Shown here: piece after piece, positions 1-64,000 of the stretch
Position numbering within the stretch: position 1 is the first letter of the stretch
How the letters are laid out: every line of letters starts with the position of its first letter
Assembly: GCA_963732795.1 (NCBI GenBank)
Contig: CAVTAV010000003.1
Location: 194,674 to 258,673 of the forward strand
Length of the DNA stretch: 64,000 nt
Direction of reading: 5' to 3'
Origin: an uncultured Alphaproteobacteria bacterium
GTDB lineage: Bacteria > Pseudomonadota > Alphaproteobacteria > CAVTAV01
Program-made: the position numbers and the translations under genes
The notes under the pieces: generated by a model
What the model was told of the DNA's origin: nothing
Seen by the model: only the letters and a program-made list of their open reading frames with translations
The model's database searches: none

Positions 1-400
1 AGGCGTCTTCCCAAAAGGCGCGCACCTCGTAGACCACGGGGATGCCGAGCTTCCGGCCGACATAGAGCGCGGGGATCGCATTGAGCACCGGCGAATGGGC
101 ATGGAGCACGTCGGGCCGCACCAGCCGCGCAACCGATTCCAGCCGCTTAGCCGTCGCCGTCATCTGGGCGAACTCGCGCAGCACCGGAATGCCCGCGGCG
201 AAGCTCTTGACCGGCGGGGTGCGGTAAAACTCGAATCCGTCGACGAATTCCACCGGCGGCGACTCGAGAACATGCTTCGGACTCGTGAGCTGGTATGTCT
301 CCCAGCCGCGCGCGCGCTGCTGCCGCAGGATGGACAGGCTGCGGAACGAGTAGCCGCTGTGAAGCGGCACCGAATGATCGAAGATGTGCAAAATCCGCAT
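1..400 (-). CDS. Glycosyltransferase (GT4), exosortase A system-associated; runs off the window edge
   Basis: Not in the ORF track. Manual translation from ATG at 400 gives MRILHIFDHSVPLHSGYSFRSLSILRQQRARGWETYQLTSPKH..., a typical N-terminus for this family. Confidence 0.85.
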   Translation of the reverse strand, partial: MRILHIFDHSVPLHSGYSFRSLSILRQQRARGWETYQLTSPKHVLESPPVEFVDGFEFYRTPPVKSFAAGIPVLREFAQMTATAKRLESVARLVRPDVLHAHSPVLNAIPALYVGRKLGIPVVYEVRAFWEDA

Positions 401-544
401 GAGCGCCCGATTCTGTCGAATTCGGCGCTAAATTAACGGCCGACCGTTTCCAATCCCTCAACGAGGTTAACGCGCCGCAAAAATTCTAGCGGGATTAAAG
501 GCTTAACCGATTGGCAACCGGCGCGGGGCTAAGCTTCCGGCCAT

Positions 545-620
545 AGGCGCGTAGCTCAGTGGTAGAGCGCCGCTATTACATGGCGGAGGTCGAAGGTTCG
601 ATTCCTGTCCGCGCCTACCA
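545..620 (+). tRNA. tRNA-Val (anticodon TAC), atypical
   Basis: Acceptor stem AGGCGCG/CGCGCCT plus ACCA; D-arm GCTC-AGTGGTA-GAGC; anticodon arm CCGCT-ATTACAT-GGCGG; T-loop TTCGATT. One extra G in the T-stem. Confidence 0.88.
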
Positions 621-635
621 CGACTTTCCCGGCAA

Positions 636-1724
636 TTAAATCCGCGACTTGAGGCTGGCGAGCACACGCTCGGCCGTGTGGCCGTCCCAGAGGTCGGGTT
701 TGCGGCCGTGGGGCCAGCGGCCTTCGATGACGTCCTGGATGCTGGCGAGCAGCGTATCGGGGCGGATCAGGCGGTTCGTGCCTTCGGTGACGGTGACCGG
801 CCGCTCGGTATTCTCCCGTAAGGTCATGCAGGGGATGTCTAGATAGGTCGTCTCTTCCTGCACGCCGCCCGAGTCGGTGATCACCAGCCGGGCGCAGCGT
901 ACCAGCCCCATGAACTCGATATAGCCGACGGGGTCGGTGAGATTGACGCCGGGCGCGTCGTTCAGTCTGTCGAACAGGCCGAAGCTCTTGAGTCTCTCGC
1001 GGGTGCGGGGATGGACCGGGAAGACCAGCGGGAGCGCCTTCGAGGCTTCGACCAACTGGTCCGCCAGAACCTCCAGCGTCTCGCGCTGATCGACGTTCGA
1101 CGGCCGGTGCAGGGTCACCACGCCGAAATTGCCGGGCTCGACGCCGAAGCCGGCCCATGTCTCCGTGCTTTCGATCCGGTCGCGCAGGAGTTCATAGGAA
1201 TCCATCATGATGTTGCCGACCCGCTCCATCCGGTGGGCGGCGCCTTCGCGGCGCAGATTTTCGTCGGCATCGGGCGAGGGGGTCCAGAGGAGGTCGGCGA
1301 TCGCGTCTGTCGCGAGACGGTTGATCTCCTCCGGCATGGTGCGGTCGCCGCTTCTCAATCCCGCCTCGAGATGGGCCACGCTGATGCAGAGCTTTGCGCC
1401 CACAAGCGCGCAGGCGATGGTGGAATTGACGTCGCCGACCACGATGATCCAGCTCGGCCGTTCCTCCATGCAGACTTTCTCATAGGCGATCATCACGCCG
1501 CCGGTCTGCTCGGCGTGGCTGCCGCTTCCGACGCCGAGATGATAGTCCGGATTGGGCAGGCCGAGGTCGCGGAAGAACGAATCGGACATGTTGGCGTCGT
1601 AATGTTGGCCGGTATGCACGACCTTCACCTCACACCACGGCGCGGCGTTCAACGCGTGCCACAGGGGCGCGATCTTCATGAAATTCGGCCGGGCGGCCGC
1701 GATCAGATGGATGATGGGAGTCAA
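636..1724 (-). CDS. wecB: UDP-N-acetylglucosamine 2-epimerase (non-hydrolysing)
   Basis: Motifs [50 protein letters not shown]. Confidence 0.95.
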
Positions 1725-1860
1725 AGCTGCCTCGGATCAGCTGTGGTGGTCGGACGTCGCAGGTGGGTCATGCTTGACGGGGCCGTAAGCGCGGGCACTT
1801 TATCACGCAACGGGACGAATGAAACGGCCCCAACGAGCCACCGTCCGAATCCCGATCGGC

Positions 1861-3183
1861 TCAGACGGTGAAGCGTGGCTTGGCGACCGCTCCGGTCGTT
1901 GTCGACAGGACCAACTCGGCTTCCGGCTCCGGCGCACGCTTCTGTTCCAAGGCACGCCTCGCGAGGAGGTCGGTAATCGCCACAATCGCGATCAGATGGT
2001 AATAGAGATCGAACGTCGCGAGGTTGAGGAATGTCCCGGCCACCGCATACCCGACGATACTCACCTGTACCATCGATCCGAGATCTCGCGCCCATTCGAG
2101 TTCGGGCTCATTCTTGGTTAAGCGGACCACCCGGCCGCCATATACGAACGTCATGATCAAGAGAGAGATGAAGATCGCAAGTCCGACATATCCCTCGTTG
2201 CCAAGCGTCTCGAAGTAGATGCTGTGATAGGCCCGGACCTTCTCGCCAGGCTCCAGATACTTCTGAGCCGTCGAGGGAATCGCGGGAGCATCGAAGCCGC
2301 CGCCGACAATCGGACGGTCATTGGCAAGCCTGATTGCGAAGCGCCACATCGTCAAACGGCCTTGGGCCGAGCTGTCTTGCTGGTACGACTGGATAGAGAG
2401 CATCCGGTTCGTCCAGGATTGCGGCATGAAGATCACCGCAACCGCCACGGCCAAGAGAGTCGCCAGGAGGGTAAAGGCCTTTCGCCGCGACTTCATGACC
2501 ATGAACAGCAGCATTGCGCTTATGGCGAGCAATGCGCCGCGCGACTGCGTGCCGAAAATCGCAAAGATCGTCAGGCCGATGGCGCCGCCAAGTGACCAGC
2601 GGATCCATTGCACCGGCGTCCGAAGCTGAAGGTAACGTATCAACGGCGTGATCATTACGAGCGCAAGCGCCAACTGATTGTTGTCGTGGAAGAATGTGCC
2701 CACGGGGCCCCAGACATGGTATTGGCCGCCATGCAAAATCGTGAAAACGCCGCCCTTGATGCCGTAGTAGCCCAATGAAATCACGACCGTCCAAACCAAG
2801 GCGTGCAGGCGGTTCGGGGTGGTGATCAGGCCGCAGGTCACCAGCGTGAACAGCAGAATTTTGACCGTTTGATCCCATTTGTCATAGGAGATCGCCGGAT
2901 CCAACGCAAAGATCGTTACGACCGTGCTCCAGATCATGAACATAATGATCACGACGATCAGGGGATGCATCGGCAGCTTCTTCGGCTCCTTCGACATAAG
3001 CCAAGCGACAAGGGTCGTTACACCGATGATGTTGGCCATGGGCCATTCGGTAACGAAGAGGTAGCCGAGCTTCTGGGGGGCCATGTATGACACCCACGAC
3101 CACGCGTAGACGCCGATGAACGGATACATCAGGATCGGCACGATCCAGGCTAAGACTAAGGCTACAATAGCGTAATCGCGCAT
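1861..3183 (-). CDS. Putative O-glycosylation ligase / O-antigen ligase-like membrane protein, exosortase A-associated
   Basis: Multi-TM 440 aa with DNNQLA, TQSRGA, DSSAQGR, GGGF and AYHSIYF Wzy_C-type motifs. Confidence 0.9.
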   Translation of the reverse strand: MRDYAIVALVLAWIVPILMYPFIGVYAWSWVSYMAPQKLGYLFVTEWPMANIIGVTTLVAWLMSKEPKKLPMHPLIVVIIMFMIWSTVVTIFALDPAISYDKWDQTVKILLFTLVTCGLITTPNRLHALVWTVVISLGYYGIKGGVFTILHGGQYHVWGPVGTFFHDNNQLALALVMITPLIRYLQLRTPVQWIRWSLGGAIGLTIFAIFGTQSRGALLAISAMLLFMVMKSRRKAFTLLATLLAVAVAVIFMPQSWTNRMLSIQSYQQDSSAQGRLTMWRFAIRLANDRPIVGGGFDAPAIPSTAQKYLEPGEKVRAYHSIYFETLGNEGYVGLAIFISLLIMTFVYGGRVVRLTKNEPELEWARDLGSMVQVSIVGYAVAGTFLNLATFDLYYHLIAIVAITDLLARRALEQKRAPEPEAELVLSTTTGAVAKPRFTV

Positions 3184-3377
3184 GTCCGTTCGGTACTTCT
3201 TTGGCGGTCGAAATCAACGCATTGGTCGGTCGATGCCATTGATTTACCGCGACAACGTTAATTTTTGATAACCTCTTGCAGTATCGGATTCCCGGCGGCA
3301 GACCGCATCGTTAAGGATTCCCTTATGGCTGTGTGCTAACACCTCTGAAACCGACCGCCTCAATCGGGAGCCATGCC

Positions 3378-3524
3378 GTGGACTCAGTACTGTTCGTTCT
3401 TTTCACGTTCTTCATTTATTACGTGGCGTATCGGTCCGTCCGCCATGACGAACTTCTGCCGATATTCCGGAAGAAGCGGTATTTTCGACAAGGTCAGTCC
3501 GGGAACTCCGCGGCCCCCGACTAA
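3378..3524 (+). CDS. Small single-TM hypothetical protein (48 aa)
   Basis: GGGAG RBS 7 nt before GTG; MDSVLFVLFTFFIYYVAYRSVRHD... hydrophobic N-terminus; its stop overlaps the convergent gene's stop. Confidence 0.5.
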   Translation: MDSVLFVLFTFFIYYVAYRSVRHDELLPIFRKKRYFRQGQSGNSAAPD

Positions 3525-5282
3525 AGGCGCCTCTCATCGACATCCATATCGGCCTTCTGAAACAGGTATTCGGCCGTGCAGAGGCGGTTAAACTGACCGC
3601 TATCGACAATACGATCGGCATGGATTAGCGCCTGTGTGCGGGGAAACCCCGACTCCATGACGGCATTCCGGTAAGCGTCATTCATGAAATACGGGCGGTC
3701 CGGTGCGTTGCGGCGGGTCCGCAATCGGAACGCATAGCGCCGCAGAAGCGACGGCCTGAGATAAGTCGTGCTCGCCTTGAGCCGGGCTGATAAAGGCGGC
3801 GGCGCATCGAAGGCATAGCCGTAATCGGAGGGATACGCGGCCAGCGCCGGGCTTGCGAGGTTGATCAAACGGGCCTCCAGCCGGCCGAAGCTCTTGAGCT
3901 TCAAGGGCACGCGGACGGTCTGGCGGATCAGCGTATCGTCGATAAAGGGCGTCACCGCGCTGCCGAATCGGCTGTTGAGCGAATTGTTCCGGCCCATCCA
4001 GAAGCCGCAGCGGAACAACGGATAGGCCAGCTCGATTTCCGGCCTGGTCAGTTTGTCTCCCGTGATGCCGAGGGTCGCTTTTAGCTTCTCGGCGAGGCGA
4101 TCATGAAACGCCTCTTCGCTGAATCCATCCGCGGCCGATTTCGGATCGAACTGCGTGTAGAAGCTCCACAGCAATTGCCGCACGGAGAGCGGTCGGTCTG
4201 GCAGATAAAAGAAGTTCCGGAGCACCTCGCCGCCGCCGCCATTGAGCATCAACGCGCCCGTACGGCAGCGTTCCCGACGCGTTTCGTAGTCGCTGCCGTT
4301 GTCGAAAATGCCGTCATTCGGTGCGCCGTCGAAGGCATGGAAGGTCCGGGCGATGGAGTTCGGCTGCCTGATCGAGCGGCAGCTCGGCATGGCGCGACTT
4401 GTCGACATGGGTGAGCGGGAAGCCTTCGCCTTCGGCGATTCGCGACGCGACGACGACGTCGGGATCGGAGTCCCGGCCATAAACATGGACATCCGGCCGC
4501 ACATTCAGCCGGAAGAGCATCGCGAGGATGAGCCGCGAATCGTAGCCGCCCGAAAGCGCGGTATCGATATGACCGTCGAAGGCCTTGGCGATATCGCCGA
4601 AATTCTTCTCCAGCGTCGCGAAGACGCGCTCGGCATGGACCTCCATGTCGCCGGGCACGATCTCGGGCTTGCCATAGCCCGGCCACGTCCCCGCCATCGG
4701 ATTGACGCCGGGCTCGCAAAGAACATCCGGGCGCAGAAGCTTGATGTCCTCGGCCAGGGTATCGCCGCCATATGTGCCGCCCTGGAAGACGTATTCATAG
4801 AGCGCTTGGGTGTCGACCCGGCGGCGCGCGGCGGATTCCAGGACGCCGAGAAACGAGCTCGAAAAGACGGTGCCGGCATCGTCGCGATAGACTTTGTAGA
4901 CGCCCACACGGTCGACGAAAGCGAAGGTCCGTCCGTGCTTGCGAAGGACGATGCAGAATGCGCCGTGCAGGCGGTCGGCGGCGAGGCCGTAGGTTTCGGG
5001 CTTGCCCACATCGAAATCGCCGTGAAGCAGCGCGAGGCCCGTCTTTCCGGTCGCGCCTTTATAGACGAAGGTGCCCGTTGCGGCGCAGAAGTCCCCGTTA
5101 TCGAAGGCCGCGAGATTGGCGATGGGCGCTACCTGCTTCGGGTAGAGCAGGAGCGTGGCGCCGGGTGGCCGCAAGGTCTGCGGCTCGGCGAATCCCTGTT
5201 TGGCAAGCGACCGGCGCATGGCTGCCTCGACTGTCCCGGGATCGGGCTTGGCGGCATCGGTGATAAGGACGAAGGCGCCCAT
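3521..5282 (-). CDS. Asparagine synthase-like amide ligase (frame break near 4330)
   Basis: Ntn-like N domain (LHGAFCIV, DRVGVY), PP-loop ALSGGYDSR, then NGGGGE in the second frame; no N-terminal Cys. Confidence 0.8.
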
Positions 5283-5286
5283 AGGG

Positions 5287-6163
5287 TCAGTCCGGCGTCT
5301 TGCCGTGGGCCACGGCAGCCATGAAGTCGAGCGTCCAATCCTCCAGCTGGTGGTGCCATTCCCGTCTTGAGAAGGTGTGATCGGCGAGCTTTAGGTCGCG
5401 GCGCGCTATCCCAGGCCGGCTCATGAGTTGGCGCCAAGGCTGGGATTGAGCGATGTGGTCCTTGAACTCCTGGGCCGTGTGATCGTCTCCGCTGAGGATG
5501 AACAGAGTCGGCCCGGTGAATTTCTGAAAGCCGTTTGCCATTCGGTCGGGCAGGGGCCGGTCTCGGTCGGTCGTGCCGGTGTTCTTTGAGCGGCTCTGGC
5601 CGATCAAGGTTCCCATGGATTTGATCGATGCGCCGGCCGAGAAGCGCCCGGAAAGGAGCTTGCGCCAGAATTCGGGGTCGAGCAGACGCTCGAGATAGTA
5701 GTGCTTGAGATAGGTGCGGGCGGAGCCGGCTTCCGTCCTCACCCAGGGATTGACCAGGATGAGCCCGGCAACGGGGTCGGGAAGCTGCGGGCTGATCAGG
5801 AAGGTCGACACCGCGCCGCATAGGCCCCATAGCACGATCTTCTCAAGACCGGGGCATTCGGCCCGGAAGCGCTCCACGGCCGCATGGAGATCGTCGTGGG
5901 TATCCTCGAAATGATCGAGCTCGACCTCGTAGCGCTCGCCCTCGGCGTCGCCGTTGGCCCGGTCGTCGAACCGCATGACCGGGATAGCCTGCCGCCGCCA
6001 GCCGCCGGCCGATCAGGACGTATTGGCGATGGGCCCCGACGCGGTATTGATCGCCGCCGGTCAGGATCAGAAGCCCGGTCGATTGGGCCGCGCCGTCCGG
6101 CACATGGACGATGCCGATCAGCTCCGAGCCCTTGCAGGCGAAGGTGACCGCGCGCTCGTTCAA
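5287..6163 (-). CDS. Alpha/beta hydrolase 1, exosortase A system-associated (frame break near 5980)
   Basis: TTG start; GGDQYRVGAHRQ, WGLCGA, LVNPWVR, YYLERL, ADHTFS motifs. Confidence 0.85.
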
Positions 6164-6983
6164 CGTCCGCTCCCGATGCTTTCGACGGCGGCCCGAACGA
6201 AGGCGGCCATCTCGACCCGCGCCTGCAACAGCCAGACGGCCTCGTCCTTCACCGGCCGCGCATTGACCTCGATGCCGGCCGCGTCCCAATCCTTGACGAT
6301 CCGCGACGCCGCCGGGCTCAGACTTGCGTCCTCGCGCGCGACAACTTCGAGCCACGTGACCGGCGTCTTCGCCGCAAGGCCGAGCGGGCCGAGCTTGATC
6401 TCCTCCGATGCTTTTCGCCAGCGCCGGCGCGAGATCGTAACCCCCGACCTCGACGATCTTGCCCGCTTCCAATTCCTCCATCAGCTTCTTGGTTCCCTGG
6501 GTCGCCGCGCCGCCCTCGGCGAGATCGGCGGCGAAGCGGATGCGCAGGAATTGCTTCAGGTAATTTTGCCCGTTCGTCACCGGCTGCCAGAGCACCAGCC
6601 GCGAGAACCGCGACGGATGATCGGCGGCGACATCCGCCGCCAGGGAGGCCCCGAGCCTCAACCCGCCGATCGCGATCGGCTCGTCGCCCATTTGGCTGAG
6701 CGCCGTGATAGCCGCACCGACATCGTCCTTCCAGATGTTCCACCGCGCATCCGCGAAATTGCCTTCGCTGTCGCCGGTGCCGTAGGGATCGAGGATCATC
6801 ACACCGATACCGTTCCGCGCACAGCCGCGCGCAAAAGCCGCGATCACATGGCGCGAGCGGTTCAGCTCCTCGGCGAAAGGGGGAATGAACAGCAGCCGGC
6901 TTCGAACCGGCGTCTCGGGAGCGGGCGGAAAATAGTTGGCGAATATCCGGCCGGCTGCGGCTCGACAGATAGCGCGGTTGCAC
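6160..6983 (-). CDS. Alpha/beta hydrolase 2, exosortase A system-associated (frame breaks)
   Basis: PPFAEELNRSR, DPYGTGDSEG, GLRLGA, LWQPV, QFLRIR, EVGGY motifs. Confidence 0.85.
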
Positions 6984-7003
6984 GGCCGCCGCATCCTTTC
7001 CGA

Positions 7004-7256
7004 TCAGGCCGCCAGCTTGGTTTCGATATAGCTGCGCAGGCTGCCGAATGGACTCGAAGGTCTCGGCGCTGATCTCGTCGTCCTCGATCGAAATGTCGAA
7101 ATGTTCCTCGATCGCGGCGAGAAGCGTCGCGATCATCATCGAATCCAGCTCGGGGAGGTTGCCCAAGAGGAGGGTCGTATCCGTAAAATCCTGCGCCCGG
7201 TCGCCCAACTGGAGCGTTTGCGCCAGAACGTCCCGGACTTCTTCGCTTACCGACAT
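7004..7256 (-). CDS. Acyl carrier protein (frame break near the 3' end)
   Basis: Acidic ~83 aa with the LPELDSM phosphopantetheinyl-Ser motif; the repaired end reads ...GSLRSYIETKLAA. Confidence 0.88.
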
Positions 7257-7338
7257 GCCTTTGATGCCCCGTGCCCTCGAAACAAAGCGATGGTTTATAT
7301 CGTAAGTGGTGCGGCCAAGAAAGTGCCGAGATCACTTG

Positions 7339-8409
7339 TCACTTTTGGCCCGACTCCTCGGCCCGGGCGGAGCCGCCGATCTCAGCCTTGCCGCTCTTGG
7401 AAAGCCGGCTGTGCAGCGCGCCGAGCCAGGACCAGCGATACAGGTTTAAATGATACATCACCCGGAAATCGTTGGACCATTTGGTTTGCCAGTCGCGCAC
7501 GCGGCCATAGAATTCGTAGCGCGTAAAGCGCCCGTGGTCGAGAAAGTCGCGCATCATTTCCTGGCGCATCATCAGCGCCGGCGAGGTCGATTTCTCGGTT
7601 TCGTCATAGGTCGTCTTGAGGCCGATGATGACGCCGTTGCGATAGACGCAGATATCCGAGGCGACCAGCTTGTCCCCGTAGTAGAACTGGAAGATCGAGG
7701 TGCTTCCCATCCGGGCGAAGCGCGTCAGCATTTCCGTGTAGTAGCGGCCTTGGGCGTTGTCGGCATGGATCGCGCCGTCGATGCCGCCTTTCCAACCGGC
7801 CGACTTCGATCTCGCCATATTCCGCGATGCCGCGTGCCATGTCCTCCGGCTTGGTCAGCTCGATGAGGCGGGGAGGGCGGTTGTTGCGCTCCAGGCCATT
7901 GCGGGCACGGCGCAGGTTCTCGCGGAGCTTTTTGCTGCGCGCCGCCCAATAGTCTTCGAAGCTGCCCGCCAATGGGATCCGCGCGGTCGGCACGTGATCG
8001 ATCGTCTTTACGTGTCCCGAGTTATCAGGACGTGGGAAGATGTCGGGGTCCTGAGTCATCAACGTGAATTGGAGACTGGTGAGCGGCAGTACCTTGAAAA
8101 GACCCAAGCCGACCTTGACCATCGAAAGGTCGGGACGCTGGACCCAAAAACCCAAAGGCGCTTGTCGGGGGAAAACGTACTAGCCCGGCCGCGGCCGTCA
8201 TCACAGACGAGGGTCATCGCCGCCGGCCCGTCGTTGTCCGAGCAAACCGCCAACTTTAGCGGCGCATCGATAAGCTCGGCGAAAAAGGGTTCGATAAATT
8301 CCGGGTCGAGCAACGGCGAGTCCATCATCGCCTTGTTCAGGCGACGCCATCCGTCGGCGTGGTCGGGCCATGCCGATAGCTCGTGAAGTCGCCAACGCTC
8401 TTTTTGCAT
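7339..8409 (-). CDS. GNAT-family (CelD/BcsL-like, Acetyltransf_6) acyltransferase (frame breaks)
   Basis: SFEDYWAARSKKLRENLRR, GWKG, KTTYDE...SPA, YEFYG spread over three frames. Confidence 0.8.
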
Positions 8410-8454
8410 TGAAATGTCCCGGAATCTTGTCCCCGTTACCTAGCGGGAATCCGG

Positions 8455-9725
8455 TCAATTTTCCCTTAAAACGATCTCGCGAAAGGCCCCCGCAAATCGA
8501 CGGATTTCCGCTTCCGTCAGGTCCTGATGGCAGGATAGCTGAACCAGATGGCGCGACAGGTCCACGGTTGCTGGCGCAGACCGATTTATCGATATCCTTC
8601 CTGAGGAACTGGCCGTAGCGCTGCATGGGGATGGCGGCGTCCTCCATGAACGGAAACAACGCTTCGAGACGATCCACCCAGAACGGCGACCATGAACGGC
8701 ACTATTCCGGATTCGAGACGCGGGAACAGGGGACGCGCGGCCGGCGTTTCGCCGACGAGGTCTACGACCCGCTGGTAATTCTGTCGCCGTCGTTCCGTGG
8801 TGTATCTGGTCGTGTTATGCCGGACCATCAGTTTAGTCAGGCCGGTCGCGTCTAGGTCTTCGTCACGCCGGATGTAATCGACATTCTCGACCTTAGGTGT
8901 GCTTGTTGGATCCGTCGGAGGTTTCTCTTCCGGCGCTTCGATGCTCGCGTCCGATGGGCCGTCGATCAGCCTGAGTAACGGCCCCATGACGCGGAGACGG
9001 CGAAAACGATAGGAAATCCGGATGAGTGCTATCAGTTGACGAAAGTTCTTCATGACGCCCTGCGACTGCAGACTGACGTGGCGTATCTCCGGGCGTTTCG
9101 AGACGAGACACCCGCCTTCGGTGACAGGGAAGAACTTGAAATAGCTACCGATGACGAAATCGCCGAAACTTCCCATTCCCTCGCCAAAGAAGGCGTGGGC
9201 GCAATCTTCGATCAGCGCTATGGCGTGGCGGTCCGCAAACGCTCGAAGTGCGGGCCCGTCTTGCGGAAAACCGAAAAGATGCGCCGCCAGGATCGCCTTG
9301 GTTGCGGGCGTGATCTTTTCTTCCGAGTCTTCGAGATCGACCGCAAGGTCAGGTCCAATCTTGTAGAACACAGGTGCGGCGCCGAGCGCCACGATGGGGT
9401 CGACCATGACCGAGCAGTGATAAGCTGGAACGAGCACCTCGTCGCCCGGTCCGATGTTGAGGAGTTGCAACGCGTGGGCGATTGCGTAACGGCCGGCCGA
9501 TACGTTCAGGACGTCGCCATGATCGAGGATCGACGGCGCCCGCGGCGACCACCGCAAAATCCCGCGCAGAGACAATAAGGGAAACGCCGGTTCGAGCGGT
9601 TCGGGAATTCGCCGTTTGCGGCCTGCCGCATCCCGGGTGGTTTGGGATATGATCGTCCGCCGAGGCCGCCTGCGGGACGGCTCCGGGCTCACGACAAAGC
9701 CGCGTTCTGTGCTTGCGTTAACCAT
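8455..9725 (-). CDS. DegT/DnrJ/EryC1/StrS-family PLP-dependent aminotransferase-like protein (frame breaks)
   Basis: GDEVLVPAYHC, HLFGFP, IEDCAH, SYFKFFPVTEGG; the repaired C-terminus contains LSCHQDL. Start uncertain. Confidence 0.8.
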
Positions 9726-9733
9726 AATGTAAC
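9718..9733. promoter_or_regulatory. CtrA-like site TTAA-N7-GTAAC
   Basis: TTAACCATAATGTAAC at the divergent aminotransferase/acyl-ligase junction; one mismatch to TTAA-N7-TTAAC. Confidence 0.45.
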
Positions 9734-9876
9734 GTACGCTTAGACTCTGTCGCTGTGGAGCTCTTGGAGCGGAATGTTCCTAATAGTGACAAAGGGTTGT
9801 TAAGCAATTCTTTAGCCGTTTTCGACATGAAGAACGGGTCCAATAAACTGCGCGAGCGGTTGTCTCAGGGGCCGTC

Positions 9877-11460
9877 ATGCTGGTTTCCGATCTAATACGC
9901 TTGGCGTCCCGCCGAACGCCGGACGCCCCCGCCTTGACCTATAAGGCCGAGACCCTGACCTATGCCGAGCTCGAGGCTCTGACCCGGGCGACGGCGCGCG
10001 GCTTCCTCGATTGCGGCCTGGGCCGCGGCGAACGCGTCGCCATTTACCTTCCCAAGCAGATCGAGACCGTCGCCGCCATGTTCGGCGCGGCCGCCGCGGG
10101 CGGGGTCTATGTCCCGGTCAATCCGGCGCTCAAGCCGCGCCAGGTCGGCCACATCATGGCGGACTGCAATACCCGTATTCTGGTGACCAGCCCGGACCGC
10201 TATTCCGGCATCGAAGAGATATTGCCTGAACTGCCCGATCTCAAGGTCGTGGTGTTGACCGGCTCGGTGCCCGACAGCGCCGGCGAGCAGGTCCGCATGC
10301 TCGGCTGGACTGAATTGCAGGCCGTCGGCGCCGCGTCCGAGACCGCGCCTCATCGCGTCATCGACGGCGACATGGCGGCGATCCTCTATACGTCGGGCAG
10401 CACCGGCCTGCCCAAAGGCGTCGTGCTCTCGCATCTGAACATCGTCGCCGGCGCGATGAGCGTGGCGGAATATCTCGAAAACACGGCCGAGGACCGAATC
10501 CTGAGCGTGTTGCCGCTCAGCTTCGACTACGGCATGAGCCAGCTCACCACCGCCTTTCATGTCGGCGCGTCGGTCGTACTGATGAATTACCTGCTGGCAC
10601 GCGATGTCGTGCGGGCTGTCGAGCAATATGGCATCACCGGCCTCGCCTGCGTGCCGCCTTTGTGGATTCAGCTTGCGGGCCTCGATTGGCCCGAAACCGC
10701 CTCGAAATCGATCCGTTATTTCACGAATTCCGGCGGCCGGATGCCGCGTGCGGTGCTCGATCAGCTCCGCGTGAGGATGCCCGTCGCAAAGCCTTATCTG
10801 ATGTACGGCCTGACGGAAGCCTTCAGATCGACCTATCTGCCGCCGAGCGAAGTGGACAAGCGGCCGGATTCGATCGGCAAGGCGATCCCGAACGCCGAGG
10901 TTCTGGTCGTGCGGCCGGACGGCACGGTCTGCGATCCCGGCGAGCCGGGCGAGCTCGTCCATCGCGGGCCGCTCGTCTCGCTCGGTTACTGGAACGATCC
11001 CGCACGGACGGCCGAGCGTTTCAAGCCGGCGCCGGGCCAGCCCGAGGGCATCCCGCTGACCGAGATGGCGGTATGGTCCGGCGATACCGTGATGCGCGAC
11101 GAGGAAGGTTTTCTCTATTTCGTCGGCCGCCGCGACGAGATGATCAAAACCAGCGGCTATCGGGTCAGCCCGACCGAGGTCGAGGAGGTCATCTTCGCGA
11201 GCGGGCAGGTGAGGGTCGCCGCGGCGATCGGCGTCGAGCACGCCCAGCTCGGCCAGGCCATCGTCGTTTTTGCCGCGCCGGTCAACGGATCGGGGCTCCA
11301 GATGGAGGCCATCACCGCCTATTGCCGGGCCCAGATGCCCAGCTATATGGTGCCGCACCGCATCATCGAGAGGGACGACATGCCGACCAATCCCAACGGC
11401 AAGATCGACCGCAAGAAGCTCGCCGAGGAAGTCGCGACTCTCTTCAAGGGCCAAGCCTGA
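9877..11460 (+). CDS. Acyl-CoA ligase (AMP-forming), exosortase A-associated
   Basis: YTSGSTGLPKG, YGLTEAFR, SGD, GRRDEMIKTSGYRVSP, NGKIDR adenylation motifs. Confidence 0.93.
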   Translation: MLVSDLIRLASRRTPDAPALTYKAETLTYAELEALTRATARGFLDCGLGRGERVAIYLPKQIETVAAMFGAAAAGGVYVPVNPALKPRQVGHIMADCNTRILVTSPDRYSGIEEILPELPDLKVVVLTGSVPDSAGEQVRMLGWTELQAVGAASETAPHRVIDGDMAAILYTSGSTGLPKGVVLSHLNIVAGAMSVAEYLENTAEDRILSVLPLSFDYGMSQLTTAFHVGASVVLMNYLLARDVVRAVEQYGITGLACVPPLWIQLAGLDWPETASKSIRYFTNSGGRMPRAVLDQLRVRMPVAKPYLMYGLTEAFRSTYLPPSEVDKRPDSIGKAIPNAEVLVVRPDGTVCDPGEPGELVHRGPLVSLGYWNDPARTAERFKPAPGQPEGIPLTEMAVWSGDTVMRDEEGFLYFVGRRDEMIKTSGYRVSPTEVEEVIFASGQVRVAAAIGVEHAQLGQAIVVFAAPVNGSGLQMEAITAYCRAQMPSYMVPHRIIERDDMPTNPNGKIDRKKLAEEVATLFKGQA

Positions 11461-12698
11461 TGGCGGGTGCGAGCGCTAAGGTCCATGCCCCGGTCCGGGG
11501 TTTCGAGACGAAGGACCATCGTCTACAGATCGGGGGAATGGCCGTCGACCGCCTGGCCGAGCGGATCGGACGGACGCCGTTCTTCGCCTATTCCCGCGAT
11601 CTCATCACCCATCGCGTCGGCGAGTTGCGCGAGGCGCTGCCCAAGGAGGTTTTGCTTCACTATGCGGTGAAGGCGAATCCGATGCCGGCGGTGGTCCAGC
11701 ACCTCTCGGGCCTCGTCGATGGCTTCGACGTCGCGAGCGGCGGCGAGTTGCAGCTTGTGCTCGACACGGCGATGCCGCGCGATGAGATCAGCTTCGCCGG
11801 CCCCGGCAAGACGAATGACGAGATCCGCGAGGCGGTGGCCGCGGGGATCGTGATCAATCTCGAATCGGCGCGGGAGATGGAGCGGGCGGCGGATGCCGGC
11901 GCCGCGCTCGGCGTGACGCCGAAGGTCGCGGTGCGGATCAATCCCGATTTCGAGCTCAAATCCGCCGGGATGCAGATGTCGGGCGGGCCCAAGCAATTCG
12001 GCGTCGATGCCGAGGTCGTGCCGCAGATGCTCGGCCGTATGCGCGATCTCGATCTCGACTTCCGCGGCTTCCATATCTTCAGCGGCTCGCAGAACCTGAA
12101 GGCCGAGCAGCTCATCGAAGCGCAGCGCAAGACGATCGAGCTTGCGGTGTCGCTCTCGGCCCATGCGCCGGCCCCGGTCCGGATGCTGAATATCGGCGGC
12201 GGGTTCGGGATTCCCTATTTCCCCGGCGACGAACATCTCGACATCAAGACGGTTGGCGGCAAGCTCGCCGAGCAGATGCCGAAGGTCGCGGACGCGATGC
12301 CCGAGGCCAAGGTCATCATCGAGCTCGGCCGTTACATGGTCGGCGAGGCGGGCATCTATGTCGCGCGGGTGATCGACCGGAAAGTATCCCGCGGCCAAGT
12401 CTTCCTCGTGACCGATGGCGGGCTGCACCACCATCTCCCCGTTTCCGGCAATTTCGGCCAGGTGCTGCGCAAGAACTATCCGCTGGCGATCGCCAATAAG
12501 ATGGATCTCGAAGCGGTGGAGACCGTGGACGTGGTCGGCTGTTTGTGTACGCCCCTGGACCGGCTCGGCGACAAGTGCCATCTGCCGCGCGCCGAGGAGG
12601 GCGACCTGGTCGTCATCTTCCATTCGGGAGCTTATGGGCCGACCGCGAGCCCGGCCGGTTTCTTGAGCCATCCCGCCCCCGCTGAGGTTCTGGTATAG
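11460..12698 (+). CDS. Pyridoxal-dependent decarboxylase (LysA-like), exosortase A-associated
   Basis: YAVKAN (PLP Lys), DVASGGE, GPGK, NIGGGFG, ELGRY, GCLCTPLD, GAYG; TGATG overlap with the ligase. Confidence 0.93.
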   Translation: MAGASAKVHAPVRGFETKDHRLQIGGMAVDRLAERIGRTPFFAYSRDLITHRVGELREALPKEVLLHYAVKANPMPAVVQHLSGLVDGFDVASGGELQLVLDTAMPRDEISFAGPGKTNDEIREAVAAGIVINLESAREMERAADAGAALGVTPKVAVRINPDFELKSAGMQMSGGPKQFGVDAEVVPQMLGRMRDLDLDFRGFHIFSGSQNLKAEQLIEAQRKTIELAVSLSAHAPAPVRMLNIGGGFGIPYFPGDEHLDIKTVGGKLAEQMPKVADAMPEAKVIIELGRYMVGEAGIYVARVIDRKVSRGQVFLVTDGGLHHHLPVSGNFGQVLRKNYPLAIANKMDLEAVETVDVVGCLCTPLDRLGDKCHLPRAEEGDLVVIFHSGAYGPTASPAGFLSHPAPAEVLV

Positions 12699-12700
12699 TC

Positions 12701-14593
12701 ATGGTCGGTATCGCAGGCTGGATCGATTTTTCGCGTCCCCTCGGCGCGCCCGAGGAGATCGCCCGATCCATGGCGGCGGGGCTCGGCAACGGGCTCGGCG
12801 GCGATACGGTCCTGCGCGCCACACCCCATGCCGGCCTCGCGCTTTGTGCCCATCCCAAGATGGCATCTAGCTATTTCGGCGAGGAGCTTTGGGCGGTGAT
12901 TCACGGCTATCCCCGCTGGCATGATCGAGTTTGGCCGAGGCCGCACGCGCCATGGGCGATGCGCGCGCGCTTGCCGACGGCTATGCCCGATTCGGCCGTG
13001 ACGTCCTGAAGAAGCTCGGCGGTGCCTGCTCGGTCGCGATCGTCGATCTGGCCAACCGCGCGGTCCTCGCCGCCGTCGATCGCGTCGGCATCGAGACCAT
13101 GTGCTATGCCAGCCCGAGCCCGGGCGTTCTGGTCTTCGGTACGCGGACGACGGCCGTCGCGCGGCATCCCTCGGTTTCGTCGACGCTGTCGAATCAGGCG
13201 TTCTACAATTATGTCCAGAGCTTCGTGATCATGGCGCCGGTCACGATCTTCGACGAGCAGAAGAAACTTCAGCGCAGCGAATTCGTCGAGCTAAGGAACG
13301 GACGTGTCGACACCGGCGTCTATTGGGAGACCGGTTACGTGTCCGATGGCCCGGTCGACGAGGCCGCGCTCATGGCCGATACGCGGCAAGCATTGCGGAA
13401 CGGTGTCGCACGAACGATCGAAGGCGAGGATATCGCAAAGGTCGGCGCGTTTCTGAGCGGCGGTCTCGACAGCAGCACGGTCTCCGGTTTCCTGAAGGAA
13501 GTGGGCGGCCGCGCGCGAACCTTCACCATCGGCTTCGGTGTCGAGGGCTTCGACGAAACGCCCTATGCCCGCATGGCGGCCGACCACTTCGGGACCGAGC
13601 ACACAGAAATCATCGTCACGCCCGACGACATGCTCGAACTGATGCCCAAGATTCGCGAAGTCTACGATGAGCCCTTCGCCAATGTGTCTCTGATCCCGGC
13701 TTTCTGCTGCGCCAAGCGGGCGCAGGAAGCCGGCGTGGAGGTCATGCTGGCCGGCGACGGGGGCGACGAGCTGTTCGGCGGGAACGAGCACTACGTCAAT
13801 GCGCTTCGGATCGAAAGCTACGCCAAGCTTCCCAAGCTTCTGCGCACCTGTCTGATCGAACCGATTGCGATGGGAGTGCCCGGGCTGTCGTGGATCAAGC
13901 CGATCTACAAGGCGCGGCGCTGGATCGAGCAATTTCGCATCCCGATCGTCGACCGGATCCATCCTCTGATATCTTCCGGGAGACTGGACACTCACGTCGA
14001 TCTTCGAGCCCGGGATGCTCGACGGCGTCGAGCTTGACGGCGATCACGTGATTCAGCGCGCGATCTTTTCGTCGACCCGGTCGCCTTCGCCGTTGCAGCG
14101 GATGCTCAATCTCGACATGCAGGTCGTGCTCGCCGACAACGACCTGCGGAAGGTCAATCGAATGTGCGAGCTTGCGGGCGTGCGGGTCCGCTATCCGATG
14201 CTCGACGAAGACGTCATGGACGTGGCCGCCCGAATCCCGCCGGATGTCATGATCCCCGACCTGAAGCTGCGCGACTTCTATAAGCGGACGTTCAGCAACT
14301 TCCTGCCTGATGGGATCATCAACAAGAAGAAGCACGGCTTCCACCTGCCGGCCCTTGTCTGGATGATGGACGACGGCCGCCTTCGCGATTATGTCCTGGA
14401 CTGCCTGGCGTCCTTTCGAAAGCGCCACATCATGAACGCCACCTTCTTGGCGGAAGTCGCGAACTATCGGGACCACGAGGACAGTTACGGCATTGCGGGG
14501 TTGGCTTTGGATCTCGCGTTTCTGGAATTGTGGCTCGAAAACCACATCGATGCGGCCGCACAAAGCAAGACCAATAGCCTGAAATTCGTCTGA
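12701..14593 (+). CDS. Asparagine synthase-like amide ligase (two frame breaks)
   Basis: MVGIAG start (Cys replaced), FLSGGLDSS, YDEPFAN, GDGGDELFGG, DNDLRKV, RYPMLD, KKKHGF. Confidence 0.85.
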
Positions 14594-14729
14594 CACCCGG
14601 CGGGCAGACCACGCCCTATCTGTCCTAGAATGGCACAGGCGAAACGCCGGGGGTGTTTGAATTCAAGAAAAGCCGCCGCTCCGGCTCTCATTAACCTTGA
14701 TAATCCCCCAGAATTCTGCGGTTTCCAGG

Positions 14730-14745
14730 TGGCATGGCACTTGCA
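14730..14745 (+). promoter_or_regulatory. Sigma-54 (-24/-12) promoter
   Basis: TGGCATGGCACTTGCA = TGGC-N7-TTGCA, upstream of the polysaccharide export operon. Confidence 0.7.
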
Positions 14746-15027
14746 CCTGATGGGCCGTGCAGGCACGCGGCGCAATCTTCGATTTCTTTTGGATCAGACG
14801 AACGCCTGCGATGCCGAAACCGAGAGGTTTCAATGAAGATCGAATGGGCGAAGGGTATGAGTTTCTTAACACCTTTCAAGGTAAATGGGACCGTATTCTG
14901 CAAGGAACCGGGGGCCGGCTTTTGGTTTGTTTTCTGTTGGTTCGTCATCCGATTCTCTCGTCGGAATACCCTCGTAACGTGGTTACCTTCACCGGGTCGT
15001 TAGAGCTGAGAAAGGCGGGAAACTGTC

Positions 15028-15666
15028 GTGTCTGATAATCGCAAAAAGCTTTTGGGGATTGGTCCGATTCTGATCGGTGCGGCCGCCCTTCTGCTGGCTG
15101 CATGTGCAAGTCATGGAACGCTGCCGTCGGCGGCGTTTGTCAGCCCCAAAGAGGGACCGGGACCGGATTACATCATCGGTCCGTTGGACACCCTCCAAAT
15201 CTTTGTGTGGCGCAACGACGAAGTCTCGACGTCCGTCACGGTTCGGCCCGACGGCCGGATTTCGGTCCCGTTGATCGACGATCTACCGGCAACCGGCAAG
15301 ACCTCTACGCAGCTTGCTCATGATATCGAGCAGGCCCTGAGCAAGTATATAAAAGATCCCCTCGTCACCGTGATGGTTAACGGCTTTACCGGGCCGTTCG
15401 CGCAGCAGGTCCGCGTCGTCGGCGAGGCCCAGCAGCCGCAGGCCATCCCCTATCGGGCCAACATGACCTTGTTGGACGTGATGATCCAGGTCGGTGGCCT
15501 GACTGAATTCGCCGCCGGAAACCGCGCCACGCTGGTGCGGATGGAAGGCGGCAAGCAGAAGCAATATCACCTTCATATCGCCGACCTCGTCAAAGACGGC
15601 GACGTGCGGGCGAATGTCGAAATTCTGCCGGGCGACGTGATCATCATTCCGGAGAGCTTCTTCTGA
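15028..15666 (+). CDS. wza: Polysaccharide export lipoprotein (Wza/OPX-like), XrtA system
   Basis: Lipobox LLAAC; YIIGPLD, VRPDGRISVPLI, GGLTEFA, PGDVIIIPES. Confidence 0.92.
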   Translation: MSDNRKKLLGIGPILIGAAALLLAACASHGTLPSAAFVSPKEGPGPDYIIGPLDTLQIFVWRNDEVSTSVTVRPDGRISVPLIDDLPATGKTSTQLAHDIEQALSKYIKDPLVTVMVNGFTGPFAQQVRVVGEAQQPQAIPYRANMTLLDVMIQVGGLTEFAAGNRATLVRMEGGKQKQYHLHIADLVKDGDVRANVEILPGDVIIIPESFF

Positions 15667-15809
15667 TCGGATGATCCCGGAGTGACGGTCAATGCGGCAA
15701 GTGGAGTCAATATTTAAGCCGGGTTAGCCGGAAAGACCAACGAAGTACTGAGGCAACTCGTATCCAAAGAGCAAGGCAACACGATTGTGAGTAACCAGGA
15801 TACAGAACG

Positions 15810-17415
15810 ATGAAAGACGTATATCAACAAATAGTTGCCCATCTGTACGCAGTCTGGCAACGGCGCTGGCAAGCTGTCATCACCGCGTGGGCCGTCTGTT
15901 TCGTCGGCTGGGTCGTGGTCTACATGGTCCCGGACAAATACGAGTTGTTTGCCCGGATCTATGTGAACACGGACACGGTGCTTCGCCCGCTCATGAGGAA
16001 TCTGGCGGTCGACACGGAAGGTGACGTTGTCGACAAACTGGCGACGATCCAACAGACGATGCTCAGCCGACCTAATCTCGAGAAGGTCCTGCGCATGACC
16101 GACATGGATCTCAGTGCCACATCGGGTTCCAGCACGCAGAAGAAGGTCAACGAGTTGGCGCAGAACGTGAAGCTCGAGCTTCAGGATGGCGTCAACATCT
16201 TCCGGGTGTCCTACCAGAACTCCGATCCGGCCGTTGCCAAGCGTGTCGTGCAGTCCCTGCTCACGATCTTCGTTGAGAGCAATCTCGGCGTGAATCGCAA
16301 GGAACTGGCCGGCGCCCGTCGGTTCATCGACAATCAGCTCAAGGAATATGAGCGTCAGCTCCAGGAAGCCGAGAAACGTCGCGCCGATTTCCAGCGCAAC
16401 AATATCGGGTATTTGCCTGGTGATCAGAACTATCTGCAGCAGCTTGAGACAGCGAAGACGAATTTGAGGCAGAGCGAAAGCGATCTGAAGGACGCCAAAG
16501 TTCAGCTTTCAGAGATGAAGAAATACATGTCCGGGCTGTCGCCGCGTCTCGAAGTCACCAATCCGTCGGCCTATGGACCGCCGATCGGTGGTGGTATTGC
16601 GACGAGCACAATAAACACGACGATTGCGGCCCGAATTGCAACGCTGAGGGCGAATATCGACGATCTCAAGGCGCGCTTCACCGCCAATCACCCCGACGTC
16701 GTGGTGGCCCAGCGTCAGCTCGATGAGCTTCTGGCGCAGGTCAAGGCGCAACAAAGCGGAGTGAGTGCGACGAACGGCCAGGGCGACAATTCGGATTCTG
16801 GCGGCAAACGCCACGGTGTCAAATCCGGTCTACGAGCAGGTCATGGTCAAGGTGATCGACCAGGAGTCCAAGGTCGCCGTTCTTCAGGGGCGTGTTCTGG
16901 ATCAACGTCAGCAGGTCGCCAAGCTCGACGAGGAGGCCAAGACGGTTCCGGAAGTCGAAGCCAAGATGGCCCGCATGGACCGCGACTACAACGTCCTCAA
17001 GGCCAACTACGACAGTCTGCTGTCGACCCGCGAGAGCGCCAAGATCGCGACCGACATGGAAACCAATTCGGATAACGTGCAGTTCCGTGTGATCGACCCG
17101 CCGACGACGTCGCTGCGTCCGGTCACGCCGAATCGGCCGCTTCTCCTGTCCGGCGTCCTTCTTCTGGGTGTCGTGACCGGTATCGCCGTGGCCTTCCTGC
17201 TGAGCCAGATCCACTCGACCTATCTGACGGTGCAGCGTCTCCGCGAGGAGTTCGCTCTGCCGGTGGTCGGCTCGATCTCGGCGGTGCTTCTGCCCGAGGC
17301 CCGGCGCCAGCGAGTGACTGAAGCCGTGACCTTTGCGGCGTGTTTCGGCGGACTGCTGATCGCCTATGGAGGTGTGATGTTGCTCGACAGCCTGTTCATG
17401 AGTGCGGGCGCGTAG
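15810..17415 (+). CDS. Polysaccharide chain-length determinant (Wzc periplasmic part), frame break near 16810
   Basis: N-terminal TM, MLSRPNLEKV, coiled coil, HPDVV, FRVIDPP...PNRPLL and C-terminal TMs. Confidence 0.9.
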
Positions 17416-17444
17416 GCGACCAGAGAGTATGCGAGGATCAGACC

Positions 17445-18385
17445 ATGTCTATTATTGATAAGTCGACCGCCAAAGCGAAGGAAGAGGAGGGCAGCTCTCT
17501 GGTCGAGCGCGCGAGCGGCAAGATCAGCGACGTCAGCGCAAACGACCAGGCCGCCACGCCGAAAAAGGCGCAGGACGCCCCCAAGATCAAGAGCAAGGGG
17601 CGTAAGGCGGCAAAGCCGACACCTTCGAACGATACCGGCACGCGTCATAGCAAGCGCGCCGTCATCGATCTCGAACGGCTCCGGGTCGGCAAACATCCTG
17701 ACGCCGGACAGCGATCCCGGCCAGACCTTCGAGGAGTTCCGGATCGTCAAGCGTCAGCTCCTGAACAATGCGTTCGGTGTCGGCGACAAGGCGATCAAGA
17801 ACGGGAACCTCATGCTGGTCACGAGCGCCGAGCCCGGCGAGGGCAAGACGTTCTGCGCCATCAACCTGGCCATGAGCATCGCCTCCGAGCAGGACCTCAC
17901 GGTCCTTCTGGTCGATGCCGACGTGTCCAAGCCTGACGTTCTCTCGTCACTCGGCGTGCAGGGCGGCAAGGGCCTGATGGATATCATCGCCGATGATTCC
18001 GTCGATGTGGCCGATTGTCTGCTCAAGACGAATATCGAGAACCTGACGCTCCTGCCGGCAGGCCGGGCGCACAAGCTCTCGACCGAGTTGATGGCATCGG
18101 AGCGTATGGGGCGGTTCGTCAAGGAAATTGCGCAACGCTACCCTGATCGCGTAATTATCTTCGAACTCCGCTCCCGCGCTGGCGAGCAGTGTGCCTGGCG
18201 TTCTTGCGATGCATGTCGGCCAGGTCCTGTTCATCGTCGAGGCGGAACGGACGAGGGAGAGCCAGGCCAAGGAAGCCCTGTCGATGTTGAGCTCCTGCAA
18301 GTATATCAGCTTGCTCCTCAACAAGGCTCGGTTCACCAGCGGCATCAAGCGCTTCGGTTCCTACGAAGGTTATGGATATCCATAG
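17445..18385 (+). CDS. Protein-tyrosine autokinase (BY-kinase), XrtA-associated (frame breaks)
   Basis: EEFRIVKR, Walker A SAEPGEGKT, LLVDAD, C-terminal Tyr cluster GSYEGYGYP. Confidence 0.9.
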
Positions 18386-18396
18386 AGTCAAGCGAC

Positions 18397-19917
18397 GTGA
18401 ACATTGAACAGATTCATTCAATCTCAGTTCGTCGGTCGGTTTTGGGAAACAGGGGGGCGCTTCTGGCGGGCGTATGCCTCGCCCCCTTCATCGCGACCGC
18501 CCTTTCGAACACGGCGTCAGCGGCGGACTGGCGGCTGATCCCGTCCGTCAGCTTCGGCGAGACGTATACGGACAACGTCCGCCTCTCCAACACCAACAAA
18601 CGAGATGACTGGGTCCAGTCGATCCAGCCGCGGCTTCAGCTGACGACCGAAGGGCGACGCATTACCGCAGACATCACGGGCGGGGTCGATTACCTCTACT
18701 TCGATCGTCTGAATAAAGACGACCTTCGTCCGGACGTCCAAGGAACGGCTACGATCGACGCGGTTCCCGATCTATTGCGGATCCAGGCGAACGTGTCAGT
18801 GACCCAGCGCCTTATCAATCCCGCCGGTGTTTTCTCGATCTCGCAGTTCAATGACACTACCAACCGGCAAACGCTCCAGCTCTATTCGGCCGGCCCGACG
18901 CTTTATCACCGCTTCGGAGGCTTCACCGACGCCCAGCTGACCTATCAGTTCAGCTTCACGAATGCCAACCGGATCAATCAGGTGGTTGGGGGGCCGCTGA
19001 CCCAAACGCTCAGCAATCGCTATCTGCACAACTTGCTCTTCCAGGCGGATAGCGGCGACGATTTTACAAGATTTACCTGGAGCGCGACCGCCAACTATTT
19101 GAATTCTACCGCGCGGAACAGGTCGACCACGCCGCCGACGTCGAGGAATCGAGAAAGATTCCTCAGCCAGGTGACCGGGAACTACGAGATCAATTCGACT
19201 TTGGCCGCGATCGTTCAGGGTGGCTACGACTATATCGGCGGCGTCGCCACGGTCGGCCCAGGCCGGCCACTCAGGGGCGGATTCTGGTATGAAGGCGGAT
19301 TCCAGCTGAATGGGCCGCGGACGACGTTTCAGTTTCTCGCTGGTCGGCGATTCGGCGGGTTGGCTATCGACGCGAATCTGACCTACCGCATTTCTAGCCG
19401 TACGTCGTTGTCGGCGAGTGTCACGCAGGATATCACGTCGTCCGCGGCCCGATTGATCTCGCTTCTTGGTCTTGCGGCCGCATCCGATTTTGCGACAACC
19501 TTCGGGCTTGATCCTCAGTTTACGCTGTCGGACGAACTCTATTATAGCCGGCGGGGACAGCTGCAACTGAACGGATCGCGCGGAAAGAACTCTTTCAGCA
19601 TCATGGGTTACGTCAATCGCCGGTCGTTCCGAATCGTGCCGCGCAGCGACTTGATCTATGGCGGTCGGGTCACTTGGTCGCGTCAGCTCAATCGGAAATG
19701 GACGTTCGATTCGCTCGGGCTCTATACCCACCAGCATTTCAACAACGTCACGTTCCGCCGCGATGATATTATTGCGGGTCAGCTTGGCCTAACCGACAAC
19801 TTCGCGCGAAGCTTCAATGCGTCGCTAACCTACCGATACAGCTATCGGCACTCGAACGTGCAGATCTTCAACGTCCAAGAGAACGCCGTTACCTTGCTTT
19901 TAACCGCGATATTCTAG
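18397..19917 (+). CDS. Outer-membrane beta-barrel, PEP-CTERM EPS system
   Basis: Signal peptide (...ASAA), ETYTDNV, alternating beta-strand pattern, C-terminal ENAVTLLLTAIF. Confidence 0.85.
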   Translation: MNIEQIHSISVRRSVLGNRGALLAGVCLAPFIATALSNTASAADWRLIPSVSFGETYTDNVRLSNTNKRDDWVQSIQPRLQLTTEGRRITADITGGVDYLYFDRLNKDDLRPDVQGTATIDAVPDLLRIQANVSVTQRLINPAGVFSISQFNDTTNRQTLQLYSAGPTLYHRFGGFTDAQLTYQFSFTNANRINQVVGGPLTQTLSNRYLHNLLFQADSGDDFTRFTWSATANYLNSTARNRSTTPPTSRNRERFLSQVTGNYEINSTLAAIVQGGYDYIGGVATVGPGRPLRGGFWYEGGFQLNGPRTTFQFLAGRRFGGLAIDANLTYRISSRTSLSASVTQDITSSAARLISLLGLAAASDFATTFGLDPQFTLSDELYYSRRGQLQLNGSRGKNSFSIMGYVNRRSFRIVPRSDLIYGGRVTWSRQLNRKWTFDSLGLYTHQHFNNVTFRRDDIIAGQLGLTDNFARSFNASLTYRYSYRHSNVQIFNVQENAVTLLLTAIF

Positions 19918-19927
19918 TCTGGGACCC

Positions 19928-21001
19928 ATGTACGCCGCGTTTTACAATCTCACCGGCCGGCCGTTTCAGCTTACGCCTGATCCGCGCTTCTATTTCAGCA
20001 GCCGGACCCACAAGAAGGCGATGGCCTATCTCACCTACGGTATGAACCAAGGCGAGGGCTTCATCGTCATCACGGGTGATATCGGCGCCGGCAAGACCAC
20101 CTTGGTGGGACATATGTTCGAGGAGCTCGACCGCGAGAAATACATCGCGGCCACCGTGGTCACCACCCAGCTCGACGCCGACAACGTGCTCCGCATGGTC
20201 GCAAAGGCCTTCGGTATCGCCCAGGAAGGCATGGACAAGGCCACGCTTCTGGAGCGCATCGAGGCATTCCTGATCGATAGCCACAACCGCGGCAAGCGCG
20301 TTCTGCTGATCGTCGACGAAAGCCAGAACCTGCCGACGGGCGCGCTCGAAGAGCTGAGGATGCTGTCGAACTTCCAGTTCGACGACCGGCCGCTGTTGCA
20401 GAGCTTCCTCCTCGGCCAGCCGCAGTTCCGAGACAAGCTTGCGAACGACCCGGACCTGGAGCAGCTTCGCCAGCGCATCATCGCGTCCTATCACCTGGAG
20501 CCGATGCAGGAGGCCGAGACGGCATCTTATATCGAGCACCGGCTGCAGCATGTCGGCTGGAAGGACGATCCGTCCTTCACCCGCGAGGCGTTCCGCCGGA
20601 TCCACGAATTTACGGACGGCGTGCCGCGCAGGGTGAACACGTTGGCCTCGCGCGTTCTGCTGTTTGGCTATCTCGAGGAACTGCACGAGATCAATCTCGA
20701 CGTGGTCAACGAGGTCATCGAGGATCTGGAGCGCGACAACGAAGCCGGAAGCGAGCCCGAGGAGCCCGTGATCGGCGAAGTCGAGATCCCGAACAAGAAG
20801 GCGGCCGACCGCCCCGCAGTCAGCACCGGCGGCGCCGCGGCCGGGACGCAGAAGAAATACATCGATACGGATCTGAGCCGCCGTATCGAAGTGCTCGAGC
20901 GCAACCTTCTCGCGCAGCAAAAGACCTTGGACCGCGCACTCGAGATCGTTGCAAGCTATTTCGATCGGTTCGAGGGGGGCGAGTCGCCCGACGTGGATTA
21001 G
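19928..21001 (+). CDS. ExeA-like AAA ATPase, XrtA/PEP-CTERM-associated
   Basis: PFQLTPDPRF, Walker A GDIGAGKTT, Walker B IVDESQ, LLGQPQ, GVPRRVN. Confidence 0.92.
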   Translation: MYAAFYNLTGRPFQLTPDPRFYFSSRTHKKAMAYLTYGMNQGEGFIVITGDIGAGKTTLVGHMFEELDREKYIAATVVTTQLDADNVLRMVAKAFGIAQEGMDKATLLERIEAFLIDSHNRGKRVLLIVDESQNLPTGALEELRMLSNFQFDDRPLLQSFLLGQPQFRDKLANDPDLEQLRQRIIASYHLEPMQEAETASYIEHRLQHVGWKDDPSFTREAFRRIHEFTDGVPRRVNTLASRVLLFGYLEELHEINLDVVNEVIEDLERDNEAGSEPEEPVIGEVEIPNKKAADRPAVSTGGAAAGTQKKYIDTDLSRRIEVLERNLLAQQKTLDRALEIVASYFDRFEGGESPDVD

Positions 21002-21014
21002 GCGAGTCGCCGAG

Positions 21015-21968
21015 ATGAGTAGCTCGCGTCAGTCGCCGGGGCGTCGTGAAGAGTTAGTCGCGAACGATACGGCGGCCATCCCCGGCCGGAATTTCCCGAT
21101 CAAGAACTGCATGTCCGTGGACGTGGAAGAGCACTTCCAGGTCCAGGCGTTCGCGTCCACGATCGACCGCGCGGATTGGGACAATTACGAAAGCCGGGTC
21201 GAGCGGAATACCGATCGCATCCTCGGCATCTTCGACGACGCCGACATTAAGGCGACCTTCTTCACGCTCGGCTGGGTCGCGGAGCGGCACCCGGACCTGA
21301 TCCGGCGGATCGTCGCCCAGGGCCACGAGCTCGCGAGCCACGGCTATTCCCATATCCTGATCCATAGTCAGACGCCGGAGGAGTTCCGGGCCGATGTGCG
21401 CCGGACCAAATCCATCCTGGAGGACATCGGCGGAGTCGGCATCCGTGGCTATCGCGCGGCGACATTCTCGTTGGACCGGCGCTGTCTCTGGGCCCATGAC
21501 GTGCTGGCGGAGGAGGGCTATCGCTATTCCTCCAGCATCTTCCCCGTAAACCGCGATCTCTATGGCATGCCCGACGCGCCGCGCACCGCCTATCGTGCCG
21601 GCGGCGAGCAGAAGCTGGTCGAGGTGCCGCTCACGACCGTCCGCGTGTTCGGGCGGAATCTCGCCTATTTCAGCGGCGGCGGCTTCTTCCGGCTGATCCC
21701 CTATCCGATCTCGCGGATCGCCTTCCGCCACGTGAACGCCCACGACCACGCGCCCTGCATCTTCTATTTCCATCCCTGGGAGATCGATCCCGACCAGCCG
21801 CGGATCGAGAATGCGCCGGCGAAGTCGCGCTTCCGGCACTATGTCAATCTCGGCGTGATGGAGCGCAAGATCCGCGCGGCCTTGAAGGATTTTTCCTGGG
21901 CGCGCATGGACGAGATCTTTCTCGGCGGCGGCGCCCGCGCCGGAAGCGCCAACGACAACCGGACCTAG
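21015..21968 (+). CDS. Polysaccharide deacetylase, XrtA system
   Basis: SVDVEEHFQV, ATFFTLGWVA, HELASHGYSH, GYRAATFS, YFHPWEIDPDQP. Confidence 0.92.
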   Translation: MSSSRQSPGRREELVANDTAAIPGRNFPIKNCMSVDVEEHFQVQAFASTIDRADWDNYESRVERNTDRILGIFDDADIKATFFTLGWVAERHPDLIRRIVAQGHELASHGYSHILIHSQTPEEFRADVRRTKSILEDIGGVGIRGYRAATFSLDRRCLWAHDVLAEEGYRYSSSIFPVNRDLYGMPDAPRTAYRAGGEQKLVEVPLTTVRVFGRNLAYFSGGGFFRLIPYPISRIAFRHVNAHDHAPCIFYFHPWEIDPDQPRIENAPAKSRFRHYVNLGVMERKIRAALKDFSWARMDEIFLGGGARAGSANDNRT

Positions 21969-21977
21969 GTCAGCCCC

Positions 21978-23004
21978 ATGATCGTGCACGAAATCGACAG
22001 CGCGCGTTTCGGCGACTGGGACGCCTTCGTCCGCGCCGTCACCCGCCGGCACGTTCTTCCATCTCTCGGGCTGGAAGACCGTGATGGAGGAGACGTTCCG
22101 TCATCGGACGTATCTGCTGGTCGCGGAGGAAGGCGGGGAGATCGCCGGCGTGCTGCCGCTCGTGCATATCAAGAGCCGGCTGTTCGGCTGTTCGCTGATC
22201 TCGGTCGCCTTCTGCACCTATGGCGGCCCGATCGGAACCCCGAATGCCGTCGCCGCGCTCGACGAACGTGCACGCGCTTTGGCCGACGAACTGGATGTCG
22301 ATTACCTCGAATATCGCCAGCACGGAACGGTCGTTCCCTGCCTATAAGTGCAAGGACAGCCTCTACGTCACCTTCCGCAAGGCGATCACCGCGGATCACG
22401 ACGCCAATTTGAAGGCGATTCCGCGCAAGCAGCGCGCCATGGTCCGCAAAGGCATCAAGGCGGGGCTGGCGAGCGAGATCGACGCGGCCCCGGATCGGCT
22501 CTATCGGATCTATTCCGAGAGCGTGCGCAATCTCGGCACGCCAGTCTTTCCCGAAAAGCCTGTTCGGCAATCTTTCCAAAGCCTTCGGCGAGGATTGCGA
22601 CATTCTCACCATCAGCCATGAAGGCCAGGCGCTGGCGAGCGTGATGAACTTCTACTTCCGCGACGAGGTGCTGCCCTATTACGGCGGCAGCGTGCTTGCC
22701 GCGCGGAACGTCGCCGCCAACGATTTCATGTATTGGGAGGTCATGCGCAGGGCCGCCGATCGCGGCTATCCGCATGTTCGATTACGGCCGGTCAAAGATC
22801 GACACAGGGTCCTATTCCTTCAAGAAGAACTGGGGCTTCGAGCCGGCGCCGCTCCACTACGAATTCCATCTCCGCAAGAGCGACGAGCTGCCCGACGTCA
22901 GCCCGAAGAATCCCAAATACCAAGCGATGATCGCGACCTGGAAGAAGCTGCCGCTGCCTGTCGCGAATTTCATCGGACCGTTCATTTCGCCCGCCCTCGG
23001 CTAG
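21978..23004 (+). CDS. FemAB-related protein, XrtA system (several frame breaks)
   Basis: [59 protein letters not shown]. Confidence 0.88.
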
Positions 23005-23015
23005 AGGGGCGGCCC

Positions 23016-24232
23016 ATGGCGAACATTCTCTTTCTGGCGCACCGGATCCCCTTCCCGCCGGACAAGGGCGACAAGATCCGCTCGTGGAACATCCTGAAGC
23101 ATCTGACGCGAAAGCCACCGGGTTCACCTCGGCTGCCTGATCGACGATGCCCGCGATTGGCAGTTCACCGACACGCTTCGAAGGCATCACCGCAAGCGCC
23201 CATTTCGCCGGCATCAATCCGAAGGCCGCGCGGATTCGCGGCCTGATCTCGGGCTTTGCGCGGCGAGGCTCTGTCGATCGGCTATTTCCGCGACGAGGGA
23301 TTGCAGGCCTGGGTCGATAAGACGTCTGGCCACACAACATATTGATTTCGCGGTCATTTTCTCCTCGCCCATGGCCCGCTACGTGCTCGATCGCGGCCGC
23401 GCGCGGGTGCCGATGGTGGTCGATTTCGTCGACGTCGATTCCGACAAATGGACCCAATACGCCGAGCACAAGCGCTTCCCCGAAAATTGGATCTACCGCG
23501 CGCGAGGCCCGCACGCTTCTGGCGTTCGAACGGAAGGTCGCGGCCGAGGCGAAGGCGAGCCTGTTCGTCTCTCCCGCCGAGGCGGAGCTGTTCCGGAACC
23601 TCGCGCCCGAAGTCGCGGCGACCGTCCACCCGATGAACAACGGCGTCGATCTCGATTACTTCTCGCCCGAGCGATCCTACGAACCGGTCTTCGAAAAGAC
23701 GGGGCCGTCGATCGTCTTCACCGGCGCGATGGATTACTGGGCGAATATCGATGCCGCCCGCTGGTTTGTCGGCGAAGTCTGGCCGCGGATTCGGGCCGCT
23801 CATGGCGATGCGACGTTCCATATCGTCGGCGGCAATCCGACAGCGGAGGTGAAAGCCCTCGGACGTGCGCCAGGCGTGACCGTGACGGGCCGCGTGCCCG
23901 ATGTCCGGCCCTATATCGCGGCGGCCGACGTCGTGGTCGCGCCGATGCGGATCGCGCGGGGGGTTCAGAACAAGGTGCTCGAAGGCATGTCCTTGGCCCG
24001 GCCGGTGGTGACCACGCCGCAGGGCCTCGAAGGAATCGATGCCCAGCCGGGGCGCGATCTCGTGCTCGCCGATGGGGCGGAGAAGATGGCGGCCGCGATC
24101 GAAATTGTCTTATCGGACAATTTGCCCGGCATTGCCGTTGCCGAGCTCTGCGCCAATGCCCGCCTGCACATCGTCGAACATTACTCCTGGGCCGCGCAAC
24201 TGACGGTTCTCGATGCGCTTCTGGCCCGTTGA
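23016..24232 (+). CDS. Glycosyltransferase (GT4), XrtA system (frame breaks)
   Basis: [46 protein letters not shown]. Confidence 0.9.
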
Positions 24233-24325
24233 CGAGGTCTTAACCGTAACCGCTTTGCAACCTTTTGGCCGCGATACTGGTGCTCAGCGGCTGGTTTTAC
24301 CGCCGCGACATCCCGAGAGTTGTGT

Positions 24326-25909
24326 ATGGGCCTTCGCGTAGACATCGAGGACCGGATCGTCCCGTCCTTCCTCCTTGACCGCCTGCAGGGAATCGCCGCT
24401 TGGCGTGTCGCCGGGCTTGTGATGGGGATCGGCCTCGCCGCCGTCCTGACGCTCTACGGCTCGACCGCCGCCATGCTGGTCAAGACCTGGGCCGTCTCCG
24501 ATTCCTACGACCAATGCTTCCTGATCCCGCCGATCAGCCTGTATCTGATCTGGCGCCATCGGCACCGGCTCCTCGCCGTCACGCCGCAGCCGGCCTATGG
24601 CGGCGTCGCCCTGATCGCGCTTTCGGGCGCGGCCTGGCTGGTCGGAAGGGCGGCTTCCGTCGATCTGGTCGAGGAGCTCGCCCTCGTCACCATGATTTTC
24701 GGGCTCCATCTCGCCGTGCTTGGCGTCAAGGCGACGCGGATCAATTTCTTCCCGCTGGCCTACCTCTATATGGCCGTGCCGATGGGCGCGTTTCTCATCC
24801 CGCCCTTGCAGCAGATCACGGCCGACGCGGCGGTGTTCCTTTTGCGTCTCGTCGGCGTGCCGGTCTTCATGGAAGGGACCTATATCACCATTCCGAACGG
24901 CACCTATTTCGTCGCCGAGGCCTGCGCGGGACTCCGCTTCCTGATTGCAACGGTCACGCTCGGCGTGTTGTTCGGCTATTTCTACTACCGCTCGCCCTGG
25001 CGCTGGATCGCCTTCATGGCGCTCTCCGTCGTCGTGCCCGTCGTGGCGAATTGCCTTCGGGCCTTCGGGGTCATCCTGCTCGGATATTTCACGAGCACCG
25101 ATGTCGCGGGTGGCTTCGACCATATCTTCACGGGCTGGGTCTTCCTCTCGCTCGTCACCATCGCCTATCTCGCGATCGGCTATAGCTTCAGCGACCGGAA
25201 GCACGAGAAGGACCAGCCGCCCGAGCCCCATGCGACCATCGCGACCCTGGCGCCGCAGCAGGTTCTCCTAGCGGCGCTTGCGGCCCTCGTGGTGGCCGTC
25301 GCGCCCCAGGCCTATGCCGTCCATATCCGCGATGTTGCCAGCCGGGTCGATCTGCATCCGCTCCTGCCGCTGCCGACCGTCGGCGAGCCCTGGGCTCCGA
25401 TGGACTACGACCAGAATCTCTGGACTCCGCGGTTCGCGGGCGTGGATGCCAGCATCGCCAAGAGCTACCGGAACGCCGATGGGGAGGAGGCCGACCTGTA
25501 TATCGGCTATTACGCTCGCCAGCGGGAGGATGCCGAGCTTCTGGCCTATGGCAACCAGGTCGTCGATTTGGACAAATGGCGGCTCGTTAACGATAATTCG
25601 GTGTCGGTCCCGCTCTGGGGTCGTGATACGATCGTGGACGAAATGCAGATCGACCTAAACGGGTCCCGGCGGCTGGTCCGGTACTGGTATTGGGTCGACG
25701 GCGAATTCACGGCCAATCCGTATTGGGCCAAGCTCTTGTTTGCCCGTTCGAAACTATTGGGCGGTATACAGGGAGCAGCGGTCATCGCGGTGAGCGTGCC
25801 CTTCGAGGACGGGCCCGCGGCGGCACGGTCGCGACTGGACGACTTCCTGGCGAATGTCATGCCGCTGGGAGACGTCCTTATGAGCGTGAACGGCGGCAGG
25901 AAGAGCTGA
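24326..25909 (+). CDS. xrtA: Exosortase A with fused C-terminal EpsI domain
   Basis: Multi-TM; catalytic-type motifs VAEACAGLRFL (Cys), ANCLRA (Arg), DHIFTGW (His); EpsI-like tail with YWYWVDG. Confidence 0.93.
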   Translation: MGLRVDIEDRIVPSFLLDRLQGIAAWRVAGLVMGIGLAAVLTLYGSTAAMLVKTWAVSDSYDQCFLIPPISLYLIWRHRHRLLAVTPQPAYGGVALIALSGAAWLVGRAASVDLVEELALVTMIFGLHLAVLGVKATRINFFPLAYLYMAVPMGAFLIPPLQQITADAAVFLLRLVGVPVFMEGTYITIPNGTYFVAEACAGLRFLIATVTLGVLFGYFYYRSPWRWIAFMALSVVVPVVANCLRAFGVILLGYFTSTDVAGGFDHIFTGWVFLSLVTIAYLAIGYSFSDRKHEKDQPPEPHATIATLAPQQVLLAALAALVVAVAPQAYAVHIRDVASRVDLHPLLPLPTVGEPWAPMDYDQNLWTPRFAGVDASIAKSYRNADGEEADLYIGYYARQREDAELLAYGNQVVDLDKWRLVNDNSVSVPLWGRDTIVDEMQIDLNGSRRLVRYWYWVDGEFTANPYWAKLLFARSKLLGGIQGAAVIAVSVPFEDGPAAARSRLDDFLANVMPLGDVLMSVNGGRKS

Positions 25910-25945
25910 GGCGAGAGCAGTTTTGGGCAGGGTAGAGGCAAGACG

Positions 25946-27878
25946 ATGTGCGGCATAACCGGCATCATGGACACGGGCGGCAAGCGCGAAATCGATCGCG
26001 GCACTGCTCGGACGCATGAACGACAGTCAGACCCATCGCGGGCCCGACGAGCACGGACTCTATGTCGCGCCGGGCATCGGGCTCGGCCATCGCCGGCTGT
26101 CGATTATCGACCTTTCTTCGGGCCAACAGCCGCTTTTTAACGAGGATCACTCGGTCGTTGTCACGTTTAACGGCGAAATCTATCAATTTTCAGTCCTTAA
26201 CGACCGAACTTTTGGCCAAGGGACACAAGTTCCGGACCCATAGCGACACGGAAGTGATCGTGCATGCCTGGGAGGAATGGGGCGAGGATTGCGTCAAGCG
26301 GTTCCGCGGCCAGTTCGCCTTTGCGGTCTGGGACAGCAATTCCGAGACCCTGTTCCTGGCGCGCGACCGGCTCGGCCAGAAGCCGTTGCATTACACCGTG
26401 CTCGCCGACCGGACGCTGGTGTTCGGCTCGGAGCTGAAATCGGTTCTGACCCATCCGGCCACACCGCGCGTAATCGAGCCGCAGAGCGTCGAGGACTATT
26501 TCGGCTACGGCTATATCCCGGACCCGCGGACAATCTTCAAGGGCATCTACAAACTGCCTCCGGGGCACACGCTTGACGATCCGCCGCAATGCCGCTGTGC
26601 CGGCGCCGAAAGAGTACTGGGACATCTCGTTCGACGAAGACGCTCGGCCTTTCCGAGCAGGAGATTTGCGAGGAGCTGATCACGCGGCTGCGCGAGGCCG
26701 TGAAGATCCGCATGATCGCGGACGTGCCGCTCGGTGCTTTCCTCTCCGGCGGGGTGGATTCGAGCGCGATCGTCGCCTTGATGGCGCAAACTTCCGACGC
26801 GCCGGTCAATACCTGCTCGATCTCCTTCGACGTGCCGCAATACGACGAGTCCAAATACGCTCTCGAAGTCGCCCAGCGATACAAAACCAATCACAATACC
26901 AAGCTCGTCGATCCCAACAGCTTCGACCTCGTTGACCGTTTGGCCGGCTTCTTCGACGAGCCCTTCGCCGATTCCTCCGCGATGCCGACCTTCCGGGTCT
27001 GCGAGCTCGCCCGGGAGCGGGTGACCGTGGCGCTGTCGGGCGATGTCGGCGACGAGCTTTTCGCGGGCTATCGGCGCTATCGTTGGCATCACTATGAGCA
27101 GTCGATCCGCAACAGGTTCCCGCAGGCGTTGCGCGGGCCGCTCTTCACGGTGCTCGGCCGGCTATACCCGAAGATGGACTGGGCGCCGAAAGTGCTGCGC
27201 GCTCGCTCGACCTTCCAGGCGCTCGCGGAAGATCCCTTCATCGGCTATTTCCACAGCGTTTCGGTGCTGCGCGACGAGCTACGGAGCCGGCTGTTCAGCG
27301 ACAAGATGCGCGGCGAGCTTCAAGGCTATCACGCCGCCAATACCCTGATCGACGCGATGAACGCGGCCAAGACCGACGACGACCTGTCGCGCGCGCAATA
27401 TGCCGACATGAAGACCTATCTGCCCGGCGATATCCTGACCAAGGTGGACCGCACCAGCATGGCGGTCTCGCTCGAGGTCCGCTCGCCGATCATCGATCAC
27501 GAGTTCATGGAATGGGCCGCCGGCATCCCGGCCGCGATGCGGCTCAAGGGCCGGGAAGGCAAGTACATCTTCAAGAAGGCCTTGGAGCCCCATCTGCCCC
27601 ACGACGTGATGTATCGCGAGAAGATGGGCTTCGCCGTGCCGATCTCGGAATGGTTCCGCGGGCCGTTGCGCCAACGGGTCGGCGAGTCGCTCGCGAGCGA
27701 CGTTCTGGCCGACACCGGCATGTTCGATATGGGCTATCTGCGCAAGCTGGTCGAGCAGCACCAGTCGGGCGTGTCCGAGCATTCACCCGCGCTTTGGGCG
27801 CTTCTGATGTTCAAATCCTCGCTCAGGAAGCTGTTCGGCGAAGCCGATTCCGTCCCGCAGCGCCGTGCCACCGCCTAA
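25946..27878 (+). CDS. asnB: Asparagine synthase (glutamine-hydrolysing)-type amidotransferase, XrtA system (frame breaks)
   Basis: MCGITG, HRGPD, HRRLSIID, NGEIY, SDTEV, FLSGGVDSS, DEPFADSS, KVDRTSMA. Confidence 0.9.
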
Positions 27879-28701
27879 GCCGGCTCCACAGAATCTCAAG
27901 AAAGCCGTAAACGCGGCGATGCAGTCGTCGGCGCGATCCCGGTAAATCTCGTGCGCCTCGCCGTCGATCTCGACGAGCCGGGCATTCGGGATTGCGTCGG
28001 ACATGGCGTGTTGCTGGGCCAGGGGCGTGGCCGCGCTTCGGGTGGGGGCCAGGATCAAGGTCGGCGCCGAAATGCGCGCCAGTAGCGGCGCGACGTCGGT
28101 TTCGGATATGAGGCGGCTATAGTCTTCGAGCGCGCGGGTCGGGATTTTGTCGAATTGCGCGAACGTCCATCGGCGCGGCGCCTCGGTCATCTGGCCCATC
28201 GTGCCGCCGAGGCGGGAAAGCGCCTCCGCCCAGCCGCGCGGACCCAGCGTGCGGATCGCGGTCTGCCAATCGGCATAACCCATCGCGAAGAACCGTTGCC
28301 CCGCCGGACCGATGGTGGTCGGCGAGGCGCATAAGGTGAGGGAATGAAGAAGCTCGGGGTGGCGCGCGGCGAAAGCGATGCCCAGCATCCCGCCTGTCGA
28401 ATTCGCCGAGGAAATGGATCTTGGGCACGTCAAGCGCGTCGAGGAACGCCGCGAGATCGTCCACGAGTGCATCCATGGTCCAGGGATAGTCGGGCCCGGG
28501 ATCGTCCGAGCCGCCATGACCCGGAAGATCGCGCCGGATCACGGGCCATTGTGTCGCCAGCGAAGGCGGCCAGTGCCGCCAGAACTGCGCATTGCGGCCC
28601 ATGCCGTGCTGAATGAAGACGGCCGTCCTGGTTTCCCAGGGCGGGGTGAAGTCGTCGAGTTCGTAATACGTCGCCCAACCGTTGACCGTGAGGTGGGGCA
28701 T
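27875..28701 (-). CDS. Alpha/beta hydrolase (frame breaks; 3' end approximate)
   Basis: HGMG, DLPGHGGS, nucleophile elbow GE(S)TGG at the frame break, late His (EAHEI). Confidence 0.8.
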
Positions 28702-28721
28702 GGATCGAGCTTGAGCGACGC

Positions 28722-28952
28722 CTAATGCGTGTTGTCGGTTTGGCTTACGCCGTTGGAAGCCGGAGCGATGCCGTTTAGCGACGTTGGGTCGCTTTGGCTG
28801 TCGGCCACTTGAGGCGCGCTGCCCTGGAATACGTTGTAGACCAGCAGAATTGCCGCGGCCCAGCCGATCACGCCGCCGCAGAACCAGATAAAGATCGAGC
28901 GCCGCAGCGTAAAGATTTGAAGCTGAGGTTCCGGATCGAGTTTACGGACCAT
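28722..28952 (-). CDS. Small single-TM hypothetical protein (76 aa)
   Basis: GGGAG RBS upstream; TM segment IFIWFCGGVIGWAAAILLVY followed by a polar tail. Confidence 0.65.
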   Translation of the reverse strand: MVRKLDPEPQLQIFTLRRSIFIWFCGGVIGWAAAILLVYNVFQGSAPQVADSQSDPTSLNGIAPASNGVSQTDNTH

Positions 28953-29097
28953 GTGACGGTTCTCCCGCAGTCACGTCCTGGAGCTTTCCGAGCCAATCGT
29001 TACTCGGGACAGCTCCGCCGAAGGTACGACCGGTCCGCATTGGCCTCGCCGGCTCGTCACAACCACCCTCCGGCATTGACGCGCTTATCGACAATGC

Positions 29098-29145
29098 CTA
29101 CCACATCTGTGATTTCAGATTGAATTTAACCACAATATGTGGTGG
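29098..29145. promoter_or_regulatory. Tandem NrdR-box-like operators
   Basis: CTACCACATCTGTGAT (29098-29113) and CCACAATATGTGGTGG (29130-29145), starts 32 bp apart; consensus acaCwAtATaTwGtgt. Confidence 0.55.
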
Positions 29146-29262
29146 CGGTCACGGAACTTTTGTGCCTGTGTACAACTTCGGCAAAGCCCGGTTAACCAAG
29201 TCGCTTAACCAACATTAGCCGAGCCGCGCGGAGACGTCAAAAAGCGATTGAACGGGAGGGGG

Positions 29263-29962
29263 TTAGGCCGTGGCAGTCTGCTCGTCGAGCGCGTAGCCGG
29301 CGGAGCGCACGGTGCGAATCAGGTCGTCGGCGCCGTTCACGTTGATCGCCTTGCGGAGCCGCCGGATATGCGCGTCGACCGTGCGCATCTCGACATAGAC
29401 CTCGTTTCCCCAGACCGCGTTCAGGAGCTGCTCGCGGGAGAACACGCGGGTCGGGTGCTCGAGGAAATGCTTCAGGAGCCGGAACTCGGTCGGCCCGAGA
29501 TGGACCAGTTTACCATCGCGGGTGACCTTGTGGCTCGCGGTATCCATCCGGATGCCGCCGAATTCGAGAACGCCGCCGGCGAGGGCGGGGCGCACCCGCC
29601 GCAAAACGGCATGGACCCGGGCCAGACAGCTCGGACGGCGAGAAGGGTTTGGTGATGTAATCGTCGGCGCCGGTGTCGAGGCCGCGGATGCGATCGGCTT
29701 CTTCGCCGCGCGCCGTCAGCATGATGATCGGCGTGTTGCGGGTCTCGGGCTGGCGGCGCAGGCGCCTGCAGACCTCGATGCCGCTCACCATCGGCAGCAT
29801 CCAGTCCAAGAGCACGAGATCAGGAGGCTCTTCCTGCGCCCTCATCAGGCCTTCCTCACCGTCCGCGGCGTAGGCCACCTTGAACCCTTCATGCTCCAGG
29901 TTGTAGCGCAGCAACTCCGCCATGCTGGCGTCGTCTTCGATAACAAGAATCGTGGGATTCAT
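29263..29962 (-). CDS. phoB: Phosphate regulon response regulator PhoB (frame break near 29620)
   Basis: REC domain LLDWMLP...GADDYITKPFSP; winged-helix LGPTEFRLL, RTVDAHIRRLRK; last gene of the pst-phoU operon. Confidence 0.93.
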
Positions 29963-30011
29963 TCTCGGCTCAACGCTCCTTAACGATCGGGCATAGCTTC
30001 GCGGCGCTTGG

Positions 30012-30731
30012 TCAGGCTCCCTTCGCCGGGGCACCAGCGACTGCAAAGGCCGTATTGTCGCTCTTCGGCCGGGCGGCATCGATCATCTCGCCGCGAGCCA
30101 CGTAATGGACGATCTCTGCGATATTGGTGACGTGATCGCCGATCCGCTCGATATTCTTTGCCACGAACAGAAGATGCGTGCAGGGCGTAATCGCGCTCGG
30201 GCTCTCCATCATGTAGGTCAGGAGCTCGCGGAACAGGCTGTTGTAGAGCTCATCGATCTGTTCGTCGCGCTGCCAGACGGCAAGAGCCTTTGCGGCGTCG
30301 CGCTCGATAAAGGCGTCGAGGACCTCATTGATCATCCGACGTGCGATCCGCGACATTTCCGGGATCACGCTGATCGGCTTCAGAGGCGATGACTGATTAA
30401 TGACCGTCGCGCGCTTGCCGATATTTTTCGCGTAGTCTCCGATGCGCTCGAGGTCGCTCGAAATCTTCAGGGTCGAGACGATCTCCCGGAGATCGTCGGC
30501 CACCGGTTGCCGCCGGGCCAGAATCTCGATCGCTTGGGATTCGATTTCGCGCTCCAAATCGTCGATCTTGACGTCCTCTTCGAGGAGTCGCAGGGCGACG
30601 GCGTTGTCGCGCTTGACCAACGCGTCGATCGCCGAAGCGAGCGCGGACTCGGCAAGCCCGCCCATGCGGGACACCAGAGACTTGAGCTGGTTGAGCTCGT
30701 CTTCAAACGCCGTGATTGTGTGTCGGGGCAT
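30012..30731 (-). CDS. phoU: Phosphate signalling protein PhoU
   Basis: RQPVADDLR, DLERIGDYAKNI, NIERIGDHVTNIAE. Confidence 0.96.
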   Translation of the reverse strand: MPRHTITAFEDELNQLKSLVSRMGGLAESALASAIDALVKRDNAVALRLLEEDVKIDDLEREIESQAIEILARRQPVADDLREIVSTLKISSDLERIGDYAKNIGKRATVINQSSPLKPISVIPEMSRIARRMINEVLDAFIERDAAKALAVWQRDEQIDELYNSLFRELLTYMMESPSAITPCTHLLFVAKNIERIGDHVTNIAEIVHYVARGEMIDAARPKSDNTAFAVAGAPAKGA

Positions 30732-30762
30732 AGGTGTCTCCGATGATGGGATCCGGGCCGGT

Positions 30763-31608
30763 CTAACCGAAGCGGCCGGTGATGTAGTCCTGAGTCTGTT
30801 TCAGCGCCGGGCTGGTGAACACCGTCGAGGTGCGGTCGAATTCGATCAACTCCCCGAGATACATGAAGGCCGTGAAATCGGACACGCGGGCGGCCTGCTG
30901 CATGTTGTGGGTGACGATGGCGATGGTGTAGTCGGTCTTCAGTTCGTCGATCAGTTCCTCGATCTTCGCCGTCGAAATCGGGTCGAGCGCGGAGGCCGGC
31001 TCGTCGAGCAGAAGAACCTCGGGCTCGACCGCCACGGCACGCGCGATGCAAAGGCGTTGTTGCTGACCGCCGGAGAGGCTGAGGCCGCTCTGCTTCAGCT
31101 TGTCCTTTACCTCGTCCCACAGGGCCGCCCGGCGCAGCGAGTGCTCCACCCGGTCGGCCATTTCCGAGCTTGAGAGGCGCTCATAGAGCTTCACGCCGAA
31201 CGCGATATTGTCGTAGATCGACATCGGGAAGGGCGTTGGCTTCTGGAACACCATGCCGATCCGGGCCCGCAACAGATTGAGATCGATATTCGGTGTAAGT
31301 ATGTTCACACCGTCGAACAGTACTTCGCCCTCGGCCCGCTGCTTGGGATAGAGGTCGTACATGCGATTGAAGACCCGCAGCAAAGTAGATTTGCCGCAGC
31401 CAGACGGACCGATGAACGCCGTTACTTGCTTTTCGTGGATCGGCAGCGACACGTCTTTCAAGGCATGATGGGTGTTGTAATAGAAATTCAGGTCTTTGAC
31501 CGAAATCTTCACGCTTCTCGCCTCCGTTTTGTCGCGAGCCGCCGACGAAATTCCGCTCATGGCCAGGTCGGCTTCGACTCCGAGGTTAATGCGCTCCGCT
31601 CCCGACAT
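30763..31608 (-). CDS. pstB: Phosphate ABC transporter ATPase
   Basis: [38 protein letters not shown]. Confidence 0.97.
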
Positions 31609-31611
31609 GGG

Positions 31612-32463
31612 CTATCTCCTCTCGCCGCCCAGCGACGCCAGATAGCGAGCAACGATGTTTAGCGCCAGGATTCCGATAGTGATGATCAAGGCGCCGCCCC
31701 AGGCCAATTCCTGCCAGTCGTCATAGGGACTCAAGGCCATCTGGTAGATGACCACCGGAAGATTGGCCATTGGCGCATTCATGTTGGTACTGAAGAACTG
31801 GTTGTTCAAGGCGGTGAACAGCAGCGGGGCCGTCTCGCCGGAAATCCGCGCCAGCGCTAGCAGCACGCCCGTGATCATGCCGTTGCGGGCGGCTCGATAG
31901 CAGACCGAGGAAATCACGCGCCACTTCGGTGTCCCCAGAGCAGATGCCGACTCCCGCAGCGTGTTGGGCACGAGATTCAGCATGTCTTCGGTCGTCCGGA
32001 CCACGACGGGAACCACGATGACGGCCAGCGCCATCCGCCGGCCCACGCCGAGAAATGGCCCATCGGCGCGACCATGATCTCGTAAATGAATATGCCGACG
32101 GCGATCGACGGGGCGCTCAGCAGGATGTCGTTTATGAAGCGCACGATCTGAGCGATCCTTTCCGACCTGCCGTATTCGGCCAGATAGGTGCCGGCCATGA
32201 TCCCGAGTGGCGTGCCGGTGACGATGCCCACCAGTGTCAGCATGATGCTGCCATAGATCGCGTTAAGCAGTCCGCCGGCTTCGCCGGGGGGTGGTGTCAT
32301 CTCAGTGAAGATCGACGGCTTGATTGCATCGAAGCCATTGATGAAGAGGGTCGCGAGGATAAGCGTGAGAATGAAAAGGCCGGTAGACGGTCGCGAACAA
32401 TGATAGCGACAACGCTACGACGTTCCGTACCTTGCGAGTGTGATAGCGTACGTTGTTCATCAT
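31612..32463 (-). CDS. pstA: Phosphate ABC transporter permease PstA (frame breaks)
   Basis: [41 protein letters not shown]. Confidence 0.92.
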
Positions 32464-33436
32464 CCACCTGCCTTCTTCTCGAGCCGCACCAGCATCAGCC
32501 GTGCGATGGCGAGCACGACGAAGGTGATGACGAACAGGAACAGGCCCAGCTCGATCAGCGACGCCGTATAGAGGTCGCCGATGGCCTCCGTGAATTCGTT
32601 GGCGATGGTGGCGGAGATCGTGGTGCCGGGCGCCAGGATCGACGCACTGATATGATGCGCGTTGCCGATCACGAAGGTGACCGCCATCGTCTCGCCGAGA
32701 GCGCGGCCGAGACCGAGCATGACGCCGCCGACAACACCGGTGCTGCAGAACGGCAGCACGACCTTCCAGACCACTTCCCAGGTTGTCGCGCCGACGCCAT
32801 AGGCGGATTCGCGAAGCATGGCAGGAACGGTCTCGAAGACGTCGCGCATGACCGAGGTGATGAAGGGCAGGATCATGATCGACAGTATCAGTCCGGCGGT
32901 CAGGATGCCGATGCCGTAGGGCGGGCCCTGGAACAGCGCGCCGATGATTGGCACGTTGCCGATTGTGTCGATCAGGAATGGCTGAACATAAATCTGCAGG
33001 AACGGGGCGAAGGAGAACAGGCCCCAGATGCCGTAAATGATGCTGGGAATGCCGGCCAAGAGCTCGATCGCGATGCCGAGCGGCCGCTTCAGCCAGCCGG
33101 GGCAAAGTTCGGTCAGGAAGATCGCGATGCCGAAGCTGACCGGTACTGCCACGATCATGGCGATGACCGATGTAACAAGTGTGCCGTAAATCGGCGCGAG
33201 GCCGCCCGAATTTCTCGGTGACAGGGTTCCACGCCTCGGTCAGCGAAGAAATCGAGCCCGAACGCCTTGATGGCGGGCATCGCGCCGAGCGTCAGGGAGA
33301 CGATGACGCCACCCAGGATCAGCAGAACGCCCCAGCCGGCCGCACGCGCGAGGAAGCCAAAAATCTTGTCGCCGGTTGCTCCGCTGCCCGAGCGTCGCGC
33401 GATGAGCTGTGGGGGAATGTCTGTTGCCGTGGACAC
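32460..33436 (-). CDS. pstC: Phosphate ABC transporter permease PstC (frame breaks)
   Basis: [32 protein letters not shown]. Confidence 0.93.
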
Positions 33437-33460
33437 CGGATTCTTTTCGAAAAGAGTAGC

Positions 33461-33492
33461 GGAAGGACCGGGAGGTTTCTCGCGGCCCTTCC
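33461..33492 (-). other. Intercistronic stem-loop between pstS and pstC
   Basis: GGAAGGGCCG...CGGTCCTTCC hairpin on the minus strand; likely an mRNA-stabilising element or partial terminator. Confidence 0.5.
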
Positions 33493-33542
33493 TTTTGGCC
33501 TATATCGTCATTCGATAATGTCGATGGTCAGTGGGTAGGCTC

Positions 33543-34568
33543 TTATCTCTTGATCATCGACCACTTGTCCTCGACCAGTTTCACGACGCTGTCCGGGATC
33601 GGGACATAGTCCAGCGATTCGGCCATTTCGTCGCCGTTCTCGTAAGCCCACTTGAAGAAGTCCAACGCGGTCTGCGCCGCTTTCGGATCGGCCGGGTCCT
33701 TATACATTAGGATGAAGCTCGCACCCACGATCGGCCAACTGGTGGCGCCGGGCTGGTTGGTCAGGATGAGATAGTAGCCGGGAGCGTTGGCCCAGTCGGC
33801 ATTGGCGGCCGCGGCCTGGAACGCGGTGGTCTTGGGCACCACAGTCTGACCGTCCTTGTTGATCATCTTCATGTAGGTCAGGTGGTTCTGCATCACATAG
33901 GCATACTCGACATAGCCGATTGCGCCGCGGGTGCGGGCCGTCATGTTGGCGACGCCTTCGTTGCCCTTCGCACCGATGCCGGCGGGCCACTGGACGGAGG
34001 CGTTGGCGCCGACCGTCTCGGCCCATCCGGGCTGAGTTGCTGAGATAGGTGTGAACAGGAACGTCGTGCCCGAGCCTTCCGCGCGATGGACCGGAGCGAT
34101 CGCAATGTCCGGCAGCTTCACACCGGGGTTCAGTGCCTGGATCGCCGGGTCGTTCCACTTCTTGATGTCGCCGAGATAGATGGCGGCCAGCGTCGGGCCG
34201 TCGATGGTAAGTTCGCCCGGCTTGATGCCCGGCAGATGTTCACGACCGGAATAACGCCGCCGATGACCATCGGCCATTGGATGAGGCCGGCTGCATTCAG
34301 CTTTTCCGGCATCAAGGCATATCGGAAGCGCCGAACGTGACGGTCTTGGCTTGATCTGCTTGATGCCGCCGCCGGAACCGATGGACTGATAGTTCAGGCC
34401 AATTCCGGTCTTAGTCTTTATACGCGGCGGCCCATTTCGAATAGACGGATACGGGAACGTCGCGCCTGCGCCGGAAATGTTTTCCGCCATCGCGGTCGAC
34501 GAGCCGACCGTGAATGCACCTATGACAAGTGCGCCTAGGAGCCCGACGATAGTCGATTTGGCTTTCAC
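33543..34568 (-). CDS. pstS: Phosphate-binding periplasmic protein PstS (compensating frame breaks)
   Basis: Signal peptide, GAGATFPYP, NYQSIGSGGG, GSGTT, GAKGNEGV, IGYVEYAY. Confidence 0.95.
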   Translation of the reverse strand: MKAKSTIVGLLGALVIGAFTVGSSTAMAENISGAGATFPYPSIRNGPPRIKTKTGIGLNYQSIGSGGGIKQIKPRPSRSALPICLDAGKAECSRPHPMADGHRRRYSGREHLPGIKPGELTIDGPTLAAIYLGDIKKWNDPAIQALNPGVKLPDIAIAPVHRAEGSGTTFLFTPISATQPGWAETVGANASVQWPAGIGAKGNEGVANMTARTRGAIGYVEYAYVMQNHLTYMKMINKDGQTVVPKTTAFQAAAANADWANAPGYYLILTNQPGATSWPIVGASFILMYKDPADPKAAQTALDFFKWAYENGDEMAESLDYVPIPDSVVKLVEDKWSMIKR

Positions 34569-34677
34569 CTTGCTTCTCCCAACGTTGGTTTTGTCAGTAC
34601 GACCGCCTCGCGCATCGGCAGCACGTCACCACCGTATGGACTGCGAGGTTTGATCGCGGTGACGGTAGTGTCGCGCG

Positions 34678-34717
34678 ATGACTGAAATACGATAATTATG
34701 TTGCAGTTTTATGATGG
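34678..34717 (-). promoter_or_regulatory. Pho box array upstream of pstS
   Basis: Minus strand CCATCAT-AAAA-CTGCAAC-ATAA-TTATCGT-ATTT-CAGTCAT: four units at 11-bp period resembling CTGTCAT-N4. Confidence 0.75.
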
Positions 34718-34759
34718 TGGCGATCGCAAAGCCGCTGGAGAGGCTGTGATTTAGACTCG

Positions 34760-36066
34760 TCAGACGCGCGCGGATTCCGATTTAGGTATCGGAAATATAA
34801 CGGAAAATGTCGATCCGACGCCTTCCTTGCTCGTGACCGACAGAGCGCCCCGGTGACGGTTTACGATGTGTTTGACGATCGCGAGGCCGAGGCCGGTTCC
34901 GCCCAGTTCGCGCGACCGCGCCGAATTCCACGCGGTAAAACCGTTCCGTGAGTCGGGGGATATGCTCCTGGGCGATCCCGGGGCCATCGTCCTTGACCGC
35001 AACGATAACGGCGGGTCCCACGATCTGCGGTGCCGATTCCGCTGGCCGGGCCGAAACCTCCACCGTGCCGCCGGGCCGGCCGTATTTCACGGCATTGTCG
35101 ATAAGGTTTTGAAAAACCTCGATCAATTGGTCCCGGTCGCCAAGGATCTTCGGCAGACCTTCCTCGATTTTAAGAGTGACGGTGGCTTGGCGGCCGACGG
35201 CGCGAGGTTGGATCGTTTCCTTGACTCCCCTGAGGACCGCCCGCGAGATCGATCGGCGTGCTCGGCGGCGTATATTCGTCGAGCTCGATCCGTGAAAGCG
35301 ACAGCAGATCTCCGATTAGGCGGGTCATTCGGGCCGATTCGCGCTGCATGATGGCGAGAAATCGCGTGCGGGCCGCCTCATCCTTGCTGGCCGGCCCCTG
35401 TAGCGTCTCGATGAAGCCGACCAGGCTCGCAAGGGGCGTACGCAGCTCATGGCTGACATTGGCGACGAAATCCGCCCGCATCTGCTCGGCGTGTCGAATA
35501 TGGGTAATGTCATGGAGTGCGATCGCCGTGGTCAGGCGGTTGCGCGTGAGAATGCGTGGCGGCGCCGGCATACGCGGGTCCAACAATCTGGTCGCGCGAA
35601 GCAGATAGGTTCTAACCACTGCCCCCGGCACGTTGATTTCCGTGGATTGCTCCGGCCCTCCTGCATCCAGCACGTCGATGGCAGCCAAAGCAGCGGGCTG
35701 GCGCAAATGCAGGGCAATGTCATCTCCGGTGACCGGCCGCCCGAGGAAGGACTCCGCAGCCGAGTTGGCGAAGATGATGCGTCGATTCGAATCGAGGAGA
35801 AGGAACGGGTCCGTCAGGCCATTGAGAAGGGCGGTGCTGAAAACCGGTGATTCGTCGCCGGTATCCGTCGTGATCGTCGTTGTGACGGCGGCGGGCATAG
35901 CGGGTCTGGAGGCCGTGTTGAGCCAGCCCGCAGTGACGGCGCCAAGACTGGAAACAATAATGATCGTGGCCACCCAACCGTATGCGAGACCACCCGCGGC
36001 GCCGAGAATGAGCACAAGCACTTGAACCGCGAAGAGACCGATCAAGATTGAGCGAAGATGGGACAT
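34760..36066 (-). CDS. phoR: Sensor histidine kinase PhoR (frame breaks)
   Basis: Two N-terminal TMs, PAS, H-box [16 protein letters not shown]-box [27 protein letters not shown]. Confidence 0.9.
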
Positions 36067-36153
36067 GACCAGTAAACTAACTGCCCCGTGGCGTCCCGCA
36101 AGCTGGAAAATGTGTCCCGATTTGGTACGCCGACAACGGGCGGAAAGAAGAAA

Positions 36154-36168
36154 TTAACCATAATTTAT
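36154..36168. promoter_or_regulatory. CtrA-like site TTAA-N7-TTAT
   Basis: TTAACCATAATTTAT in the divergent region between phoR and the peptide operon. Confidence 0.5.
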
Positions 36169-36332
36169 AAGGAAAGCTGGGCGTTTTGGCCAAGTTTTTT
36201 CAGTTGGTGTGCCTCTTGCTTCAAATCAAAGCGTCATTCGTCGCCCCGTGTAAAAGGAAACGGTGACAAGTTATCAATATAATTGCTATATTGAATCGTG
36301 TCCGAGTGGGTTTATTAGTACGGAAGAGTTCG

Positions 36333-36683
36333 ATGAACGGTAACGGTCAGCTTCCTCCGCAGTCAGACGAGAATGCCGGGGCCAGCGCGGAGGAGACCAA
36401 GCGGGCGCTTCGGCGTCGCATTCTCAAGGCCGGATTGATCGGTGCGCCGGTGGTGGTGACGCTGCAAAGCAATTCCGCCTGGGCGGCGTCCATGACCTGT
36501 CTTCAGAATCTTAAGGTGCCGGAAGACATCACGACGCCTTACCGGAATTCCGAAGGACCGTTGGTCCCTTATAACAGTCACGATCCGAAGCATGTCGGCT
36601 ATATCAACGCGCTGCAGCACGATCAGACCATGAATGGCATGCCGGGCTATTCCTGCGTCGCGTCGATCATGACCAATACCTGA
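36333..36683 (+). CDS. Small protein with twin-arginine-like leader; candidate modified-peptide precursor (116 aa)
   Basis: GGAAGAG RBS; RRRILKAGLIGAPVVVTLQSNSAWA leader; mature part has two Cys and ends SCVASIMTNT; first gene of the PqqD/kinase operon. Confidence 0.75.
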   Translation: MNGNGQLPPQSDENAGASAEETKRALRRRILKAGLIGAPVVVTLQSNSAWAASMTCLQNLKVPEDITTPYRNSEGPLVPYNSHDPKHVGYINALQHDQTMNGMPGYSCVASIMTNT

Positions 36684-36707
36684 TCGGTCGCACCGGGTTC
36701 GACAATC

Positions 36708-37001
36708 ATGGCCGAATCGGCGGTTAAGTGGGCGGCTTGCGATGGCGAGGCGCTCGTCTGGCGCGACTGGGATGACGGTTCCGCCGTCTATGACACTCGT
36801 TCCGGACAAACCCACATCCTCGATCTGGTCGGGCGGCTCGTGGTCGTCGAGCTCGGAGAGGCGCCCGCGTCCGTCCGGGAGCTCGCCGAGCGCGTAGCCG
36901 AAACCACGGGCGGCGCGCCGGATGCCCCTCTGCGTAACCAATTGCACACCTTATTGGGCGAATTAGAGCACCTCGGAATCATTGAGGTAATCGCCGCGTG
37001 A
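36708..37001 (+). CDS. PqqD-family peptide chaperone (RRE), HprK-related kinase A system
   Basis: 97 aa; WRDWDDGSAVYDTRSGQTHILD strands followed by helices ending LGELEHLGII. Confidence 0.85.
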   Translation: MAESAVKWAACDGEALVWRDWDDGSAVYDTRSGQTHILDLVGRLVVVELGEAPASVRELAERVAETTGGAPDAPLRNQLHTLLGELEHLGIIEVIAA

Positions 37002-37915
37002 GAGTGCAGGATCTCTCCGAAGACGACATCCAGCATCGGTTAAGGTCAGACGGGCTCTATTTCAGGCTCGGGGCCTTCACGACGCGCGTTCGCTCGGTCT
37101 ATCCGGCGATGGCGACCGACTTCCGCCGCCTCTATGGCGCCTGCGAGGTAGATACCCGGGACAGCGAGATCACCGACTTCTTCCTGAACCTTTATGCGCC
37201 GTCCCGAACCCGCAGCATCTTGCGGCCGCAGGTGATGGCGGATGTGGAAGGGCCGGGGCCGTTCATTCCTCTGCCGTCCAAGATGACGTTGCTGATGCTC
37301 GAGACGGCGATGAACTGGTGCGTCGCCTCGCGCGTCCGCTCGATGCTGCTGTTGCACTCCGCCGTGGTCGAAAAGAACGGCAGGGCGGTGATCCTCCCGG
37401 GCCAGTCCGGCTCGGGCAAGAGCACGCTCGCCGCGGCGCTGGTGGCGAATGGGTGGCGGCTTCTCTCCGACGAGTTCGCCTTGATCCGTATCTCCGATGG
37501 AGCCTTGGTGCCCTATCCCAGGCCGATCTCGCTCAAGAATGAATCGATCGAGCGAATGAAGGCGATGTTTCCCGACGGCACCTTCGTCGGCCCGTTCACC
37601 GACACGCCCAAGGGCACGATCGCCTATCTCGCCGCGCCGTCTTCCGCGATCGAGAACGATCAGGTCGCCGTGATGCCGCGCGCCGTCATCTTTCCGACCT
37701 ATGAAAGTGGCGCGTCCCTCAGATCCGACGAATGGCCAAAGGCGGCGGGGCTCGGGCGCATCGCCCTCTATTCGGTCAATTACACGCTGCTCGGCCGCGC
37801 CGGCTTTGAGGCGCTCGCCGACCTCGTCGACCGGTGCACCATCCGGACGGTTACCTATTCCAGCCTCGACGACGCCATCGGCTTCGTCGAGGACACGGTC
37901 GGAACGGAGGCCTGA
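36998..37915 (+). CDS. HprK-related kinase A
   Basis: LHSAVVEKNG, Walker A GQSGSGKST, LLSDE, PRPISLKN, TPKGTIAY; GTGA overlap with the PqqD gene. Confidence 0.9.
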   Translation: MRVQDLSEDDIQHRLRSDGLYFRLGAFTTRVRSVYPAMATDFRRLYGACEVDTRDSEITDFFLNLYAPSRTRSILRPQVMADVEGPGPFIPLPSKMTLLMLETAMNWCVASRVRSMLLLHSAVVEKNGRAVILPGQSGSGKSTLAAALVANGWRLLSDEFALIRISDGALVPYPRPISLKNESIERMKAMFPDGTFVGPFTDTPKGTIAYLAAPSSAIENDQVAVMPRAVIFPTYESGASLRSDEWPKAAGLGRIALYSVNYTLLGRAGFEALADLVDRCTIRTVTYSSLDDAIGFVEDTVGTEA

Positions 37916-37918
37916 GCG

Positions 37919-39064
37919 ATGACCATCCGCCGGCCCCCGGTTCCGGGTCTCGACGTCTTTCTGGACGCCCTCACTCGGCCCGAGACAATGGAGCGTCTGA
38001 AGCCCGTCGAATGGAACGACGTGCTCCGCTTCGCCCGGCAGACCGCGCTGGTCGCCCGGCTGGGCTATCTCGCCCGCGAGGCCGGGATATGGGAGCGTAT
38101 CCCGGAAAAAGCCCGGCAGCATTTCGACTCCGCCGCCGTCATCTCCCGCGACAATCAGCGGATGATCCGCTTCGAGGTTGCAAGGATCGCCGATACGCTC
38201 GCCCATGCCGACGTTCCCTTCGCCCTGCTGAAGGGTGCGGCCTATGTCTGGTCCGGGCTCGACATGTCCCGTGACCGGCTGTCCTCCGACATCGATGTTC
38301 TCGTCGCCCACCGCGACCTCGACGCCGCCGAAGCGGCCGTGAAGCTCGCGGGCTGGGTGCCGATGAAGGGGGAGGATGATTACGACGACTATTATTATCG
38401 CGCCTGGATGCACGAATTGCCGCCGCTCCGCCATCGCGACAGCAACACCGTCATCGATATCCATCACACGATCCTGCCGGTAACGAGCCGTCTGCATCCC
38501 GATCCGGCGCTGCTGCTCGGAGAGATGGTCCCGATCGAGGGCGGGCGGCTGCATGTTCTCGCGCCGAAGGACATCGTTCTCCACGCCGCGGCCCATCTGT
38601 TCTATGACGGCGACTTCGATCGCAGGCTGCGTGACCTTTACGACCTCGACCGACTGCTCGCGCATTTCGGCGAGCGGCCCGGCTTCTGGGATGCCCTTGT
38701 GCGCCGCGCCGACATTCTCAATCTGACACGGCCGCTGTTCTATACGCTCAGATACTGCGCGGCGCTTCTCGGCACGCCGGTTCCGTCAAGCGTGACCGAG
38801 CGTCTCGCCCCAAGCGCGCCGTCCGCTCTTGCGCTCTTCGCGATGGACCGTCTGGTGCCCAGGGTGATCATGCCTCGTAATGCAGACTATCCGAGCCGGC
38901 TGACCTCGTTTGCGGCGCTTCTTCTCTATATTCGGTCGCACTGGCTGAAGATGCCGCCGATGCTGCTGGCGCGGCACTTGCTGCGGAAGGCCTTCAAGCG
39001 GGTCGGATTCGGCGCGGGAGCCGAGGGGACGATGCCCGATGGCCGAAAGGTTTCCCAGCACTAA
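37919..39064 (+). CDS. Nucleotidyltransferase family protein (NTP_transf_5-like)
   Basis: LLKGAAY, SSDIDVLV, YYRAWMHELPP, IDIHH, LRDLYDL, YIRSHWLKMP. Confidence 0.88.
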   Translation: MTIRRPPVPGLDVFLDALTRPETMERLKPVEWNDVLRFARQTALVARLGYLAREAGIWERIPEKARQHFDSAAVISRDNQRMIRFEVARIADTLAHADVPFALLKGAAYVWSGLDMSRDRLSSDIDVLVAHRDLDAAEAAVKLAGWVPMKGEDDYDDYYYRAWMHELPPLRHRDSNTVIDIHHTILPVTSRLHPDPALLLGEMVPIEGGRLHVLAPKDIVLHAAAHLFYDGDFDRRLRDLYDLDRLLAHFGERPGFWDALVRRADILNLTRPLFYTLRYCAALLGTPVPSSVTERLAPSAPSALALFAMDRLVPRVIMPRNADYPSRLTSFAALLLYIRSHWLKMPPMLLARHLLRKAFKRVGFGAGAEGTMPDGRKVSQH

Positions 39065-39197
39065 TCAAATCTTTACTCGGGACCGCTACAAACGCCCTCG
39101 TCCTCGTAGCGAGTAGTAGTATGATGCAGGAGCCGATCCGGTGCCGCCGGTCCGCTTCGTCGGTGGGAGCCCGGCCGAGGACATAATCCCCCAAAGA

Positions 39198-39470
39198 TCA
39201 AACTTCCTCGATATCGAAATCCGCCGCGCGCGAATGATTGCCCACGAAGACGCGGAGCACCCGGCGTCCTTTGAACGCCACGTGCCAGACGCCGTCCTCG
39301 CTCTCGTCCCTGGCGACCGATTCGATGCCGCGCGAGTCATAGGCCGTGCGGGTCTGGATGAAGCTGCGGACTCCTTCCTCGGTGTTGGAGAAGGTTTTGA
39401 CCGGCTTATGGGGATCCTTCCGGGCTACCAGCTTGTCGGTCAGGAGAGACGGCTTCTTGGTCTTGGCCAT
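39198..39470 (-). CDS. Hypothetical protein (90 aa)
   Basis: Clean ORF with GC3-biased codons filling the gap downstream of the DUF3553 gene. Confidence 0.6.
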   Translation of the reverse strand: MAKTKKPSLLTDKLVARKDPHKPVKTFSNTEEGVRSFIQTRTAYDSRGIESVARDESEDGVWHVAFKGRRVLRVFVGNHSRAADFDIEEV

Positions 39471-39569
39471 GATGGTGTGGTTGTACTCACGCGTGGACAG
39501 GGACTCGCGGGCCGATCATATCGGCAAGGTGGCCCCGATGTGTAGGGGCGGCCGGACGCGCCGCTGCAA

Positions 39570-39755
39570 TCAGTCCTCCCGGCGATCGATCCGGACCGGG
39601 ATCAGGTCGATCACCTGGGCGTTTATGAGCCTCTTGCCGGCGTTCTCGAAATTGACCGTCACGCGATCGCCGATGATCGTCTGGATTTGGCCGATGCCCC
39701 AATCCTCCTCCGTCGGGTGACGGACGAAATCGCCGGGTTTGATCAGAAGCGCCAT
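39570..39755 (-). CDS. DUF3553 family small protein
   Basis: PGDFVRHPTEEDWGIGQIQ...VTVNFENAGK; usual position divergent from chpT. Confidence 0.85.
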   Translation of the reverse strand: MALLIKPGDFVRHPTEEDWGIGQIQTIIGDRVTVNFENAGKRLINAQVIDLIPVRIDRRED

Positions 39756-39769
39756 AACCCTTCCTTAAC
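39754..39769 (+). promoter_or_regulatory. CtrA-like site upstream of chpT
   Basis: ATAA-CCCTTCC-TTAAC (N7 spacing). Confidence 0.55.
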
Positions 39770-39859
39770 TCTATCGCGCCTCAATGCCTTCCTTTACAAT
39801 AGAGGCCGCGAACGCGTTCATCAAACCGCCGCTGTCCTTTCCAGCCCGAATGTCCAGGA

Positions 39860-40516
39860 ATGCTTGATCTTAAAGCCAGAATCGATCTCGCCTCGCTGTT
39901 GTCCTCGCGCATTTGCCACGATCTGATCAGTCCGGTCGGCGCTTTGTCGAATGGGATCGAAATCCTGTCCGAGGAATGCGACGACGACATGCGCGACCAG
40001 ACGATCGCGCTTCTCGCCCACAGCGCGACAGAAGCGACGGGACGATTGCAGCTCCTGCGGCTGGCCTTTGGCGGCTCGACCTCGCTCGGCGGCATGATCG
40101 GGCTTGGCGACGCGGAAACCGCGCTCAAGGAATATCTGACGACGACCAAGGTCTCGCTCGACTGGCAGGCGGGGGTCGAAGCCCTGCCCAAGCAGGCCAT
40201 GAAGCTGTTGCTTAACATGGCTCTGGTCGCCACCGAATGCATCATCAGGGCGGGAACCCTGACTGTTCATGCCGCAATTCAGCCGGACGGCGTGCTTCTC
40301 GCAGCGACCGCATCGGGCGACCGGATCATGGTGTCCGACGATATCGCGGCGATCTTCGATGGCACCGCCGGCGACGACGCGATCGATGCCCGCTCGGTGC
40401 CGGCCCTCCTGGCGGTGATGCTGGCCGAGGAAATCGGCGGACGCATTGCCTGGGAACGGGGCCCCAACCGGGAGCTGGTCATCAAGGCCGGGCTGCCGCA
40501 AACGGCAGTTTCCTGA
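39860..40516 (+). CDS. chpT: Histidine phosphotransferase ChpT
   Basis: LLSSRICHDLISPVGALSNGIE, RLAFG, KLLLN; degenerate ATPase domain. Confidence 0.93.
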   Translation: MLDLKARIDLASLLSSRICHDLISPVGALSNGIEILSEECDDDMRDQTIALLAHSATEATGRLQLLRLAFGGSTSLGGMIGLGDAETALKEYLTTTKVSLDWQAGVEALPKQAMKLLLNMALVATECIIRAGTLTVHAAIQPDGVLLAATASGDRIMVSDDIAAIFDGTAGDDAIDARSVPALLAVMLAEEIGGRIAWERGPNRELVIKAGLPQTAVS

Positions 40517-40565
40517 GCGATTCCACGGACTTCGCGGCGTTACGCTTTACAGCTTCTTAATATAT

Positions 40566-40581
40566 TTACGCGACTTTTAAC
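40566..40581 (+). promoter_or_regulatory. CtrA-like site upstream of cheA
   Basis: TTAC-GCGACTT-TTAAC (N7 spacing). Confidence 0.55.
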
Positions 40582-40668
40582 CGGCATTCGATCGGGCCTT
40601 CCCTGGTGCCGATCCTCGCACCGTGTCGCTGGCCAGTCTTTTGCCCCGAACCCCGATACACAGCCGCC

Positions 40669-43600
40669 ATGGATGATCTTCTAAGCGAATTCGTCACCGA
40701 GACCGTCGAGAGCCTCGACGTGGCGAATGTCGAGCTCGTCAAGCTGGAGCGCGACCCGAACGACCACGACACCCTGAGCAATATCTTCCGTCTGGTCCAC
40801 ACCATCAAGGGAACCTGCGGGTTCCTCGGGCTGCCGCGCCTTCAAGCGATCGCCCATGCCGGCGAGAACGTGCTCGGCCTGTTCCGCGACGGGAAGCTCG
40901 AAGTCACCCAGGACGCCGTAACGCTTGTCCTGGAATGCCTCGACCGCATCCGTGCCATCGTCGACCATCTCGAGCGGACCTCGTCCGAGCCCGACGGCGA
41001 CGACGAGGATTTGATCGCCCAACTCGACCAGATCGCGAAAGGCGAGCGCGTGTCGGCCGCTCCCGAAGCGGTCGAAGAGGTCGAGATTTTCGAAAGCGAG
41101 ACGGTCGAGGAGCAGGCGCCCGTTCAGGTTCCCGTCGCTTCGACCGAAGACGGCGAGAGTCTGTTCAAGCAGATCGGCGGCCCCCTCGGCATCGACGCCG
41201 TGGTCGATCTTCTGTTCGAGCGGCTGGTCGGCGATCCGGTGTTCCGGCCGTTTTACGGCAAGGTCGATATCGCGGCTCTAAAGCTCAAATATGCGTCCTA
41301 TCTGACGGCTGCCTTGGGAGGTCCGCAGCGCTATACGGGCAAATCCCTGGCCAAAGCCCATGAAGGCGTGCGCGCGGGGGGCGTTCTCGCCGGCCATATG
41401 GAGGCGTTCCTGGACTATCTCCGCCAGGCCATGGACGATTTCGAAATCCCTGAGGACGTTGCGAATTCCGTCGTGACGGTCGTCGCCTCAACCCGCGAGG
41501 ATGTTCTCGGCTCGTCGACGACGACTGCGCCCAAGCCGAAGCCGGCGAAGATCGAAGCCGCGGCGCCGACGGAATCCCAGCCGAATGCGCCAGCGTCGAA
41601 GCCGGCCGATCCGCCCGTCCATCAGGAAACGGCGACGTCGGAATCCTCGGTCGCCAATCAGACGATCCGCGTGAACGTCGACGTTCTCGAAGACCTCATG
41701 ACCATGGTCAGCGAGATGGTGCTGACGCGGAACCAGCTTATGCAGATGGTCCGCCGGCTCGACGACAGCGAATTCAACGGCCCGCTGCAGCGTCTCAACC
41801 AATGCACCACCGAGCTGCAGGAAGCGGTCATGAAGACCCGCATGCAACCGATCGGCAATGCCTGGGCCAAGCTGCCCCGGATCGTCCGCGACCTCGGCCG
41901 CGATCTCGGCAAGAAGATCGAGCTGAAGATGCGCGGCGCCGAGACCGAGCTCGACCGCCAGGTCCTTGAGTTGATCAAGGATCCGCTGACCCATATGGTC
42001 CGCAACTCCGCCGATCACGGGTTGGAGACGGTCGAGGGTCGCCTGGAGGCCGGCAAGTCCGAGATGGGCTATATCCAGCTCAACGCATTCCACGAGGGTG
42101 GCCATATCATCATCGAGATCTCCGACGACGGCCGCGGCCTCGATATCGACCGGATCAAGAAGAAGATCATCGCCAACGGGCTTGTCGGCGAGGCCGAGGC
42201 CCAGGCGATGTCGGACCAGCAGGTCCAGCGCTACATTTTCCACGCGGGCCTCTCGACGGCCGAGGCTGTGACCAATGTTTCCGGCCGCGGCGTCGGCATG
42301 GATGTCGTCCGGACCAATATCGAGAAGATCGGCGGCACGATCGATCTCAAGTCCGAGCGCGGCAAGGGCACCAAATTCATGATCAAGATTCCGCTGACGC
42401 TCGCGATCGTCTCGGCCTTGATCGTCCAGAGCGGCGGTGAGCGCTTCGCGATCCCGCAGCTCAGCGTGGTCGAGCTCGTCCGCGCCGGCGGCACGTCGGG
42501 CAACAAGATCGAGCATGTCAACAAGACGCCGGTTCTGCGGCTCCGCGATCAGCTTCTGCCGCTGGTGCATCTGCGCGACGTTCTCGGCCTACCGCCCAAG
42601 CCGGCCGAGAGCCAAGCCGTCGAGCCCGCCGAAGCGGCGAATAACGGGGTGGTCACCGGCGGCCGTCAGCGCCGCAAGGGCGGCAACGAGGACTATGTGG
42701 TCGTCACCCAGGTCGGCAACTTCACCTATGGCATCGTGGTCGATCAGGTCTACGACACCGAGGAGATCGTGGTGAAGCCGGTCGCGCGGATCCTGCGGAA
42801 TCTCTCGATCTATTCCGGCAACACGATCCTCGGCGACGGCAGCGTCATCATGATCCTCGACCCGAACGGGATTGCCGCCAAGACGGGCGATATTCAAATC
42901 GGCAGTCGGGATACCGGCGACGACGCGGTCGCCAAGCGGTCCTCGCATCACGACGCGATGTCGCTCCTGGTGTTCAAGGTCGCCGAGCAGGCGCCCAAGG
43001 CCGTGCCGCTCGCTCTCGTTGCCCGGCTCGAGAATGTCGACGTCACGACGATCGAGCACACCGAGACCGGCGACTTCGTGCAGTATCGCGGCGGCCTGAT
43101 GCCCATTCTGCGCTACAGCGACAATGCGAGCCTCAAGACCGAAGGGCTGCAGCCGGTTCTGGTCTTTTCCGACGAGGATCAGACCATGGGACTTGCGGTC
43201 GACGAGATCATCGACGTCGTCGAGCAGTCCCTTTCCATCGAGATGGCGTCCTCGCGTCCCGGGCGTGCTCGGTACGGCGGTGATCGGCGGCCACGCCACC
43301 GAGGTGATCGACGTCTCCCATTTCCTTGCGAGGGCCTACCCGAACTGGTTCCGCAAGCAGAGCAGGGCGAGCGGACGCTCGGGCAAGGGCGCCAAGCTTC
43401 TGGTCGTCGACGACAGCTCGTTCTTCCGCGGTCTCCTGGAGCCGCTGCTCTCTCGCGCCGGCTACGAGGTCACGGCCGTTGCGAATGCCGAGGAGGCCCT
43501 GGACGTTCTCGAAAGTGGCGAGAGCTTCGATCTCATCGTCAGCGATATCGAGATGCCGGGCATGGATGGCTTCGATTTCGCCAGCCGGGTCAAGGGCGAC

Positions 43601-43768
43601 TCGCGCTGGCAATCGACGCCGATGGTCGCGCTCTCCTCCTATTCCGCGGAGCCCGACCTCGCGCGCGGAAAGTCGGTCGGTTACAGCGATTACGTCCCGA
43701 AATTCGATAGGGAGGCCCTGATGGTGTGCCTCTCCCGTGTGTTGTCCAGACATGAGGAAGCAGCATGA
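40669..43768 (+). CDS. cheA: Hybrid chemotaxis kinase CheA (Hpt - truncated globin - dimerisation - HATPase - 2xCheW - REC); frame break near 43262
   Basis: FRLVHTIKG, HMVRNSADHG, DDGRG, SGRGVGMDVV, IPLTLAI; REC domain VVDDS...SDIEMPGMDG in the second frame. Confidence 0.95.
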
Positions 43769-44260
43769 GTTTTGCGGCCCAGCATAACGAAGCGAACCAA
43801 AAAGGGGCGGATGGCGACGCCACGGCGCGAACCCTGGTGACGATGACCATCGCCAACCAGTTGCTGGGCATACCGGTCTCGGCCGTGCATGACGTGCTCG
43901 GGCCTCAAAAGCTGACGAGCATACCGCTTGCCCCGGACTCGGTGGCCGGCGCGCTCAATCTCCGCGGCCGGATCGTGACTGCGGTGGATGTGCGCAAGAG
44001 GCTCGGTCTCGAGGATCGCGCGGACGAGGACCCGGCGATGAGCGTCGTCGTCGAGCATGACGGCGAGCCCTACAGCCTGATCATCGACACGGTGGGCGAG
44101 GTGTCTGAGCATTCCCGAGGATCGGTTGGAGCGCAATCCGCCGACCCTCGATCCGCGTTGGCGCGCCGTGTCGGACGGAATCTTCAGGCTCGACGACCAG
44201 CTTCTCGTGGTGCTCGAGGTCGATCGGCTTTTGGAATTGGGCACGGAGCTTGCGGCATGA
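43765..44260 (+). CDS. cheW: Chemotaxis coupling protein CheW (frame break near 44105)
   Basis: IPLAP, GALNLRGRIVTAVD; the repaired end reads ...LLVVLEVDRLLELGTELAA. Confidence 0.92.
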
Positions 44261-44324
44261 GCGCGCGGGTGGATCACGTGATCGGAGTTTGTCGGATGTT
44301 GTGCCGAGGTTCGGAGTTCAAGTC

Positions 44325-44690
44325 ATGAAGTCATGTCTCGTTGTTGACGATTCCAAAGTCATAAGAAAAGTCGCTCGCCGAATCCTCGAAGAGCTCAACT
44401 TCGACATCGTCGAGGCTGAGGACGGTCAGCAGGCGCTGAACCGCTGCAAGGAGCGCATGCCGGACGTCGTGCTCCTGGACTGGAACATGCCGGTCATGGA
44501 CGGCCTGTCATTCCTCCGGCGGCTCAGGGGCACCGACGGCGGGGAAGCGCCCATCGTCGTCTTCTGCACCACCGAGAACGACATCGCGCATATTCGGGCC
44601 GCGCTTGAGGCCGGCGCGAACGAATACATTATGAAGCCCTTCGATCGCGACATCATAGAGGCGAAGTTCACGCAAGTCGGACTGATGTAG
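44325..44690 (+). CDS. cheY: Chemotaxis response regulator CheY
   Basis: MKSCLVVDDS, LLDWNMPVMDG, CTTEN, YIMKPFD. Confidence 0.93.
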   Translation: MKSCLVVDDSKVIRKVARRILEELNFDIVEAEDGQQALNRCKERMPDVVLLDWNMPVMDGLSFLRRLRGTDGGEAPIVVFCTTENDIAHIRAALEAGANEYIMKPFDRDIIEAKFTQVGLM

Positions 44691-45848
44691 ATGTCCTCTA
44701 ACAACGCGTTCTCAAAGGGGAAGCGTTACCGGACACCGGCCCGATAAGAGTGATGGTCGTCGACGATTCGGCGGTCATCCGGGGGCTGGTCCGGCAATGG
44801 CTCGAAGCCGATCCCGACATCGAGGTCGTCTTCACGGCGGCCAACGGCAAGACGGCCGTGGCCAATGTCGTGGAAAGCGGCGCCGAGGTGGTCATCCTCG
44901 ATATCGAGATGCCGATCATGGACGGCATGGCCGCCCTGCCGCTGCTGCTGAAGGCGGCGCCGGGCGTCAAGGTCCTGATCGCCTCGACCTTGACCGTCCG
45001 CAACGCCGAAATCAGCCTGACCGCGCTCTCACGCGGCGCGGCCGACTATATCCCGAAGCCCCAGGCCATCCGCGACGTCTCGGGCGCGCCCGAATTCCGC
45101 CGCGAAGTCCTGACCAAGGTCAAGGTCGCTGGGCGAGGCGCGCCGTCGGGCGCGGGCCAGCCAGACCGCGCGACTCGAGCGCAAGCCGACCGCCGCTCCG
45201 GTCGCTGCGCCGGCCCCTGCGATCCCCGGGAAAGCCAAGACTCCCTTGCGGGCGGTATCGCCGATCCGGCCGAACGTCGTTGCGATCGGCAGCTCGACGG
45301 GCGGCCCCCAGGCGTTGTTCAAGGTTCTGACGGCGCTGCCGACGAGCTTCGATCTGCCGGTGCTGATCACCCAGCACATGCCGGCGACCTTCACCGCCAT
45401 CCTGGCCGATCATCTCGGCCGCGCCTGCGGACGGCCGTGCCACGAAGTCGCGGGCGGCGAGGCCGTCACTAACGGCCATGTCTATGTCGCGCGGGGCGGC
45501 CATCACTTGGTGGTCGAGAAGCATGGTGCCGGCGTCGCCATTCGGCTCGACGACGGGCCGCTGGAGAATTTCTGCCGGCCGGCGGTCGATCCGATGCTGC
45601 GCAGCATTGCGGCGGTCTATGGCCCGGCCGCGCTCGGCGTCATCCTCACCGGGATGGGCAATGACGGGCTGAAGGGCGGCGAGACCCTGGTGAACGCCGG
45701 CGGCAATCTGATCGCCCAGGACGAGGCATCGAGCGTCGTCTGGGGGATGCCCGGCTCCGTCGCTAATGCGCATCTCTGCTGCGCCATCCTCAATATCGAA
45801 GAAATGGCGCCCGCGATCGCGCGCGTCGCTGCGGGAGCGAAGCTATGA
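44691..45848 (+). CDS. cheB: Chemotaxis methylesterase CheB (frame breaks; start approximate)
   Basis: REC domain plus GSSTGGP, TQHMP, RPAVD, LTGMGNDG, VVWGMPG. Confidence 0.93.
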
Positions 45849-46669
45849 AGCCGGCGGATTTCGAGCTGTTGAGCGGCATGCTCCGGTCCCGGTCGGGCCT
45901 CGTGCTCTCGAAGGACAAGGTCTATCTCCTGGAAACGCGCCTGATGCCGGTCGCGCGCAAACGGGGCCTGGAGAACGTCGAGGCGCTGGTCGAGGAGGTG
46001 CGCACCAAGAAGGAAGAGCCCCTGTTCCGTGACATCACCGAGGCGATGACCACGAACGAGACCTTCTTCTACCGCGACAACAAGCCGTTCGACACCTTCC
46101 GCGACGACATCCTGCCCCACCTCATTCAGGCCCGGGAGCAGCGCAAGACGATCCGTATCTGGTGCGCCGCCGCCTCGACGGGGCAGGAGCCTTATTCGCT
46201 CTGCATGATCCTGAAGGAAGCGGCCGCCAAGCTGAACGGCTGGCGCATCGAGATCATCGCGACCGATCTGTCGAGCGAGGTTTTGGAAAAGGCCAAGGTC
46301 GGGCTTTACTCCCAGTTCGAGGTCCAACGCGGCCTGCCGATCACCCATCTCGTCAAATACTTCAAGCAGGTCGGTGAGCTGTGGCAGATCGACGAATCGA
46401 TCCGCTCCATGGTGAGCTTCCGCGAGCTCAATCTGATGGACGATTTCTCGCGGCTCGGCATGTTCGACCTGATCATGTGCCGCAACGTGCTGATCTATTT
46501 CGACCAGGAGACCAAGAACAGCGTGCTCGAAAGGGTCGCCCAGGTCATGCCGTCCGACGGCCGCCTGATCCTCGGCGCGGCGGAGACCGTGATCGGCGTC
46601 TCCGACAAGTTCAAGCCGGTCCCCAACCAACGCGGCGTCTACGCGCTGGCCCAGCCGACCAAGCACTAG
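45845..46669 (+). CDS. cheR: Chemotaxis methyltransferase CheR
   Basis: TTNETFFYRD, IWCAAASTGQEPYS, CRNVLIYFD. Confidence 0.96.
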   Translation: MKPADFELLSGMLRSRSGLVLSKDKVYLLETRLMPVARKRGLENVEALVEEVRTKKEEPLFRDITEAMTTNETFFYRDNKPFDTFRDDILPHLIQAREQRKTIRIWCAAASTGQEPYSLCMILKEAAAKLNGWRIEIIATDLSSEVLEKAKVGLYSQFEVQRGLPITHLVKYFKQVGELWQIDESIRSMVSFRELNLMDDFSRLGMFDLIMCRNVLIYFDQETKNSVLERVAQVMPSDGRLILGAAETVIGVSDKFKPVPNQRGVYALAQPTKH

Positions 46670-46747
46670 CCGCCCCGCGGCTTGTCACCGCCGGGGCCGT
46701 GGGTTATTCGTCAATTCGCCGTTGAGTGCGTTGACCGGGGGACCCAT

Positions 46748-47650
46748 ATGAGCGTCATGGCCGAGGACATTGAGGATAGCGTCCGGACGATCGAGGCGGA
46801 GATCAACTATCTTCTGCCGGGTCCCGAGATCAACCGCCGTTTCGTCAGCGCCGGGGTCGAGGTGAACACCGGCAGTTACGGTCCCTTCAAGGTCAAGATC
46901 CGCGATGGCCGGGCGATCAAGCGGCATTTCACGCTCGATACCCACGGCTTCGTGCTCGCCGACATCCCGAGCGCCGTGACGGACTTCTACGACAAGGATG
47001 AGGTGGATCGCCTCTATATGGACGAGGTTGCCGCCGGCGTGAAGACGCTGACCGGCGCGGATTTCGTCGTGCCGATGGGCTGGATGGTGCGCAATTCAGG
47101 CGATATCTCGAAATATCAGAATAAGCAGGAGGGGCCCTATACCCATGCCGGCGGCGTCCAGCCTCCGGCGGGCGAGGCCCATATCGACACCGAGCCGAGC
47201 CGCGCCGACCGCCAGGCCCGTGCCCTATACGAGAAGTTCCGGCCGGACGGCCCCGGCTACAAGCGCTTCATCTATTCGAGCTTCTGGCGCTGCTTCTCCG
47301 AGCCGCCCCAGGACTGCCCGCTCGCCGTCTGCGACCACCGCAGCGTCGGCGACGACGAGGGCGTGCCGAACGTGCTCTATATCGTCGACAAGATCCCGGA
47401 GGGCGACGAAATGTTCGCCCCCATGCCCGACGCCGACCAGCCGGCCGCCGCAATCTTCCGTTACAATCCCGATCACCGCTGGTGGTACTTCTCCAACATG
47501 ACCCGCGACGAGGCCATCCTGATCAAGTTCCACGATTCCGACCACACCGTCGCCTGGCGCACGCCCCACACGGCCTTCTGGGACATGAGCTTCCCGAACT
47601 CCAAAACCCGCGCCAGCATCGAATGCCGCTCGTTGGCGTTTTTCGAATAA
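46748..47650 (+). CDS. CmcJ/NvfI/AsaB-like oxidoreductase
   Basis: FTLDTHGF, AHID, PLAVCD, HRWWYFSNMT, TPHTAF, RASIECR. Confidence 0.8.
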   Translation: MSVMAEDIEDSVRTIEAEINYLLPGPEINRRFVSAGVEVNTGSYGPFKVKIRDGRAIKRHFTLDTHGFVLADIPSAVTDFYDKDEVDRLYMDEVAAGVKTLTGADFVVPMGWMVRNSGDISKYQNKQEGPYTHAGGVQPPAGEAHIDTEPSRADRQARALYEKFRPDGPGYKRFIYSSFWRCFSEPPQDCPLAVCDHRSVGDDEGVPNVLYIVDKIPEGDEMFAPMPDADQPAAAIFRYNPDHRWWYFSNMTRDEAILIKFHDSDHTVAWRTPHTAFWDMSFPNSKTRASIECRSLAFFE

Positions 47651-47659
47651 CGCATCTCA

Positions 47660-47713
47660 CGTCATTCCCGCGAAAGCGGGAATCCAGGGGTCCCCGCCTT
47701 CGCGGGGACGACG
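47660..47713. repeat. REP/RIME-like palindromic element (two inverted units)
   Basis: CGTCATTCCCGCGAAAGCGGGAATCC ... GGTCCCCGCCTTCGCGGGGACGACG. Confidence 0.8.
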
Positions 47714-47728
47714 GCCCGCCAGATTAAA

Positions 47729-47764
47729 AGAAAAAGGCCATCCCGCGGGATGGCCTTTCTGTTT
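47729..47764 (-). terminator. Rho-independent terminator of ctrA (probably bidirectional)
   Basis: AAAGGCCATCCC-GC-GGGATGGCCTTT hairpin with a T-tract on the minus strand. Confidence 0.8.
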
Positions 47765-47832
47765 CGTCCGCTCCGATCGGGGGGCTGGGGTTGCAGCCAC
47801 CGGACCCCGCTTCAGGCGACGCTATCGAGGGC

Positions 47833-48552
47833 TCAGGCAGCCGCGCTTGATGCTTTCGGCTGGCTCTGGGTCTCTTCGACCGGGTCGCGCAAAACATAAC
47901 CGCGGCCCCAGACGGTCTCGATATAGTTCTGACCGTTGGTCGCCGCGGCGAGCTTCTTGCGTAATTTGCAGATAAAAACGTCGATGATTTTGAGTTCCGG
48001 CTCGTCCATGCCCCCATAGAGATGGTTGAGGAACATTTCCTTGGTGAGGGTCGTGCCCTTGCGCAAGGAGAGGAGCTCCAGCATCCCGTATTCCTTGCCG
48101 GTGAGATGGACCCGCTGCCCTTCGACCTCGACTGTCTTGGTGTCGAGATTGACGCTCAGCTTGCCGGTCCGGATCACCGATTGGGAATGACCCTTCGAGC
48201 GGCGGATGATGGCGTGGATGCGCGCGACCAGCTCGTCCTTGTGGAACGGCTTGGTCAGATAATCGTCGGCGCCGAAGCCCAGCCCCTTCACTTTGTTGTC
48301 GAGCTGACTCATGCCTGACAGGATCAGAGTGGGCGTGTCGACCTTGGAAAGACGAAGCTTCTTGAGAACGTCGTACCCGTGCATGTCGGGCAGGTTCAGA
48401 TCAAGAATAATGATGTCGTAATCATACAGCTTACCAAGATCCAGGCCTTCTTCACCGAGATCCGTACAATAGATATTGAAGCCTTCGGCAGCCAGCATGA
48501 GCTCGATGCTCTTGGCTGTCGCCGAATCGTCTTCAATCAACAGAACCCTCAT
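47833..48552 (-). CDS. ctrA: Cell-cycle master regulator CtrA
   Basis: [60 protein letters not shown]; ends in AA. Confidence 0.97.
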
Positions 48553-48604
48553 TGGAAAGTTTCCCTCACGTTCACCAGGTACCGGCGGATTATAGGAAGC
48601 GCTT

Positions 48605-48705
48605 GGTTAATGACCATTAATTTTTAGAAGGTATTTCGTTAATTTTCCGTGACCAAAGAAAAGTTTTATCGGGCGGGATTTACGCACGGCTTTACAGAAC
48701 CTTAA
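48605..48705. promoter_or_regulatory. ctrA/fliI divergent promoter region with several TTAA half-sites
   Basis: GGTTAATGACCATTAA, GTTAATTTTCC and TTTACAGAACCTTAA in an AT-rich gap. Confidence 0.5.
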
Positions 48706-48802
48706 GCGCTTTCGGTCACCATAGCGTCAAACGGCGCTGCGTCGAATCTAGTAGACATTCCAGAGGCTTCGCGTCAAGCCCTTTAGTGGTCCGAGTTCTG
48801 AA

Positions 48803-50150
48803 TTGGACGCCATCCTTTCCGAAATTTCCCGATTGCCGACCCGATTGCGCTTCGGCCGGGTCTCCGGTGTGCAGGGCCTCCTGATCGAGGCCACGGGAAT
48901 CGACCGACTCTCCAGCGTCGGCGCGCGGGTGCGGATCGTCTCGCGCGACGGGGCGGATGTGCCGGCCGAAGTCGTCGGTTATCGGGGCGGACACGCGCTG
49001 CTGATGCCCTTTAAGTCTTTGGAAGGAATCGGGATCGGCTCCAAGACCTATATCGCGGAGGAAGATCCTTACGTTTATCCCTCCGCCGGATGGCTTGGCC
49101 GCGTGGTCAACGCGATGGGTGACCCGATCGACGGCAAGGGGCCGATCCCGCGCGGGCCCGAAGCCTATGCCCTCCGCGAACACGCCGCCCATGGCTCATA
49201 CCCGCCGCCGGGTCGGCGAGAAGCTCGATCTCGGTGTGAGGGCCCTAAATACGTTCCTCACGACCTGCAAGGGCCAGCGCATGGGCATCTTTTCCGGCTC
49301 CGGCGTCGGCAAGTCGATCCTGATGTCGATGCTGGCGCGGTTCACCGCCTCCGACGTCGCGGTGATCGGCCTGATCGGCGAGCGCGGCCGCGAGGTGCAG
49401 GAATTCATTCAGGATAGTTTGGGGCCGGAGGGCCTTGCCCGGAGCGTCGTGGTGGTCGCGACCTCGGACGAATCCGCCCTGATGCGCCGCCAGGCCGCCT
49501 ATATGACCCTGACCGCCGCCGAATTCTTCCGCGATCAGGGCTGCTCTGTGCTTTGCGTGATGGACAGCGTGACTCGCTTCGCCATGGCCCAGCGCGAGAT
49601 CGGTCTCTCGGGCGGCGAGCCGCCGGCCAGCAAAGGCTACACGCCGACCGTCTTCAGCGAATTGCCGAAGCTTCTCGAACGCGCCGGTCCGTCCAGCGGC
49701 GACGGTTCGATCACCGGCTTCTTCACGGTCCTGGTCGAAGGCGACGATCACAACGAGCCGATCGCCGACGCCGTGCGCGGCATTCTGGACGGCCATATCG
49801 TGTTGGAGCGCCGGATCGCCGAGCGGGGGCGCTTCCCCGCGATCAATATTCTCCGCAGCGTCTCGCGGACCATGCCGAACTGCAACTCGCCCCAGGAGAA
49901 CGAACTGGTCCAGGCGGCCCGCCGCCATCTCGCGAATTACGACTCCATGGAGGAGATGATCCGGCTCGGGGCCTACCGCAAAGGCTCCGACGCCGCGATC
50001 GACGAGGCGATCCATTACCATCCCGCGCTCGAAGCCTTCCTGGCCCAGGACCGTAACGACCACACCACGCTCGAGGACGGCTATGCCCGGCTCGAAGCGA
50101 TCCTAGCCAATCGGCCGGCGCCCGAGGGCGGGTCTCAGGGTAGACGATGA
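48803..50150 (+). CDS. fliI: Flagellar export ATPase FliI (frame break near 49180)
   Basis: [41 protein letters not shown]. Confidence 0.94.
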
Positions 50151-50563
50151 AGGGATTACCGAGCCTCGTCCGGCTCCATCGCTGGCAGCTCGAAGAGGAG
50201 CGCAAGATTTTGGCGCGGCTGCTTGCCGCCCGCCACGAGCTGGAAAGCCAGATAAAAACCGTCCGCAGCGGCGTTGCACGCGAGCGCAAGAACGCCACCG
50301 AAAATCTTGAATGGTCTTTTGCCTTCCCGCCCTACGCCGATGCCGCGCAGTTCCGCGTGGAGCAGATCAACAAGAAGATCGACGAGCTCGACGGGAGCAT
50401 CGGCGAGGCCGAGGAGCGGGTCTCGGCCGCCTTCAAGGAGCTCAAGAAATACGAAACCGCGCTCGAGAACCAGCTCGAACGCGAGCGCCTCGAGGCCGAG
50501 CGCAAAGAGCAGATCGTCCTCGACGAGATCGCCCTAAACGCCCACCGCCGCAAAGCCGGCTGA
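50147..50563 (+). CDS. fliJ: Flagellar export chaperone FliJ
   Basis: Coiled-coil 138 aa right after fliI, with FKELKKYE...EQIVLDEIA. Confidence 0.85.
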
Positions 50564-50690
50564 TTCTATTTTCCTATAGAGAAACAAGGCGTTCGTGAGC
50601 TCCCGTTCCGCTCGTCTTTCCTTTGGGGAGAGGATGACAAGGAGGCGACGGTTCGCTACTTTTGGCGACACGCGAAGGGGAAGCTCGTTC

Positions 50691-51527
50691 ATGACTGTAT
50701 GCAAAGAGAATTGGGGGCGTTTTGCCGGCGCTGCTCTCGTGCTGTCGGCATTCGTGATGTCGTCGGCAGCGTCCGCCGAGACGTGGTCGGATTGGCGCTT
50801 CGACGCGGGCGTCGATCCCGCGACGAAGGCCTCGGCCGCAAAGGCTGAGGTCGTCATAAAGGGGACGAGTGATGCCGACCTCTATACCCTTGGCGTCTCC
50901 TGTACCGCCGGCAAAGTGGCCGTGTCGTTCCAATCGACCAGCCACCACTTCAAGACCGGTGCAACGGATGTGACCTGGAAGGCCGATCGAGGCAAGCAAC
51001 ACTCGAACGAGCCGTGGACGGTGCTCCAGGGCTCTGACAAGACCGTTTTTGCCGATGCCCCGCAGGAATTGATCAAGACGCTGATGCAGGGCTTCAAGCT
51101 CTTCTTTGGGGTCACGGATGAGGAAGGGAAGTCGCTCAATCTGGTCTTCCCGATTCCTGGCGCGAAGCAGTCCATCCTCTCGGCCCTATCGGAGTGCCAA
51201 GGGAAAAACGGCGTCGATTCCAAAGTCGTTCCGATCGAGCAGAACATAATGTATCTCCTCGTGCGGCCGGCCAAGCTCGACTACCCGGAGCGGGCCAAAA
51301 AGGAAGGCAAGGCCGGGACCGCAGATGTGTCCTATACGATCACGGCGGATGGCAAGACGGCCGATGCGAAGGTCGTCGCCGAAGATCCGGAAGGCTGGGG
51401 ATTTGGCGACGCGGCGCTCGATTGCGTCGAGAAGTGGCGCTACAAGCCGCAAGTCAAGGAAGGCAAGGAAGTCGCCCGCACCAACGTCCTGGCCCATCTC
51501 ACCTTCACGCCCGACAAGCCGAAATAG
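50691..51527 (+). CDS. Secreted protein with a C-terminal TonB_C domain
   Basis: Signal peptide ending ASA; YPERAKKEGKAG...ADGK...FGDAAL...WRYKP TonB C-terminal motif. Confidence 0.75.
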   Translation: MTVCKENWGRFAGAALVLSAFVMSSAASAETWSDWRFDAGVDPATKASAAKAEVVIKGTSDADLYTLGVSCTAGKVAVSFQSTSHHFKTGATDVTWKADRGKQHSNEPWTVLQGSDKTVFADAPQELIKTLMQGFKLFFGVTDEEGKSLNLVFPIPGAKQSILSALSECQGKNGVDSKVVPIEQNIMYLLVRPAKLDYPERAKKEGKAGTADVSYTITADGKTADAKVVAEDPEGWGFGDAALDCVEKWRYKPQVKEGKEVARTNVLAHLTFTPDKPK

Positions 51528-51549
51528 GCCGCACCACGGTTCGACGGAC

Positions 51550-53397
51550 TTAAACCCGTTCCGGATGCGGCCGCGCCTCGAAGGCGCGGTGGGCCATGTC
51601 GGCGCGGAGGGAGACCGGGAACTGGCGGCCGGCGTGGAACATGACTTCGCCGTCGAAGCCGCTGGTTTCGAGCGCCGTCTTGAACAGGCCGGCGATATCC
51701 TGGCGGATCGTCTGAGACAGCGGCTGATGGCTGCGCACGACCAGGTCGAAACGCTTGGTGTGGACGAGGCCGTCGAGCTGCAATTCGCCGAGGCTGCGGT
51801 GGTCGAGCTCGATCACGAAGCGGGTGCCTTGATCGCTCCGGCTTTGCTCGCCGTCGCCGCCATGGCCCGCTTCGTCCGGCGCGTCGTAGGGCCGGCGGAT
51901 GAACCAGGCGACGGGCTGAATGCCCGAGCCGTCATGGATGGGCAGCACGAAAGGCCGCCATTCCGAGCCGCCACCACCATGGGCGGCGCGAGAAAGGCTC
52001 GAGAACTGGTCGCCGAGCTGGGTCAAGGCAGCGGGCGTGAGGCCTTGTTGGATTTGGTCCGCGACGACCTGGCCGAGCCAGCCCTTCACATCGCCAAAGC
52101 GGAGCGCCGCCAGCAGGAACAACAGGCTTCCCGCCGGCGTTGGTGGAGGACTGGCCGCTAGGGCCGGGGCGACGACATGGCCCTGCATGGCAGGCGGCGG
52201 ATTGAACTCGGCGACCTTGAGCGCCTGCTTGAGGTCGCTCCAATCGCGCGTCAAATCGGTCACCGCAAGGCCTGCGTCGTCAAAAGGCGGACGCCGGGTT
52301 GGAACCGGCGGCTGCGGCGAGCGGACTTCGGAAACCTGGATCGTCACCTTGGTGCCTGCCGGGAGCTTCGGACCTTGCGTCACGCGGACGAGGCCGAAGG
52401 GTGTCTGAAGAAGGTCGGACTCCGTCGGCGCGGCTTGGGTGGCCGGTGGCGTGCTCACCGGCTGGGGCGCGGTCGCGGCGCGCGCTACGACAGTCGCCTG
52501 AACTGTCGTCCCGATCTTCGGTGGCGGTGCGGACGGGGCCGCGGCGGATGACGGCGCGCGCTGCAGCAATGAAGACAGGGGAGGGAGCTTCGATGCGGCT
52601 ACGGGCTCCGCAGACGCAGGCCGTGGCGCCGGCTCGGGGCTTTGTTCCACTGAGACGATCGTGAGCTTGAGCTTCGTTCCTGCTTTCAATGCGACTCCCG
52701 CCGTGGCAGTGGCCGGCTCGACCTCGAGAACCTGACCGATATGGCTCGGCTTTGCGGCGGGGGCGGTCGTCGGCACGGCCACGGTTTCCGGGGCGTCGGG
52801 CTTGGCGACCGGCGGTAACGTCTTGGCTTGCGGCGCTACCGGAATTTCGGCGGCCGGCTCTTCGGCAACGGTCGTCTGGGGCAGGGCCGGCTTGAGCGGC
52901 GTCGGCGGTGTTGGAGCCGCCTCGGCCGGGGCCGGGTTGCCGTGGATGTCGGCCAAGGTCAGCAGGACCGGACGTGGCGGATGGACATGGACGCCGTTCA
53001 TGGCCACGACCGCCGCCTCGATATCCTCGCCGACATTGACGACCTGCAAGAGGATGCTGGTCTTGGCCGCAAGCGGCCCGAGCGTCAGCGATGTCTTGAG
53101 ATCGACCACGAACACGCCTCGCGCGGAATCCATCACCAGCCGCCCGTCGGCCATCTGCCCGATGATCGTCACCGCAAAACGCTGACCGGCTTGCAGATGG
53201 GTCAGCGTGCTCGACAGAATGACGGCCGGGTCGCTATGGGCGGGACCGGATGTCGGCGCTTCCGGCTCTTGCGATGCCGGTTGGGTGGGTGCGTTTTGAT
53301 CGTGGCGAGTGTCCGTCGATGCGCCGCCGCGGCTCACACGGCCCGAATCCGCTGTCGGATTGCGGGCGGTGCCGGTGGTGGCGCTGACGTCGCTCAT
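51550..53397 (-). CDS. FliK-like Pro/Ala-rich protein (hook-length control-type C-terminal domain)
   Basis: Long P/A/T-rich linker; C-terminal TRFVIELDHRSLGELQLDGLV; lies in a flagellar operon. Confidence 0.6.
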   Translation of the reverse strand: MSDVSATTGTARNPTADSGRVSRGGASTDTRHDQNAPTQPASQEPEAPTSGPAHSDPAVILSSTLTHLQAGQRFAVTIIGQMADGRLVMDSARGVFVVDLKTSLTLGPLAAKTSILLQVVNVGEDIEAAVVAMNGVHVHPPRPVLLTLADIHGNPAPAEAAPTPPTPLKPALPQTTVAEEPAAEIPVAPQAKTLPPVAKPDAPETVAVPTTAPAAKPSHIGQVLEVEPATATAGVALKAGTKLKLTIVSVEQSPEPAPRPASAEPVAASKLPPLSSLLQRAPSSAAAPSAPPPKIGTTVQATVVARAATAPQPVSTPPATQAAPTESDLLQTPFGLVRVTQGPKLPAGTKVTIQVSEVRSPQPPVPTRRPPFDDAGLAVTDLTRDWSDLKQALKVAEFNPPPAMQGHVVAPALAASPPPTPAGSLLFLLAALRFGDVKGWLGQVVADQIQQGLTPAALTQLGDQFSSLSRAAHGGGGSEWRPFVLPIHDGSGIQPVAWFIRRPYDAPDEAGHGGDGEQSRSDQGTRFVIELDHRSLGELQLDGLVHTKRFDLVVRSHQPLSQTIRQDIAGLFKTALETSGFDGEVMFHAGRQFPVSLRADMAHRAFEARPHPERV

Positions 53398-53398
53398 C

Positions 53399-54184
53399 TC
53401 ACGGCCTCAAGGCCTTGGCGATGGCCTCGACGTCGCTGGCGGCGTTCGAGACGGGATGACGCGTGAGGAGCGGGGCCTGATGGCGGATCGCGTCGGGCAC
53501 CTTGGTGTCGCGGCGGATGATGCCGGCGAGCTTCGGCGTCATATGGAGGAAGCCCTCGCAGGCGCGCTTCAAGGTGTCGTAGGTCCGCTGTCCCTGGGCG
53601 CGGCTTTGGGCCATGTTGACCACGATGCGGATGTCGGCGCGCGGATTCTTGGCGATCATCAGCTTGATGAAGGCATAGGCGTCTGTCAGCGCGGTCGGCT
53701 CGTCGGTGATGACGACGAGGAGGACGCCGTTGTGCCGCGCAAGGGTGGTCACGCCGGTGTCCACGCCCGCGCCGAGATCGAGGATAACGCAATCATAATG
53801 CTGGCCGACGCCGATCAGGTTGCGCTGCATTTCCTCGAGCGCCGATTGGCTCAGTCGGGCCAGAGCGCCGCTGCCCGAACGCCCGCCGATCAGATCGAAG
53901 CCCGCTTCCTCGACCGGCAGGATCGCTTCGAACAGGGTGATCTTGCCGCTCACCACCGTCGCCAGGTCGCGCTCCGGCATCAGGCCGAGCTGGACATCGA
54001 CATTCGCGAGGCCCAGGTCGCCGTCGAACAACAAGACGCGCTTGCCGGCTTTCGCCATCGCGTGGGACAGGCTGATGGCGAACCATGTCTTACCCACTCC
54101 GCCCTTGCCCGATGCGACCGTCACGATATTGCGGCCCAGCGCATGGACCGTCGCTTGGGGTCGGAGTTTTGCCGTCGTATTCAT
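53399..54184 (-). CDS. flhG: MinD/ParA-family flagellar number regulator FlhG/FleN
   Basis: ASGKGGVGKT, DGDLGLANVD, DLGAG, EPTALTDAYA. Confidence 0.88.
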   Translation of the reverse strand: MNTTAKLRPQATVHALGRNIVTVASGKGGVGKTWFAISLSHAMAKAGKRVLLFDGDLGLANVDVQLGLMPERDLATVVSGKITLFEAILPVEEAGFDLIGGRSGSGALARLSQSALEEMQRNLIGVGQHYDCVILDLGAGVDTGVTTLARHNGVLLVVITDEPTALTDAYAFIKLMIAKNPRADIRIVVNMAQSRAQGQRTYDTLKRACEGFLHMTPKLAGIIRRDTKVPDAIRHQAPLLTRHPVSNAASDVEAIAKALRP

Positions 54185-55198
54185 TGCGTCAACATTTCCA
54201 TGGTGGGTGGGGACAGGGCGCCCGAAGGTCCGTGCATCAGGAGCTTCGAGAGGGCGAGTGAATTCGAGCCGGATCAGGCCGTCGGAGACATAGGGGGAAA
54301 CGCTAATCTCCGAGAAGGCGAGGGCGCCGGCATCGGCCGCCGCCAGCAGGCCGCCGAAGCGCCGCGCCGCGTCGATCCGGGTGCAGACGAGCTGGCGCGC
54401 GCCGATCGCGGTGCAGGCGGTGGCGATCTCGATCGCCTCGTCGGCGTCGCCGCCGGCCGGCAGGACGAGCACGGTGGCAGCCTCCACGCCGTCAATGAAG
54501 CGTCGCATATCGGCGATCTCGGCACGGTTGAACGGATTGAGGCCCGGCGTATCGATCAGGATCGCGGTCTGGTCGCTCTTGTCGCGAAGCCGGCCGACCA
54601 CGCGGGTGAGGCCGGCGGGCGATTCCGCTGTCGCCAGCGGAATGTCGAGAATGCGGGTGAAGGCTTCGAGTTGGTCGATGCCGCCGGCGCGAACCGTGTC
54701 GGTGGTGACGACCGCGACCTTGCGGCCTTCGATGACGGCTTGGGTCGCGAGCTTGGCGATCGACACGGTCTTTCCGGCGCCCGGCGGTCCTACGAGCATC
54801 AAGGGACGATTGGATACGGCGCTCAGCGGTACGAAGCGGTAGAGCGTCTCCAGAGCGTCGGCGAGCGCCTCTTCGATGTTCCCGCCGTCGAAGGATTTGA
54901 GTGCCTTTTCGAGCCGGAAATGCAGCGTCTCGGGGAGGCGGTGGTGGCGGATGACAGTGGCGGTCTCGGGCTTCCAGCCGGTCGAACTGCTGCCGACGGA
55001 TTTGGCGCGCGGCTTGCGCTTGACGGGCTGCTCCGGCTCGGCGACCGGCGCGGGCGGGCCTTGCTCCACCGCCGCCGTAATCCGCACGCCGCCCCGGCCC
55101 GACTGGTTCGAGACGATCACGGCATCGGGCCCCAACTCCTTCCGAAGCTGGCTCATCGCCTCGCCCATGGTCGGGGCATGAAAGGTCCTCAGCCGCAT
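54181..55198 (-). CDS. flhF: SRP-family GTPase FlhF-like (frame break near 54265)
   Basis: MRLRTFHA...LGPDAVI, GPPGAGKT, DTVRAGG, IDTPG, TRID; the repaired frame ends in an ATGA overlap with flhG. Confidence 0.82.
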
Positions 55199-55202
55199 AC
55201 CG

Positions 55203-57317
55203 CTATTCCATGTTCACCTGGCCGAGCGATTTGAGCCTGGCCTTGGGGTGGACTTCGTTCTGGGACATCACGACGGTCGACGGCCGGAAACGCTCGATGA
55301 TCGAACGGACATAGGGCCTAGACGTCGGGCTTGTGAGCAGGACCGGCAGATAGCCCTCGTTGGCCTTCTGCTCGAAAATCATGCGCACGGCCATGATGAA
55401 TTTCTGAAGCTTGGCAGGGGCCATGGCGAGCTGCTTCTCCTCGCCCTGGCCGGCCAGCGCCTCGGCAAACTCCATCTCCCAGTCGGGCGAGAGCGCGATG
55501 ATCGGGATGAAGCCTTCGGGCGACGTATTGGCCGAGGAGATCTGGCGGGCGAGGCGCGTGCGCACATGCTCGGAGATCAGCACGATATTCTGGGTGTAGC
55601 CGGTGCCCTCGGCGATGCCTTCGAGGATGGTCGGCAGGTCGCGGATCGAGATGCGCTCCGCGAGCAGGGTCTGCAGGACCCGCTGGATGCCGTTCACCGA
55701 GATCTGGTTCGGCACGACGTCGGCGATCAGCTTCTGCTGCTCCTTGGGCAGGTCGTCCAGGAGCTTCTGTGTCTCGGCATAGGATAGGAGGTCCGCCATG
55801 TTGTCGCGGATGACCTCGGTCAGATGCGTCGTGATCACCGTTGCGGGATCGACCACGGTATAGCCGCGGAACATGGCTTCCTCGCGCATGGTGCGGTCGA
55901 TCCAACTCGCCGGCAGGCCGAAGGTTGGCTCGCGGGTCTCCTCGCCGGGCAGGGTCACCGGCTCGCCGCGCGGATCCATCACCAGCAGCTGGCCGGGCCG
56001 GAGGTCGCCCCGGCCGGCATCGGATTCCTTGACCCGGATGCAGTAGTTGTTGGCGGGAAGCTGCATGTTGTCGAGGATCCGAACCGACGGCATCACAAAG
56101 CCCAGTTCGCTGGCGAGCTGTCGCCGCAGGGCCTTGATCTGGTCGGTCAGCTTGTACTGCTCGTTGTCGTTGATCAGCGGCAGGAGCCCATAGCCGAGCT
56201 CGAGGCGGAGCTGATCGAGGGCCAATGCGGTGGAGATCGGCTCTTCGGCGGGCGCGGCCTGGAGCGCCTCCTGCTCCTTGAGCTCGATATCCTCTTCCGC
56301 CTTGGCCTGGCGCTTGAAGATCTGCCATGCGCCGAAGCCGGTAAGTGCCGACAGGCTGATGAACGGCAGCATCGGAATGCCGGGCAAGAGCGCCAATGCG
56401 AACATCAGAAACGAGCTCAGCGCCATTGCGCGGGGATAGCCGCCGAGCTGGCCGAAGATCGCCTTGTCCGTCGTGCCGATGGCACCCGCCTTCGAGACCA
56501 GCAAGCCCGCCGCCGTGGAGACGATCAGCGCCGGGATCTGGCTCACGAGGCCGTCGCCCACCGTCAGAATCGTATAGGACTGCGAGGCCTGGGAGAACGA
56601 AAGCCCCATTTGGCCGACGCCGACGATGATGCCGCCGATAATGTTGATGAAGGTGATCAACAGGCCGGCGATCGCATCGCCGCGCACGAATTTCGCCGCG
56701 CCGTCCATCGCGCCGAAGAACGAGCTTTCGTCTTCGAGGTCCTTGCGCCGGGCACGCGCGGAGGTTTCGTCGATCAGGCCGGCGGACAAATCGGCGTCGA
56801 TCGCCATCTGCTTGCCGGGCATGGCGTCCAGGCTGAACCGGGCGGCCACCTCGGCGATACGGCCGGAACCTTTCGTGATGACCACGAAGTTCACGATCAC
56901 CAGAATCGCAAACACGATAATGCCGATCACGAAATTGCCGTTCATCACGAAGCCGCCGAAGGCCTCGATGACATGGCCGGCCGCGCCCGTTCCCTCGTGC
57001 CCATGAGCGAGGATCAGCCGTGTCGAAGCCAAGTTGAGCGACAATCGCAACATGGTCGCGATCAGCAGCACGGTCGGGAACGCGCTGAAGTCCAGGGGCC
57101 GCGAGATAAAGAGGCAGGTCATCAGCACCAGGACGGAGAACGTGATCGAAACGGCGAGACAGATGTCCAGCAGCCATTTCGGCATCGGCAGGATCAAGGC
57201 AACGAGGATAAAGACGACGCCGAGGGCAAGCGCGACGTCGCCCCGGCGCATACTCTCGCCGAGGCGGCTTAACGCTCCGGCCGCTCCGGTGGCCTGGTTG
57301 GTTCCGATGTCGCTCAT
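55203..57317 (-). CDS. flhA: Flagellar export gate FlhA
   Basis: FSAFPTVLL, RIAEVAARFSLDAMPGKQMAIDADL, FFGAMDGAAKFVRGDA. Confidence 0.97.
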   Translation of the reverse strand: MSDIGTNQATGAAGALSRLGESMRRGDVALALGVVFILVALILPMPKWLLDICLAVSITFSVLVLMTCLFISRPLDFSAFPTVLLIATMLRLSLNLASTRLILAHGHEGTGAAGHVIEAFGGFVMNGNFVIGIIVFAILVIVNFVVITKGSGRIAEVAARFSLDAMPGKQMAIDADLSAGLIDETSARARRKDLEDESSFFGAMDGAAKFVRGDAIAGLLITFINIIGGIIVGVGQMGLSFSQASQSYTILTVGDGLVSQIPALIVSTAAGLLVSKAGAIGTTDKAIFGQLGGYPRAMALSSFLMFALALLPGIPMLPFISLSALTGFGAWQIFKRQAKAEEDIELKEQEALQAAPAEEPISTALALDQLRLELGYGLLPLINDNEQYKLTDQIKALRRQLASELGFVMPSVRILDNMQLPANNYCIRVKESDAGRGDLRPGQLLVMDPRGEPVTLPGEETREPTFGLPASWIDRTMREEAMFRGYTVVDPATVITTHLTEVIRDNMADLLSYAETQKLLDDLPKEQQKLIADVVPNQISVNGIQRVLQTLLAERISIRDLPTILEGIAEGTGYTQNIVLISEHVRTRLARQISSANTSPEGFIPIIALSPDWEMEFAEALAGQGEEKQLAMAPAKLQKFIMAVRMIFEQKANEGYLPVLLTSPTSRPYVRSIIERFRPSTVVMSQNEVHPKARLKSLGQVNME

Positions 57318-57364
57318 GCCTCTCGCGGTGCCCTAGGAAAGGGGCTGGGTGTTAGGGGACGCGT

Positions 57365-58744
57365 TTAGAGCGCCACCCGCCGGGGTTCGCTGCTGCCTTC
57401 GCCGGGCACCGGAATGTCGGCGCCTTCCTCGCTGTATTGCTTCAGCTTGTTCCTGAGCGTGCGGATCGAGATGCCGAGAATATTGGCGGCATGAGTCCGG
57501 TTGCCGAGGCAATGGCGAAGCGTGTCGATAATGAGATCGCGCTCGACATCGGCGACCGTCCGGCCGACGAGGCCAGCCGCCGTCTGGGTCGCCGTCGCGG
57601 CGGCCTCGGTCGCAACGCCGTGCCCCTCTTCGCCGCCGCCCATGCCGGCATCCGGCGCCATGATCGCCTCCGGGCCGATCTCGTCTCCGGTCGCGAGCAG
57701 CACCGCGCGATGCATTGTGTTCTCGAGCTCGCGGACATTGCCCCTCCAATAGCGCTTGGACAAATCCCGCATCGCTTCTTCGGAGATCTTGCGCCGCGGC
57801 ACGCCGTTGATCTCGGCATATTTGCCCGCGAAATGCTCCGACAGCAGCTTGATGTCGGCCGGGCGCTCCCGGAGGGGCGGGACCTTCAGGTTGACGACAT
57901 TCAAGCGGTACAGCAGGTCCTCGCGGAAATTGCCCTTGCGGACTTCCTCGGCGAGATCGCGGTTCGAGGTCGCGATGATGCGCAGATCTACCTTGACCGG
58001 CTTGTTGCCGCCGACCCGGTCGATCTCGCGCTCCTGGATCGCGCGCAGCAGCTTGGCCTGGAGCCGGATATCCATCTCGGAAATTTCGTCGAGGAGGAGC
58101 GTGCCGCCGTTCGCTTCCTCGAACTTACCGATGCGCCGGGCGACCGCGCCGGTGAACGCGCCCTTTTCATGGCCGAACAGCTCGGATTCGAGCAGATTCT
58201 CCGGAATCGCCGCGCAATTGACCGAAACATATTGCTTGTCGGCGCGCCGGCTCTTGCCATGGACGTGACGGGCCAGCACCTCCTTGCCGGTTCCGGACTC
58301 GCCGGTGATCAGAATGTTCGCTTCGCTCGGGGCGACCTGGTCGGCCAGTCGCACGACCTCCGCCATGCGGGAATCGGCGAACATCAGATCGGTGCTGTCC
58401 TCCGCGACCGCTTCCAAGACCGCGGCGATAAGCTCGGGATCGGGCGGCAAAGGAACATATTCCTTTGCCCCGGCGCGGATCGCCTCCACGGCCGAGCGCG
58501 CGTCCGAGCCGATGCCGCAGGCGACGACCGGGACATGGATGTGTTCGGCTTCCGTGCGGGCGATGAATTCGCGGATGTTGCACTCGACGTCGATCATCAC
58601 GAGATCGGCGCCATGGCCGGATCTGAGCGCATGCAGCGCCTGGTCGATACTCACCGCGTGAGCAACCTTGGCGCCTCTGCCCATGGCAATCTTCGAGGCG
58701 GCGCCCATTTGCCCACTGAGGGTTCCGACGATGAGTAAACGCAT
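57365..58744 (-). CDS. flbD: Sigma-54 activator FlbD
   Basis: Atypical REC (MRLLIVGTL), GESGTGKE, GAFTGA, Fis HTH LGISIRTLRNKL; position in the fliF operon. Confidence 0.9.
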   Translation of the reverse strand: MRLLIVGTLSGQMGAASKIAMGRGAKVAHAVSIDQALHALRSGHGADLVMIDVECNIREFIARTEAEHIHVPVVACGIGSDARSAVEAIRAGAKEYVPLPPDPELIAAVLEAVAEDSTDLMFADSRMAEVVRLADQVAPSEANILITGESGTGKEVLARHVHGKSRRADKQYVSVNCAAIPENLLESELFGHEKGAFTGAVARRIGKFEEANGGTLLLDEISEMDIRLQAKLLRAIQEREIDRVGGNKPVKVDLRIIATSNRDLAEEVRKGNFREDLLYRLNVVNLKVPPLRERPADIKLLSEHFAGKYAEINGVPRRKISEEAMRDLSKRYWRGNVRELENTMHRAVLLATGDEIGPEAIMAPDAGMGGGEEGHGVATEAAATATQTAAGLVGRTVADVERDLIIDTLRHCLGNRTHAANILGISIRTLRNKLKQYSEEGADIPVPGEGSSEPRRVAL

Positions 58745-58764
58745 TTTCTTAGGCTCCTAGGGAC

Positions 58765-59540
58765 TTAATCGAAGTACTGAATTCGGTGCGCCGGCGGCAG
58801 CAGGGTGTTGATCAGCGCCTCCAAGTGACGCGGGTTCTCCTGACGGCCGATCGAGGCGGCGCCGAGGGTGTAAACGGAATTGACCAGCGCCTCCTCGTTC
58901 GAGTTCCGCTCCATCTTGTTGGCGAGCGGCGCGAAGACCATGTTGGCCAGCACCGCGCCCCAAAAGGTGGTGAGCAGGGCCACGGCCATGGCCGGGCCGA
59001 TCGTCGCCGGATCGTTCAGCCGCCCGAGCATCTGGACGAGGCCGACCAGCGTGCCGATCAGACCCATGGCTGGCGAAACCTCGGCCGCCCGGCGCAGAAC
59101 CGCCGCGCTCTTGCGGTGCCGGTCCACCATGGCGTTTAGCTCGCTGGTCAAGAGCTTCTCGATCTGGTCCACATCCGTGCCGTCGCGCACAAGGGTCACA
59201 GCTTTCTGGAGGAAAGGCTCGCCCTGCAGTTCCGGCAATTTGCCCTGCAGCGCCAGCACGCTGTTCTTGCGGGAGCGCTCGGCGAGCCTCATCACCATAA
59301 GGCGGCTTCGCGCGGACCGATCTTGGGTTTGGAGAAGGTGCGGACCACCGAGCGCCAGGCGTTTTTCAGTTCGTCCAGCGTGAAGCTGACGGCGGTCACG
59401 GCCGCCGTGCCGCCAATGACGATCAGCAATGCGGGAACGTCGAAGAAGGCCGCCGGTGAGCCGCCCAGAATCGCGGCCAGTGCGATCAGCAGAATGCCGA
59501 CGCTCAATCCGACCAGCGTGGAGAAATCCATTGCCCGCAT
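58765..59540 (-). CDS. motA: MotA/PomA-family stator protein (frame break near 59295)
   Basis: IVIGGT, PAMGLIGTLVGLVQML, IGPAMAVALLTT. Confidence 0.8.
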
Positions 59541-59588
59541 AAATACCTATCCTGCGAGAGCGTCGCGATCCGCCTATGGCGATCCGGC

Positions 59589-60028
59589 TCACCCTTCTCC
59601 CTTCACGATTTCGGTCATGGTCACGCCCAGCCGGTCGTCGACGAGGACGACCTCGCCGCGCGCGACCAGGCGGTCGTTGACATAGATGTCGATCGCCTCG
59701 CCGACCTTGCGGTCGAGCTCGACGATCGCGCCGCGGCCAAGCTTCAGGAGCTGGCTCACCTGCAAGTGGGATTTGCCGAGCACGGCCGAGACGTTGACCG
59801 GAATGTCGAACACCGCCTCCAGCTCGCCGCCCGTGCGCTCGATATTATCTTCCTCGCCATCGCCAGAGGCGGCCTGCTGCTCCGACAGATCCTTCAGATC
59901 GACCTGCGGTGCGGCCACGGCGGCATCCTCTTCATTCTCACTCATCGACTGGTTCGCCTCTTCGGCGCCCGCCCCGGATCGTCCACCGTATCCTCGGGTT
60001 CGGGCTGATTTTCCAATTCGTCACTCAT
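59589..60028 (-). CDS. fliN: Flagellar switch protein FliN (acidic N-terminal extension across a frame break)
   Basis: LEAVFDIPV...VARGEVV; GGAAGGAAG RBS before ATG 60028 (alternative start at 59945). Confidence 0.9.
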
Positions 60029-60079
60029 GGCACTTCCTTCCGGGCTTTCGCGCGTCGCGGCGATGGCCCCTGGTCTCGA

Positions 60080-60757
60080 TTAATCGGTCGTCCAGGGCTC
60101 GGTATCGATCTCGCCCTGGACCGTCGTGACGTCGTGGCCGCCGTTTTGGCCGACATAACGGGCGACTGCTTCCGAGATCATGGATTCGAGGCGGCCGTAG
60201 TCGCGTTCCATGCCGCCGTCGGACCATTCGATGCGGCAATCCATCTCGGTCAGATGCGGATCGCCCATCACCGACACGTCGCTCGACGGATCGAGCCGCG
60301 ACGCCAGCGCCGCGACTTTCTCCTGCATCTGCTCGGCAAGCGCCGGGGCGACCCGGACGATCACGCGCGGCTCATCGTGAAGCTCGGCGAAGCAGTCCTC
60401 GACCAGCGCCTCGAACTCGGCCGTCGGCATCTGCCGGGTGAGGGCAGGGGCGAGGTGCTTGGAGATCACCTCGGCCAGGATGGCGGCCTCCTGCTTCATC
60501 CGGCCGGTCATCTGGGCCTGGCGCTCCAAAAGCGCTGCGATCTGGTTGACCGCCATCTCGAGCGCGTTCGCGATCCGCGCTTCGATCTCGGCATAGGCCT
60601 CGCGCGCGCCCTCGGACCGGCCCTGGGCGAAGGCGGCCGCCAAAGCGTCCTCGTCGAAGTTGCGCGGACGCGCCACCGAAGCCGCGACGCCGCGCTTGCT
60701 GGCGCTGTCCCGGATATCGAAGACGTTGTCGAACGTGAACTTTGTCGGCTTCGTCAT
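60080..60757 (-). CDS. fliH: Flagellar assembly protein FliH
   Basis: KFTFDNVF, AFAQGRSEG, EPRVIVRV, DCRIEWSDGG; lies between fliG and fliN. Confidence 0.85.
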   Translation of the reverse strand: MTKPTKFTFDNVFDIRDSASKRGVAASVARPRNFDEDALAAAFAQGRSEGAREAYAEIEARIANALEMAVNQIAALLERQAQMTGRMKQEAAILAEVISKHLAPALTRQMPTAEFEALVEDCFAELHDEPRVIVRVAPALAEQMQEKVAALASRLDPSSDVSVMGDPHLTEMDCRIEWSDGGMERDYGRLESMISEAVARYVGQNGGHDVTTVQGEIDTEPWTTD

Positions 60758-60803
60758 GGTTCCTGCTTCGGGCGCCGCGCTGCAATGAGGCGGCCGCCCG
60801 CGA

Positions 60804-61821
60804 TCAATAAATCAGCTCGTCGTCGCCCTTGTTGTCGGACAGCACGATCTCGCCGGTCTCGGCCAGGCCCTTGGCCGTCTGCACCAGCTCCATCTGGGCC
60901 TCGTCCACGTCGCGCAGCCGGACCGGGCCCATGGCTTCCATGTCTTCCTTGAGGATCTTCGCCGCGCGTTCCGACATGTTGGAGAAGAACATGTCCCGCA
61001 GCACGTCGGACGCGCCCTTGAGCGCGAGGCCGAGCTTGTTCTTGTCGACATTGCGCAGCAGCGTCTGGACGCCGCCGGGATCGAGCTTGGCGAGGTCGTC
61101 GAAGGTGAACATCAGCGCACGGATGCGCTCGGCGGAATCGCGGCTGCGCTCCTCGAGCGCGGTCAGGAACCGGGTCTCCGACTGGCGGTCCAGGCTGTTG
61201 AAGATGTCGGCAATGACCTCATGGCTGTCGCGCCGGTTGGTGCGGGCGAGATTGCTCATGAACTCGATGCGAAGCGTGTTCTCGACCTTGTCCAGAATGT
61301 CCTTCTGCACCGCCTCCATGCGCAGCATCCGCATGACGACTTCCATGGCGAAGTCTTCGGGCAGGCAGGTGAGCACTCGGGCGGCGTGCTCAGGGCGGAT
61401 CTTCGAGAGCACCACGGCGACGGTCTGCGGATATTCGTTCTTGAGATAGGCCGCGAGCACCGTCTCGTTGACGTTGCCGAGCTTGTCCCACATCGTGCGG
61501 CCGGCCGGACCACGGATTTCCTCCATAATCGTGCCGACGCGTTCTTCAGGCAGCATCTTCTTCAGAAGCCGCTCGGTGTTATCGTAGCTGCCCATCAGCG
61601 AGCCGACGCGGGAAATCTGGGAAGCGAACTCGATAAACAGCTTTTCGACCATCTTCGCGTCGACGGAGCCCAAGCGACGACATGGCCGAGGAGATCTCGC
61701 GCATCTCCTCGTCGTCGAAGAGCTCCCACAGCCGCTTGCCGTATTCCTCGCCGAGCGCGAGCAGCATGATGGCCGTCTTTTCAGGTCCCGGCATTCTCTT
61801 CAGTTCGTCGCGTCCGGCCAT
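60804..61821 (-). CDS. fliG: Flagellar switch protein FliG (frame break near 61675)
   Basis: [46 protein letters not shown]. Confidence 0.95.
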
Positions 61822-61829
61822 CGCTACTC

Positions 61830-63600
61830 TCAATCGCTATAGAGCCAGTTGCGCATCACCGCGACCGCTTCGTCCGGGTGACGATCGACCAAGGTGCCGA
61901 CCTTCTTCAGCGCGGATTCCTTCACGCGGCCCTCGACATTGGCGATGTCGATCATGGACTTCGATCTCGTCCTGCGGCTGGCCGCCCGCTATGGCGAGTT
62001 GCTGCGCCTGATGGGCAAGCTGCGATGCGACCGCCTCACCGTCATGGGAGGCCTGGCCGATCATCTGCGTGTTCTGAGCCGGCCCGGCGTTGTAGGCGAT
62101 CTGGGGATGCCCGCCGGCTTGCGCGGCGCCCGGACCGGCGAGGGCCGGGGCGCCGGGCTGGCCCGCGATCTGCGGCATGCCCGTGTTTTCGCCATTGGCG
62201 GAGGCGTTGAGGATACCTTTGATGAGCGGCCGGATGACCAGGAAGATCACCAGGATCGAGACCACGCATAAGGCGGCGAGCTCGATCAGACGGACCATGT
62301 CGAGATCGCTGAAATCGAGCAGGCCCGGGCTCTCTTCCGTCGCATCGGGGATGGCGGGCTCGTTGAACTGGAGATTCGAGACCTGAACCGTGTCGCCGCG
62401 CTTCTGGTCAAAGCCGATCGCCGACTTCACGAGGTTCGAGATCTGGGTAAGCTGGTCGGCCGAGCGCGGCGCGTAGGTCTTGGTGCCGTCGTCGGCCGTC
62501 GTGTAGGTGCCGTCGACCAGCACCGCCACGGAGAGCCGCTTGACCGCGCCGGCCTCGTGGATCTCGTTCCGGATCGTTTTGGAGATCGAATAGACGACCG
62601 ATTCCGTGCTCTTCGAGTCGTTGCTCGTCCGGCCGCCGCCGCTGGCAGTCTGGCTCTGCTGGGAGCCGGGGAGATTCGACGAGACCGAGACGTCGGTCGA
62701 TTGGGGGGTCTGCTCGTTCGAGGCCGAATTCTGCTTGGTCGTCTCGCTTGAGGCCACGACCTGGCTGTCGGGATCGTAAATCTCGGCATTGACGGTCGTG
62801 CGGTCGAAATCGATATCGGCAGACACCTCGGCGCGCACGTGACCGGGGCCGACGACGCTCCCGATCAGCTTCTCGATCTCGCCCTTCAGGCGGTTCTCGT
62901 AGTCAATGCGGCGCTGCTCGGCCTGGGTCGACATGCCGGCCTGATCCGTGGGCGCGCCGTTCCCCGGGGCCAACAGGGTCGAATTCTGGTCGACGATGGA
63001 TATCTCGTCCGGCTTCAGATTCGGCACGGAGGAGGCCACGAGATGCTGGATGGCCTGCACCTCGGCGCCGGTCAGTGTGCCACGGGTGCGTAGGATGATC
63101 GCGGCGCTCGCCTTGGTCTCGTCCTTGCTGAACAGCTCGCGCTGGGGCAGTACCAGATGGACGCGCGCGGCCGAGACCTGGTTGAGCGAACGGATCGTGC
63201 GGGCGAGCTCGCCTTCGAGAGCCCGCAGCCGGTTGATATTCTGCTCGAAGCTCGTGGTACCGAGCGAGTTGCCGCGATCGAAGATCTCATAGCCGACCGC
63301 GCCGCCCGACGGCAGGCCCTGCTGGGCCAGGGACATGCGCAGCTTGAGCGCCTCGTCCTCGGGCACCATGATCGTGCCGCCGTCGCCGACCAGGCGGTAG
63401 GGCACCTGCATGCTGTCCAGCTGGGCGACCACCGCGCCCGAGTCCGACGGATCCAGTCCCGAATAGAGGAGGGACATGGCGGGCGTCGTGACGCGGCTGA
63501 TCAGAAAGAAGAAGAAGCCGAGGAGGGCGGCGGCAACACCGCCTAAGGCAATAATCCGGCCGACCCCAAGGCTACGAAGAAAACCGAGAAATCCGTTCAC
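61830..63600 (-). CDS. fliF: Flagellar MS-ring protein FliF (frame break near 61960)
   Basis: GYEIFD, RALEGELARTI, ARVHLV, RLSVAVLVDG, RGDTV; the repaired end reads ...VMRNWLYSD. Confidence 0.95.
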
Positions 63601-63691
63601 TCGTCAACCTGTACAAACGCACTGACTAAAGCTTACTCGCACAACCAAGGGGGCTGCCTTCGTTGCGGAGGTGACCTTACGCGGATTGCCG

Positions 63692-63706
63692 TGAATAAGC
63701 CGTTAA
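63692..63706 (-). promoter_or_regulatory. CtrA-like site upstream of fliF
   Basis: Minus strand TTAA-CGGCTTA-TTCA (N7 spacing). Confidence 0.55.
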
Positions 63707-63762
63707 TGAGCGGGCAAAATTTGCCCACCTGCTGGAATGCATGACTCAATAGTGTATAACGC

Positions 63763-63791
63763 AAAACGGGGCGCCGCCCCGCGGCACCCCG
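63763..63791 (-). terminator. Rho-independent terminator after sciP
   Basis: Minus strand CGGGGTGCCGC-GGG-GCGGCGCCCCG followed by TTTT. Confidence 0.65.
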
Positions 63792-63818
63792 CCGTTTCCG
63801 CCACTCAAGGCGAAGGCG

Positions 63819-64000
63819 TCAGTTGTCGTTCGAAGTCTTGGCGCGGTAGTGCTGAAGCCGCGTGGCGCGAAGTCCGGCGATGCCGTTGCGCTCGATCGCC
63901 TGCTGCCACGAGAGATATTCCTCGACCGAGAGCTGGTAGCGCGCGCAGGCCTCTTCGAGTGACAGCAGGCCGCCCCGAACGGCAGCGACAACTTCGGCCT
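63819..64000 (-). CDS. sciP: CtrA inhibitor SciP (DUF1153); 5' end lies outside the window
   Basis: Not in the ORF track. Manual translation: AEVVAAVRGGLLSLEEACARYQLSVEEYLSWQQAIERNGIAGLRATRLQHYRAKTSNDN*. Confidence 0.92.
   Translation of the reverse strand, partial: AEVVAAVRGGLLSLEEACARYQLSVEEYLSWQQAIERNGIAGLRATRLQHYRAKTSNDN

Follow-up and report, generated by a model that had tools for sequence, protein, structure and literature searches.

We analyzed a stretch of 64,000 nt from an uncultured alphaproteobacterium (the window), in which four co-oriented genes form an operon on the forward strand. The first encodes a small precursor-like protein of 116 amino acids (36333..36683, +) and is followed by genes for a PqqD-family RRE, or peptide-binding chaperone, of 97 amino acids (36708..37001, +), an HprK-related kinase A of 305 amino acids (36998..37915, +) and an NTP_transf_5 nucleotidyltransferase-fold protein of 381 amino acids (37919..39064, +). 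The intergenic gaps are 24, −4 and 3 nt, the −4 being a 4-nt overlap between the RRE stop and the kinase start, and none of the frames contains an internal stop; the ORF list thus agrees with a preliminary description of four tightly packed genes free of frame breaks. Its further statement that a cyclase and a protease are absent was also borne out, the neighbors being phoR on the upstream side and two small ORFs on the downstream side, all three on the − strand. The ORF list shows neither cyclase nor protease nor exporter genes in or adjoining the operon, no transporter gene within 35170-40516 and no glycosyltransferase near the operon, which stands alone in the window.

The ORF of the small gene spans 36291-36683 (+), and the ATG at 36333, chosen in the preliminary description and giving the 116-residue product, is preceded by GGAAGAG and aligned with the invariant ATG of the two closest loci, L005 and L006. 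Relative to these two loci, dN/dS is 0.22 and 0.19 for the small gene (about 0.2) and 0.15-0.26 for the three enzyme genes. RNA-library contigs (≥99% identical) cover the small gene in all four of the four runs, with two contigs spanning its junction with the RRE gene, and carry a synonymous C>A change at 36411, in the codon of R27. Clusters of homologues, the low dN/dS, indicative of purifying selection, and the RNA-library contigs together establish that the small ORF is a genuine gene. No RNA contigs were seen over the kinase and transferase genes, where missing cover is uninformative.

Upstream of the small gene lies a putative sigma-54-type promoter, a −24/−12 element with the sequence TGGTGTGCCTCTTGCT (36205..36220, +; pattern TGG-N8-TTGCW) that is kept in L005 and L006. 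Patterns of this type occur within 450 nt upstream of the twin-arginine codons in 15/52 loci, compared with 1/52 in antisense. A sigma-70-like promoter (36263..36292, +), with GTGACA and TATATT separated by 18 nt and a TG extension, scored 10 of 12 in a consensus scan and sits in a block that is nearly invariant in the window, L005 and L006 and contains two short palindromes. Three RNA-library contigs start just downstream, at 36318-36330, which is a weak hint in favor of this promoter. No terminator-like sites were found in 35900-39500.

Profile searches placed the three downstream proteins in known families. The PqqD-like protein matched TIGR04353 (54 bits; cut-off, 35) and PF05402 (23.5 bits; cut-off, 23.4). 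A PDB search with its single sequence returned chance matches only and a profile was needed; with 37 RRE orthologues, the best solved relatives were TfuB1 (6jx3, E = 0.011) and TbiB1 (5v1u, E = 0.018), both of which are lasso leader-binding proteins. RRE domains are known peptide binders. A complex prediction from the RRE and precursor alignments scored 0.03 against a mark of 0.32, which counts neither for nor against binding. The kinase matched TIGR04352 (HprK_rel_A; 292.6 bits; cut-off, 200) over profile positions 2-277 of 280, has an intact Walker A motif, GQSGSGKST (residues 135-143; 37400-37426), and is closest among solved structures to the HPr kinase/phosphatases 1ko7 (E = 7e-4) and 1jb1 (E = 2.7e-3), around the P-loop. 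The nucleotidyltransferase matched the full PF14907 (NTP_transf_5) profile (172.3 bits; cut-off, 31.2; E = 1.7e-50) and carries an Asp pair, D124 and D126, in SSDIDVL; no solved relative was found by sequence. Judging from the P-loop, the Asp pair and dN/dS values of 0.15-0.26 in all four genes, the parts of the cassette look functional.

The small protein was matched by no model in Pfam or NCBIfam. Its close homologues form ten clusters (58-99% identity; 116-121 aa), and the family comprises 1,689 representative matches at E ≤ 0.001, the weak ones of which may cover the signal-like region only. The motifs listed in the preliminary description are present: R27-R28-R-I-L-K, whose twin arginines are encoded at 36411-36416 (+), A38-P39-V-V-V-T43-L44, with P39 at 36447-36449 (+), and A49-W-A51 (36477-36485, +). 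Across 38 homologues from three subtypes, only R27, R28 and Ser111 (36663-36665, +) are invariant besides the start Met, while K32, P39, T43, C56 (36498-36500, +) and C108 (36654-36656, +) are at least 90% conserved; in 85 longer homologues, both arginines, the proline, the threonine and two cysteines are invariant. Mean column identity among ten close homologues is 0.89 over residues 20-53 and 0.94 over residues 101-113, compared with 0.68 over residues 54-100, a pattern that fits a recognized leader and a modified site. A C-terminal C-x-x-S occurs in 39/52 family sequences and [TS]-x-x-S in 34/52, with no serine common to all subtypes.

An AlphaFold2 model of the 116-residue protein had a mean pLDDT of 51.7 and no confident fold, and was therefore too poor for a fold search. 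A longer homologue of 183 residues was modeled at a pLDDT of 70.4 (74-90 over most of residues 71-183); searched against solved structures, this model found no relative, its one match having an E value of 7.7. In the protein atlas, the top rows were unnamed clusters, and a cluster of methylamine dehydrogenase light chains, at 0.84, is a lead only.

By inspection, the N-terminus reads like a twin-arginine signal peptide, with R-R-x-hydrophobic-L-K, a 12-residue weakly hydrophobic stretch (A33-L44) and then A-x-A; Tat-signal HMMs from the Pfam and NCBIfam libraries gave no match at E ≤ 0.1. The genome has tatC (178 bits; cut-off, 132.7; contig C5), spread over two adjacent frames. Tat cargo is usually folded, and the earlier proposal that the small protein is exported folded looks doubtful given a model with no confident fold. 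Were signal peptidase to cut at AWA|A, Ser46 would leave with the signal peptide.

The association of the small gene with the kinase extends well beyond the window. Of 401 genomes sampled from the phylum, 62 contain the kinase at a score above the family cut-off, and a search of genome contigs with a single kinase sequence yielded two close loci. Across 63 kinase loci, 30 of which had flanks of 1.5 kb only, the small-protein HMM matched exactly one ORF in 49 loci and no other ORF (2,614 in total); with four further homologues spotted by eye, the small gene is present in 53/63, so that its conservation beside the kinase, which the preliminary description had named as its own test, was confirmed. 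An RRE gene was found in 54 loci, 51 of which also have the small gene, and among the nine loci lacking an RRE the small gene is present in two and missing from seven: gain or loss of one gene goes with gain or loss of the other. The small, RRE and kinase genes occur together in 51/63 loci. Within the DNA examined, a nucleotidyltransferase homologue was found in 46/63 loci, all four genes in 37/63, and the small gene was not found in 10/63, one of which is cut by a contig end.

The window encodes XrtA at 24320-25909, and the pst genes and phoR lie in the 10.4 kb that separate it from the small ORF downstream. Exosortases occur in 27/62 kinase-carrier genomes versus 34/339 others, and within 60 kb in 8/26; a suggested tie to the XrtA surface-polymer system amounts to an enrichment in carriers and not to a rule. 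With a best score of 342 bits against a cut-off of 502.6, no dedicated PrsR regulator (TIGR02915) was identified in this genome, which is 81% complete. Two Asn-synthase-like genes of the window scored 640 and 180 bits as XrtA amidotransferase; as lasso cyclases they reached 76 and 70 bits against a cut-off of 525 and were rejected. A GT4-type glycosyltransferase gene precedes the small gene in 25/52 loci, co-oriented with it and ending 12-115 nt before it. Among Alphaproteobacteria, the cassette stands back to back with phoR in eight loci from two families, an arrangement by which a phosphate-rich product could be tied to phosphate status.

We consider it somewhat probable that the four genes make up a self-sufficient cassette for protein modification whose substrate is the product of the first gene. 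The substrate role is proposed on the basis of the conserved linkage, the leader-like conservation, the relatives of the RRE, and precedents from lasso peptides and from linear polyphosphorylated peptide (LPP) clusters of Bacillota (Popov et al., Nat Commun 2026, PMC13381572). The RRE would bind the conserved N-terminal leader of the 116-residue protein (RRRILK, the hydrophobic stretch centered on P39, and T43) and hand the protein over for phosphorylation by the HprK-related kinase on a serine, possibly several times. The NTP_transf_5 enzyme would then place a further group on the phosphate, by analogy a sugar and not a nucleotide. The idea that the substrate is nucleotidylated is unfounded: in the available parts of the two reports, the related transferase of pseudomycoidin puts hexoses on the phosphate (PMC8498205), and deletion of the LPP transferase gene had no effect (PMC13381572). 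Since the N-terminus has the twin-arginine form, the modified protein would leave through one of the general pathways (Tat, or else Sec) and be trimmed by a housekeeping signal peptidase, which would account for the lack of a peptidase and an exporter in the cassette itself. For signal peptidase as leader peptidase, as first proposed, the signal-peptidase-I-like enzyme of LPP clusters offers a precedent by analogy, on the part of that report available (PMC13381572). The biological role probably lies in the cell envelope or matrix.

Two serines are candidate phosphorylation sites. Ser111 lies in the conserved C-terminal C-x-x-S-hydrophobic motif, and Ser46, in T43-L-Q-S46-N47 (36459-36473, +), is similar to the LPP precursor site T|A-Q-S-N. 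A universal role for Ser46, modeled on Ser3 of LppA, was dropped because 18/52 members have R, P, N or G instead of Ser at this position; within this subfamily, the residue remains a candidate.

A more tentative extension of the cassette reading is that the RiPP leader and the Tat signal peptide are one and the same, with the RRE holding the mini-protein until its phosphate-linked decoration has been built and releasing it to general export and signal peptidase. This would place a covalent-modification checkpoint on Tat export and would explain an LPP-like pathway in a Gram-negative bacterium without its own peptidase and pump.

Among the alternatives, the kinase and nucleotidyltransferase might act on a carbohydrate or lipid-linked exopolysaccharide intermediate, in which case the small protein would be an envelope protein sharing their transcript, and the PqqD-like protein would serve another role. 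The GT4-type genes 12-115 nt upstream in 25/52 loci, the exosortase enrichment in carriers (27/62 versus 34/339) and the several kinase loci that lack both RRE and small gene all suit such a reading, as does the available account of the LPP transferase, for which activity on peptide could not be demonstrated (PMC13381572). We nevertheless regard it as unlikely: the best solved relatives of the RRE are leader-binding proteins within a class of peptide binders, the RRE and small genes come and go together, the operon in the window lies apart from any glycosyltransferase and, as far as the available portions of the published work describe, a peptide serine is the substrate in both studied relatives of this kinase type.

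It is also improbable, in our view, that the N-terminus is a cytoplasmic RiPP leader only, cut after T43 by a peptidase encoded elsewhere to give a core that starts L-Q-S46-N and is phosphorylated at Ser46, the product leaving by another route or staying inside. Such a reading draws on the resemblance of T43-L-Q-S-N-S-A-W to T|A-Q-S-N-W-K of LPPs, in which Ser3 is phosphorylated, on I36-G-A-P39-V-V-V as the x-x-x-P-x-V-hydrophobic form of the RRE-binding motif [Y/W]xxPx[L/V/I], both motifs as given in the part of the LPP report available, and on the conservation of P39 and T43 (at least 90%, and invariant in the 85 longer homologues), which exceeds what a signal peptide needs. Against these stand the replacement of Ser46 in 18/52 members, a P-to-T spacing of 4 residues compared with 12 in that description of LPPs, the absence of peptidase and exporter genes nearby, and the combination of R-R-x-hydrophobic-L-K, 12-residue weakly hydrophobic stretch and A-x-A, which matches a twin-arginine signal.

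Finally, the PqqD-like protein could be purely a signal-peptide chaperone that delays export of an unmodified small protein while the kinase and transferase act elsewhere, as leader conservation beyond export requirements and the co-occurrence of RRE and small genes would allow, but the joint presence of small, RRE and kinase genes in 51/63 loci, the 4-nt RRE/kinase overlap and the modification of their peptide by homologous triads, as the available accounts describe them, make this very unlikely.

The favored reading, that the small protein is the substrate of the cassette, would have several consequences. The kinase occurs in 62/401 sampled genomes of the phylum, yet its most likely substrate protein has no family name. 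Phosphorylated linear peptides, demonstrated in 2026 for Bacillota only, would reach Proteobacteria; a signal peptide would double as a recognition leader; and a decorated secreted mini-protein would often accompany loci for exopolysaccharide and biofilm matrix.

Several known systems invite comparison. Tat proofreading chaperones of redox enzymes (TorD/DmsD/NapD type) bind the twin-arginine signal and delay export until maturation. Here too, export would wait for maturation while a small cytoplasmic protein is bound to the twin-arginine signal but, unlike those chaperones, this protein would be a PqqD-like winged helix, and maturation would be phosphorylation and decoration instead of cofactor insertion. 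The operon is a member of the NCBIfam HPr-rel-A system, since adjacent genes match both TIGR04352 and TIGR04353 above their cut-offs, in agreement with the earlier statement that the PqqD/kinase pair is a named family. NCBIfam names only these two proteins and the small upstream protein falls outside any model; the NTP_transf_5 gene, here 3 nt after the kinase gene, is presumably part of the definition as the usual companion of the kinase. In the literature searched, we found no paper on the HPr-rel-A system by name and no description of the small-protein family.

Lasso tailoring systems, namely the paeninodin kinase and the pseudomycoidin kinase and nucleotidyltransferase (PMC8498205), share with the operon an HPr-kinase homologue, a nucleotidyltransferase and an RRE. 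In the available text of that work, HprK-like kinases phosphorylate the C-terminal Ser of lasso precursors before further processing, and in pseudomycoidin hexose is then added to the phosphate. Unlike a lasso peptide cluster, however, the operon lacks the Asn-synthase-like macrolactam cyclase and the B2 leader protease, and its proposed substrate is a 116-residue signal-bearing protein with a conserved Ser five residues from the C-terminus, not at the C-terminus. The preliminary description had spoken of a non-lasso class; the absence of lasso cyclase and B2 protease stands, but the novelty does not, as LPPs were published in 2026.

The closest parallel is with LPP clusters (PMC13381572). As described in the available portion of that report, these combine a 35-200-aa precursor, an RRE, an HprK-like kinase and an NTP transferase, and are located in capsule loci; the kinase polyphosphorylates core Ser3, the leader is removed by a signal-peptidase-I-like enzyme, and deletion of the transferase gene caused no change, with no activity on peptide demonstrable. 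Lasso and LPP leaders require a Tyr or Trp to be bound by their RREs. LPPs are restricted to Bacillota in this account and, by term search, the text available mentions neither Proteobacteria nor twin-arginine nor exosortase.

The operon differs from LPP clusters so described in its alphaproteobacterial host and in lacking both the archaeal-type signal peptidase I (LppS) and, within 35170-40516, the MsbA-like exporter (LppD). Its leader is twin-arginine signal-like, without Tyr/Trp-x-x-Pro or any aromatic residue before P39, and does not match the LPP leader motif YxxPxVLxHQxIxFETxxS, of which only P-x-V-V and T-x-x-S-N recur, with 4 instead of 12 residues from P to T. In common with LPP clusters, it has a discrete RRE, HprK-like kinase and NTP transferase, the latter two being likened to LppK and LppN by family description and not by sequence, together with a precursor in the 35-200-aa range. 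Both lack a macrolactam cyclase, both lie in or near polysaccharide loci, both tie leader removal to a signal-peptidase-type enzyme (here by inference), and T-x-x-S-N follows the leader in each, as T43-L-Q-S46-N47 here and T|A-Q-S3-N in LppA. By this analogy, the cassette looks like a Gram-negative, undescribed cousin of the LPP pathway.

The cassette comprises four + strand genes, encoding a small precursor-like protein of 116 aa (36333–36683), a PqqD-family RRE (RiPP recognition element) of 97 aa (36708–37001; TIGR04353, 54 bits against a cut-off of 35), an HprK-related kinase A of 305 aa (36998–37915; TIGR04352, 292.6 bits against a cut-off of 200) and an NTP_transf_5 transferase of 381 aa (37919–39064; PF14907, E = 1.7e-50). 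Judged by these profile matches, the operon belongs to the NCBIfam HPr-rel-A system. The translations show GQSGSGKST, a Walker A motif, in the kinase and an Asp pair within SSDIDVL in the transferase, and the small protein matches no Pfam or NCBIfam family. The ORF map of the window bears out the tightly packed, co-oriented layout without frame breaks reported in the preliminary description (intergenic gaps of 24, −4 and 3 nt), as well as the absence of a cyclase or protease; no transporter is encoded within the four genes either. They are flanked upstream by phoR (35170–36066, − strand) and downstream by two small − strand ORFs.

We compared the cassette across the phylum, in which 62 of 401 sampled genomes contained a TIGR04352 match above the cut-off; G383, an unpublished genome, is counted among the 401. 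The comparison covered 63 kinase loci, namely the window, two close loci, 30 loci with 1.5-kb flanks and 30 with flanks of ~4 kb, leaving out G206, a contig-end fragment among the 62 matches. Conservation of the small ORF upstream of the kinase was the first check proposed in the preliminary description, and a homologue was found in 53 of the 63 loci: an HMM of upstream ORFs matched one ORF apiece in 49 loci and no other ORF (2,614 in all), and four loci (L009, L061, L062 and L063) showed visible homology. The RRE gene had homologues in 54 loci, 51 of which also contained the small gene (exceptions L028, L064 and L065). Among the nine loci lacking the RRE, the small gene was also missing in seven (L030, L031, L047, L049, L057, L066 and L055, the last interrupted by a contig end), whereas L058 and L059 had it in a long version. 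These two genes, small and RRE, are gained or lost as a pair; in L027 the pair stays adjacent but sits on the opposite strand. Transferase homologues occurred in 46 of the 63 loci and the complete four-gene set in 37. In the first six of the seven loci missing both genes, the kinase scores above its family cut-off, yet the retrieved DNA contains neither of its two partners; L030 has a toxin–antitoxin-like insert upstream of the kinase gene, which in L031 is directly adjoined by a glycosyltransferase gene. The cassette is widespread, and the observation is real.

Several lines of evidence bear on the small ORF as a gene. Its longest form starts at a TTG (36291); the ATG chosen in the preliminary description (36333) is preceded by GGAAGAG and is invariant in an alignment with the two closest loci. 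Relative to these loci, dN/dS is 0.22 and 0.19 for the small gene and 0.15–0.26 for the enzyme genes. Public data contain ten homologue clusters of 116–121 aa with 58–99% identity, and the family is single copy in the source genome. Contigs from four salt-marsh metatranscriptome libraries (at least 99% identity) cover 36128–36863, although this may stem from DNA carry-over; two of them (36322–36863 and 36330–36790) span the junction from the small gene to the RRE gene. The sole difference seen in the metatranscriptome contigs is a synonymous C>A at 36411 in the R27 codon. One metatranscriptome contig also covers the 5′ end of phoR, the contigs lying within 35920–36863 overall. Twelve DNA entries, from salt marsh and soil, contained half or more of the words sampled from 36100–39100. 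The four cassette genes are intact, unlike phoR (34760–36066), the tyrosine autokinase with an outer-membrane protein (17455–19917) and the XrtA amidotransferase (26062–27878), each read in two frames or fused, and tatC, which is split (contig C5 of the source genome, G000:C5:65461-66115). These split or fused genes look less like pseudogenes than like products of indel errors made during assembly.

The upstream proteins fall into several forms: the short form of the window (116–123 aa), a related form of ~130 aa from another alphaproteobacterial family with the C-terminal end GFTCFASLQMPRG, and a common longer form of 150–200 aa with C-terminal ...SCWxSF. A fourth group of 190–290 aa (L008, L010, L013, L029, L033, L037, L044, L058 and L059) shares the RR...T-x-x-S leader and has a different, longer C-terminal part, often ending in Y-L-x-x-x-W, which suggests that the enzymes act on cargo of several kinds. 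Across a 38-sequence alignment of the first three forms, the residues invariant besides Met1 are R27, R28 and Ser111, with K32, P39, T43, C56 and C108 each reaching 90%. The longer form, compared over 85 sequences, keeps R, R, P, T and two Cys without exception, and its Ser reaches 90%. Close homologues are most conserved in the leader (residues 20–53, 0.89) and the C-terminal motif (101–113, 0.94), compared with 0.68 for the stretch between. When 1.84 billion representatives were searched with a family profile, 1,689 proteins matched at E ≤ 0.001, the weakest of which may match only the signal-like part, with 163 at 1e-10 and 15 at 1e-30. No Pfam or NCBIfam family was found for 17 members tested (seven against NCBIfam, ten against Pfam). 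Structure prediction gave no confident fold for the short form (pLDDT 51.7), and for a longer form (protein P0011, model m04502459e427) a small alpha/beta domain with moderate confidence (pLDDT 70.4; 74–90 along most of the mature domain). Foldseek matched the P0011 model to no solved structure in the PDB, and its mature domain may represent a fold not yet solved.

The small protein begins with what reads like a twin-arginine signal, in which R-R-R-I-L-K is followed by a weakly hydrophobic stretch of twelve residues and A-W-A; the source genome encodes tatC. Among solved structures, the RRE profile comes closest to TfuB1 (E = 0.011) and TbiB1 (E = 0.018), which bind lasso leaders and align over near full length; for the kinase, the closest are HPr kinase/phosphatases. 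In the simplest account, general export and a housekeeping signal peptidase would replace a dedicated pump and peptidase. The most interesting claim is that the export signal would double as the modification leader. Candidates for the modified serine are Ser111, which alone in the mature part is invariant across the three forms sharing the C-terminal motif (39 of 52 sequences), and Ser46, within T43-L-Q-S-N (Ser in 34 of 52).

The 266-nt region upstream of the small gene contains two elements conserved in the three closest loci, both candidate promoters of the operon: a sigma-54-type element, TGG-N8-TTGCW (36205–36220), and a nearly invariant sigma-70-like block, GTGACA-18-TATATT (36262–36293). 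Of 52 loci, 15 carry the former motif in the 450 nt preceding the RR codon, compared with 1 of 52 on the antisense strand and a background of 0.03 per 450 nt; the window holds six occurrences versus 2.06 expected, a count reached in 5 of 100 shuffles. One of the six, a strong sigma-54-type element with the sequence TGGCATGGCACTTGCA (14730–14745), precedes the export gene of the XrtA/PEP-CTERM locus by ~280 nt. Although sigma-54 activators are several in the source genome, no score exceeds the cut-off for PrsR; one sigma-54 activator lies in the window at ~57365–58744 (− strand). The block at 36262–36293 contains two short palindromes, TGACAAGTTrTCA and AATATn-n-TATATT, and, overlapping the sigma-70-like promoter, may be an operator site. 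The cassette stands back to back with phoR in the window, its two closest loci (L005 and L006) and five loci of a second alphaproteobacterial family (L060–L064), whose kinases are 35–38% identical to that of the window. This adjacency could tie a phosphate-rich product to the phosphate regulon or be an old arrangement retained; no Pho box was recognised there by eye.

A textbook XrtA/PEP-CTERM exopolysaccharide locus occupies 9.9–27.9 kb of the window, with an acyl-CoA ligase (TIGR03098, 776 bits), export protein (15028–15666; TIGR03027), chain-length determinant (TIGR03007), tyrosine autokinase, ATPase (TIGR03015), deacetylase (TIGR03006), exosortase A fused to EpsI (24320–25909; 294.6 bits versus a cut-off of 208) and amidotransferase (TIGR03108). 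It is separated from the operon by pst genes and phoR. A second exosortase gene in the source genome (contig C4, G000:C4:194331-195113) falls short of the XrtA cut-off at 181 bits and reaches 167 bits on the general exosortase model. Overall, by script and partly by hand count, exosortases occurred in 27 of 62 kinase-positive genomes versus 34 of 339 others, and the kinase in 20 of 30 genomes with XrtA above the cut-off, although related genomes in these counts are not independent. Kinase and XrtA-like genes were both present in 26 genomes, and in 8 of these they shared a contig at a distance of up to 60 kb (12.6 kb in the window); no exosortase was seen in 35 of the 62 kinase carriers. In 25 of 52 loci, the small gene was preceded by a glycosyltransferase gene ending 12–115 nt before it. 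XrtA is therefore a frequent, not a required, neighbour, and the cassette is at home among surface-glycan loci generally. The tie to XrtA suggested earlier holds as an enrichment among carriers, but not as a rule. In the window the operon is free-standing.

Our search of a limited literature collection returned no relevant paper on the HPr-rel-A system, on PqqD with HprK, on HPr kinase with exosortase, on PqqD with PEP-CTERM, or joining twin-arginine signals with the RiPP recognition element. In lasso peptides, according to the available portion of PMC8498205, the C-terminal Ser of the precursor receives its phosphate from a homologue of HPr kinase, and in pseudomycoidin a nucleotidyltransferase then puts a hexose on the phosphate. 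The linear polyphosphorylated peptide (LPP) pathway, as described in the available portion of PMC13381572, is encoded in capsule loci of Bacillota; its kinase adds up to four phosphates to Ser3 of the core, its peptidase cleaves the leader after T-1, and deletion of the transferase gene has no visible effect. That portion calls LPPs restricted to Bacillota and mentions neither Proteobacteria, twin-arginine signals nor exosortase. The cassette shares the first four LPP parts (precursor, RRE, HprK-like kinase and NTP transferase), and its T43-L-Q-S-N mirrors the T↓A-Q-S-N of the LPP precursor LppA. Its I36-G-A-P39-V-V-V resembles in shape the RRE-binding motif [Y/W]xxPx[L/V/I], minus the aromatic residue that LPP and lasso work deems essential (PMC13381572, same portion); both likenesses are short and could be due to chance. 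The cassette is not to be filed as an LPP because the dedicated peptidase, exporter and leader motif are missing, a twin-arginine-like signal standing on the precursor instead. By analogy, the cassette would nonetheless work most like an LPP cluster among known systems, as the proteobacterial version of a type described only recently.

Follow-up and report, generated by a model that had tools for sequence, protein, structure and literature searches.

The usual view of chemotaxis kinases is that they are blind and that signals reach CheA through receptors, and the physiological roles of truncated haemoglobins (trHbs) are still debated. The stretch of DNA analysed here (64 kb, called the window throughout) raises the question of whether one such kinase carries a haem domain of its own and, if so, what that domain does. 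A preliminary description, made from the letters of the window, had placed a group I-like globin between the Hpt and dimerisation domains of a CheA, in the position of P2. A haem domain at that place would be a sensory input at the level of the kinase and a new type of output for truncated haemoglobins, and recombinant protein would allow a direct test of the question.

The globin domain and its place in CheA

The features of the window that bear on this question are the following.

39860..40516, + strand: chpT, histidine phosphotransferase (Pfam PF10090, E 8.7e-28, 97 bits against a cut-off of 22.9)
40669..43768, + strand: cheA, a CheA-REC hybrid (Pfam, orthologues, contigs of public runs)
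40675..40956, + strand: P1 / Hpt domain of CheA (Pfam Hpt, E 5.1e-17; ORF residues 24-117)
40957..41154, + strand: linker 1, acidic, predicted disordered (composition, AF2 pLDDT)
41155..41514, + strand: group I truncated-haemoglobin (2/2) domain (Pfam, PDB-chain search, AF2, Foldseek)
41515..41655, + strand: linker 2, Ala/Pro-rich, predicted disordered (composition, AF2 pLDDT)
41656..41838, + strand: P3 dimerisation domain (Pfam H-kinase_dim, E 9.4e-16; ORF residues 351-411)
41980..42399, + strand: P4 ATP-binding kinase domain (Pfam HATPase_c, E 3.3e-16; ORF residues 459-598)
42415..42876, + strand: P5 CheW-like domain (Pfam CheW, E 8.7e-31; ORF residues 604-757)
42964..43227, + strand: second, weaker CheW-like stretch (PF01584 genome search, 31.2 bits, G000:C3:237637-237900)
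43400..43723, + strand: C-terminal REC domain of CheA (Pfam Response_reg, E 1.2e-21 on window:43262-43768; +1 frame in the window)
43765..44260, + strand: cheW (Pfam CheW, E 3.1e-20; an extra base near 44105 in the window)
44325..44690, + strand: cheY, 121 aa (Pfam Response_reg, E 1.9e-30; 93-96% identity to congeners)
44690..45848, + strand: cheB, start approximate (Pfam CheB_methylest, E 7.5e-60)
45845..46669, + strand: cheR (Pfam CheR, E 3.4e-60; CheR_N, E 3.5e-9)
47833..48552, - strand: ctrA (NCBIfam CtrA equivalog, 429 bits against a cut-off of 350; 98.7% identity to congeners)

The cheA product thus runs P1, linker, trHb, linker, P3, P4, P5, second CheW-like domain, REC. Hpt (P1), P3, HATPase (P4) and CheW-like (P5) matches follow one another in the order of a CheA, all above the Pfam cut-offs, and Pfam counts two CheW stretches. 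The phospho-accepting His lies in HTIKG, at residue 44 counted from the ATG at 40669, and is invariant in 21 of 21 sequences (alignment A1). ORF 40606..43710 (+) is free of stops across the globin, with the quoted peptide where the preliminary description had put it, and the absence of a frame break claimed there held. The linkers also proved to be as described, acidic on the P1 side (13 E and 7 D among 66 residues) and rich in Ala and Pro on the P3 side (10 A and 9 P among 48 residues). Both are predicted to be disordered, pLDDT in the full-length model falling below 50 at residues 129-155 (linker 1) and 282-336 (linker 2); P5 carries a low-complexity loop with AF2-predicted disorder as well (pLDDT <50, residues 647-672).

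No P2 family was found when the CheA was scanned with Pfam at E up to 1, nor in six to seven further proteins, five of them CheA homologues, scanned at E up to 0.001. PF07194, which we take to be the accession of the CheA P2 domain, was absent from the reports for the CheA (E <=1) and for the other scanned proteins (E <=0.001). Globin-less orthologues have a bare linker of 70-150 residues at the P1-P3 position, and the globin does stand in place of P2. The protein resembles the CheA of E. coli and T. maritima in having P1, P3, P4 and P5 and a folded bead on flexible P1-P3 linkers. The bead, however, is a globin here and the CheY-binding P2 there, and the extra CheW-like stretch and the C-terminal REC set this CheA apart from both. 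We conclude that the globin sits, like a bead on a string, within the P1-P3 tether of the sole CheA found.

The family Bac_globin (PF01152) matched residues 185-300 of ORF 40606..43710 (nt 41158-41505; E 9.9e-12), with 45.5 bits against a cut-off of 21 in the Pfam scan of the ORF and 50.2 bits in a search of the genome. Among PDB chains the closest in sequence were C. reinhardtii THB1 (3.9e-16) and, at 7e-15, M. tuberculosis HbN. Group I chains ranged from 3.9e-16 to 1e-7, whereas those of group II (Geobacillus, T. fusca, HbO) ranged from 2e-5 to 2e-3, and by the PDB-chain scores the domain lies nearer to group I than to either of the other two groups (II and III). The AF2 model of the globin domain (pLDDT 92, pTM 0.85) has the 2-on-2 helical fold, and its top Foldseek matches were all solved group I trHbs (TMq 0.86-0.90, rmsd 1.0-1.4 Å). 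Window 41155-41514 is a genuine group I (trHbN-type) truncated-haemoglobin domain, in frame inside CheA, and the family assigned to it by the preliminary description was confirmed by both the profile match and the predicted structure.

The hallmarks on which that assignment had been based stood in part. The GG after helix A, the LGGPxxYTG motif and the proximal His (HisF8, codon 41359-41361) are all present, and HisF8 and both Gly-Gly hinges are conserved in alignment A2 of the globins (H73, G12-G13, G59-G60); TyrB10 is absent, however, and the proximal His has disappeared from many homologues. The 2-on-2 fold, the GG hinges, LGGPxxYTG and HisF8 are shared with the group I trHbs of M. tuberculosis (HbN), C. 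reinhardtii (THB1), Synechocystis (GlbN), Tetrahymena and Paramecium, which are free-standing, whereas the CheA globin is embedded in a kinase of ~1030 residues. In place of their distal PheB9-TyrB10 pair it has Leu-Phe (41212-41217, Phe at 41215-41217), and the same Leu-Phe occurs in all six distinct sequences of the genus type. LeuE7 (41278-41280) and LysE10 (41287-41289) are as in HbN, but CD1 is Tyr (41254-41256), E11 is Tyr (41290-41292; Gln in HbN) and G8 is Phe (41407-41409; Val in HbN). The kept HisF8 probably allows the domain to bind haem b, although profile and fold matches are no proof of a bound cofactor. Tyr occupies B10 in ~80% of trHbs and does most to stabilise bound O2, and Phe at G8 is tied to a blocked short tunnel in trHbs (PMC4720485). 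With Phe at both B10 and G8 of the CheA globin, O2 may therefore be bound only weakly, or the domain may have some other ligand.

Pathway setting and distribution

As had been proposed, the che cluster lies between chpT upstream and ctrA downstream. The chpT gene is the sole HPTransfase match in the genome, and the two NCBIfam ChpT equivalogs that match it score 184.9 and 148.3 bits, both under their own cut-offs. The earlier observation that the window lacks a chemoreceptor gene was likewise correct, no MCP signalling domain being found within the 64 kb; the two matches in the genome, one of which is a PAS-MCP, both lie on contig 11. Flagellin and FliM were found in the genome. Only one CheA was found in it (a single H-kinase_dim match), and the same is true of both congeners. 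CheW, CheB and CheR are encoded in all three genus genomes, with MCP counts of 2, 4 and 7.

These findings did not support the suggestion that the globin works by bypassing receptors. Because this CheA keeps its P5/CheW-like domain, is followed by cheW, cheB and cheR, and belongs to genomes with 2, 4 and 7 MCPs, the pathway is built to work with receptors, and an extra input at the level of the kinase is more likely than receptor bypass. Since the globin-bearing CheA is the only one found in the lineage, which is represented solely by metagenome-assembled genomes, any effect of the globin should show in behaviour.

The gene order cheA(REC)-cheW-cheY-cheB-cheR and the CheA-REC hybrid resemble those of Rhodospirillum centenum Che1 and Magnetospirillum gryphiswaldense cheOp1. 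We take Che1 to be a CheA-REC operon and the window cluster to be of the F5 class, an assignment with which only the gene order cheA(REC)-cheW-cheY-cheB-cheR agrees; the chemosensory classification that includes F5 is reportedly that of Wuichet and Zhulin. The cheOp1 operon is given as an F5 pathway required for aerotaxis (PMC12442639).

The globin-CheA fusion is present in three of three genomes of the family/order. Across the class, a globin lies in the CheA P1-P3 linker in 24 of 401 sampled genomes, spread over 14 families, and the architecture recurs in 114 of the best-scoring 120 homologues. The locus chpT-cheA-cheW-cheY-cheB-cheR-ctrA is itself widely conserved in Alphaproteobacteria, and globin-less orthologues keep the chpT-che-ctrA setting too. 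The rarity that the preliminary description implied is at odds with these counts. They also overturn the impression left by a word-indexed protein search confined to the globin region, which had returned two proteins among 1421 candidates. A profile search with the globin alignment against 1.84 billion representatives gave 9115 matches at E <= 0.001, the best 150 of which were dominated by proteins with 2 to 14 globin stretches and provided no count of CheA fusions. Some homologues carry a second globin copy, inside the P5 loop or in tandem, and the same kind of globin occurs in CheW-trHb and trHb-PAS-MCP fusions; the Azospirillum and Thalassospira CheA orthologues in the set have none. When plasmids were searched by tblastn with a canonical CheA globin, 39 records matched, and among the matches listed, from the best 30 of the 39, all were stand-alone group 1 truncated haemoglobins or unannotated at the match. 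The NCBI label for these plasmid-borne relatives is 'group 1 truncated hemoglobin'.

No description of a globin-bearing CheA was found in the literature covered (freely accessible papers without their supplementary tables), in agreement with the earlier statement that no characterised example was known. The architecture is common, yet undescribed in that literature, and the design, though widespread in related bacteria, is apparently unstudied. In a 2020 review, the chimeric T globins of bacteria are said to belong to T2 and T3, T1 chimeras being confined to eukaryotes (PMC7475203). A Bac_globin-PAS-MCP of Corallococcus coralloides, predicted in silico only, was proposed as an aerotaxis input (PMC6194562), and our locus L041 has the same architecture. 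The PF01152-type globin is fused to a receptor in C. coralloides and to a kinase here, and both are known from sequence alone.

Possible roles of the globin

We put at about even chances the reading that the globin of the sole CheA is a haem-based gas or redox input that tunes the kinase, added to control by MCP and CheW. Haem b would be held through HisF8, and its state (O2, NO or CO bound; ferric versus ferrous) would alter docking of the globin on P1, or the reach of P1 relative to P4. The change in docking or reach would in turn tune how CheA autophosphorylates or passes on phosphate. MCP/CheW arrays and CheB/CheR adaptation would still control the kinase, to which the globin would contribute a cytoplasmic signal of gas or redox state, and a flagellated bacterium with this equipment would show aerotaxis or energy taxis. 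In this scheme we infer haem binding, the identity of the ligand, the effect on the kinase and the docking mechanism. Since both tethers are predicted to be disordered, the haem state would not be relayed via a rigid helix. The length and predicted disorder of the tethers, which offer no obvious rigid path for a signal, speak against a sensor, as does the observation that a bare linker suffices in 63 of the 80 closest CheA orthologue loci. Complex prediction of the globin with P1, P3-P4 and CheY did not set the control apart from the test, and it bears on binding in neither direction.

The arrangement is like that of HemAT and the other globin-coupled sensors (GCSs), in which an S-family 3/3 globin is fused to an MCP, a kinase or a cyclase, in that a globin is joined to a chemotaxis or two-component output. 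The CheA globin is of the T family (2/2), internal and in the kinase, whereas that of HemAT is an S-family 3/3 globin, N-terminal and in the receptor; the linker of the HemAT type is helical, in contrast to the disordered tethers predicted here. Pfam gave no Protoglobin (PF11563) match in the window CheA, and the domain is not an N-terminal S-family sensor globin. The CheA globin is not a member of the GCS family, although it may work in a GCS-like manner. Aerotaxis by HemAT is mediated through CheA (PMC13401364).

That the globin fold is instead a haem-independent module, a spacer or docking bead like the P2 of E. coli type that senses neither gas nor redox here, we consider rather unlikely. 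Such a module might determine how long the tether is, or serve as a binding site for CheY, CheB or a different partner. It would sit, like P2, on disordered tethers, at a position where the 63 bare-linker loci need no domain. HisF8 is lost in 53 of 127 homologous CheA globin domains, and 17 of the best 80 CheA loci, taken from species genomes, bear a globin, which lacks the proximal His in 12 cases. With so many homologues lacking this residue, haem sensing cannot be assumed for the family. The CheA-core tree, whose fractions are biased by its make-up (23 loci chosen for their globin plus the best 80 CheA loci, minus L051, which was too short), shows that the loss extends to the clade of the genus itself, where 7 of 13 rows have no proximal His: the Kordiimonas, Eilatimonas and Emcibacter rows and two MAGs. 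The position therefore tolerates a haem-free domain. These related Kordiimonas, Eilatimonas and Emcibacter lineages are degenerate, and the one Kordiimonas domain scanned is beyond recognition by Pfam. The same tree requires a minimum of 11 state changes, five of them forced by well-supported branches; a globin-only tree, whose input held duplicate loci and crude length classes, was poorly resolved and was set aside.

Within the genus, evidence on both sides is seen. Globin domain identity is only 56-63% between the three genomes, and dN/dS of the globin is relaxed at 0.33-0.35, where Hpt, P3 and P4 have values of 0.01-0.16 and the linkers of 0.32-0.69 (rough values, as dS is near saturation). 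The globin evolves faster than the kinase core. Despite this divergence, HisF8 and five further pocket positions (B10 F, CD1 Y, E7 L, E11 Y, F8 H, G8 F) are unchanged in 6/6 distinct sequences (P0002 to P0007), and the protein retains the hinge and EF motifs known from haem-binding trHbs, which argues against a haem-independent module in this genus. The repeated fusion of canonical TyrB10/HisF8 globins to CheA, CheW and MCP is also more readily understood if sensing was the original function. As haem-competent and His-less forms both occur, they make up a natural series in which to study how a sensor domain is gained, rewired and reduced to a scaffold.

The position of the cluster suggests a further role for the kinase, a second entry into the CtrA phosphorelay in which chemoreceptor and globin signals would pass from the CheA REC to the adjacent ChpT and on to CtrA. 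We regard this as improbable. In 63 of 80 orthologue loci chpT lies directly 5' of cheA on the same strand, with ctrA downstream wherever the flank reaches, and chpT is single in the genome. In NCBIfam the CheA REC is matched best by the receivers of HPt-feeding hybrid kinases, BarA (86.5 bits) and TorS (80.3 bits), with CckA (49.0 bits) also among the matches, all three far below the cut-offs. The locus is identical in globin-less orthologues, however, and hence uninformative on the globin, and the window contains no full CtrA box, which we take to be TTAA-N7-TTAA. The synteny is explained equally well by CtrA control of motility and chemotaxis genes (PMC13392355). We give a similarly low probability to the combined scheme in which the haem domain gates the sole CheA and the same signal, via REC and ChpT, feeds CtrA. 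If this scheme were true, O2, NO or redox state and chemoreceptor occupancy would jointly set swimming as well as the master regulator on which motility and the cell cycle depend, and the CckA-ChpT-CtrA relay would have a second input of chemotaxis type, conserved across Alphaproteobacteria.

It is very unlikely that the globin is a tethered enzyme, a NO dioxygenase or O2 scavenger that guards or conditions the chemosensory array rather than a sensor. M. tuberculosis HbN, among the closest solved relatives, has potent NO-dioxygenase activity (PMC3493545), but its TyrB10/GlnE11 pair is replaced by Phe and Tyr in the CheA globin, and no reductase family was matched by Pfam among the che-cluster genes scanned. 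A single globin per kinase molecule would also be a poor catalyst pool, and such a globin is fused to signalling proteins only.

Reading frame and assembly

Near 43261 the window cheA has one base too many, and this throws the last ~168 codons into the next frame, whereas the orthologues are unbroken at 1033 aa (G001) and 1030 aa (G002). We attribute this 3' frameshift to a consensus error because the base at 43261 is missing from the contigs of three of three independent public DNA runs. The window cheW is frame-changed with respect to its 164-aa orthologues, one base being dropped at 44105 in 3/3 DNA runs, and cheB has indel errors at 44716 and 45128 (3/3 DNA runs), with a frame change relative to the 383-aa orthologue. 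Contigs of all three runs hold the in-frame version at the four che indel sites, and they cover the globin stretch without gaps.

An assembly error in the fusion or its frame, or a degenerating che cluster, is extremely improbable as the explanation of the locus: cheA, cheW and cheB each carry a frame change in the window and the genome assembly is only 81% complete in 11 contigs, but three unrelated genes upstream are frame-changed as well, the independent contigs are in frame, and the fusion is unbroken in both congeners and in many other genomes. For the globin-CheA fusion itself the artefact reading is refuted, and the cheA gene is real and intact, globin fusion included.

One contig from an RNA library spans 41428-41615 with zero differences; such libraries can contain DNA, so that transcription is not implied. 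Antisense and overlapping ORFs over the region, such as 41488..42570 (-), were taken as by-products of high G+C. Near-identical sequence was found in salt-marsh metagenomes.

A group I truncated haemoglobin within CheA

What lies between P1 (Hpt) and P3 of CheA is a genuine group I truncated haemoglobin (trHb) built into the kinase. The preliminary description had placed such a globin at 41155–41514, and Pfam, sequence comparison with every PDB chain and superposition of an AF2 model bore this out. The peptide quoted there as free of frame breaks lies in a stop-free frame, with the following Pfam domains:

40606..43710, +: cheA ORF, open across the whole quoted peptide
ORF residues 24–117: Hpt
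ORF residues 185–300 (nt 41158–41505, +): Bac_globin, PF01152, E 9.9e-12, 45.5 bits vs cut-off 21
ORF residues 351–411: H-kinase_dim
ORF residues 459–598: HATPase_c
ORF residues 604–757: CheW

The PF01152 match, a check named in the preliminary description, therefore falls within 41155–41514. The likely start of cheA is the ATG at 40669, the start of all orthologues. Group I truncated haemoglobins topped the PDB matches (THB1, 3.9e-16; HbN, 7e-15), with group II chains much weaker in the same search. Structure prediction, also proposed at the outset, gave a globin model of pLDDT 92 and pTM 0.85 from a 22-sequence alignment, on which solved group I globins superposed with TMq of 0.86–0.90 and rmsd of 1.0–1.4 Å. 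The flanking linkers have the compositions described, one acidic and the other Ala/Pro-rich.

Haem pocket and proposed role

Pocket positions were assigned by alignment to HbN and related CheA globins, and the codons were checked. The window globin has Leu-Phe at B9-B10, Tyr at CD1, Leu at E7, Lys at E10, Tyr at E11 and E14, His at F8 and Phe at G8. HisF8 and both Gly-Gly hinges are kept, as the preliminary description had read them; the hallmark Phe-Tyr at B9-B10 is absent. About 80% of truncated haemoglobins have TyrB10, which donates the principal hydrogen bond to bound O2; ~15% have Tyr at CD1; and a Phe or Trp at G8 closes the short tunnel (PMC4720485). In the window globin the pocket is accordingly aromatic and crowded, with possible donors shifted to CD1 and E11. 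PheB10, TyrCD1, LeuE7, TyrE11, HisF8 and PheG8 were identical in 6/6 distinct sequences of the genus type (P0002–P0007), the whole domain being just 56–63% identical within the genus; E10 varied, with Thr in one sequence. Judged from its residues, the apolar PheB10/PheG8 pocket may stabilise O2 poorly, take some other ligand or serve a redox role.

In the full-length AF2 model, 10-residue block means of pLDDT over the globin were mostly 77–90, and residues 129–155 and 282–336, which flank it, fell below 50. The globin thus resembles a bead on two flexible tethers, a topology like that of P2 in E. coli-type CheA. Globin-coupled sensors use a rigid helical relay, whereas the tethers predicted here would make such a relay unlikely. 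Instead, the globin would bind haem via HisF8, and its ligand or redox state would alter its docking on P1, or how far it lets P1 extend with respect to P4, so that a receptor-controlled kinase would gain an extra signal from O2, NO or redox state in the cytoplasm. We regard this reading, taken as a whole, as evenly poised. The haem-sensing CheA of the preliminary description thus stands as to the real group I globin, and falls as to receptor bypass and the rarity it implied; from the sequence, a haem-sensor role is proposed, not proven. A kinase-embedded trHb would be a variation on the globin-coupled sensing theme, and is directly testable.

Distribution and evolution of the insert

The family and order, as sampled, comprise three genomes, with the fusion in 3/3. 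Among 401 sampled genomes of the class, globin matches at E ≤ 1e-8 occurred in 60, and the match lay inside CheA in 24 (own genome included; 14 family codes), each placement verified by frame reading and by tblastn with CheA domains; one more genome (locus L060) carried a broken remnant. When an intact protein from one of the two congeners (other genomes of the genus) was used as query, PF01152 was in the precomputed Pfam lists of 114/120 best homologues, out of at least 8000 scored, and a scan with our own profile detected globin-like domains in three of the remaining six. Database names of these 120 were just CheA, CheW or hybrid kinase. The implied rarity of the architecture is not supported by these counts. 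In a scan of species-representative genomes, 17 of the best 80 CheA loci had a globin-like domain in the P1–P3 linker (two weak; linkers of 176–229 residues), and 63 had a bare linker, mostly of 70–150 residues (for example Thalassospira, Azospirillum, Sneathiella, Stellaceae).

The earlier statement that no characterised example was known agrees with our search of open-access papers, in which none of the passages covered describes a globin-bearing CheA. The nearest report is an in silico Bac_globin-PAS-MCP receptor (PMC6194562). A 2020 review lists chimeric T-family globins in bacteria as T2 and T3 types (PMC7475203), and a 2026 aerotaxis review does not mention truncated globins (PMC13401364). 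The CheA-embedded trHb is apparently undescribed in print, yet not rare.

Globin presence was mapped on a FastTree CheA-core tree of 103 rows, a biased mixture of 23 loci chosen for their globin and the best 80 CheA loci minus L051 (too short), so that fractions are skewed. At least 11 changes were required, five of them forced by well-supported branches. The window's genus fell in a 13-row clade (support 97) with the insert in 13/13 rows: two canonical (TyrB10/HisF8), four of the genus type and seven without HisF8, the last being the rows of Kordiimonas, Eilatimonas and Emcibacter and two MAGs.

The main rival reading, that the globin fold is now just a spacer or docking bead, is possible but clearly the less probable one, and draws on such His-less homologues, which are many. 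The proximal His was absent in 53/127 homologous domains (replaced by Phe in 33 and Lys in nine), in 12/17 globin-bearing loci among the best 80 CheA loci, and in 6/25 class-sample genomes (remnant counted). Degenerate globin-like domains with neither HisF8 nor TyrB10 occupy the corresponding CheA position in L080 and L084 (Kordiimonas), L082 (Eilatimonas), L085 and L092 (Emcibacter) and L091 (Hypericibacter); the one Kordiimonas domain scanned is no longer recognised by Pfam. Relaxed constraint on the globin also favours a spacer: within the genus, dN/dS was 0.33–0.35 for the globin and 0.32–0.69 for the linkers, compared to 0.02–0.06 for Hpt, 0.01–0.03 for P3 and 0.07–0.16 for P4, values that are rough because dS is near saturation. 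Against it stands the pocket, which is strictly conserved in the genus. A tethered NO-dioxygenase seems very improbable. For the haem-sensing reading, the degenerate domains of named species are possible natural haem-free controls.

Globins also occupy other chemotaxis proteins and positions. A second trHb lies inside P5 (CheW-like) of P0012 (residues 696–811; L042:2893-6453), P0011, P0021 and P0026, at a point corresponding to a low-complexity, disordered loop of the window protein (model residues 647–672). Two tandem globins lie in the P1–P3 linker of P0008 (residues 161–399), a 353-aa CheW carries a C-terminal globin (L062:3567-4625), and a 953-aa globin-PAS-MCP receptor has an N-terminal one (L041:2971-5829).

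The che locus, its integrity and its receptors

In the window, the last ~168 cheA codons, including the receiver (REC) domain, are in the next frame, after a break at a CCCGGG run near 43261. In this assembly (81% complete, 11 contigs) the frame is likewise broken in cheW and cheB, and in three upstream genes unrelated to them (31615–32448, 32466–33484, 34781–36102). Seven public runs, all labelled salt marsh metagenome, contained at least half of the stretch's sampled words, and three aligned to it matched at ~99%. Contigs of 3/3 public short-read runs, from three studies, lacked one base at 43261, 44105 and 45128 and had an extra G behind 44716. These indels coincide with the che frame breaks, which are therefore consensus errors; single-base indel errors also break the three upstream genes, and other genes of the assembly need equal caution. 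An artefact is refuted as regards the fusion and otherwise extremely improbable: in the same contigs the che breaks were absent and the globin stretch was gap-free in all three runs. The true order is P1 - linker - trHb - linker - P3 - P4 - P5 - CheW-like - REC, as in the intact congener orthologues (1033 and 1030 residues). Between P5 and REC, this CheA family has a further CheW-like stretch with a weaker match (42964–43227, +; 31.2 bits, genome search). A salt-marsh metatranscriptome contig matched 41428–41615 (globin end and second linker) with zero differences; as such libraries can contain DNA, this hints only weakly at expression.

The che cluster was correctly placed between chpT and ctrA, as the Pfam and NCBIfam matches confirm:

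Upstream of cheA: chpT (PF10090, E 8.7e-28; the sole such gene in the genome)
Downstream of cheA, in order: cheW, cheY, cheB, cheR
46748–47650, +: CmcJ/NvfI-family oxidoreductase gene, between cheR and ctrA (NCBIfam, 265.7 bits vs cut-off 80)
Beyond it, opposite strand: ctrA (NCBIfam equivalog, 429 bits vs cut-off 350)

No MCP signalling domain is encoded in the window, as stated before. Elsewhere, the incomplete genome encodes two MCPs (a PAS-MCP of 550 aa and one of 332 aa), flagellin and FliM; the congeners have four (in the 98%-complete one) and seven MCPs. H-kinase_dim has a single match in the genome, the globin-bearing CheA, and likewise in each congener, and all CheW-domain matches of the genome lie within the che locus. 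MCPs, flagellar genes and the full che set therefore form a complete receptor-coupled chemotaxis system, of which this is the sole CheA, contrary to the suggestion that receptors are bypassed; that the globin replaces receptors cannot be said.

The order chpT - cheA(REC) - cheW - cheY - cheB - cheR - ctrA (opposite strand) was kept across many alphaproteobacterial families (window 39860–48552; loci L035–L058 and L074–L153). With or without the globin, chpT was the immediate 5' neighbour of cheA at 63 of the 80 best-matching loci, and ctrA followed cheR wherever the flank extended far enough. Three globin-bearing CheAs (L036, L044, L045), and also the Brevundimonas group, belong to a different cluster type (cheY upstream, MCP downstream). 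The titles and abstracts of the literature searched gave no description of the chpT-che-ctrA arrangement, which may merely reflect CtrA control over motility genes (PMC13392355). A phosphorelay from REC of the hybrid CheA to ChpT would be compatible with this synteny but is improbable; the best NCBIfam matches of REC were receivers of hybrid kinases feeding HPt domains, all far below cut-offs.

Among the loci compared, tblastn matches to the CmcJ/NvfI-family gene were confined to the two congeners. Both congeners also have the two genes upstream of chpT (36998–39064, +), one HPr-kinase C-terminal-like (weak, below cut-off) and the other matching NTP_transf_5 (E 1.7e-50).
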